Assembly (NCBI GenBank): GCA_021158595.1
Contig: JAGGUF010000079.1
Coordinates: forward strand, 1 to 34,801
Source: a bacterium
Lineage (GTDB): Bacteria; Patescibacteriota; Minisyncoccia; Minisyncoccales; GCA-002788555
DNA length: 34,801 nt
Direction of reading: 5' to 3'
In this document: piece by piece, positions 1-34,801 of the stretch
Position numbering within the stretch: position 1 is the stretch's first letter
How the letters are laid out: every line of letters begins with the position of its first letter
Position numbers and translations under genes: made by a program
The notes under the pieces: generated by a model
What the model was told of the DNA's origin: nothing
Databases searched by the model: none
What the model saw: the letters and a program-made list of their open reading frames with translations, nothing else

Positions 1-374
1 GGGATTATTAAAACATTGGAAATATTTCCAGTTTTGTCCATAAATGGTAAAAAGTGTCAACTTTCATCTTGCATATAACCGTTTTTAATGAAATTGAAAA
101 ATTAAATTTAGTTGAGTCTGCCCGTTGGGCCTCTGAAAGATTGAAGACTTCTGAGATATAAATCTTCTCAAATTCTTAAGAATAATGGAATATTTATGAA
201 AGTTACTCTTTCAATGTTTGTGGTTGGAAATCAGTTCTTTCAAAAGGAAAGTTTCTACTCTCTTTTCAAGAAACTCTTTTGGAAAATCCTTTGGTGGAGA
301 AATTATTTCCCCTTCTTTTTTTTAATGAAAGTTTGGATCGCCTTTTTGCTAAAGAAACCAAAGTTAAATCGAGA

Positions 375-1046
375 CTATAGCCAATTAGGGAAAAAATTGA
401 AAAAGAAAAGTAAAATTAAAAGAGAGATGGTGGGAATTGAAATGTTATCATCAATGAATTCAAGTTTTTCAAAAATTGTAGCAAAAATTGCTGCAATTAT
501 CCCTGCCCATCCCATTTTAAGACCGATCAATATACAAGTAAGAAGCATTGCTAAAGAACCTTCCCAGGCTTTAATTCTCCTTTTGTATTTTAAATTCCTG
601 ACGATTCCGGAAACACCATCTCCAAAGGACATAAAAAGAGCAGAAATTACTCCCAACCAAAAAGATTTATCAAAAAACCAGCCAATTAAAATAACAATTC
701 CCCACATCAAACAAAAGTTAACCTCGTGAATGTTTTCTTTCACTTGAAACCAATCAAAGAGTTTTCCCCTTTTGTGAGGAAAAAAGGTATAGATCGCTAA
801 TAAAATTGCTGAGAAAAAAGGCACAATTGGCTCACGAAAGAAAAATGGAATCAAAAGGGCAACAATTCCTGAAGCAAAAATATGGATGAATTTCCTTGCA
901 AAATAGGTTGCTGAATCTTTTGGATAGCCCCTTTTTAAAGCAAATCTAAAAACAAATTTTGCTAAAACCTGAACAACAAGCAAAACCCACAAAAAAAGCG
1001 GCAAAAACAAAATTAAATCATGGAAAATATCAACCTTTGTTATCAT
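375..1046 (-). CDS. Polytopic membrane protein, polyprenol (dolichol/phytol) kinase-like
   Basis: 223-aa ORF that is hydrophobic throughout (about 6 helices). The FGDGVSGIVR segment resembles the GDG-x-A-x-x-x-G motif of CTP-dependent polyprenol kinases (COG0170-type). The family call is from memory of that motif only. The overlapping plus-strand ORF 196-729 is judged antisense noise. Confidence 0.5.
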   Translation of the reverse strand: MITKVDIFHDLILFLPLFLWVLLVVQVLAKFVFRFALKRGYPKDSATYFARKFIHIFASGIVALLIPFFFREPIVPFFSAILLAIYTFFPHKRGKLFDWFQVKENIHEVNFCLMWGIVILIGWFFDKSFWLGVISALFMSFGDGVSGIVRNLKYKRRIKAWEGSLAMLLTCILIGLKMGWAGIIAAIFATIFEKLEFIDDNISIPTISLLILLFFFNFFPNWL

Positions 1047-1050
1047 AATC

Positions 1051-1338
1051 TAATAGTTGTAAAGTTTCACCACGTTGTTCACAATTAGGACAAGTTTCTC
1101 TTTAATCTTTTTGTATTTGGCTTTTGCCTTTTCCCTATATTTTTCCCTCCCCCACCTATATCCTCCCCCTCCCTAAGGGAGGAGGAGGATTGAGGAGGAT
1201 CTCCTCAATTTCCTCCTCCTTCCAGAGGGAGGGGGAGGATTAAGGTGGGGATCCCCCAAAATCCTCCCCCTCCCACAGGGAGGGGGAGGATTAAGGAGGG
1301 GGAGGGAATTCCTTATTGGTGAAACTGTACAAATAGTT
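1051..1338. mobile_element. Repeat-family copy 1: variant TIR pair enclosing three tandem G/C hairpin modules
   Basis: TIRs lie at 1051-1072 and 1317-1338 (TTGTAAAGTTTCACCA versus the reverse complement TTGTACAGTTTCACCA). Three modules at 1145-1308 each read CCTCCCCCTCCC-loop-GGGAGGGGGAGGATTAAGG. There is no ORF inside. Confidence 0.6.
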
Positions 1339-1391
1339 TTTTGGCTTTGCTCTTTGATTTTTTAAAACTCAAAAAGAGAGATTTTATAATG

Positions 1392-1479
1392 CGGCGGGAG
1401 GAGGATTCGAACCTCCGGCAGGGATAAACCCTGCACTTGTTTTCGAAACAAGCCTGTTAAACCACTCCAGCATCCCGCC
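1392..1479 (-). tRNA. tRNA-Ser (anticodon CGA), type II with long variable arm
   Basis: Folded by hand: acceptor GGCGGGA/TCCCGCC, D stem CTG/CAG, anticodon stem CTTGT/ACAAG with loop TTCGAAA. The variable arm is GCAGGG-TTTA-CCCTGC and the T arm is GGAGG-TTCGAAT-CCTCC. The discriminator is G and 3' CCA is not encoded. Confidence 0.9.
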
Positions 1480-1482
1480 TTA

Positions 1483-1558
1483 TGGCGCCGCTTAGGGGAG
1501 TCGAACCCCTGTTACATGGCTGAGAACCATGCGTCCTGAACCACTAGACGAAAGCGGC
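1483..1558 (-). tRNA. tRNA-Glu (anticodon CUC)
   Basis: Acceptor GCCGCTT/AAGCGGC, D arm GTC-TAGTGGTTCAG-GAC, anticodon stem CATGG/CCATG with loop TTCTCAG, and T arm AGGGG-TTCGACT-CCCCT. The discriminator is G and CCA is encoded. Confidence 0.9.
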
Positions 1559-1570
1559 ATTTTTAATTTT

Positions 1571-1599
1571 ATTTTACCTTCTTTGAAAAAATTTCACAA
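1571..1599 (-). promoter_or_regulatory. Candidate sigma70-type promoter for the tRNA-Glu/tRNA-Ser pair
   Basis: The minus strand reads TTGTGA, a 17-nt spacer, then TAAAAT. The -10 ends 12 nt before the tRNA-Glu 5' end. The site lies in the 3' end of the rhomboid gene. Confidence 0.3.
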
Positions 1600-2182
1600 G
1601 TAAAACTCCGAGTAAAAAACCTACAATATGAGCAGATGTTGCTATTCTCTCATCTGGAAGTAGAAACTGATAAACAAACCATATAAAAAGAAATACTATG
1701 GCAGGAATACTAACGGTAGTTAAAAAGAAGCCTAAAGGAACCAAGGTTCTTATTCTATTTCGAGGGTAAAGAACAAGATACCCTCCAAGTACTCCTGAAA
1801 CCGCTCCAGAAGCACCAATGGTAGGTATATTTATATTTGAGGTTAAAAAACAATAACTAAAATTGGCAATCAACCCACATAAAAGATAAAACACCAAAAA
1901 GCGGATTCTGCCCATTGCATGTTCCAGGTTATCTCCAAAAACCCATAAAAACCACATATTGCCAATTAAATGAAAAAAACCGCCATGCAAGAACATAGAA
2001 GAAAAGAGAGTACCAATTCGCTGACCAGCCAGAATGTTAGCAGGAACCATTCCAAAGGTCTTAATTGTTTCTTCAAGATGAGGGAATGTAAAAAGGAAAA
2101 TTATTGTATTTAAAAAAATCAATCCAATGGTAACAACTGGAGTTTTATGAAAGGAATATCCCTCATCATAAAGAGGTAACAT
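1574..2182 (-). CDS. Rhomboid family intramembrane serine protease
   Basis: 202 aa and multi-TM. It has the catalytic GASGAVSGVLGG (GxSG) motif and the HGGFFHLIGNMWFLWVFG (H-x4-H-x3-N) motif. Confidence 0.9.
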   Translation of the reverse strand: MLPLYDEGYSFHKTPVVTIGLIFLNTIIFLFTFPHLEETIKTFGMVPANILAGQRIGTLFSSMFLHGGFFHLIGNMWFLWVFGDNLEHAMGRIRFLVFYLLCGLIANFSYCFLTSNINIPTIGASGAVSGVLGGYLVLYPRNRIRTLVPLGFFLTTVSIPAIVFLFIWFVYQFLLPDERIATSAHIVGFLLGVLLVKFFQRR

Positions 2183-2229
2183 AAAGGTTTAAAATTCTAA
2201 ATTTCAAATTCTAAGTAGCGAATTCAAAT

Positions 2230-2322
2230 CCCTCCCCACCTATATCCTCCTCCCAGGTGGAGGAAGAAGATTAAGGAGGGAGTGGGAGAATATCAAAGCA
2301 TTACCAAAGTGGTTGGCAATTA
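2230..2322 (+). repeat. Repeat-family copy 2: hairpin module, linker and right terminal block; no left TIR
   Basis: The sequence is CCCTCCCCACCTATATCCTCCTCCC...GGAGGAAGAAGATTAAGGAGGGAGTGGGAG, then AATATCAAAGCA, then TTACCAAAGTGGTTGGCAATTA. The last 3 nt overlap the ctp stop codon. Confidence 0.75.
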
Positions 2323-3483
2323 AAATTTAGATAATTCTTCTATACCTCTTTCTAATTGAAGATCTTTTCCCTTTTCTATATCCTCCTTTCTTTCTAAAAT
2401 TTCTATATCTGGAGAAATTCCATTGCCCTCAATACACTTACCAGAAGGTAAAAGCCAGTGAGCAACAGTTAATTTTAAAGAAGATCCACCTTTTAAAGGA
2501 ACAAATTCCTGAACTGTGCCCTTTCCAAAACTTCTTTCACCAATTAATTTAGTATTAGAGGGATAATTCTCTTTTAAGGCCCCGGCTAAAATCTCAGAGG
2601 CAGAGGCAGAACCCTTGTTTATCAAAATAACTATTTTAAGACTTGAAAGGGTTCCTGGACCCTTTGATTTTATCTCTTTAACTTTTCCCTCCCCAAGATC
2701 TTCTTTTACAATTATTCTTCCTTTTTCAATAAAGAAATTTCCGATATCTACAGCAGCCGAGAGATAGCCTCCAGGATTGTTTCGGAGATCAAGAATGATC
2801 TTTTTTATATTTTTATTAAGAATCTCTTGGTATACCCTTTCAAATTCTGAGGGCGCATCTTCATAAAAATTGTAAAGTTGAACATAAGCAATGTCGTTTT
2901 TGAGAATAGTCAAGTCAAGGGTAGGAATATCAATTTTGGCTCTGATAATCTTCTTGTTAAAAATTTGATCTCCTCTTTTAATCTTTAAATTTACCATTGT
3001 TCCTCTTCTTCCTCTAATTTTCATTACTGCTTGGATTAAACTCATTTTTTTTGTGCTTTCACCATTTACCTCTAAAATCTTATCTCCTGGCAAAAGTCCA
3101 GCCGCTTCTGCCGGAGTACCCTTAATAGGAGAGATTATTGTAAGCACATTGTCTCGAATACCAATCTCTGCTCCAATTCCTTCATAACTTCCGGTAAGAT
3201 TTTCTTTAAATTGGGAGGTTTCTTCAGGAGAAAGAAAGTCTGAATAAGGATCACCCAGGCTATCTACCAAGCCCTGGATGGCTCCATACAGCATTTTCTC
3301 TTTATCTTTTTCGGAGAAGTTATAAAACTTGGTTTCAATCTCATGCCAGGCTTCAAAAAAGGGAGTAAAGTCTGTTCCTTTTTGAAGTTCGATATTAAGT
3401 TTCTGATTAAAGAAATATCCTGTCCAGAATCCAATTACCAAAATTAAGGTTAAGATAAAAATAAACTTCAAATCCAATTTCAT
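2320..3483 (-). CDS. ctp: S41 family carboxy-terminal processing peptidase with PDZ domain
   Basis: 387 aa with an N-terminal signal anchor. It has a PDZ-like GIGAEIG...GTPAEAAGLLPGDKILEVNG segment, an NPGGY motif, the catalytic Ser in GSASASEILAGAL, and Lys in GERSFGKGTVQ. Confidence 0.9.
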   Translation of the reverse strand: MKLDLKFIFILTLILVIGFWTGYFFNQKLNIELQKGTDFTPFFEAWHEIETKFYNFSEKDKEKMLYGAIQGLVDSLGDPYSDFLSPEETSQFKENLTGSYEGIGAEIGIRDNVLTIISPIKGTPAEAAGLLPGDKILEVNGESTKKMSLIQAVMKIRGRRGTMVNLKIKRGDQIFNKKIIRAKIDIPTLDLTILKNDIAYVQLYNFYEDAPSEFERVYQEILNKNIKKIILDLRNNPGGYLSAAVDIGNFFIEKGRIIVKEDLGEGKVKEIKSKGPGTLSSLKIVILINKGSASASEILAGALKENYPSNTKLIGERSFGKGTVQEFVPLKGGSSLKLTVAHWLLPSGKCIEGNGISPDIEILERKEDIEKGKDLQLERGIEELSKF

Positions 3484-3509
3484 AAACTTCTAATTTTCTA
3501 AATAGGTTA

Positions 3510-4481
3510 TTATTTGCTCTTTACTGTTGTTTTCTTAAAGGAACCTACAGAATCACTATTGCTTCCCGCATATTGAAATATATTTTGGCATCTTTGCTGA
3601 ATCTCTGAAAAATCCCCTCCTTTAGGTAAAAGGATATAAGCCCCGGCGCGGGTATGGGTTGAATAAAGATAGTTTGATTTATCAAAAACCATCTTGGTCA
3701 TTTTCTTGATTTTGAAAGAAGAAGCCATTTGTATCAAGTCCTTCATTTGAGAAAGGGGAAGATCTGTTTCTATATGTCTGTTCAGACTATTAAAAATCCC
3801 CCAGATCTTATCAGGCCTGGTTAAAAGTTGTAAAGAAAAAACCTTATCTTTAATAGCCTCAAGAACCTTCTGTTGGCGTCTCATTCTTCCAAAATCAGAA
3901 TCAATACTTCTTGATCCTATATAAGCCAAGGTTTCTGTTCCTGAAAGATGATTTTTCCCAGGATGAATTTTTACATAATTGCCATAAAAATCTGTGGAAA
4001 AATATCTATCCTCCCAAACATCAATTCCTCCCAGGGTATCTACTATCTCTTTAAGAGCATAAACATCTCCTTTTATTCCAAAATCAATATCAAGGCCTGT
4101 AACCTTCTCTACCACCTCCTCTGCCAACTTTAATCCTCCTCCATTGGGGTCTTTTCTCTCTCCTACCACATAGGCATAATTTATTTTTTGCTTTCCATAT
4201 CCAGGTATAGAAACCCAAAGATCACGAGGAATAGAAATTAAAGCCGCCTCTCCAGTGTCCTTTTTGTAAGAAAAAATCATTATGCTATCAGTAAGTCCTC
4301 CTAAGGGTTGTTCTCCCAAAATTAAAATATCCCATCTTTGATCCTCTTTTGGCAAGAAAGAGAAATCAGGATTTTCAACACTTATGACAGAAAAGGTATG
4401 AGCGCCTTTTAGAAAAATTACTCCTGCCAAAATAAAAAATAACCCCAAAACAAATAAAATAACCTTTTTGAGTTTATTCAT
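3510..4481 (-). CDS. LCP (LytR-CpsA-Psr) family cell-envelope glycopolymer ligase
   Basis: 323 aa with a single N-terminal TM segment. It has the LCP core TDSIMIFSY...ALISIPRDLWV...GKQKINYAY and the RMRRQQ motif. Confidence 0.85.
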   Translation of the reverse strand: MNKLKKVILFVLGLFFILAGVIFLKGAHTFSVISVENPDFSFLPKEDQRWDILILGEQPLGGLTDSIMIFSYKKDTGEAALISIPRDLWVSIPGYGKQKINYAYVVGERKDPNGGGLKLAEEVVEKVTGLDIDFGIKGDVYALKEIVDTLGGIDVWEDRYFSTDFYGNYVKIHPGKNHLSGTETLAYIGSRSIDSDFGRMRRQQKVLEAIKDKVFSLQLLTRPDKIWGIFNSLNRHIETDLPLSQMKDLIQMASSFKIKKMTKMVFDKSNYLYSTHTRAGAYILLPKGGDFSEIQQRCQNIFQYAGSNSDSVGSFKKTTVKSK

Positions 4482-4484
4482 ATG

Positions 4485-4557
4485 TGCCTCCGCCGCGACT
4501 CGAACGCGGAACCTTGGGCTTAAAAGGCCCCTACTCTACCAATTGAGTTACGGAGGC
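4485..4557 (-). tRNA. tRNA-Lys (anticodon UUU)
   Basis: Acceptor GCCTCCG/CGGAGGC, D arm ACTC-AATTGGTA-GAGT, anticodon loop CTTTTAA, and T arm CCGCG-TTCGAGT-CGCGG. The discriminator is A and CCA is not encoded. The 3' end lies 3 nt from the LCP start codon. Confidence 0.9.
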
Positions 4558-4565
4558 AGATTATT

Positions 4566-4593
4566 ATTTTACCCCAAAATAAAAAAATTTCAA
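4566..4593 (-). promoter_or_regulatory. Candidate promoter for tRNA-Lys (and probably the LCP gene)
   Basis: The minus strand reads TTGAAA, a 16-nt spacer, then TAAAAT. The -10 ends 8 nt upstream of the first base of the tRNA. Confidence 0.45.
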
Positions 4594-4620
4594 GACCGAT
4601 ATTATTGTCAGTTTTTAGTG

Positions 4621-6336
4621 TCACTTGTTAGGGGGTATTCCCAGGTAACTAAAAAGATATTGAGCAATATCATGAAAAACAGGAGCCAAAGAATCTGAAG
4701 AGAATCTTACACCATGAGGATTATCCAATTTCAAAAAAATTAAAAATTCAGGATCAAAGGCTGGAGCAAAACCCACAAAGGAATGAATGGTTCTGTCAGG
4801 AAAGTACCCTCCTCTTTTAATATCAGGAACCTGGGCAGTTCCTGTTTTACCGGCAATTAAATATCCATCCACTCCTGCCTTCTTTCCATAGCCCCTTTTT
4901 ACCACACTTACCATCATTGCCGTAAGATAAAAGGCAGTTTGGGGAGAGATAACCTGACAAAGAGTCTCTGGCTGAATCTCTTCTTCTGTTTTATCGGGAT
5001 GAATAATTTTTTTCACTACATGGGGTCTTACCATCTTGCCTTGATTAGCAATAGCAGAAAAGGCAGCGACAATTTGAATGGGGGTAACGGCAATTCCCTG
5101 ACCAAAAGAAGCATTGGCATACTCGATTTTCTTTTCTTTTGATTTTGGATACAAAATATTGGAGATACTTCCCGGAACCTCCCCTGCCAGGTCAATCCCT
5201 GTTTTTTTACCAAAACCAAATTTTTTTACATATTCTATAAACTTCTCCCTCCCTAACTTTTCCTCTACAAACACTGCTCCAGTATTTAAAGAAAGTTCAA
5301 GAACCTCAGTCATTGTTTTTTCCCCATGACTTTTAAGATCTGCATTTCTTATAATATGAGAGCCTATTCTAACCTCTCCTTTATCAATATAGGTAGTATC
5401 AGGAGCCACCACTCCTTCCTCTAAAGCACCTGCCATTGTAATAGGTTTAAAAATTGAACCTGGTTCAAAGGGAATAGAAATGGCTGGGTTTTTATAATCT
5501 TCCATCTCAAATTTGGGAAACTCATTAGGATCAAATTTAGGTTTGTTTGAAGGTCCTCTGGAAGCCATTGCCAAGATCTCTCCTGTCTTGGGATCAGAGA
5601 CAATAATGGTCCCTCCATCGGCTCCATATTTTTTAACACTTTCCTCTAACTTCCCCTCAATAAAAAACTGAATATTATAATCTAAGGTTAAGACCAGATT
5701 ATCTCCATCTATAGGATCTTGGATTTTATTAAAAGAGGAAAATATCTCCCTTCCTTTTGCATCTACTACTCCCTCTCGAAACCCATCCTTCCCTCGAAGA
5801 TTATTCTGATAATATTCCTCCAAGCCATACTGTCCCTTGTTCTCTTTGTTACAAAAGCCTACCACATGAGAAGCCATCTCTCTTTGAGGATATTCCCTTT
5901 CAAAGTTCATTTCAAAATGAACCCCTTTGATATTTTTAATCTTCTCTCCTTCTGTTGCTGGAATCTCCTTTAAAAATACCCAGGGATCTTCTTTATTTGA
6001 TACCTTCTCAAAAACCTCTTTCTCATCCATTTCAAGTAGGTTTGCTAAAATCTTTGAGGTGCTTTCAGGATCTTCTATTTCTCTGGTCGCTATGTAAACC
6101 TTCCTTGTGCCTTTATTCTCTGCCAAAGGAATTTGTCCATCTGAGAAAGAAATAGTCCCTCTCTTTGCTAAAAGTTTAGACTTTCTGATATGTTGTGAAT
6201 CAGCCAATTTTTTATACTCATCATGCTTTATTATCTGAATGTAAAATAAGCGACCTACAATAGTCGCTGCTAATACAAAAAACAAAAAAATTAAAAAAGA
6301 AATGCGAAAATTATTAGAACTCATCCTTGAAAGCAT
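4621..6336 (-). CDS. ftsI: Class B penicillin-binding protein (FtsI/PBP2-type transpeptidase)
   Basis: 571 aa with an N-terminal TM anchor. It has SIFK (SxxK), SLN (SxN) and KTGTA (KTG) motifs and sits in mraZ/ftsL context. The start could instead be the second ATG, 12 nt downstream. Confidence 0.9.
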   Translation of the reverse strand: MLSRMSSNNFRISFLIFLFFVLAATIVGRLFYIQIIKHDEYKKLADSQHIRKSKLLAKRGTISFSDGQIPLAENKGTRKVYIATREIEDPESTSKILANLLEMDEKEVFEKVSNKEDPWVFLKEIPATEGEKIKNIKGVHFEMNFEREYPQREMASHVVGFCNKENKGQYGLEEYYQNNLRGKDGFREGVVDAKGREIFSSFNKIQDPIDGDNLVLTLDYNIQFFIEGKLEESVKKYGADGGTIIVSDPKTGEILAMASRGPSNKPKFDPNEFPKFEMEDYKNPAISIPFEPGSIFKPITMAGALEEGVVAPDTTYIDKGEVRIGSHIIRNADLKSHGEKTMTEVLELSLNTGAVFVEEKLGREKFIEYVKKFGFGKKTGIDLAGEVPGSISNILYPKSKEKKIEYANASFGQGIAVTPIQIVAAFSAIANQGKMVRPHVVKKIIHPDKTEEEIQPETLCQVISPQTAFYLTAMMVSVVKRGYGKKAGVDGYLIAGKTGTAQVPDIKRGGYFPDRTIHSFVGFAPAFDPEFLIFLKLDNPHGVRFSSDSLAPVFHDIAQYLFSYLGIPPNK

Positions 6337-6410
6337 CCCCCCTTCCCTCTGGAAAGAGGATTAAGGAGAGGGAGGAAGAATATCAGAGCCTTAAAGTAGT
6401 TGGCAATTAT
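6337..6410 (+). repeat. Repeat-family copy 3: truncated hairpin, linker and right terminal block
   Basis: The sequence is CCCCCCTTCCCTCTGGAAAGAGGATTAAGGAGAGGGAGG, then AAGAATATCAGAGCC, then TTAAAGTAGTTGGCAATTAT. It fills almost the whole ftsL-ftsI spacer and begins at the base after the ftsI ATG. Confidence 0.75.
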
Positions 6411-6413
6411 GTC

Positions 6414-6788
6414 TTATTTATTACCAAGGGCAGTAGATGAAGAGTAGTCTCCCTTAAGATATCTTACATCATTTGCCCTTACTAATTTTAGTTCCTTGGC
6501 TGCCTCCTGAAGTTTATCCAAAGAGGTAAATTCTTTAATCTGGGAATTAAGTCTTTCTATATCCTGCTCTAATTTTATCAATTCCTTTTCTTTGTCTCTC
6601 AAATCAAAATTTATCTCTACCATTTTTAGATTAAGATATAAATAAGAAAAAAAACAGAGAATAATCAAAAAGGAAACAAAAAATACAGGAAGATGACATC
6701 TGCCTTCTTTCCTTTTCAAAATTCTTCGGGTCTTAACCCTTTTTTTAGAGTAAGTTATTGAAGAAGTAACAGATAAAGCCTGGGGCAT
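6414..6788 (-). CDS. FtsL-like small bitopic division protein
   Basis: 124 aa with a basic N-terminus, one TM segment (VFFVSFLIILCFFSYLYLNL) and then a coiled-coil-like segment. Its position between mraZ and ftsI supports the call. No sequence motif is diagnostic. Confidence 0.5.
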   Translation of the reverse strand: MPQALSVTSSITYSKKRVKTRRILKRKEGRCHLPVFFVSFLIILCFFSYLYLNLKMVEINFDLRDKEKELIKLEQDIERLNSQIKEFTSLDKLQEAAKELKLVRANDVRYLKGDYSSSTALGNK

Positions 6789-6803
6789 AAGAAAGTATTT
6801 GGG

Positions 6804-7235
6804 TTATACTCCTAACTGACTTAACCTCTCTGCCATATTTCCTACCTCTCTTTCTGATTTCTTCTGATATTCCTCCCATCTTTTATCATTCCAAAGTTCA
6901 ATGTGGTTATATAGACCTACTATTACTACTCTTTTTTTAAGATCGGCATATTTTTTTAAATAGTCTGGAATCAAAATCCTTCCTAAATTATCAAGGGTTA
7001 CCTCCATTGCTCCAGAAAGCATAATTCGCTGAAAACCTCGGGCATCGGCTCGACCCAAAGGAAGTTTTCCTAATTTCTCTGCCAACTTTTTCCACTCTCT
7101 TTCGGGATATAAGAATAGGCATCCATCAAGACCTCGCGTGATAATTACCTTCTTCTTGAGTTGTTGACGAAACTTGGCTGGTATAGACAACCGTTTCTTT
7201 TCATCTAATGAATATTGGTATTCACCTATAAACAC
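6804..7235 (-). CDS. mraZ: Transcriptional regulator MraZ
   Basis: 143 aa with a GTG start. The N-terminus (M)FIGEYQYSLDEKKRLSIPAKFRQ matches the canonical MraZ MF-G-EY...D-KGR...P-FR pattern. A second SpoVT/AbrB-like repeat is present (LDNLGRILIPDYLKKY). Confidence 0.9.
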   Translation of the reverse strand: MFIGEYQYSLDEKKRLSIPAKFRQQLKKKVIITRGLDGCLFLYPEREWKKLAEKLGKLPLGRADARGFQRIMLSGAMEVTLDNLGRILIPDYLKKYADLKKRVVIVGLYNHIELWNDKRWEEYQKKSEREVGNMAERLSQLGV

Positions 7236-7244
7236 AGTTCCATT

Positions 7245-7321
7245 TTAACATCCTAACATACTAACATTTAACAATATTTAAGATTTAAAATGTTAGAATA
7301 CTAAAATGTTAAGATGTTAGT
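7245..7321. promoter_or_regulatory. Inverted pair of 8-nt-phased TAACAT/ATGTTA arrays directly upstream of mraZ
   Basis: TTAACAT, CTAACAT and CTAACAT lie at 7245-7267. The units ATGTTAGA, ATACTAAA, ATGTTAAG and ATGTTAGT lie at 7290-7321. Read on the minus strand, the proximal array is in 8-nt register with the mraZ GTG and contains TGTTAAAAT. Confidence 0.55.
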
Positions 7322-7330
7322 AGAAATTCG

Positions 7331-7370
7331 GTTTTCCCCAAGGAAAGGGAGTTTTCCCCAACTTTTTCCA
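7331..7370 (-). promoter_or_regulatory. 10-bp-phased direct repeats TGGGGAAAAC / TGGAAAAAGT (candidate MraZ operator)
   Basis: The minus strand reads TGGAAAAAGT, TGGGGAAAAC, TCCCTTTCCT, TGGGGAAAAC. The phased TGG(G/A) boxes resemble the TGGGN direct repeats bound by E. coli MraZ. This operator role is an inference. Confidence 0.35.
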
Positions 7371-7390
7371 CATTTTATCCTTTCATTTCC

Positions 7391-7418
7391 ATTTTAATCC
7401 ACCAAAATTTTTTGTCAA
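7391..7418 (-). promoter_or_regulatory. Candidate distal promoter of the mraZ-ftsL-ftsI unit
   Basis: The minus strand reads TTGACA, a 16-nt spacer, then TAAAAT. It lies just downstream of the clp-like terminator. Confidence 0.45.
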
Positions 7419-7423
7419 GCCCT

Positions 7424-7451
7424 AACAAAAAACTCCCTTTTCTGGGAGTTT
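7424..7451 (-). terminator. Rho-independent terminator after the Clp-like gene
   Basis: The minus strand reads AACTCCC-AGAAAA-GGGAGTT followed by TTTTGTT. It starts about 30 nt after the stop codon at 7482. Confidence 0.6.
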
Positions 7452-7481
7452 CTATTAGGAAAGTTTTGTTAAATGCAATTG

Positions 7482-9959
7482 CTAACTACTCTGGTAAGGA
7501 TCTGAATCTACTTTCACCTTGAAGGTTACAGGATCAATCTCTATTTTGTCTCCTGACTTTATGCTTTCAGAAAGAATAGCCTTGGCAATATTGTTTTCCA
7601 CCTTTTCCTGAATAACCCTTCTCATTTCTCGGGCTCCAAACTGAGGATTAAAACCAAGTTTAGAAATCTTTTCTACTAATTCTGGCTTAATCAAAAATTC
7701 AATATTTTTTTCTAAAAGTTTCTTCTTTAAATCTGAAAGCATAATTTCAGCAATCTTTAGCAAATGTTTTTGGGATAATGGTCTAAAAAGGACCACAGCA
7801 TCAAACCTATTTAAAAACTCAGGTCGAAAAATTCCTCTCCTTAAAATCTCATTTATAAATTCCTCTTTATATTGTTTTAAATTCTTTCCTTCTATTATGG
7901 CTTCCCTTATGAGTTCTGCTCCAGCATTACTGGTTGAAATAATAATTGTATTCCTAAAGTCTACCCTTCTTCCTGCTCCATCAGTTAGATACCCTTCATC
8001 TAAAACCTGTAAGAACAAATCCAAAATTCTGGGATGGGCTTTTTCAATTTCGTCCAACAAGATTAAAGAAAATGGATCTTCTCTTACCTTGGTGGTAAAA
8101 TATCCAGGCTCAGTAGGAGTGCCAATTAATCTTTCAATAGAACTTTGAACCTGATACTCAGACATATCCAATCTTATCATTCTCTTCTCTGAACCAAAAT
8201 AGACCTCTGCCAGGGTCTTAGCCACCTGAGTTTTTCCTACCCCTGTTGGTCCCAAAAATAAAAAGTTACCTATAGTTCTTTCTCTTTTTCTTATCTCTGC
8301 CCGAGCCCGACGGAGAGCATTCGCTACCTCAAAGACTGCCTCCTCTTGGTCTACCACCCTCTGGTGAATAATTTTTTCTAAATTCAAAAGAACCTCTCTT
8401 TCCTTTTCTTCAGCCTCACCTACAGGAATTTCTGTCTTCTCTGAGACCAAACCTTCCACAATTTCAGGAGACACCCTTCCTCCCTTTACCTGACGCAAGG
8501 TGTAAACAGTTACCTCTTGCAAAAGATCAATTGCCTTTTTGGGGAAGGGAGAGGTTTGGATATATCGATCAGAAAGTTCAACGATTTCTTTAATTGCCTT
8601 ATAAGTGAAAAAAATTGGCGCTTTTTTTTCTATTCTCAAAACCTCATCTTCCACTATCTTCAACATTTTATCAACAGAAGGTGGTTTTATTTCAATTTTC
8701 TCAAACTGACCAAGTATCTCAGGTGCTCTTTCAATAGATTGATGGAGTCCTTCATAGGTAGTAGTAGCAATTAATCTAAATTCAGGAATTGAAAGATACT
8801 GAAGAAGAATGGGAGAAATATCTATTTTCCCTACTGCCTTTGCTCCAAACCTTTGACCTACAAAATTGTGAAGTTGTCGAATAACCAAAATAACGTTTCC
8901 TGCTCTTACTGCCTCAGCGAAGATTAACTTTAAAAGCCCCTCAACATTGCCCTGTTCTCTTCCAGTAGAGAGAACAAGAGGCATATCAATTTCAAGAATT
9001 CTCTTATAGTTCAAGGGAGTAACAGTTTTCCCCTGATTGACCATTCTGGCAAAGTTTTTAATCATTTCTTTCTTGCCTACTCCCGACTCACCCACCAAAA
9101 GAGCGCAATTTCTCTCTGGTTTAATCAAGGCATTTTCTAATCTTCTTATTTCTTCTTGATAAAGAGGAGATCTTGCCAAAAAGGCTTTTCTTTCTATTTT
9201 TGTCAAATCAACTGAAAAATTATCCAAATTAATGGTATATCCGGCTGCCCAATCCCTTGCCACACTACCATATCTTAAAAGATTCTCCCTTTCCCAAAAC
9301 CTTTTCTCTCTGGTTTCTTTTTCTATAATTCTTCTTTTCCAATCGCAGACCTCTTTTAACTCCTCCTTTCTGATTTTAAGTAGATCTAAAAGTCTTCTTA
9401 GAAAGGGTTCATTTTCTGCTAAAGAAGGTAACAGATCAAAAATGCTAATCTTTCTTAGGTTTTCTTTTAGAATTGACTTTAGAATCTCCTCCGCTTCTTT
9501 TACATCCTTTTTCGTTCCTCTTATTTTCTTTTTAACCTCCTTTCTAATTTCTGCCCTTGGCAAAGAAAGTCTTTCATATACAAAGGAAAGTTCTTTTACT
9601 CCTAAAAGATAGAAAAGTAAAAGAAGACTGAAGTCTCCCTTTTTTGAAAATGCAAAATCTACTGCCTTTGCTGCTTGAAAATCTAAAAACTCTGCTAAGT
9701 TCTCTGGATTTTTAACCTTTGGGTTTTTTAATTTCTGTTCGAAAAACAAACGATAAAGAAAAAGGATACCCCAAAGAGAAAATGACAGATAGCAAATCCC
9801 CAATGATAGATGGGTATTAAATACTGATATTTTGAGATTTATTAGAGAAATTACAAAAATAAAAAAGAAGATTATCTCCAAGACCCAAATCACTCCTAAA
9901 GGAATAAGTTTTTCCAGTTTTACCGCTTGAATAATCTGAGCGGAGTTTAAATCAAACAT
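7482..9959 (-). CDS. Membrane-anchored two-ring AAA+ Clp/Hsp100-family protein with degenerate D1 ring
   Basis: 825 aa with two N-terminal TM helices. D1 aligns to ClpB, but Walker A is GESGVGKK, Walker B is VIRQLH (instead of FIDELH), and the RRFQ arginine-finger segment is GQFE. D2 is canonical (GPTGVGKT, LLDEIEKAHP, STSN, PEFLNRFD, GAREMRR). There is no M domain and no obvious ClpP-binding loop. Confidence 0.85.
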   Translation of the reverse strand: MFDLNSAQIIQAVKLEKLIPLGVIWVLEIIFFFIFVISLINLKISVFNTHLSLGICYLSFSLWGILFLYRLFFEQKLKNPKVKNPENLAEFLDFQAAKAVDFAFSKKGDFSLLLLFYLLGVKELSFVYERLSLPRAEIRKEVKKKIRGTKKDVKEAEEILKSILKENLRKISIFDLLPSLAENEPFLRRLLDLLKIRKEELKEVCDWKRRIIEKETREKRFWERENLLRYGSVARDWAAGYTINLDNFSVDLTKIERKAFLARSPLYQEEIRRLENALIKPERNCALLVGESGVGKKEMIKNFARMVNQGKTVTPLNYKRILEIDMPLVLSTGREQGNVEGLLKLIFAEAVRAGNVILVIRQLHNFVGQRFGAKAVGKIDISPILLQYLSIPEFRLIATTTYEGLHQSIERAPEILGQFEKIEIKPPSVDKMLKIVEDEVLRIEKKAPIFFTYKAIKEIVELSDRYIQTSPFPKKAIDLLQEVTVYTLRQVKGGRVSPEIVEGLVSEKTEIPVGEAEEKEREVLLNLEKIIHQRVVDQEEAVFEVANALRRARAEIRKRERTIGNFLFLGPTGVGKTQVAKTLAEVYFGSEKRMIRLDMSEYQVQSSIERLIGTPTEPGYFTTKVREDPFSLILLDEIEKAHPRILDLFLQVLDEGYLTDGAGRRVDFRNTIIISTSNAGAELIREAIIEGKNLKQYKEEFINEILRRGIFRPEFLNRFDAVVLFRPLSQKHLLKIAEIMLSDLKKKLLEKNIEFLIKPELVEKISKLGFNPQFGAREMRRVIQEKVENNIAKAILSESIKSGDKIEIDPVTFKVKVDSDPYQSS

Positions 9960-9960
9960 A

Positions 9961-10329
9961 CTATATCAGTGTGATTCCCTTTATTAAACAATAAAGCAAA
10001 AGGAAGGGAAATATCAGCCAGGCAAGAAAAAAAACAATTCCTAAAAATATGACAAATATCTCAACTATCACTCCAGTTATAATCACAAAACCTCTTAAAC
10101 TCATTCCTATTATTCGAGAGAAACTGTTGAAAATAAAATTACCAAACCATCTTCCAATATCAAATCTGCCTTTACTGGAAAAATAGTATCTCTTCCAAGG
10201 AGAGAAAAAGGTCTTGAGGAGCAAGGAAAGAGAAAAATAATTCCTTACAAACCAAAGATAATTCCCCCAAATATGATAGATCTTTTCAGGAAGGTCCTTA
10301 AAATACCAGGTTAAAAAAAGGCCAGCCAT
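9961..10329 (-). CDS. Small polytopic membrane protein of unknown function
   Basis: 122 aa with hydrophobic helices near the C-terminus. The stop codon lies 1 nt before the start of the Clp-like gene, which suggests co-translation. No family is recognised. Confidence 0.55.
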   Translation of the reverse strand: MAGLFLTWYFKDLPEKIYHIWGNYLWFVRNYFSLSLLLKTFFSPWKRYYFSSKGRFDIGRWFGNFIFNSFSRIIGMSLRGFVIITGVIVEIFVIFLGIVFFLAWLIFPFLLLYCLIKGITLI

Positions 10330-10365
10330 ATGAGAAGAAATTAAGAAGAGTTTCTCAATCTTCTA

Positions 10366-11400
10366 TTATTTTGGAGTCTCTAATTCTTCAGTTGAAACCA
10401 GAACCTCTCTTAATTTTGGAAGGTTCTCCAAGACCACCCCACAACCTCTGGCTACTGCTGTCATTGGATCTTCCGGAACCTTTACCGGAATTTTTGTCTC
10501 TTGTTCTATTAGTTTGTCAAGTTTTCGTAAAAGACTTCCTCCCCCTACCAAAAAAATTCCTTCTCTCATAATATCGGCTAATAGTTCAGGAGGAGTATCT
10601 TCAATGGCTGATTTTATCTCATTTACAATAGTGCGAATTGAATCCTTCATTGCTCTCCTTACATCCTCATCGGTAACAATAATCTCTTTTGGAAGACCGG
10701 TGATGATATCTCTCCCCCGCATTGGATACTGAAGTTCTTTCTCTAAGGGCATTGCTGAACCTATTTTAATTTTTATCTCCTCTGCCGTTCTTTCTCCTAA
10801 AACCAACTTAAACTCTTCTTCAGCAAAACGAATAATGTCCTGGTTTAACTTATCTCCAGCAATGCGAAGTGACTTTGAATTAACAATTCCTCCCAGAGAA
10901 ATTATAGCCACCTCAGTAGTTCCCCCTCCAATATCAACTATCATATTTCCTCCTGCCTCTTGAACAGGAAGGCGAATTCCAATGGCAGCAGCCATTGGTT
11001 CCTCAATTAAATAAACCTCTCCAGCACCTGCATTCTTCCCTGCCTCCTCAACTGCCTTTTTCTCAACCTCGGTTACTCCCGAAGGAATACCTACAATAAG
11101 TTTTGGCTGAGGCCAAGGAAAAAATCTCTTACCAAAAGATCTATCTATAAAATAACGAAGCATTTGTTCGGTAATCTCAAAATCAGAAACTACACCCGAA
11201 ACCAAGGGTCTGATGGCAATAATATGAGAGGGAGTTCTTCCCACCATCTTTTTTGCCTCTTCTCCTACGGCCAAAATCTGGCCTGTTTTTTTATTCAAAG
11301 CCACTACTGAAGGTTCATTAATAATAATTCCTCTTCCCCTTGCATAAACTAGGGTATTTGCAGTGCCAAGATCAATTCCAATATCTCGAGCAAAAATCAT
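10366..11400 (-). CDS. mreB: Rod-shape-determining actin homologue MreB
   Basis: 344 aa with DIGIDLGTANTLVY, VDIGGGTTEVA and LVGGGSLL phosphate/adenosine motifs. An ATGA overlap with the proS stop indicates translational coupling. Confidence 0.95.
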   Translation of the reverse strand: MIFARDIGIDLGTANTLVYARGRGIIINEPSVVALNKKTGQILAVGEEAKKMVGRTPSHIIAIRPLVSGVVSDFEITEQMLRYFIDRSFGKRFFPWPQPKLIVGIPSGVTEVEKKAVEEAGKNAGAGEVYLIEEPMAAAIGIRLPVQEAGGNMIVDIGGGTTEVAIISLGGIVNSKSLRIAGDKLNQDIIRFAEEEFKLVLGERTAEEIKIKIGSAMPLEKELQYPMRGRDIITGLPKEIIVTDEDVRRAMKDSIRTIVNEIKSAIEDTPPELLADIMREGIFLVGGGSLLRKLDKLIEQETKIPVKVPEDPMTAVARGCGVVLENLPKLREVLVSTEELETPK

Positions 11401-12668
11401 ATATTTTTATTACTTTTGGTTTTTAGAAGATTGGCAATTTTTACAAGTTTGCTCTTTTTTTCTCTTCTTTCCTTTACCTCAACACAATTTTTCTTTAGGG
11501 TTCTTTCTGAAACTATTATTCTTTTTGGAATTCCAATTAAATCAGCATCAACCAGTTTTTCACCGGGTGATTTGTTTTCTCGGTCATCATACAATACATC
11601 AAATCCTCTCTTTTGTAAAGTGTTATAAATTTCACTGGTTACCCTCTCAATCTTTTCTTTGATTTTTGATTTTTGATTTTTGATCTTAACAAGATGAATA
11701 TCAAATGGTGCCACCTCTTTGGGCCAGATAATTCCCTTATTGTCGTGATGAACCTCAACCAGAGCACCCATTAATCGGGAAAGACCTATACCGTAACAAC
11801 CCATTACCACCCACTGCTTCTCTCCCTTTCCATTAACAAATTTAAAATCAAAGGGTTTGGTATATTTTGTGCCTAATTTAAAGATATTCGCTACCTCAAT
11901 TGCCTTTTCCTTTCGAAAATTTTCTTCTTTGCATCGAGGACACCTTGGAAATTGCTTTTTAATCTCTTTATTAATAGCTAAATTACACTTCTGACAGATA
12001 TAGATAGTATCTTCGCCGGCAGGAGTAAGCGTCTGAAATTCATGGGAAAATTTGGAAAAGGTGCCTCCTGAGGCTAAGGTTAGATATGTTTTTTCTTTTA
12101 ACTTCACTCTTTCTAAAATCTTAAAATAGGCTTTTTTAACCCTCTCATAATACCTCTCTAAGTCTTTTTCATCTTGATGGAAAGAATAAAGATCCTTCAT
12201 CTCAAACTCTCTTGCCCTTAACAAACCTGATTTTACTCTTATCTCATCTCTAAACTTTGTTTGAATCTGATACACATAGCAGGGTAAGTCCTTATAAGAA
12301 GAAACATATTTTTGAACCAATGGCACCACTACCTCTTCGTGGGTAGGACCCAAACCATATTCCTGACCATTCTTTCCCTTAACCTTAAAAAGTTCTTTAA
12401 ATATCTTCCACCGATTTGTCTTTTGCCAATAGGATTTAGGAATAAGAGTTGGCATTAAGAGCCGCTGTCCTCCAATTTTTTCTATCTCTTCTGAAATTAT
12501 CTTTTCAATATTAGAGAAAACCCGAAAACCTAAGGGCAAAAAGGTATATACACCGGCGCTCAGTTTATCAATAAATCCAGCCCTTATTAAAAGTTGGGCA
12601 CTTTTACTCTCTTCATCTTTTGGAATCTCTCTAATTGTTTTAGTGAAAAGTTGAGACTGAAGCATCAA
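11397..12668 (-). CDS. proS: Prolyl-tRNA synthetase, bacterial type, lacking the INS editing domain
   Basis: 423 aa. The N-terminus LFTKTIREIPKDEESKSAQLLIRAGFI...GVYTFLPLG, motif 2 FRDEIRVKSGLLRAREFEMKDLYSF, and GCYGIGLSRLMGALVE are all bacterial ProRS-like. Between GEDTIY and IEVANIFKLGTKY there are only about 30 residues, which contain CQKC-x14-CPRC. Confidence 0.9.
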   Translation of the reverse strand: MMLQSQLFTKTIREIPKDEESKSAQLLIRAGFIDKLSAGVYTFLPLGFRVFSNIEKIISEEIEKIGGQRLLMPTLIPKSYWQKTNRWKIFKELFKVKGKNGQEYGLGPTHEEVVVPLVQKYVSSYKDLPCYVYQIQTKFRDEIRVKSGLLRAREFEMKDLYSFHQDEKDLERYYERVKKAYFKILERVKLKEKTYLTLASGGTFSKFSHEFQTLTPAGEDTIYICQKCNLAINKEIKKQFPRCPRCKEENFRKEKAIEVANIFKLGTKYTKPFDFKFVNGKGEKQWVVMGCYGIGLSRLMGALVEVHHDNKGIIWPKEVAPFDIHLVKIKNQKSKIKEKIERVTSEIYNTLQKRGFDVLYDDRENKSPGEKLVDADLIGIPKRIIVSERTLKKNCVEVKERREKKSKLVKIANLLKTKSNKNI

Positions 12669-12738
12669 TTTTAAAATCTAAAAGATTACACCAAAGGATG
12701 AAGAAGGGATTGGTTTCACGCTTTAGGAACCTATTTTT

Positions 12739-12747
12739 ATTATATCA
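12739..12747 (-). promoter_or_regulatory. Candidate extended -10 box (TGATATAAT) upstream of proS
   Basis: The minus strand reads TGATATAAT about 70 nt upstream of the proS ATG. No good -35 box is present. Confidence 0.25.
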
Positions 12748-12867
12748 GATTTCTTCAAAACTAAAAATATCTCGTAATAATTTTTCAAATTCATTAAAAA
12801 CAGAAATCAAAATACCAATCCTCAAAAAAGTTTTGTCCTTTTAAAATAAAAAAGAGGAGGGAGTTTA

Positions 12868-13359
12868 TTAAAAAGAGACTAAAAAACAAATTATCTCCAC
12901 CCCTCCTCTTATATTCAATTTAACCTGGTCAAACTCGTAATGGAAGCGGTCAAAGAACTTCTTATAGAAAGTCTCTGCTCCCTCATCCAAACTCGTTGTT
13001 TGGATGAGGATACCTATGGGGTTCATTTGATATCTCTGATAATAACTCCGCGCCTTCTGGAATGTTTCCTGAAGAAGCAATGATCCCAGTCCTCTTCTCC
13101 TCCAATCCTCCTTAATCCAGAGGGCATCTAGCTGCAACAAGATTTTCTCGGGAGAGAGAAAATCTTGAATCTGTGTGACTGAGCCTCCTATAAGCACTCT
13201 GCGCTCGAATAATCCAATGTATAAAGCTCTATACGGAGGCTCTTTCATTTCAATCCAACTCCGAAAAACTGCTGGGCTCACGTCTGGATAAATGCTCCTC
13301 TGTTCTTCTTTCAAGAATTCCTCAAACTTCTTCTCGCCGCTTAATATTTCTACCTCCAC
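12868..13359 (-). CDS. GNAT family N-acetyltransferase
   Basis: 163 aa with a GTG start preceded by GGAGGTG at a 7-nt spacing. It has acetyl-CoA motif A, WIKEDWRRRGLGSLLLQETFQKA. G+C is visibly higher than in its neighbours: 27, 24 and 30 G+C in the three 60-nt lines from 13001 to 13180. Confidence 0.75.
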   Translation of the reverse strand: MEVEILSGEKKFEEFLKEEQRSIYPDVSPAVFRSWIEMKEPPYRALYIGLFERRVLIGGSVTQIQDFLSPEKILLQLDALWIKEDWRRRGLGSLLLQETFQKARSYYQRYQMNPIGILIQTTSLDEGAETFYKKFFDRFHYEFDQVKLNIRGGVEIICFLVSF

Positions 13360-13379
13360 TTCTTTTCACCTCCGTTTTA

Positions 13380-13408
13380 ATTCTAACACGTCATTAAAAA
13401 GTTGTCAA
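13380..13408 (-). promoter_or_regulatory. Candidate promoter of the GNAT gene
   Basis: The minus strand reads TTGACA, a 17-nt spacer, then TAGAAT. This is followed by GGAGGTG, 7 nt, and the GTG start. Confidence 0.5.
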
Positions 13409-13420
13409 GATTAGTTGGCC

Positions 13421-13450
13421 TTGACAAAATGAAATAGATATGATATATCC
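13421..13450 (+). promoter_or_regulatory. Candidate divergent plus-strand promoter
   Basis: TTGACA is followed by an 18-nt spacer and then TATATC, with a TG two bases upstream (extended -10). Its -35 box is the right arm of the inverted repeat TTGTCAAG-10 nt-CTTGACAA, whose left arm supplies the -35 box of the GNAT promoter. Confidence 0.4.
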
Positions 13451-13477
13451 TCAGTAAAAGAATATAAGGAGGAATTT

Positions 13478-13577
13478 CTCTCCCCCACCTATATCCTCCC
13501 CCTCCCTCTGGGAGGGGAAGGATTAAGGTGGGGGAGGGAGAATATCAGAGCCCTATCAAATTGATTAGTAATTATAG
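13478..13577 (+). repeat. Repeat-family copy 4: best-preserved single hairpin module, linker and right terminal block
   Basis: The hairpin is CTCCCCCACC-TATA-TCCTCCCCCTCCC-TCT-GGGAGGGGAAGGA-TTAA-GGTGGGGGAG. It is followed by GGAGAATATCAGAGCC and then CTATCAAATTGATTAGTAATTATA. Confidence 0.8.
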
Positions 13578-13578
13578 A

Positions 13579-13612
13579 AGATGAAAGAGAATTTACATTC
13601 TCTTTCATCTTG
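13579..13612. other. Perfect 15-bp AT-rich hairpin / palindrome
   Basis: The sequence is AAGATGAAAGAGAAT-TTAC-ATTCTCTTTCATCTT. No T-run follows on either strand, so it is not a canonical terminator. Confidence 0.7.
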
Positions 13613-13698
13613 TCCAGGTTTTCCTGGTAAATTGAAAAAAGGAGGTAGTTAGTTCTTTAATAATACAAAAAAATGAGAGTTCCGTAGAATATCAGATA

Positions 13699-13860
13699 GT
13701 GCTGGCCGATATAAGAGAGCAAATAAAAGAGCTAGATCTGGATGTCCGCAAGACCTGGTGGGCACAGAGGCCGGTTCTTGCATGGTATCTAGTTTGCCTT
13801 AGCATAGTGATAGCAATCATTTGGCCTACATGCCTTCTTGAGTATCTTCGAAGAATCTAA
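13699..13860 (+). CDS. Possible small membrane peptide (start codon uncertain)
   Basis: The frame is open over 13636-13860, and the only canonical start is a GTG at 13699 (53 aa). The C-terminal segment PVLAWYLVCLSIVIAIIWPTCLL looks like a TM helix. It lies downstream of the candidate plus-strand promoter and upstream of a hairpin with a T-run. Local G+C reaches 33 of 60 in 13741-13800. AAGGAGG at 13639-13645 has no start codon at a proper spacing. Confidence 0.25.
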   Translation: MLADIREQIKELDLDVRKTWWAQRPVLAWYLVCLSIVIAIIWPTCLLEYLRRI

Positions 13861-13887
13861 GATCTAAGTAAAGCCACCAAAAATTTT

Positions 13888-13922
13888 AAGGGGTTTACAT
13901 ATTTTTACCCCTTTTTATTTTT
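13888..13922. terminator. Candidate bidirectional terminator overlapping the ppsA stop
   Basis: The sequence is AAGGGGT, a 12-nt loop, then ACCCCTT, followed by TTTATTTTT on the plus strand. An A/T-rich run also follows on the minus strand. Confidence 0.4.
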
Positions 13923-16306
13923 CTCTCTTGTTCGGCTACCAGTAACTTTGTCCTTACAGCAACATCAGGATTAACAGAAATGCTCTCAATTCCACAATCA
14001 ATTAAAAATCTTGTAAACTCAGGAAATGTTGATGGAGCATCGCCACAGATTCCAGAGTATTTCTTCTGTTTTCTACACTCTTTTATGGCTTCTCTTATTA
14101 ATCTCTTCACTGCTTCATTTCTCTCATTGCCTACATGAGCAATAATAGCATTGTCTCTATCTAATCCTAAGGTTAACTGGGTGAGATCATTGGAACCTAT
14201 AGAAAAACCATCAAAAATTTTAAGAAATTCTTTGGCTAAAATCACATTTGAGGGAATCTCACACATTACATAGACCTTAAGATCATTTTTTCCTCGCTCC
14301 AGGCCTGCTTTCTTCATTAAAAGAAGCACCTTCTTCCCTTCCTCTACTGTTCTACAAAAGGGAACCATAGGAACGATATTTTTCAATCCATACTCCTCTC
14401 TCGCTTTTTTAATGGCTTTACATTCAAGCAAAAATGCCTCTTTAAACTCTTCTGAATAATACCTTGAGGCACCCCGCCAGCCAATCATTGGATTTGGTTC
14501 TTTTGGCTCAAATTTATCTCCTCCTATCAGTTGGGCATATTCGTTGCTTTTAAAATCAGAGAAACGAACAATAACCTCTCTGGGATAAAAGGCAGTAGCA
14601 ATTCGACTTATTCCCTGAGCCAACTTTTCAACAAAAAATTGCTTCTTGTCTTTCCAGGGGGCAGTGATTTTTTCTATTTCTTTCTTTGTTTTTTTATCCA
14701 GTTTTTCAAAATTCAAAAGAGCCAAAGGATGAACCCTTATCTCAGAAGCAAAGATAAACTCTTCTCTCGCCAAGCCTATCCCATCTACTGGTAAAAATGA
14801 AGACCTAAAGGCAATATCCGGAGAACCAATATTCAAGCAGACCCTTGTTTTGGTTTTAGGAATCTCATCTAATCTATGTTCAATCTTCTTAAAAGGAATC
14901 TTTCCTTTATAGACAAAACCTTCTTCTCCTTTTGAACAATCAATGGTAATCTCTTGGTTTTGAGAAATAACCTCTGTTCCGTTTTTTGTTCCCACAATAC
15001 AAGGAATACCTAACTCTCGAGAAATAATAGCGGCATGGCAGGTTCTTCCTCCTGAATCAGTAACAATTCCGGAGGCTATCTTCATAATAGGTTCCCAATC
15101 TGGATCCGTAATTTTTGTCACCAATATTTCTCCTTTCTTAAATTTTCCAATCTCTTTTACATCCTTTATAATATTTGCTCTCCCTTGACCAATCTTCTCA
15201 CCAATAGATATTCCTTTGGTTAGAATCTTCCCTTTTCCTTCAAGGCGATACTCTATCAAACTCTTTCTTTCCCTTGCCCCATGAACTGTCTCTGGTCTGG
15301 CTTGAATTAAAAACAATCCTCCACTTTTCCCATCTTTTGCCCATTCTAAATCCATCGGTTGGTGTCTGCCTGCTCTTTTTGAATAGTGTCTCTCCACCTT
15401 TACTCCCCACTCGGCTAACTTCAAAATTTCATTATCTGAAAGAGTAAATTTCCTTTGATCTTGGGAAGGAACGTTTACTATCTTTGTGGTAACCTTATCC
15501 CTTCTTTTTGCATATATCATCTTCTTTCTCTTTGTTCCTAACTCCTTCCTAATAATTGCCGGATAGCCTTTTAAAAGGAGTTTTTTGGCTACCAAAAACT
15601 CATCTGGAATAATTTTTCCCTGGACAATCATCTCTCCTAGTCCCCAGGTACCATTAATCAAAACCACATCAGGAAAGCCGCTTTCTGTATCTAAGGTAAA
15701 CATTACTCCAGAACAACCCAGGTCAGAGCGAACCATTTTTTGAACTCCTACCGACAAAGCCACCTTCATATGATTAAACCCCTTTTCTTCTCTGTAAGAA
15801 ATGGCTCGAGGGGTAAACAAAGAAGCCATACACCTTTTTACTGCCAAAAGAAGGTTTTTTTCTCCTCGAATGTTTAAATAGGTCTCATGAAGACCGGCAA
15901 AACTTGCTCCAGGAAGATCCTCAGCAGTGGCACTTGAGCGAACTGCTACATCAGTAGATTTTTCTCCATATTCCTCACTCAATTTTTGATAAGATTCCAA
16001 AATTTCCTTCTCCAGGTTTAAAGGGAAGGGAGTTTTTAAAATTAGGTCTCTGATCTGCTTTGACCTTCTGTGCAAATTTCTTACATTTTTAACATCAATC
16101 TCTGAAAGAGTTTTTTCTATCTTATCCTTAATCTTTCCTTTTTTAAGGAAATCAAAATAAGCAGCAGCAGTTATAGCAAAACCATCAGGGACAGTTACTC
16201 CTTCTTTCTTAAGAGCACCTATCATCTCTCCTAAGGAAGCATTCTTTCCTCCAACAGAAGGTACATCCTCTAAGGTAATATCTTTAAACCAAAGGATAGA
16301 CTTCAT
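13895..16306 (-). CDS. ppsA: Phosphoenolpyruvate synthase (pyruvate, water dikinase)
   Basis: 803 aa. It has the N-terminal VGGKNASLGEM motif, the phosphohistidine swivel motif GGRTCHAAIISRELGIPCIVG, and a C-terminal PEP-utilizing TIM-barrel segment FFSIGSNDLTQLTLG-like (GFSIGSNDLTQLTLGLDRD). Confidence 0.95.
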   Translation of the reverse strand: MKSILWFKDITLEDVPSVGGKNASLGEMIGALKKEGVTVPDGFAITAAAYFDFLKKGKIKDKIEKTLSEIDVKNVRNLHRRSKQIRDLILKTPFPLNLEKEILESYQKLSEEYGEKSTDVAVRSSATAEDLPGASFAGLHETYLNIRGEKNLLLAVKRCMASLFTPRAISYREEKGFNHMKVALSVGVQKMVRSDLGCSGVMFTLDTESGFPDVVLINGTWGLGEMIVQGKIIPDEFLVAKKLLLKGYPAIIRKELGTKRKKMIYAKRRDKVTTKIVNVPSQDQRKFTLSDNEILKLAEWGVKVERHYSKRAGRHQPMDLEWAKDGKSGGLFLIQARPETVHGARERKSLIEYRLEGKGKILTKGISIGEKIGQGRANIIKDVKEIGKFKKGEILVTKITDPDWEPIMKIASGIVTDSGGRTCHAAIISRELGIPCIVGTKNGTEVISQNQEITIDCSKGEEGFVYKGKIPFKKIEHRLDEIPKTKTRVCLNIGSPDIAFRSSFLPVDGIGLAREEFIFASEIRVHPLALLNFEKLDKKTKKEIEKITAPWKDKKQFFVEKLAQGISRIATAFYPREVIVRFSDFKSNEYAQLIGGDKFEPKEPNPMIGWRGASRYYSEEFKEAFLLECKAIKKAREEYGLKNIVPMVPFCRTVEEGKKVLLLMKKAGLERGKNDLKVYVMCEIPSNVILAKEFLKIFDGFSIGSNDLTQLTLGLDRDNAIIAHVGNERNEAVKRLIREAIKECRKQKKYSGICGDAPSTFPEFTRFLIDCGIESISVNPDVAVRTKLLVAEQERKIKRGKNM

Positions 16307-16318
16307 AATAAAGAAAAA

Positions 16319-16624
16319 TTATTTCTTTTCTTTTTTATCCTCTTCTCTCTTTTTTCTTTTAGCACTTATTTTTATCTTTCTTTTTCGACCTTTGATTATT
16401 CCCTTTTTGACCAAAAGGTTCCATACCGTATCTGATGTCTGGGCTCCTCTTTCTAACCAATATTTTATTCTCTCTGTTTTTAAGGTATTTCTTTTTGTTC
16501 TTGGATCCAAAAATCCGAGTTTCTCAATATACTTACCTTTGGGAGAAGACTTTTTCTCAGTGAGAACCACCTTAAAAAATGCCTGATTTCTTTTTCCTGT
16601 TCTTTGAAGTCGAATTATTAACAT
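16319..16624 (-). CDS. rpsP: 30S ribosomal protein S16 with Lys-rich C-terminal tail
   Basis: MLIIRLQRTGKRNQAFFKVVL matches the S16 N-terminus. I prefer the ATG at 16624 over the TTG at 16633 given in the ORF track. The tail reads RKRKIKISAKRKKREEDKKEKK. Confidence 0.9.
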   Translation of the reverse strand: MLIIRLQRTGKRNQAFFKVVLTEKKSSPKGKYIEKLGFLDPRTKRNTLKTERIKYWLERGAQTSDTVWNLLVKKGIIKGRKRKIKISAKRKKREEDKKEKK

Positions 16625-16645
16625 ATCCAACAATGTTATGTTTAG

Positions 16646-17347
16646 TTAAAGATTTTTTAGGGCTTCTCTTGCCGCTTCTTCCTCTGCTTCCTGTTTAGAA
16701 AATCCATGGCCTTTGGCAATAAGTTTTTTGCCCAAATATACTCCTACCAAAAACTCTCGTCGATGATCCGGTCCCCACTCTTTTAGGGTGGAGTAGGTAG
16801 GAGTAATAGCGAACCTTTCTTGAGCAAGTTCTTGAAACTGACTTTTTGGATCTCGAATCTCTCCCTTCTGAAGAATTTCTGGAAGATGGACCAAGATATT
16901 GTTTTTAACAAACTCCTTTGCCCTCTCTATCCCTTGGTCAAGATAGATGGCTCCAATAATTGCTTCCATCGTATTTTCTAAAATTGAAATTCTTGCTCTT
17001 CCCTTATCCTTTTCCTCCCCTTTTGACAAAAGGAGATAATTCTCAATCTTAAGAGTCCTTGCCACCTCTGCAAGGCGTTGAGAATTAACAAGGGCGGCTC
17101 GAAGAGCCGTTAGTTCTCCTTCAGGCTTGTTCTTAAAACTTTTATATAAATAGTCGGTTACCAAAAACTCAAGAACTGCATCTCCCAAAAACTCTAATCT
17201 CTCATTGTGTTCTTGAGGAACATTTGGGTGTTCATTCAAATAAGACCTATGGGTAAGGGCTGTTCTTATAAGATTTTTGTTTTTAAAATGAACTCCCAAA
17301 ATCTCCTCAAGGCTTGTCAAATTATCTATCTTGTTGTTCATTATCAT
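16646..17347 (-). CDS. rnc: Ribonuclease III
   Basis: 233 aa with the signature [12 protein letters not shown] and a C-terminal dsRBD (GPDHRREF...[14 protein letters not shown]). Confidence 0.95.
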
Positions 17348-17768
17348 TTTTCTTTAATTGATTATATACTGTTCCTAATGCCCCATTTACAAATTTTCCT
17401 GAACTCTCTCCGCTGAAGGTCTTGGCAAGTTCAATGGCTTCATTGATTGCCACCTTCGGCGGCACCTCCTTTCTATCACCAAAAATTAACTCATATACCC
17501 CAATGCGTAAGATATTTCTATCAATAATATTTATTTTGGAAATAGGCCATTGAGGAGCTGAGTCTTTAATAATCTTATCAATCTTGGAAAGGTTTTTAAT
17601 AATACCAAAAACTATTTTTTTTGTAAAATTGCTATCTTCCATTCCTGTTCCAAATTCCTTAAGATTCCGCTCTACCACTTCTTTAAGTTCTTTCTCTGAT
17701 AGATTCCGAAAGTCCCATTCATAAAGTGACTGCATAGCAATAACTCGGGAAAGGTGCCGATAAGCCAT
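17322..17768 (-). CDS. nusB: Transcription antitermination factor NusB
   Basis: 148 aa with [12 protein letters not shown] and [11 protein letters not shown] motifs. Its 3' end overlaps the rnc start by 26 nt. Confidence 0.85.
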
Positions 17769-17825
17769 AAAACTTTTGTTTTTAAAGAGGAATAAAATTT
17801 ATTTGAGATTTTTTGGTGTTAAAAT

Positions 17826-18110
17826 TTACTTCTTTGATAGTTCCTCCATTGTCAAGGATTTTTTCTTTCTTGTTTCTCTCTCTGCTTGGGCCAACTCTTT
17901 CTGTTTTTCTTTTCTTTCTTTCTTTTCTAATTTCTTAAGAACATCAATCACCTCTCTTTCTTTATAATAGCCACAATTTAAACACACATGATGAGGAATA
18001 ACTGGTTTTCCACATTTGGGACATAGGGAAAATAACTGAGGTTTTAAGGCAAGATGAGACCTTCTTTTGTTTCTTCTTGATTTGGTATGACGCTGTTTTG
18101 GAACAGGCAT
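17826..18110 (-). CDS. rpmF: 50S ribosomal protein L32 with about 35-aa Lys/Glu-rich C-terminal extension
   Basis: It has MPVPKQRHTKSRRNKRRSH and the zinc ribbon CPKCG...CLNCGYY. This is followed by KEREVIDVLKKLEKKERKEKQKELAQAERETRKKK. Confidence 0.9.
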   Translation of the reverse strand: MPVPKQRHTKSRRNKRRSHLALKPQLFSLCPKCGKPVIPHHVCLNCGYYKEREVIDVLKKLEKKERKEKQKELAQAERETRKKKSLTMEELSKK

Positions 18111-18112
18111 AG

Positions 18113-18225
18113 GAAACTTGTGGAAAATTACTAACCACTTTGGTAACAGTCTAACTCCATAATCTTTCCCCTCCCAAAGGAAGGGAGAAGATATAGGCGG
18201 AAGGACAACCTGTGGAAATATTATT
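18113..18225 (-). repeat. Repeat-family copy 5 (inverted orientation, degenerate core)
   Basis: The terminal block AATTACTAACCACTTTGGTAAC lies at 18126-18147. The hairpin remnant CTTTCCCCTCCC-AAAG-GAAGGGAGAAGATATAGGCGGAAGG follows. The element is flanked by near-identical TGTGGAAAATTA (18120) and TGTGGAAATATTA (18211). Confidence 0.65.
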
Positions 18226-18245
18226 TTGAGAATAACAAATTTCTT

Positions 18246-18920
18246 TTATTTTTGCAAATTCTTTATGGGAGCAAAACTCCTTCTATGAATTTTAGAAGGT
18301 CCATATTGATAAAGTCTGTTAAAATGCAATCTTGTCCCATATCCCTTATGTTTGTCAAATCCATATTGGGGATATTTCTTATGATATCTAAACATTATGT
18401 TATCTCGATAAACCTTAGCAATAATAGAAGCCATAGCACAGGAAAGAATTTTCTCATCTGCCCTGATTATCGATTTTTGAGGGAGGTTTAAATTGAGTTT
18501 AAAATTTCCATCAAGAATAAGAAAAACATCATTACTAAAAATGGAAGTTTGAAAATTGAAAATTTTTCTTAAGGCTCTTTCCATTGCTAATTTAGTCGCT
18601 TCTAAAATGTTAATTTTATCAATCATTCCTGAATCCACCCTTCCTATCCCCCACTCTATATTCGGATGATTAATTAAAATTTTGTAAAGATCCTCTCTTT
18701 TTGAGGGGATTAATTTTTTCGAATCCTTAATTTCTTTTAATAAATCTTGCATTTTATATTTTGATCTTACATTTTGATTTTTAATTTTTGGACTTATCAC
18801 TACTGCTGCTCCCACCACCGGTCCTGCCAATGCTCCCCGACCTACCTCATCCAAACCTACCACAAATCTATATCCCCTCCTCCATAAACTTTTCTCTTGT
18901 TGAAAGTTAGGAAATTTCAT
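18246..18920 (-). CDS. rnhB: Ribonuclease HII
   Basis: 224 aa with GLDEVGRGALAGPVV (catalytic DE), DSKKL, and a C-terminal KGYGT motif. Confidence 0.9.
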   Translation of the reverse strand: MKFPNFQQEKSLWRRGYRFVVGLDEVGRGALAGPVVGAAVVISPKIKNQNVRSKYKMQDLLKEIKDSKKLIPSKREDLYKILINHPNIEWGIGRVDSGMIDKINILEATKLAMERALRKIFNFQTSIFSNDVFLILDGNFKLNLNLPQKSIIRADEKILSCAMASIIAKVYRDNIMFRYHKKYPQYGFDKHKGYGTRLHFNRLYQYGPSKIHRRSFAPIKNLQK

Positions 18921-18928
18921 AGTATAAT
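18900..18928 (+). promoter_or_regulatory. Candidate dnaE promoter inside the 5' end of divergent rnhB
   Basis: TTGAAA, an exact 17-nt spacer, then TATAAT. The -10 ends 25 nt before the preferred dnaE ATG at 18954. Confidence 0.5.
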
Positions 18929-18953
18929 GGTAGCCTTATTAAGAGAATCTTCT

Positions 18954-21900
18954 ATGAGGTTTACTCATCTACATGTACACTCTCATTACTCTCTTTTAGA
19001 TGGTCTGCCAAAAATTGATGAACTGTTAGATTATGTAAAGAAATTGGGAATGGATTCTGCCGCCTTAACAGACCATGGAGCACTGTATGGAGCAATTGAA
19101 TTTTATCAAAAAGCAAAGAAAAAGGGAATAAAGCCAATTATTGGGGAAGAGTTTTATATGGCTTATGAGAGAATGGATCAGCGACGACCAAACATTGATA
19201 ACAAAAGATATCACTTAGTGCTTCTGGCAAAGGATTTCACCGGATATCAAAATTTGGTCAAACTTACAACAAAGGCCTGGCTTGACGGGTTCTATTACAA
19301 ACCAAGAATTGATGAAAATCTATTAGAGCAACACTCAAAGGGAATTATTTGTTTGACCGGTTGTCTTCAAGGAAAGATCCCAAGACTAATTCTATCAGGA
19401 AAAATAGATGAAGCAGAAAAATTGGCTTTAAGATATAAGGACCTTTTTGGAAAGGATAATTTCTATCTTGAACTTCAATATCACCCCAATATTCCAGAAC
19501 AAAAAAAGGTAAACGAGGCTCTTATCCTTCTGTCGAAAAAACTAAAGATTCCTGTGGTAGCCACAAATGATGTTCATTATCTAAAAAAAGAGGATGCTAA
19601 GGCTCAAGATATTTTAATGTTAGTCAATACAGGTGCTAATCCTAATGATCCAGAAAGACTAACAATGATAAGTGACGACTTCTCATTTAGATCTCAAGAA
19701 GAAATGATAAGTTCTTTTCGAGATATCCCTGAAGCCATAGAAAATACCCAAAAGATAGTTCAGGAATGTAATTTAGAACTTCAATTGGGAAAGGTACAAT
19801 TACCTTATTTCAAGGTTCCAAACGGTAAATCTCCCGATGAATATCTTAGAGAACTTTGTCAGATTGGATTAAAAAAACGCAATCTAAAAGAGACTCCAGA
19901 AATTCGAAAAAGGTTAGAATATGAATTGACAGTAATCAAACAAACCGGTTTTGCTTCTTATTTTTTAATAGTGGCTGATTTTGTAAACTTCTCAAAAAGA
20001 AATGGCATTGTGGTAGGGCCGGGAAGGGGCTCGGTCGGCGGTTCTCTGGTTGCCTATCTTTTAAATATTACTGATATTAATCCCTTAAAATATAATCTTC
20101 TTTTTGAAAGGTTCTTAAATCCGGAAAGGAAGGCTGGACTTCCCGATATCGATCTTGACTTTACAGATACCAGACGGGATGAGGTAATAAATTATGTAGC
20201 AAAAAAATATGGCAGAGATAGGGTTTCTCAAATTATTACCTTTGGAACAATGGCAGCAAGACAGGTAATAAGGGATGTAGGAAGGGCGCTTGGATATAAC
20301 TATACCTATTGCGACCGAATTGCTAAAATGATTCCTTTCTTCTCTACTTTAAATGAGGCATTGGAAAAGGTAGAAGAGTTCCGCCAGGTCTATTATACTG
20401 ATCCCAAAGCAAGAAAAATGATCGATATTGGAAAGAAACTTGAGGGGGTAGCCCGGCATGCCTCCACCCATGCCTGTGGGGTGGTAATCTCAAATACTCC
20501 CTTAACAGACCTTATTCCTCTTCAACGGGCTTCTAAAAATGACCAGACCATTGTGACCCAATATGATATGTATTCCATCGAGGCCCTGGGACTTTTAAAA
20601 ATGGATTTTTTGGGACTAAAGAATCTAACGATCATTGAGGACACCTTAAAATTAATTAAAAAATTTCATCATATCGACATTGATATCTCTCATCTGCCCC
20701 TAAACGACAAAGAGACCTATAAACTCCTTCAACAGGGAAATACAACAGGGGTCTTCCAACTGGAAAGTGATGGTATGAAGCGTTATCTAAAAGAATTACA
20801 ACCTACTCAGTTCAAAGATATTATCGCTATGGTTGCTCTCTATCGGCCCGGACCAATGGAACTGATCCCGGAATATATCGCCAGAAAGAAGGGACAAAAG
20901 AAGATTATCTATTTGCATCCCAAACTGAAGCCCATTTTAAAAAACACCTATGGGGTAATGATCTTTCAAGAACAACTAATGCAGGTAGCCCAAAAACTTG
21001 CTGGATTCTCTTTGGGAGAGGCTGACATCTTAAGAAAGGCAGTAGGTAAAAAGATAAAAAGTCTTCTTCTTCAACAAAAAGAAAAGATGATAAAGGGAAT
21101 GATAAAAAATGGAATAGCAGAAGGGACGGCTCAAAAAATATGGAACTGGATTATACCTTTTGCCCGATATGGATTTAATGCCTCTCATGCTACTGCCTAT
21201 GCGATGATTGCTTATCAGACTGCCTACCTCAAGGCCCATTTTCCAATAGAATTTATGGCAGTTTTAATGAATAGTGAACAAAAAAATATTGATAGATTAA
21301 AAATTCTTCTCCAAGAAGCGAAAAAAATGAACATTAGTGTCTTGCCACCAGATATTAATGAAAGTAAATCAAAGTTTACTATTATTGATGATTCCACTAT
21401 TCGTTTTGGTTTAAGTGCCATTAAAAATGTAGGTTCTAATGTGGTAGAAAAGATTGAAGAAGAAAGAAAAAGAAGAGGAAACTATTCCTCAATTGAAGAT
21501 TTCATTGAAAGAATACCTGCTGAAGTTCTTAATAAAAAATCAATTGAAAGTTTGATAAAAGCAGGTGCTTTCGACAAATTGGAAGATCGCGGGAAACTTC
21601 TTTACAATCTTGAAAAAATCCTTGAATTTGGAAGAAGATGTCAACAGAGAAAGATGACTGGTGACGGCTCTCTTTTTGGAAAGAGAATAACCTTCAACAG
21701 TTTAAAATTAGAAGACAATCCCAACCCCCTAACAAAAAGAGAGAAACTTCTTTGGGAAAAAGAACTCTTAGGTGTATTTGTTTCCTCCCATCCTATGGAT
21801 GACCTTCAAGAAAAGATTAAAAATACCCTTCCCATCTCTGAGATCAATTCCTCTTTTACTTCTCAAAAGGTAAGAATTGCGGGGACAGTCTCTAAAATTC

Positions 21901-22109
21901 AGAAGGTAACTACAAAACAGGGAAAGCCAATGCTCTTTCTGGAAATTGAAGATCTCACAGGAAGAATTGAGGCTTTAATCTTCCCTGACATTCTTGAAGA
22001 AAATGCTCTTTTATTTCAGAATAACAAGATTTTAGAGATAAAAGGAAGGATATCAGACAAAGATGGGGTTCCAAAGATAATTGCGGAAAGGGTAAGAGAA
22101 GTTAAATAA
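18954..22109 (+). CDS. dnaE: DNA polymerase III alpha subunit (DnaE type)
   Basis: It has a PHP domain (FTHLHVHSHYSLLDG), polymerase core motifs (GPGRGSVGGSLVAYLL, PDIDLDF) and a C-terminal OB fold. The start is set at MRFTHLH, because the 19 extra codons in the ORF track overlap rnhB and the promoter. Confidence 0.95.
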   Translation: MRFTHLHVHSHYSLLDGLPKIDELLDYVKKLGMDSAALTDHGALYGAIEFYQKAKKKGIKPIIGEEFYMAYERMDQRRPNIDNKRYHLVLLAKDFTGYQNLVKLTTKAWLDGFYYKPRIDENLLEQHSKGIICLTGCLQGKIPRLILSGKIDEAEKLALRYKDLFGKDNFYLELQYHPNIPEQKKVNEALILLSKKLKIPVVATNDVHYLKKEDAKAQDILMLVNTGANPNDPERLTMISDDFSFRSQEEMISSFRDIPEAIENTQKIVQECNLELQLGKVQLPYFKVPNGKSPDEYLRELCQIGLKKRNLKETPEIRKRLEYELTVIKQTGFASYFLIVADFVNFSKRNGIVVGPGRGSVGGSLVAYLLNITDINPLKYNLLFERFLNPERKAGLPDIDLDFTDTRRDEVINYVAKKYGRDRVSQIITFGTMAARQVIRDVGRALGYNYTYCDRIAKMIPFFSTLNEALEKVEEFRQVYYTDPKARKMIDIGKKLEGVARHASTHACGVVISNTPLTDLIPLQRASKNDQTIVTQYDMYSIEALGLLKMDFLGLKNLTIIEDTLKLIKKFHHIDIDISHLPLNDKETYKLLQQGNTTGVFQLESDGMKRYLKELQPTQFKDIIAMVALYRPGPMELIPEYIARKKGQKKIIYLHPKLKPILKNTYGVMIFQEQLMQVAQKLAGFSLGEADILRKAVGKKIKSLLLQQKEKMIKGMIKNGIAEGTAQKIWNWIIPFARYGFNASHATAYAMIAYQTAYLKAHFPIEFMAVLMNSEQKNIDRLKILLQEAKKMNISVLPPDINESKSKFTIIDDSTIRFGLSAIKNVGSNVVEKIEEERKRRGNYSSIEDFIERIPAEVLNKKSIESLIKAGAFDKLEDRGKLLYNLEKILEFGRRCQQRKMTGDGSLFGKRITFNSLKLEDNPNPLTKREKLLWEKELLGVFVSSHPMDDLQEKIKNTLPISEINSSFTSQKVRIAGTVSKIQKVTTKQGKPMLFLEIEDLTGRIEALIFPDILEENALLFQNNKILEIKGRISDKDGVPKIIAERVREVK

Positions 22110-22213
22110 TTTGTACTGTCCAACCACTTTGATAATAAGCCTTCTGGTTTAATCCTCTTCAGGTGGGGGAGGGAAAATATCAGATTCTTGCCAAAATGAT
22201 CGGCAATTACAAA
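22110..22213 (+). mobile_element. Repeat-family copy 6: compact 104-bp MITE-like copy with both TIRs
   Basis: The left end is TTTGTACTGTCCAACCACTTTGATAA (22110-22135). The right end is TTGCCAAAATGATCGGCAATTACAAA (22188-22213). They match at 18 of 26 positions as inverted repeats. The core retains AATCCTCTTCAGGTGGGGGAGGGAAAATATCAGA. The element fills the dnaE-thrS spacer. Confidence 0.7.
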
Positions 22214-22228
22214 TAATTTAAGGTTTTT

Positions 22229-23944
22229 ATGAGACTTGATATTCTTAGACATTCTTTATCTCATATCTTGGCTTACGCTGTCCAGGAACTATATCCGGGA
22301 ACAAAATTTGGTCTTGGCCCTGCTATTGAAAATGGGTTTTATTATGACTTTGAATTGCCCTCCCCTATTTCAGAAAATGATTTGTCAAAAATTGAAAAGA
22401 GGATGCACCAGTTAGTCAGAAAAAACATCAGATTTGAGAAAAAAGTTATCTCTAAAGAAGAGGCGGAAAGAATATTTAAAGACCAACCCTACAAGTTAGA
22501 ACTAATTAAAGAAATACCTGGGAAAACTGTCTCTATTTATCAGAGTGGAAATTTTGTTGATCTATGCAAAGGACCTCATATTAAATCCACAAAAGAAATT
22601 GATCCTTATGGATTTAAATTAACCAAGATAGCCGGTGCCTATTGGAAGGGAGATGAGAAAAATCCAATGCTTACCCGGATCTATGGATTGGCATTTGAAA
22701 CCAAAAAAGAACTTCAAAATTTTATTGAAAGACAAAAAGAGATGGAAAGGCGAGATCATAGAATATTAGGCAAGAAATTAGAACTGTTCATTTTTGATGA
22801 AGAAGTGGGAGCCGGACTTCCTATCTGGCTCCCCAAAGGAGCAATTTTACGAAAAATTATAGAAGATTACCTATATCAAGAACTAACCAACCAAAACTAT
22901 CATTGGCTCTCAACTCCTCATATTGGTAAAAGAGATTTATTTCAAAGATCTGGCCATTTAGACTTTTATAAAGAAGATATGTATTCCCCGATTGAAATTG
23001 AAAAGGAAAAATACTATCTAAAGCCAATGAATTGTCCCTTTCATATCAAGGCCTATCAGTCAAAAGTTAGAAGTTATCGCCATCTGCCAATAAAATATGC
23101 TGAATTTGGAACAGTTTATAGATACGAAAGATCTGGAGTTTTACATGGACTAACCAGGGCAAGAGGCTTTACTCAGGATGATGCCCATATTTTCTGCACT
23201 CCTGAACAATTGAGTGAGCAATTACTAAAAATTCTAAAATATGGCCTCAAGACCCTGAAGACCTTTGGCTTTAAGGATTACAATATTTATTTATCTACTC
23301 GTCCCAAAAAATATGTGGGCACTCTAAAAAATTGGAAAAGAGCCACCAACTCTTTAAAATATGCCTTAAATAAACTAAACCTCAAATATCAAATTGATCC
23401 AGAAGGAGGGGTTTTTTATGGACCGAAAATTGATATTAAAATCAAGGATTCTTTGGGTAGACTTTGGCAATGTACCACCATTCAGGTTGATTTTAATCTA
23501 CCAGAAAAGTTTGAACTGAACTACATTGATAGAAAAGGAAAAAAGCAAAGACCAATTATGATCCATCGGGCTCTTATTGGTTCAATTGAGAGATTTATTG
23601 GGGTTTTACTGGAACACTATGCTGGGGCTTTACCCTTATGGTTATCTCCAGAACAAATCTGGGTAATTCCAGTGGGCTCTGGTAATAAAAAATATGCCAA
23701 AGAGGTTGATGAAAAACTTACAAAACAGGGCTTTCGATCTAAATTAAAAGATGAAAATGAAACCGTTTCCAAAAAAATCAGAGAAGGAGAAATCCAAAAA
23801 ATCCCTTATCTTTTGGTAGTGGGAAACAAGGAAGAAAAGTCAAAATCAGTACGGGTGCGCAAACGAGAAAAGGGAGACATTGGTGAAATAAAAATTGAGA
23901 GATTTATTAAAACGATTAACAAAGAAACTGAGAAGAAATTATGA
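22229..23944 (+). CDS. thrS: Threonyl-tRNA synthetase lacking the N-terminal TGS domain
   Basis: 571 aa. It starts directly in the editing (N2) domain with LRHSLSHILAYAVQELYP...GFYYDF. It has RDHRILGKKLELF, class II catalytic motifs and an anticodon-binding domain. Confidence 0.95.
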   Translation: MRLDILRHSLSHILAYAVQELYPGTKFGLGPAIENGFYYDFELPSPISENDLSKIEKRMHQLVRKNIRFEKKVISKEEAERIFKDQPYKLELIKEIPGKTVSIYQSGNFVDLCKGPHIKSTKEIDPYGFKLTKIAGAYWKGDEKNPMLTRIYGLAFETKKELQNFIERQKEMERRDHRILGKKLELFIFDEEVGAGLPIWLPKGAILRKIIEDYLYQELTNQNYHWLSTPHIGKRDLFQRSGHLDFYKEDMYSPIEIEKEKYYLKPMNCPFHIKAYQSKVRSYRHLPIKYAEFGTVYRYERSGVLHGLTRARGFTQDDAHIFCTPEQLSEQLLKILKYGLKTLKTFGFKDYNIYLSTRPKKYVGTLKNWKRATNSLKYALNKLNLKYQIDPEGGVFYGPKIDIKIKDSLGRLWQCTTIQVDFNLPEKFELNYIDRKGKKQRPIMIHRALIGSIERFIGVLLEHYAGALPLWLSPEQIWVIPVGSGNKKYAKEVDEKLTKQGFRSKLKDENETVSKKIREGEIQKIPYLLVVGNKEEKSKSVRVRKREKGDIGEIKIERFIKTINKETEKKL

Positions 23945-24333
23945 TTATTACCAAATTTAAAGATTTTAAAGAGATTAAAAATTTTTTAACAAAAAAAGAA
24001 GAAATAGGAATTGTATCCTGTAATACCTGCGCCCGAATATGCAAAACAGGAGGCCAACAGGGAATGAAAAAAGTAGCCAGAAAATTGAAAAAACAAGGAT
24101 ACAAAATTGAGGAATCTATCCTGGTGCCTGCGTGCTGTAGTGTGAAACTTTTAAAAAAATTCAATTTTAAATCAAATACCTTATTGGTGCTTGCCTGCGA
24201 TGCGGGAGTAGCAGCCCTGAAATATCTTTTCCCTAACAAAAAAATTGTTCCTTGTCTTAAGGAAATGGGAAATGGATTCTATACCGAAAAGGGGAAATCT
24301 ATTTTGATAAATCCTCTCTTATCTTCTAAATAA
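23941..24333 (+). CDS. Small Cys-rich protein of unknown function
   Basis: 130 aa. An ATGA overlap with the thrS stop is present, and its own stop lies 1 nt before the miaB ATG. Cysteines occur in CNTCARIC (CxxCxxxC), in a CC pair (PACCS), in LACDAG and in VPCL. An alternating beta-alpha pattern is predicted by eye. No family is recognised. Confidence 0.6.
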   Translation: MIITKFKDFKEIKNFLTKKEEIGIVSCNTCARICKTGGQQGMKKVARKLKKQGYKIEESILVPACCSVKLLKKFNFKSNTLLVLACDAGVAALKYLFPNKKIVPCLKEMGNGFYTEKGKSILINPLLSSK

Positions 24334-24334
24334 A

Positions 24335-25648
24335 ATGAAGTATTTTATTATCACCTATGGATGCCAGATGAATAAAAGCGATTCGGAAAGAATCGCTGCT
24401 ATTTTAGATAAGGCAGGATATAGTTCTACCCCTAAAATAAAAGAGGCTGGTTTGATAGTGGTTAATATGTGCTCGGTAAGACAGTCAGCCGTAGATCGGA
24501 TCTATGGATTGGTGCCCCAATTGAAAAAACTAAAAGAAAAAAATCCTAAATTAAAAACAATTCTAACCGGTTGCATCCTAAAAGAGGATAGGAAAAAATT
24601 TGAAAAAATATTTGATTTTGTCTTGGATAAAAAAGACTTAGCAAACTGGCCAGAAATTATAAAGCAGCCTTCTTGTTATCTATCTAAAAAAGAAAAGTTT
24701 AATAAAAAGGAATATTTAGAGATTAAACCAAAATATAAAAATACCTTTTCTGTTTCTATCCCTATCTCAGATGGATGCAATAATTTTTGCACCTACTGTG
24801 CTGTTCCTTTAACCAGGGGAAGGCTAATTTGTAGAGAACATAAAAAAATAATACAAGAAGCAACAGAAGCAATAAGAAATGGAGCAAAAGAGATCTGTCT
24901 TTTAGGCCAAAATGTAAATGATTATCACTGCCCTGTATGTCCTTCAATTGATTTTGGAGAACTGCTAAAGAAAATAAATGAAATAGATGGTTATTTTTGG
25001 ATCAGATTTATTACTCCCAATCCAGCAGACTTTTCAGAGAAGTTAATTGAAACCATAGCAAAATGCAAAAAGGTAACACCTTATTTAAATCTACCCTTAC
25101 AATCTGGAGATGACGAAATCTTAAAAAGAATGAACAGAAGATACACTGTGAGCCAATATTTGAATCTGGTAAAAAAAATCCGTTCCGCCTTTAAAAAATA
25201 CAGAAAGGGTTTAGAAAGAGAGGTTGCTCTCTCTACAGACATTATTGTGGGCTTTCCCGGAGAAACAAAAAAACAATTTGAAAATACAAAAAGACTAATG
25301 GAAAAAATAAGGTTTGATATGGCTTACATTGCCCAATACTCCCCTCGGCCAGGGACTTTAGCGGCTAAAATGAGAGATAATGTCTCAAAAGAAGAAAAGA
25401 GAGAAAGAGAGAAAATCTTAACTGAGGTTTTAAAGAAAACTGCCTTAGAAAAAAATAAAAAATTTGTAGGAAAAGAAGTTGAGGTCTTGGTTGAAAAAAG
25501 CAAGGATTCTTTTCTAATAGGGAAATCAAGACATTACAAAACAGTAAAATTTCCAAACTCAAAAGATCTAATTGGCAAATTTGTTAAAATAAAGATTACT
25601 GAGGCTATTCCTTGGGGTCTAAAAGGTAAAATTAGAAAGTATGAATAA
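24335..25648 (+). CDS. miaB: tRNA-2-methylthio-N6-dimethylallyladenosine synthase (radical SAM methylthiotransferase)
   Basis: 437 aa. It has the N-terminal UPF0004 domain (ITYGCQMNKSDSE...NMCSVR...GC), the radical SAM motif CNNFCTYC, and a C-terminal TRAM domain. Confidence 0.9.
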   Translation: MKYFIITYGCQMNKSDSERIAAILDKAGYSSTPKIKEAGLIVVNMCSVRQSAVDRIYGLVPQLKKLKEKNPKLKTILTGCILKEDRKKFEKIFDFVLDKKDLANWPEIIKQPSCYLSKKEKFNKKEYLEIKPKYKNTFSVSIPISDGCNNFCTYCAVPLTRGRLICREHKKIIQEATEAIRNGAKEICLLGQNVNDYHCPVCPSIDFGELLKKINEIDGYFWIRFITPNPADFSEKLIETIAKCKKVTPYLNLPLQSGDDEILKRMNRRYTVSQYLNLVKKIRSAFKKYRKGLEREVALSTDIIVGFPGETKKQFENTKRLMEKIRFDMAYIAQYSPRPGTLAAKMRDNVSKEEKREREKILTEVLKKTALEKNKKFVGKEVEVLVEKSKDSFLIGKSRHYKTVKFPNSKDLIGKFVKIKITEAIPWGLKGKIRKYE

Positions 25649-26534
25649 ACTAATTGTTATATTGGGTCCTACGGCTTCGGGAAAAACAGAACTGGGGATA
25701 AAACTTGCCAAAAGGTTCAATGGAGAGATTATTTCTTGCGATTCAAGACAGGTCTTTAAGGAAATGGATATTGGCACCGCGAAACCCAGCCTCAAAGAAA
25801 CCCAGCAGGTTCCCCATCATCTGATTAGCATCGTAAATCCTGATCAAGAATTTAATGTAGCCATTTATAAAAAATTGGCAATTAAGACCATAAGAGAGAT
25901 TCAAAAGAGGAAAAAGATACCTTTTCTTGTAGGTGGCACCGGACTTTACCTTCAGGCCATAGTGGACAATGTTCAATTTCCAAAGGTAAGACCTCACCAT
26001 AAACTAAGAAAGGAACTTGAAAAAATATCTACAAAAGAACTTTTTGAAATTTATGAAAAATTGGACCCAAGAGGAGCAAAAGAAATTGAAAAAGAGAATA
26101 AAAGAAGACTAATAAGAGCGATTGAGGTATGCAAGGTTACAGGAAAACCCTTTTCAGAACAAAAAAAGAAAGGAAAGCCTCTCTTTGAGATTTTACAAAT
26201 TGGGATAAGATTACCAAAAGACGAATTAAAAAAGAGGATAGAAAAAAGGGTAGAAAAAATGTTTAAGAAGGGATTAGAGAAAGAGGTAAAAAAACTATTT
26301 CAAAAATATGGTTTCAATATTCCTCCTATGCAAAGTATTGGATATCAGGAATTTCAAGGATATTTTAAAAAGGAAAAATCAATTAATAAGGTAAAAGAAG
26401 AAATTAAACTTCACACCCTTCAGTTCGCCAAAAGACAAATGACCTGGTTTAAACGAGATAAAAGAATAAAATGGATCACAAACAAAAAGGAGGCAGAAAG
26501 AGTAATTAAAGAATTTTTATCTTCAGATTGTTAG
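25641..26534 (+). CDS. miaA: tRNA dimethylallyltransferase
   Basis: 297 aa with the P-loop GPTASGKT, the DSRQVFKEMDIGTAKP motif and GGTGLY. It overlaps miaB by 8 nt. Confidence 0.9.
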   Translation: MNKLIVILGPTASGKTELGIKLAKRFNGEIISCDSRQVFKEMDIGTAKPSLKETQQVPHHLISIVNPDQEFNVAIYKKLAIKTIREIQKRKKIPFLVGGTGLYLQAIVDNVQFPKVRPHHKLRKELEKISTKELFEIYEKLDPRGAKEIEKENKRRLIRAIEVCKVTGKPFSEQKKKGKPLFEILQIGIRLPKDELKKRIEKRVEKMFKKGLEKEVKKLFQKYGFNIPPMQSIGYQEFQGYFKKEKSINKVKEEIKLHTLQFAKRQMTWFKRDKRIKWITNKKEAERVIKEFLSSDC

Positions 26535-26538
26535 ATTG

Positions 26539-27603
26539 TTATCCCAATAATCTAATGGCTACTCCAATTATTGCAAAAACAACTCCTATTATCCAAAACC
26601 TCATTACAATCTTTGGCTCTTGCCAACCTCGGGCCTGAAGGTGTTGATGAATAGGGGCGGAGAGAAATATTTTCTTTTTTCGAATCTTCTTTGATAAAAG
26701 TTGAAGAATGACCGAACCAGATTCTATCACCAAAAGTCCTCCAATAACAGGCAGAACCAAAACAGAATCAGTTAAAAAGGCAACCACTGCCAGGGTAGAG
26801 GTTAGGGCTAAACTTCCTGTTTCTCCCATATAAAATCTTGCTGGAGGAATATTAAACCACAAGAAGGCAAGAATGGTACCTGTAATAACTCCACAAAAAG
26901 CAGCAAGGTTGATTTGGTTCTGAGCAAAAGCAATCACCCCAAAGGCACCAAACATTGAAGCAAAAGCCCCTCCCGCCAACCCATCCAAGCCATCAATTAC
27001 TCCTCCAGACCAGCAAGCCAACATCACTATCACAAAAAGCAAAATATAAAAGGGACCAATAAAAAAATCACCATTTCCAGGAATATGAATGGTTTTCCAA
27101 TCAAGTTTAAAATAAAACCAGAGGCCTCCAATTAGCCCAATTAGACTCACCATTAAAAACCTTTCTCTAAAAGTAAGGCCCCCAGCAATATATTTTCCCT
27201 TTCCTTTAACCTGAAGGATATCATCAAAGAGTCCTACCAGGGCGGCTGTTATCAGAGAAAACATTGGCAACCAGGTCTGAGAACGAGAAAGAAAATTTAG
27301 TTTCTGAATCCAAAAGAAATCTGGAAAAAAATAAGAAAGCGACCAAAAAAATAAAGCCTCTATTAAGGTAGTGACCCAAATCAAAAGACCTCCAAATCGA
27401 GGAGCAGAGACTTCTTTTTCTTTATGAAGTTTATAAAAAATTTTTGCTTCCTTACCATCGATGGTTTTGGTTCTCACACTCTTCCGCCAAAGTTTGTGTC
27501 GATAAAGAAAGTTGGTCAAAGCAGGAGTAGAAAAAACCGCTAAGACACTTCCTACTACCGTTAGAAAAAAGACCTTAATTACATTAATAGCAATTGGCTC
27601 CAT
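26539..27603 (-). CDS. mraY: Phospho-N-acetylmuramoyl-pentapeptide transferase
   Basis: 354 aa with about 10 TM segments. It has LFDDILQVKGKG, VIDGLDGLAGG and APIHQHLQARGW (the PIHHH-type motif). Confidence 0.9.
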   Translation of the reverse strand: MEPIAINVIKVFFLTVVGSVLAVFSTPALTNFLYRHKLWRKSVRTKTIDGKEAKIFYKLHKEKEVSAPRFGGLLIWVTTLIEALFFWSLSYFFPDFFWIQKLNFLSRSQTWLPMFSLITAALVGLFDDILQVKGKGKYIAGGLTFRERFLMVSLIGLIGGLWFYFKLDWKTIHIPGNGDFFIGPFYILLFVIVMLACWSGGVIDGLDGLAGGAFASMFGAFGVIAFAQNQINLAAFCGVITGTILAFLWFNIPPARFYMGETGSLALTSTLAVVAFLTDSVLVLPVIGGLLVIESGSVILQLLSKKIRKKKIFLSAPIHQHLQARGWQEPKIVMRFWIIGVVFAIIGVAIRLLG

Positions 27604-27607
27604 ATCC

Positions 27608-28558
27608 TTACTGCCATATATAGGCAGTCTTTAGCCAGTTATAAAGTTGTTCTGACTTCTGAAGTCGTTCGCCAATACCTACCCCTAAAATAACTATTAC
27701 TATATTTCCTTTTACCTTTCCAAAGGGCTTGCCTACCAAAATCATAGTCTCTCCAGCATCTTCAGTATATCCGGTTTTTCCTCCCAAAATTCCTTCTTTA
27801 TCAAGAAGGGTCCTGGCTACATTCCGAGGATGATGTGGAATCTCTCTTCCAGAAGGATCCTTTCCAATCACATCTTTCTCTTTTGTTCCCAGAATCTTCC
27901 AAATAAGAGGATAGTTTTCAATAGAATATTCTGTCATTTTGGCTAACTCATAAGCAGAAGACAAATTATTATTGTGATCCTCTTCATCCAGTCCATGAGG
28001 ATTTACAAAGGAAGTATTTAAAAGTCCAATCTCTTTGGCCTTTCCATTCATTGCTCTTACAAACTTTCTTTTCCCCATTACCTCTGCCAAAGCAGAAGCA
28101 GCATCATTACTTGAAACCAAAAGCGAAAGGTCAAGTAGTCCTCTAATGGAAATTCGCTCTCCTACCGATAACCTTCCTGACTCTCCCAATGTCTGAACTG
28201 CCTCTCGGCTTATTGTAACCTCTTTATCTAAAGTATAATTATCAATTACCACCATTGCTGTCATTATCTTAGCCAGAGAGGCAAAGGGTAGTCTTTCATT
28301 AATATTTTTCTTGTACAAAATCTTTTCTTTTCCCTCAGGAGTAAAAAGAACGGCAATGCCTGCCTTCTCGCCTAAGTTTATTTCTGGTTCTTGAGGATTT
28401 CGAATCGGAAAAGACTCTGCCCTTTCTCCCCCACCCTGTTCTTTCAAAACCACTTGATTTACTCCTCCCTCCTTTTTCTCTCCAAAAGGAAAAAAGACAA
28501 AAAGTAAGATAAAAAGAATAATTAAAAGGAGAATAATAAGAATAGATATCCTTCTCAT
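27608..28558 (-). CDS. D-alanyl-D-alanine carboxypeptidase (peptidase S11, low-MW PBP)
   Basis: 316 aa with a signal anchor. It has SLAK (SxxK), SSN (SxN) and KTGYT (KTG) motifs. Confidence 0.85.
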   Translation of the reverse strand: MRRISILIILLLIILFILLFVFFPFGEKKEGGVNQVVLKEQGGGERAESFPIRNPQEPEINLGEKAGIAVLFTPEGKEKILYKKNINERLPFASLAKIMTAMVVIDNYTLDKEVTISREAVQTLGESGRLSVGERISIRGLLDLSLLVSSNDAASALAEVMGKRKFVRAMNGKAKEIGLLNTSFVNPHGLDEEDHNNNLSSAYELAKMTEYSIENYPLIWKILGTKEKDVIGKDPSGREIPHHPRNVARTLLDKEGILGGKTGYTEDAGETMILVGKPFGKVKGNIVIVILGVGIGERLQKSEQLYNWLKTAYIWQ

Positions 28559-28577
28559 AGATCTTATTTTCTAGATT

Positions 28578-29612
28578 TTAATCTTTTAAAACCTCCAATC
28601 CAGGCAATCTTTCATTTCCTAAAAACATAAGCATTGCTCCTCCACCAGTGGAGAGAAAATTAAATTTCTTTTTAAGATGATATTTCAATATGGCAAGAAG
28701 GGTTTCCCCTCCTCCTGCTATCTTAAAACCTTTATTTCTTGAAATTGCTTCTGCTATTGCCTTTGTGCCTTTAGCAAATTCCTCTTTTTCAAAACATCCC
28801 AAGGGTCCATTCCAAACTATTGTTTTGCCTTTTAAAATTATTCCTTTAAATCTGTTTATAGTTCTGGGACCAATATCCATGTTCTCTCTAAAATCAGAAG
28901 GCAAATAGAGTTTGGGGTGAGAAAAATTGATATTACGGGCTATCTTTCCCCCTACAAGAACATAATCAGCAAGGGAAAGAAATCTCTTAATTGCCGGAAG
29001 TTTTGTTTTTATCTTTACTCCTCCAAAAACACCCACAAGGGGCCTTTTGGCATTTTTCAATACATAGGTTAAAACTTTGATCTCTCTCTCAAGCCAAAGC
29101 CCGGCATAACTGGGTAAAAACCTGGGAATCCCCACAATGGAACAATGACTTCGATGGCAAACCCCAAAGGCATCATTCACAAAAATATCTGCCAATTCTG
29201 AGAGTTTTTTTGCAAATCCTAAATCATTTTCCTTCTCTTCTTTATAAAATCTTAAATTCTCTAAAACAACTATCTCTTTGGGCTTCATCTTTCTTATTTC
29301 TCTCTCTATCCTTTCTCCGATACAATCATTTAAGAATTTTACCTTTCTTTTTAATAACTTCTCTAATCTCAAGGCAACAGGACCTAAGGTATATCTTTTA
29401 AGATCTTTTTCAGATTTTGGATTAGGTCTGTCTAAGTGGCTGATTAAAATTATCTTTGCCTCCTTTTCAAGTAAATACCTTATGGTAGGAACAATAGTGC
29501 GAATCCGGTAATCATCTAAAATCTCCCCTTTACTTCCCAAAGGACAATCAAATCCTGCTCGAACCAAAACAGAACTTCCTTTTTTAATCTTTGCCTCTTT
29601 AAGGGTTTTCAT
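28578..29612 (-). CDS. pgk: Phosphoglycerate kinase (short form)
   Basis: 344 aa with VRAGFDCPL, ISHLDRPN, ENLRFYKEE, VNDAFGVCHR, WNGPLGCFE, GGGE and STGGGAMLMFL. It is roughly 50 aa shorter than typical bacterial PGK, through deletions in the C-domain. Confidence 0.9.
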   Translation of the reverse strand: MKTLKEAKIKKGSSVLVRAGFDCPLGSKGEILDDYRIRTIVPTIRYLLEKEAKIILISHLDRPNPKSEKDLKRYTLGPVALRLEKLLKRKVKFLNDCIGERIEREIRKMKPKEIVVLENLRFYKEEKENDLGFAKKLSELADIFVNDAFGVCHRSHCSIVGIPRFLPSYAGLWLEREIKVLTYVLKNAKRPLVGVFGGVKIKTKLPAIKRFLSLADYVLVGGKIARNINFSHPKLYLPSDFRENMDIGPRTINRFKGIILKGKTIVWNGPLGCFEKEEFAKGTKAIAEAISRNKGFKIAGGGETLLAILKYHLKKKFNFLSTGGGAMLMFLGNERLPGLEVLKD

Positions 29613-29613
29613 A

Positions 29614-30603
29614 TCAAAGAGGATGTCTTTTTATCTTTACTCTTCCAAACCTCCAGATAGATTCATTCCTATTTAAAAGCCCATTCTTTGCGCCGAATCT
29701 CTGAAGACAAGAAACAGCATTAGCAGAACCAAACTGAATAGCGTATTCAATATCATTAGGTCTTTTAATAAGGCCAGTAACAAAACCTGAACCAAAGGCA
29801 TCCCCACAACCCGTCCGATCTACTACTTTTTTTGCTTTTAATACTCCACTCTCATACAAATAATTTCCATCTGAAACCACCACACCCAAAGGACCCTTTG
29901 TCATCACTACAATCCCTTCAACCCACTCATCCAGGGTTTTAAAGATTTCTCTTTCTTTATGATAGGGCAATCTTGTGGCCAAGGAAGCCTCCTCTTGATT
30001 TAAAATTAAGACATCAATAAAATTAAGCAGTCTTTTTAGTCTCTTTTGCGGAAGAGAAAGTTGGGAGTTGCCTGGATTTACTGCTATTTTTATATGGTTT
30101 TTCCGGGCAAACCTCAAAATAGGTTCAAAGATTTTTACCAACCTTCCTGAAAGGGGGGCAAGATAAAACCACTTCGCCTTAAGTTTCTCCCAAGGAATGC
30201 TTTTCTTTTGTAAATCTTCTGATGCTCCCCGGTAGGCAAGTACAGTCCGTTCATTTGGGCTGGAAAGAATCACTGAATAATTGGTGTGATGTCTTTTACT
30301 AAAAAAAAGAAAATCAGTAGAAATTCCCTTTTCTTTCAGTTGTTCTTTGATTTGTCTTCCTATAATATCCTCTCCAACCATTCCACAATAAGCCACCTTA
30401 AATCCCTGGTTTTTAAAGGTAAAAGCAGTATTTGTTCCTCCGCCTCCACTTAAAAACTCTATTTCTTCCACCGGAATTTTTGAACCCAGGGAGAGACAAA
30501 GTCCTTTTCCAGTAAAAAATTTCTTTTCCTTTCTAACCTTAAAACTTCTGCTTTTCAAAAAAACATCCTGGGTAGCCGAACCAAAGGTGATAATATCAAA
30601 CAT
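29614..30603 (-). CDS. PfkB/ribokinase-family carbohydrate kinase
   Basis: It has the GGGGTNTA motif and the catalytic-loop motif DRTGCGDAFGSGF. The start is set at the ATG of MFDIITFGSA, because the 18 extra codons in the ORF track (GTG at 30657) run into the repeat element. The stop (TGA) is separated by 1 nt from the pgk ATG. Confidence 0.85.
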   Translation of the reverse strand: MFDIITFGSATQDVFLKSRSFKVRKEKKFFTGKGLCLSLGSKIPVEEIEFLSGGGGTNTAFTFKNQGFKVAYCGMVGEDIIGRQIKEQLKEKGISTDFLFFSKRHHTNYSVILSSPNERTVLAYRGASEDLQKKSIPWEKLKAKWFYLAPLSGRLVKIFEPILRFARKNHIKIAVNPGNSQLSLPQKRLKRLLNFIDVLILNQEEASLATRLPYHKEREIFKTLDEWVEGIVVMTKGPLGVVVSDGNYLYESGVLKAKKVVDRTGCGDAFGSGFVTGLIKRPNDIEYAIQFGSANAVSCLQRFGAKNGLLNRNESIWRFGRVKIKRHPL

Positions 30604-30869
30604 ATAATTGCTAACCAATTTGGTAACGGTTTGATTGTTATTATCTCCCTCCCCCACCTATATCCTTCCTCTCCCAGAGGGAGAGGGAGGAGAAGGAGGA
30701 AGCCCCGCCTACATCCTCTCAGATCCTCGCCTGTATCCTCCCCCTCCCAAAGAGAGGGGGGAGGAGTAAGGAGGGGATTCCCCAAAATCCTCCCCCTCCC
30801 ACAGGGAGGGGAGGATTAAGGAGGGGGAGGGTCTATTTTTTATTTCGTTACGGAATTGATTGGATAGTA
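30603..30869 (-). mobile_element. Repeat-family copy 7: TIR-flanked element with about three hairpin modules
   Basis: ATAATTGCTAACCAATTTGGTAACG (30603-30628) and CGTTACGGAATTGATTGGATAGTA (30846-30869) are inverted repeats matching at 16 of 24 positions. The core at 30644-30831 holds three poly-C/poly-G hairpins. It fills the ligA-pfkB spacer. Confidence 0.7.
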
Positions 30870-30880
30870 GATCAAATATA

Positions 30881-32899
30881 TTAATGGGAAATCATTTCCA
30901 AAAATTCTTTTTCTCCAATTATTTTTACTCCCAATTTTTTTGCTCGCTGAAACTTTGAACCTGGATTTTTTCCTGCTACTACAAAATCAGTTTTTCTGCT
31001 CACAGAATTGGTTGCTTTCCCTCCTAATTCTTTGACCCTTTCTTTTGCTTTATCTCTGGACATTGACTCTAACTCTCCAGTAAAGACAAATATTTTTCCT
31101 TTCAATTTCTCGCTTATTGCCTCCTTTTTCTCTTTTTTTATAACAACTCCTGCTTTTTCTAATTTTTTTAATAATTCTATGTTTGATTTGTGAGAAAACC
31201 AATTTTTAATTTCTTTAGCCGCCTTTGGGCCAACTCCTTCAATTTCTTCTATTTCTTGCTGAGAGACTTCCTGAAAGAGATTTATGAGATCTGAAATGTT
31301 TTTAATCTTCTGGCCAAAATGATTTTTGATAAGTTCGGCTGTTTCCTCTCCCACATATTTGATTCCCAAAGCAGTAATCAACCTTCCAAGAGTTATATTT
31401 TTTGCTTTTTCAATAGCCTCGACCAGATTTGAGGCTGACTTCTCAGCAAATCTCTCCAAAGGCTGAAGATCTCCTTCTTTTAAAAAGAAAATGTCAGGTG
31501 CCTGAGAAATCAATCCGGCATCCATTAACTGATCAACAATTTTAGGACCGAGCCCCTGAATATCAAATCCCTTCTTTGAAACAAAATAATAAAGTCTATT
31601 TCTCTGGCGAGCACCACAGTTCTTGTTTGAACAATAATGAGCAACCTCTCCTTCTGGTCTTATTATCTTGTGATGGCAAATCGGACATTTATCAGGCATT
31701 TTGAAAACCTTTGCATTCTTGGGGCGAAGTTCTTTAATCACTTTTACTATATGAGGAATAACATCTCCTGCCTTCTCTACAATTACGGTATCTCCGATTC
31801 TGGCATCTAATCTTTCTATTTCATCAGCATTGTGTAGGGTAGCCCTTGTCACAACTGTTCCAGCGAGATTGACAGGTTTAAGCACGGCTACGGGCGTAAC
31901 CTTTCCTGTTCTCCCTATCTGAACCAAAATATCTTTTAAGATTGTGGTTGCCTGTTTTCCTGGCCATTTGAAGGCGATCGCCCAGCGGGGTGCCTTACCA
32001 GTATAACCTAACTTATTCTGGTATTCCCTTCTATTAAGTTTTACCACTACTCCATCAATCCAATAATCCTCTTTTTCTCTTTTTTCTCTCCATTCTTTCC
32101 AATACTCAATCACCTCTTTAATATCTCGGCAATATCTAAAATTCTTATTCACCTTAAAACCAAGTGCTTTTAGTTTGTTCAATTCCTCAAATTGGGTTTT
32201 GGGAATTTCTTTTTCAGGCCAAGAAAGGTCATAAATAAAACAGTCAAGATGGCGTTCTACTGCCACCTTGGGATCAAGTTGTCGAATACCTCCAGCGGCT
32301 GCATTTCGGGGATTGGCAAAAGGAGGTTCTCCTTTTTTCTCTCTTTGTTCATTTAGTTTTCTAAAGACGCTTTTTTTCATATAAACCTCTCCCTCAACCA
32401 CCACATCAAGGTCTTTTCTCAAACGCAAAGGAATACTCTCTATGGTTTTTAGGTTTTGGGTAACATCCTCTCCAACCTTTCCATCTCCTCTAGTAGCCCC
32501 GGTGGTAAATATTCCTTTCTTATAGGTCAAAATAATGTGCATCCCATCGATTTTCAGTTCAGCGGTATAATCAACATTATTGGTATTTAGTTCTCTCTTT
32601 ATCCTCTCATCAAATTCTTTAATCTCTTGCTCATTAAAAGCATCATTAAATGACCACTGAGGAACAATGTGGCGAACCTTCTTAAATTCCTTAAGAGGCT
32701 TTCCCGCAATTCTTTGGGTAGGAGAATCAGGGGTGATAAACTCCGGATACTTCTGTTCTAACTCAAAAAGTTCATGTTTTAGAGAATCCAAAGCCGAATC
32801 AGGCATTATTGACTTATCCAAAACATGATAGGCATATCTTGCCTCCCGAATCACCTTTTTTAGTTTTTCAATTCTTTCTTTTGCCTGTTTTTTATTCAT
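30881..32899 (-). CDS. ligA: NAD-dependent DNA ligase
   Basis: It has the adenylation motif ELKIDG, the OB fold, the zinc finger CPICHHKIIRPEGEVAHYCSNKNC, HhH repeats and a C-terminal BRCT domain. The start is set at the ATG (MNKKQAKERI). The ORF track's GTG at 32914 adds 5 codons. Confidence 0.95.
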   Translation of the reverse strand: MNKKQAKERIEKLKKVIREARYAYHVLDKSIMPDSALDSLKHELFELEQKYPEFITPDSPTQRIAGKPLKEFKKVRHIVPQWSFNDAFNEQEIKEFDERIKRELNTNNVDYTAELKIDGMHIILTYKKGIFTTGATRGDGKVGEDVTQNLKTIESIPLRLRKDLDVVVEGEVYMKKSVFRKLNEQREKKGEPPFANPRNAAAGGIRQLDPKVAVERHLDCFIYDLSWPEKEIPKTQFEELNKLKALGFKVNKNFRYCRDIKEVIEYWKEWREKREKEDYWIDGVVVKLNRREYQNKLGYTGKAPRWAIAFKWPGKQATTILKDILVQIGRTGKVTPVAVLKPVNLAGTVVTRATLHNADEIERLDARIGDTVIVEKAGDVIPHIVKVIKELRPKNAKVFKMPDKCPICHHKIIRPEGEVAHYCSNKNCGARQRNRLYYFVSKKGFDIQGLGPKIVDQLMDAGLISQAPDIFFLKEGDLQPLERFAEKSASNLVEAIEKAKNITLGRLITALGIKYVGEETAELIKNHFGQKIKNISDLINLFQEVSQQEIEEIEGVGPKAAKEIKNWFSHKSNIELLKKLEKAGVVIKKEKKEAISEKLKGKIFVFTGELESMSRDKAKERVKELGGKATNSVSRKTDFVVAGKNPGSKFQRAKKLGVKIIGEKEFLEMISH

Positions 32900-32931
32900 A
32901 GTTTCACGGTTCACGCTTCACGCGAAGTGAG

Positions 32932-33402
32932 TTAATACTCTCGGGATTTTATTCGAACCACATTGGGAGTGGCACCAGTATACTCCCCTTTTGAATCGAT
33001 ACAATAATTACCAGCATCACAAGTCTCTCCCCCTGCCCAATCCGGTCTTGTCCCTCCACTTGGAGTAATAACTACAGTATAAAATGCTCCATTGCTTAAG
33101 GGATTACGATCAGCATCAACATTTCCGCATGAATCACAATTACTACTGTCTTTATCTATAGTACACTGACTTGTAGGATTACTTTTTCTTGCACAATACA
33201 TTCCTCTTTCTACTCCTGCATCGGCCGCATAGTATGCAATCTCTGAATACTCATTAACCTCAGCAAATTTTAGTTCCTGGGCAGTAAAACGGGTTATTAC
33301 CATACTAATTGCCCAAAATGCAGCGATAATAAAGAGAACCAAAATAAGGGAAACACCTTTATTACCTTTGCTTTTTAACTTCAAAGATCGAAGGTATTGC
33401 AT
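32932..33402 (-). CDS. PilX-N-like minor pilin / pilus assembly protein
   Basis: 156 aa. It has a basic N-terminus, then the hydrophobic helix GVSLILVLFIIAAFWAISMV, then ELKFAEVNEYSEIAYYAADAGVERG, which resembles the PilX N-terminal domain. There are six Cys in the globular part. Confidence 0.6.
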   Translation of the reverse strand: MQYLRSLKLKSKGNKGVSLILVLFIIAAFWAISMVITRFTAQELKFAEVNEYSEIAYYAADAGVERGMYCARKSNPTSQCTIDKDSSNCDSCGNVDADRNPLSNGAFYTVVITPSGGTRPDWAGGETCDAGNYCIDSKGEYTGATPNVVRIKSREY

Positions 33403-33414
33403 AATTTACATAAT

Positions 33415-34629
33415 TTATTCGATATATTCAATATGAAGAATGGGAGCATCATCAGTATTATCCCCATCACAATTATTCCAATCGCAATCAGCAGAGCAGA
33501 TTTTTCTTTCTGTATCACTATCGGAATTACTTTCTTCCCAAAAAATAACTATAGCATTTCCCGGTACCCAACCTGGTTGATTAATAATCTCTTTAATTAT
33601 ATCTTTAATATTAGGACTAGAATATTTCTTTCCCTCTTCCCACCCTTCTGAGAAATCCCATTCTACCGAGGCACTTGTTCTTGGACGACTAGCGAAAGTA
33701 TCAGCATCATCTCCACTAAAGTCATCAGCATTATCACTATTTTCTCCTATAAGAAAGGTTCTCATATTACCACTCTTTGTTAAATAAGCCTCAAAAGTGA
33801 TAATAGCATTTAAAATAGTTGCTCCTTTAGGAATAGTAATATCCCCTTCTCCGTCACCATCCTCATCAAAAAACCTCATGCCAATATCGAAAAGGTTGGT
33901 TTCATATCTTCCAACTTTTAGAAAGTCTTCCTGTGTATTGATTGAGCTACTTCGAGTAACATAGCAATCATTTTCTTTTGTTCCTTCATTATCTCTCACT
34001 CTCACATTCACTACCTTCACCTTCCCCACATATTCATTTACTAAGTCTTTTTGATCAATTGTCTTCTGAAGGGTTATTCCTGATATTCCTGTTTTTTCAT
34101 TTTTGGCTTTGGCTTTGATAACAATTGTTGTTCTCGGCTGTCTGTCATTGTTTCCCGCAATACTATCGTCAATATAAAAGGAAAGATCCTCCACTATCAC
34201 ATTAGAAGAGGTAATAGCAGGACAATCTCCTTCTTCTCCATCTGTTTTTGAAAAATCACAATTAGGTTCATCCTTGGTTTTTACCTCCAATTGGTTTTCA
34301 TTCATATCAAAGTGGTATTTCAGACAATCCTCTACATTAGAAGAGCAATCTGAACCAGGATTCTTTGAAGAAAGATTTATAACTAAGGTGGTATATTTTC
34401 CTGTTTCTTCGTTTTTATCCATCAAAGCCCTAATCCTACCCTCCTCTATATCTCTTGACATTACTTCCATCGCATATCTTATATTATCATTTACCATTTG
34501 TGTTTCAACCGCTGCTCGATGCTTGGTAACAATGGTTGAGTAAAGAGAAAGAACTACTATTGTCAAAATAGCAAAGATAGAAACAGAAGTAACAAGTTCA
34601 ATTAAAGTGAAACTTTTACATTTTAGCAT
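33415..34629 (-). CDS. Prepilin-type N-terminal cleavage/methylation domain protein with large acidic C-terminal domain
   Basis: 404 aa. MLKCKS/FTLIELVTSVSIFAILTIVVL is a type IV pilin class III signal (FTLIEL with Glu at +5), but the -1 residue is Ser rather than Gly. The C-terminal part of about 330 aa is Asp/Glu-rich with 8 Cys. Confidence 0.8.
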   Translation of the reverse strand: MLKCKSFTLIELVTSVSIFAILTIVVLSLYSTIVTKHRAAVETQMVNDNIRYAMEVMSRDIEEGRIRALMDKNEETGKYTTLVINLSSKNPGSDCSSNVEDCLKYHFDMNENQLEVKTKDEPNCDFSKTDGEEGDCPAITSSNVIVEDLSFYIDDSIAGNNDRQPRTTIVIKAKAKNEKTGISGITLQKTIDQKDLVNEYVGKVKVVNVRVRDNEGTKENDCYVTRSSSINTQEDFLKVGRYETNLFDIGMRFFDEDGDGEGDITIPKGATILNAIITFEAYLTKSGNMRTFLIGENSDNADDFSGDDADTFASRPRTSASVEWDFSEGWEEGKKYSSPNIKDIIKEIINQPGWVPGNAIVIFWEESNSDSDTERKICSADCDWNNCDGDNTDDAPILHIEYIE

Positions 34630-34662
34630 ATTAGCATTTTAACATTTTAGCATTATTTTATT
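34615..34662 (-). repeat. Tandem 8-nt units (A/T)ATG(C/T)TAA spanning the whole spacer upstream of the pilin gene
   Basis: The minus strand reads AATAAAAT, AATGCTAA, AATGTTAA, AATGCTAA, TATGCTAA, AATGTAAA. There are four good units with degenerate flanks. The real ATG (34629) is the fourth in-register ATG, and the upstream gene's stop lies in the first unit. Confidence 0.8.
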
Positions 34663-34801
34663 GATTGGAGAGAACGCCAGAGCATAGCACCAATTTCTTC
34701 AGTTAACTTTATTGCCTTTTTGTAATCTTTTTGAGTAATATAAGTTTCTTTTAAAGAAAAATATAAAAGATACTTTGATTCTTTTAAAGAACCGTAAGAA
34801 A
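34653..34801 (-). CDS. Four-helix-bundle protein (23S rRNA intervening-sequence protein family), C-terminal fragment
   Basis: This partial ORF runs off the window. SYGSLKESKYLLYFSLKETYITQKDYKKAIKLTEEIGAMLWRSLQSIK fits the family's C-terminal pattern GS-x-E...L...i-kmL--l--sl, as recalled from memory. Confidence 0.55.
   Translation of the reverse strand, partial: SYGSLKESKYLLYFSLKETYITQKDYKKAIKLTEEIGAMLWRSLQSIK

Follow-up and report, generated by a model that had tools for sequence, protein, structure and literature searches.

Hairpin-bearing intergenic repeats of a probable Patescibacteria genome, very likely non-autonomous MITEs sharing ends with an IS481-like IS

A gene-dense window and its repeat loci

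The window, that is the whole 34,801-nt stretch of DNA analysed here, has a G+C content of 36% and carries closely packed housekeeping genes: mraZ, genes of a PBP and a ClpB-like ATPase, mreB, genes of ProRS and PPDK, rpsP, rnc, nusB, rpmF, rnhB, dnaE, thrS, miaB, miaA, pgk and ligA, together with three tRNA genes. The nearest named homologues of the encoded ThrRS (71-74% identity) belong to Parcubacteria/Patescibacteria. Rfam at gathering threshold returned only the three tRNAs from the window, and permissive scans added far sub-threshold matches, mostly to generic long-hairpin models (eukaryotic miRNA precursors).

Several of the gene junctions are occupied by a repeat. The first-pass annotation had described seven such loci, composed of a nested hairpin, a linker and a terminal block, and all seven were recovered at the same positions, between ORFs or tRNA genes, with refined boundaries. 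A repeat finder added an eighth locus (7474-7511), which is a lone terminal block. Allowing up to three mismatches, the inner hairpin pattern ATCCTCCCCCTCCCNNNGGGAGG yielded 14 matches in the window and the terminal block TAATTGCCAACCACTTTGGTAA yielded three, as opposed to none for either in 100 shuffles. The copies measure 38-274 nt and, as had been noted for the original seven, none carries an ORF of its own; nor does any enclose a transposase.

The copies fall into two families, family 1 (loci 2-8) and family 2 (locus 1), which carry the same hairpin module. Family 1 has two unlike ends, End A (TGTAATTGC...), which adjoins the hairpins, and End B (TGTACTATCC). Loci 1, 6 and 7 have both ends, and loci 2, 3, 4, 5 and 8 just one; four of the original seven were thus rightly described as keeping one end only. 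On the side of the one-ended copies that lacks a terminal inverted repeat (TIR), no conserved sequence was found beyond that shared with orthologous relatives. The loci, with the numbering used throughout, are as follows.

Locus 1, 1058..1331, unstranded: probable family-2 MITE of 274 nt, three nested poly-C/poly-G hairpin modules between TIRs (TGTAAAGTTTCACCAC... and ...GGTGAAACTGTACA), flanked by the 6-bp direct repeat AATAGT at 1052-1057 and 1332-1337
Locus 2, 2231..2324, unstranded: one-ended family-1 copy, End A (terminus TTTAATTGCC at 2324) and one decayed module
Locus 3, 6329..6413, unstranded: one-ended family-1 copy, End A (CATAATTGCC, terminus 6411) and a module with an internal deletion
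Locus 8, 7474..7511, unstranded: lone End A remnant, TGCAATTGCTAACTACTCTGGTAAGGATCTGAATCTAC
Locus 4, 13478..13579, unstranded: one-ended family-1 copy, intact module (predicted -55 kcal/mol) and a degenerate End A
Locus 5, 18123..18207, unstranded: family-1 copy, End A (GAAAATTACTAACCACTTTGGTAAC) and a decayed module, ending ...GGACA, flanked by ACTTGTG at 18116-18122 and ACCTGTG at 18208-18214
Locus 6, 22112..22211, unstranded: probable two-ended family-1 MITE of 100 nt, composed of End B, a hairpin remnant and End A, with a perfect 7-bp target-site duplication (TSD), AATAATT, at 22105-22111 and 22212-22218
Locus 7, 30603..30871, unstranded: probable two-ended family-1 MITE of 269 nt, composed of End A, hairpin modules and End B, with the TSD TCAAACA/TCAAATA (one mismatch) at 30596-30602 and 30872-30878

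The intact module spans about 61 nt, and its predicted RNA fold agrees with the nested hairpin proposed initially (MFE -55.1 kcal/mol, z -6.5; for the other strand -54.8 kcal/mol, z -5.8). For the entire locus 1, the predicted fold reaches -161.6 kcal/mol with a z of -11. Several window copies are nevertheless decayed or truncated, with hairpin z scores of -2.3, -0.6 and -1.9 at loci 2, 3 and 5, respectively, and such decay of some hairpins after insertion is consistent with drifting selfish elements. Locus 2 is common to the relative L154, in which the module is more intact. The spacer holding locus 4 measures 535 nt in the window and 120 nt in the relative L153.

Shared termini, target sites and an IS481-like transposase

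The terminal block represents a transposon TIR of 26-30 nt, 5'-TGTA(A/C)T..C.AA.CAATT.GGTAACG. It is conserved, as had been noted, however the true terminus, TGTA, lies a few bases outside the block as first drawn: the base preceding TGTA varies among the copies of our genome scan, and the conserved terminus hence begins at TGTA. The proposed linker, GAATATCAGAGCC, is likewise present; rather than a separate part, it is the subterminal part of End A in the version typical of the window subfamily. A hairpin scan of species-representative genomes recovered many low-GC MAGs, several with the terminal block adjoining the hairpin, and across these copies End A reads TGTAATTGCTAACCAATTTGGTAACGGTTTGATTGTTATTAT, continuing into the hairpins, and End B TGTACTATCCAATCAATTCGGTAACGAAATGAAAAAATAG....

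A metagenome scan using a degenerate 26-mer that covers both End A and End B returned 75 contigs, across which the termini are kept; with two loci of the genome scan, these make up 77 loci with 89 exact ends. What lies between End A and End B is of three types: hairpin modules, AT-rich hairpin-less sequence, or an ORF. The commonest complete hairpin form elsewhere is about 172 nt long with one module, while longer ones carry two. Hairpin-less deletion derivatives with the same ends are AT-rich and span 239-394 nt, and the ORF-bearing elements measure 1174-1181 nt (~1.2 kb).

Locus 1 had been credited with a related variant TIR pair. A variant it is, but one that defines a distinct second family: its ends, TGTAAAGTTTCACCACGTTGTT.ACAATTAGGAC / TGTACAGTTTCACCA..., also start with TGTA, and the same TIR type recurs in at least eight other loci (L039, L052, L061, L073, L077, L081, L083 and L155). 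No partner IS was found for this family.

To define the insertion site, ends were detected by profile HMM and then paired, giving 42 non-redundant two-ended metagenome elements. Directly outside TGTA...TACA, a 7-bp TSD is present in 24 of these pairs, perfect in 14 and with one mismatch in 10, as compared to 2/126 for displaced-flank controls with the right flank shifted by 12-30 nt (perfect 0/126, one-mismatch 2/126). Among the 24 heptamers, T occupies position 3 in 22, A or T position 4 in 23, and A position 5 in all 24; based on these frequencies, the target is NN-TWA-NN. A model with a 5-bp TSD and TTGTA termini was rejected, as the base before TGTA is unconserved and the 7-bp model fits the empty sites described below. 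Within the window, locus 3 has no recognisable TSD, and at locus 5 the flanking repeats are present with no recognisable End B.

A transposase flanked by the same termini, which the first-pass annotation had proposed to search for, was found in the metagenome elements. The IS of about 1.2 kb between End A and End B encodes a single rve-type DDE transposase of 364-366 aa (Pfam rve, rve_2 and rve_3), whose ORF starts ~70-100 nt inside End A and whose C-terminus (..NPFVTELVG) is encoded by End B itself. Carriers with a 364-380-aa or frameshifted transposase ORF are L102, L132, L158, L160, L161 and L163. For the natural 366-aa protein P0047, the best NCBIfam match is IS481 (NF033577), with 188.1 bits and an E-value of 2.3e-55, below the curated cutoff of 224 bits. 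Across the transposase queries, this model scores 185-188 bits (E ~1e-55), with IS3 as the next family at 70 bits; one query was a composite of two contigs, and natural proteins gave the same result. In line with this best match, seven of the eight top plasmid records in a tblastn search are annotated, all as IS481 family transposase (24-27% identity), and NCBI gives the same name to a 46%-identity homologue from a Patescibacteria MAG. At E<=1e-20, 663 homologues are present in the protein database; many are encoded on contigs of ~1.2 kb, as expected for a multicopy IS.

The intact IS (L158, L159) occurs in JGI 3300016457 and ENA ERZ23499525, both of which also contain contigs encoding a window-identical protein, and the IS variants L161 and L163 bear the TIR signature CCACTTTGG that marks the window subfamily. 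No autonomous copy was found within the window, and this co-occurrence is seen at the level of samples rather than of the same genome. Matching flanks are missing at several full-length IS copies (L102, L158 and L161). Near weak TIR matches in the MAG AUK069 (L014, L056 and L062), a search for a transposase returned only housekeeping genes.

Insertion polymorphism and effects at gene ends

Empty sites, another check suggested from the outset, were found in relatives 93-97% identical to the window for loci 5 and 7, and in more diverged ones for locus 3. Locus 7 is empty in L148, L150 and L151 (93-94% identical), which read ATATCAAACATATTAATGGG with a single copy of the heptamer, and locus 5 is empty in L153 (95-97% identical; GGAAACTTATGGAAATATT), while the L155 spacer at the locus 5 position is just 44 nt long. 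The more diverged L155 and L156 lack locus 3, which the window and L154 carry, and have AAGGATG of the PBP gene immediately after the DivIC-like stop codon. Reciprocally, L148 and L151 hold a 127-nt copy, consisting of End A, a window-type linker, one module and End B, at a position where the window has 31 unrelated bases. In addition, a structural variant of locus 6 with End B and two modules, and with End A lost, is found in L150, L152 and L153. The empty sites, the reciprocal insertion and this variant indicate that the family has been active since the strains diverged and that it rearranges internally.

Repeats of this composition could in principle stem from faulty assembly or binning, for example from chimeric joins at the low-complexity G/C runs. 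Contigs do frequently end within modules, and 6/10 same-strain contigs break inside locus 1, a behavior that follows from a multicopy repeat disrupting assemblers. However, independent same-strain assemblies from JGI, ENA and Logan recover the ends and flanks of locus 1 and the spacer length of locus 2, other loci recur in NCBI, ENA and JGI contigs of the relatives, and the junctions display clean TSDs with matching empty sites. The elements are not assembly artefacts, and we consider an origin of this kind hardly credible.

The insertions leave their marks on the neighbouring genes. At locus 2, the End A TIR contains the TAA with which the S41 peptidase gene terminates (2320-2322), and the End A remnant at locus 8 encodes the last eight residues of the ClpB-like protein (DSDPYQSS*) along with its stop codon; in the relatives L154 and L155, this protein ends ...SFDIKVRN* and a different MITE copy is located in the same spacer. 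At locus 6, the TSD AATAATT contains the dnaE stop codon. Locus 7 separates ligA from a pfkB-family kinase gene, which are 1 nt apart in the relatives, and the start codon of the kinase gene coincides with the End A junction, where the terminal A of the element and the duplicated TGTTTGA rebuild an ATG. At locus 3, an ATG at 6336 falls inside the element, the native PBP start being the ATG at 6324-6322. Judging from these element/gene junctions at loci 7 and 3, the 347-aa GTG-start ORF and the 571-aa PBP ORF are over-extended, reaching into the elements. That copies sit at gene ends follows from the TWA target, which includes TAA.

We then considered whether the host maintains the hairpins as punctuation, similar to REP/BIME or SPRITE elements, i.e. 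whether they are kept for transcript termination, transcript stability or binding of a host factor, the flanks being incidental. The modules are extremely stable at a predicted -55 kcal/mol each, every copy is intergenic, often within operons, and a T-run proximal to End B follows the last module at locus 7. In relatives, a G-rich arm resembling a Shine-Dalgarno sequence is placed 8 nt upstream of the thrS (ThrRS) ATG. Moreover, the MITEs Correia, ERIC and SPRITE affect transcripts (PMC10969869), and by analogy with Correia and ERIC (PMC10969869) the hairpins may terminate or stabilise transcripts or expose them to RNase III. Influences on transcripts could thus arise from the stable stem-loops, from supplied stop and start codons or from Shine-Dalgarno-like sequences.

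As an account of where the elements come from, punctuation however appears quite unlikely. Spacers of relatives 93-97% identical lack the elements while the genes are intact, three hairpins of the window have decayed to near-background stability, and the orientation relative to transcription is mixed (3 vs 4). Scans for consensus terminators and promoters returned numbers of matches in keeping with shuffled sequence and did not flag the modules; separately, promoter-like matches of the form TTGCCA...GATATT inside End A were discarded as no better than chance. Furthermore, TIRs, TSDs and a cognate transposase account for the distribution without a host function.

Relation to known elements and the promiscuous hairpin module

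The IS that shares its ends with the window copies presents features typical of the IS481 type: a single ORF for one rve-type DDE transposase with IS481 as best profile match, short TIRs with termini starting TGT (TGTA...TACA), and a 7-bp TSD with a short palindromic target core, which is within the range of the family. IS481 family members generate TSDs of 4-15 bp, and the target of IS481 is NCTAGN. The present system differs in its target, NN-TWA-NN (7 bp), in the score of its transposase (188 bits vs the curated 224) and its low identity (24-27%) to annotated plasmid IS481 transposases, and in that the window elements are non-autonomous with a foreign, GC-rich hairpin core.

Among better-known repeats, Correia elements duplicate TA, and we are aware of no cognate transposase identified for them. 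Like the copies described here, Correia (CREE, Neisseria) and ERIC/IRU (enterobacteria) elements are MITEs found in many intergenic copies; they are 100-300 nt long, have TSDs and TIRs of ~26 bp, and are polymorphic among strains. Their transcripts form long hairpins, and they can contribute regulatory signals or change the ends of genes (PMC10969869). They show no sequence similarity to the window elements, in which, by contrast, the hairpin is an internal modular cassette rather than the result of TIR-TIR pairing, and for which a cognate IS is identifiable.

REP/BIME sequences resemble the window copies as dense intergenic palindromes, often clustered, in alternating orientation and in operon spacers. 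REPs are 20-40-nt palindromes headed by a 5' GTAG-type tetranucleotide, lack TIRs and TSDs, and are tied to a Y1 (IS200/IS605-like) RAYT gene. The window elements instead possess TIRs, 7-bp TSDs and a DDE transposase, no RAYT/Y1 gene was found within the window, and the module sequence lacks a GTAG head; a REP/BIME nature, which had been held in reserve as the second reading, is therefore not supported as the origin. For the Rickettsia palindromic elements (RPEs), no transposase partner has to our knowledge been identified. RPEs are palindromic repeats that can lie in frame within genes (PMC10969869), recalling the copy in a LeuRS-like ORF described below and the ClpB-like C-terminus at locus 8, but they have no sequence relation to the window copies, which are intergenic or at gene ends.

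Taken together, the common termini, the TSDs, the target motif, the insertion polymorphism, the family resemblance of the transposase and the fold were observed directly, and the elements are very probably non-autonomous MITEs sharing ends with an IS481-like IS. The MITE-like nature suspected initially is hence borne out by conserved termini, TSDs, empty sites and the flanked transposase. The family had not been recognised, and this stands: neither Rfam nor the literature searched (on the motifs, on IS481 with MITE, and on MITEs of Omnitrophota and of Patescibacteria/CPR) describes it. By this comparison the family is new, and its members are elements of a well-known type.

Mechanistically, a transposase supplied in trans, presumably this particular one, would bind the 26-30-bp ends and cut at the TGT...ACA termini, and the element would insert at NN-TWA-NN to generate the 7-bp duplication. 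With TAA stops matching the target, and gene junctions tolerating insertion, copies would accumulate at gene ends. The interior does not derive from the IS, consisting instead of one to three tandem 61-nt GC-rich nested hairpin modules. Recombination or replication slippage between these near-identical palindromes would change their number and remove ends, and the one-ended copies may well have originated in this manner.

The TIRs explain neither the spread nor the sequence conservation of the hairpin, as the module also occurs without them. Beyond families 1 and 2, it is present in long AT-rich AAATTCAAAATG arrays of the MAG AUK069 that lack these TIRs, beside a third flank type, TTGAATGCAAAATAAAAGTTGACAGC, and in frame within a 522-aa LeuRS-like ORF of a Paceibacterota MAG. 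By bin labels, many of the MAGs with module or TIR are Saccharibacteria, Paceibacterota, Parcubacteria or Uhrbacteria, and two labelled Omnitrophica/Omnitrophota carry both families, which had first pointed to an Omnitrophota host, a reading abandoned in view of the Parcubacteria/Patescibacteria ThrRS homologues; by record names, the samples include Auka/Pescadero hydrothermal sediments.

Could the 61-nt cassette then be the primary entity, spreading or being selected on its own and captured by, or inserting into, several transposons and arrays? Its inner 13-bp stem is essentially invariant among 38 well-preserved modules, a conservation biased by ascertainment since the set was picked by similarity (pattern, <=2 mismatches per arm), and it occurs beside at least three other flanks (the family-2 TIR, the AAATTCAAAATG arrays and TTGAATGCAAAATAAAAGTTGACAGC) besides the copy inside the LeuRS-like ORF. 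In the outer stem, the modules have the same non-complementary positions in common (10/52, 14/48 and 15/47, with A.A or T.T according to the strand), and the existence of hairpin-less IS derivatives means that the module is not needed for mobilisation. Against this, the way in which the modules were chosen prevents the conserved positions from being read as selection, and recent common descent explains the conserved mismatches equally well. Neither a TSD nor a boundary of the module's own was found, and scans of viral contigs for the TIR and for the module gave no matches and thus no sign of carriage by phages. Pair statistics as a test of selection on the structure were dropped on account of the same bias in the module set. 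As modules can be exchanged between families through palindrome recombination and need no mobility of their own for this, we judge a primary, independently moving cassette to be very unlikely.

The simplest explanation for the occurrence of the module in several repeat families is exchange between palindromes of co-resident repeats, which would also yield one-ended copies. A broader proposal is that the cassette persists independently in Patescibacteria with reduced genomes and in neighbouring uncultured lineages from hydrothermal and anoxic sediments; we regard it as rather improbable. On this view, its acquisition by at least four unrelated backbones, its tolerance in frame within essential genes and its fixed non-complementary positions would point to selection or a dedicated recognition factor. 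If true, the module would be more than passive transposon cargo, and candidate roles would include a thermostable RNA/DNA structure punctuating transcripts, a switch based on G-quadruplex/i-motif folding or the target of an unknown recombinase.

As MITEs, the elements add nothing conceptually new to the biology of this class. Genomes of CPR/Patescibacteria are considered to be streamlined and to contain little mobile DNA, and here, in a genome probably of this kind, the elements occupy ~3% of a housekeeping region. They reshape gene ends, as seen for the stops of the S41 peptidase and ClpB-like genes, the start of the pfkB-family gene and the split ligase-kinase pair. Metagenome contigs break at the elements, and a model of the family would aid assembly, binning and strain-typing, while the NN-TWA-NN target and the defined ends provide a testable substrate for an IS481-like transposase. 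The family is of moderate interest for how densely it populates a CPR genome that is probably streamlined, for the clarity of its target rule and for a GC-rich cassette whose promiscuity is unexplained.

Sequence settings of the hairpin module

The 61-nt poly-C/poly-G hairpin module of the window elements was also found in a coding context. At L024:1045-1075 (JAJOKZ010000053.1, a Paceibacterota MAG), an uninterrupted LeuRS-like ORF of 522 aa contains the module in frame (..THFTPSHPPPPKGRGRIKEGEDYF..), reminiscent of the Rickettsia palindromic elements, and carries a decayed second copy close to its N-terminus (PPLPPKSSPSQKEGEDKGRGG). Furthermore, in MAG AUK069 (JAGGUH01; 27-30% GC) the module is embedded in long AT-rich arrays (AAATTCAAAATG..., TTCGAAATTCGGATTTCG...) without an IS481-type TIR (L012-L014, L022, L023, L027, L029, L032, L034 and L048, among other loci), and many contigs of this assembly stop precisely within it. 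At L028, L030, L038 and L049, stemming from a Saccharibacteria-labelled MAG and an unclassified MAG, the module is adjoined by a further conserved flank, TTGAATGCAAAATAAAAGTTGACAGCTAAT, with a TTGACA hexamer inside, which may represent the end of one more carrier element.

Junction of the two families and a split transposase

The two MITE families, which share the module and differ in their TIRs, meet at L052:6194-6230 (Omnitrophica bacterium 4484_213), where a family-2 element starts directly after position 26 of End B, a family-1 TIR (..GGTAAC|TGTAAAGTCCCACCAC..). Judged from this junction sequence, the arrangement indicates a putative nested insertion of, or recombination between, the two families. 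The near-full-length IS at L102:3897-5070 has its transposase in two frames, with the break at an A-run (..LLKK|HKVV..), unlike L115, L132 and L158, where the transposase is continuous; the split could have arisen by an error in sequencing or assembly, or it could mark either a pseudogene or a slippery site.

Spacers and insertion sites in the window

Three window regions were compared with relatives.

18123-18207: locus 5, a family-1 copy
13699-13860 (+): 53-aa ORF with GTG start and a hydrophobic stretch (MLADIREQIKELDLDVRKTWWAQRPVLAWYLVCLSIVIAIIWPTCLLEYLRRI)
32901-32931: 31-nt GTTTCACGGTTCACGCTTCACGCGAAGTGAG, with TTCACG repeats and a small hairpin

By comparison with L153, locus 5 is cleanly inserted and bordered by 7-bp repeats, read as a TSD, yet only one TIR can be recognised; the opposite end (...GGCGGAAGGACA) terminates in ACA. 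The ORF lies in the GNAT-PPDK spacer, which spans 535 nt in the window and 120 nt in L153, where only the start of the ORF region is retained. GTTTCACGGTTCACGCTTCACGCGAAGTGAG occupies the site of a 127-nt MITE in L148 and L151; compared with these relatives, it does not qualify as a clean empty site, and it cannot be recognised as a footprint either.

Termini of the window copies

Intact TGTA termini are present at loci 1 and 6, as well as in the polymorphic L148 copy, while the TIR-terminal TG is mutated in most window copies.

Window TIR termini with another tetranucleotide instead of TGTA
2324: TTTA
6411: CATA
7474: TGCA
13579: TATA
18123: GAAA
30603: TATA
30871: TCTA

Mutation of the terminal TG may reflect immobilisation of old copies.
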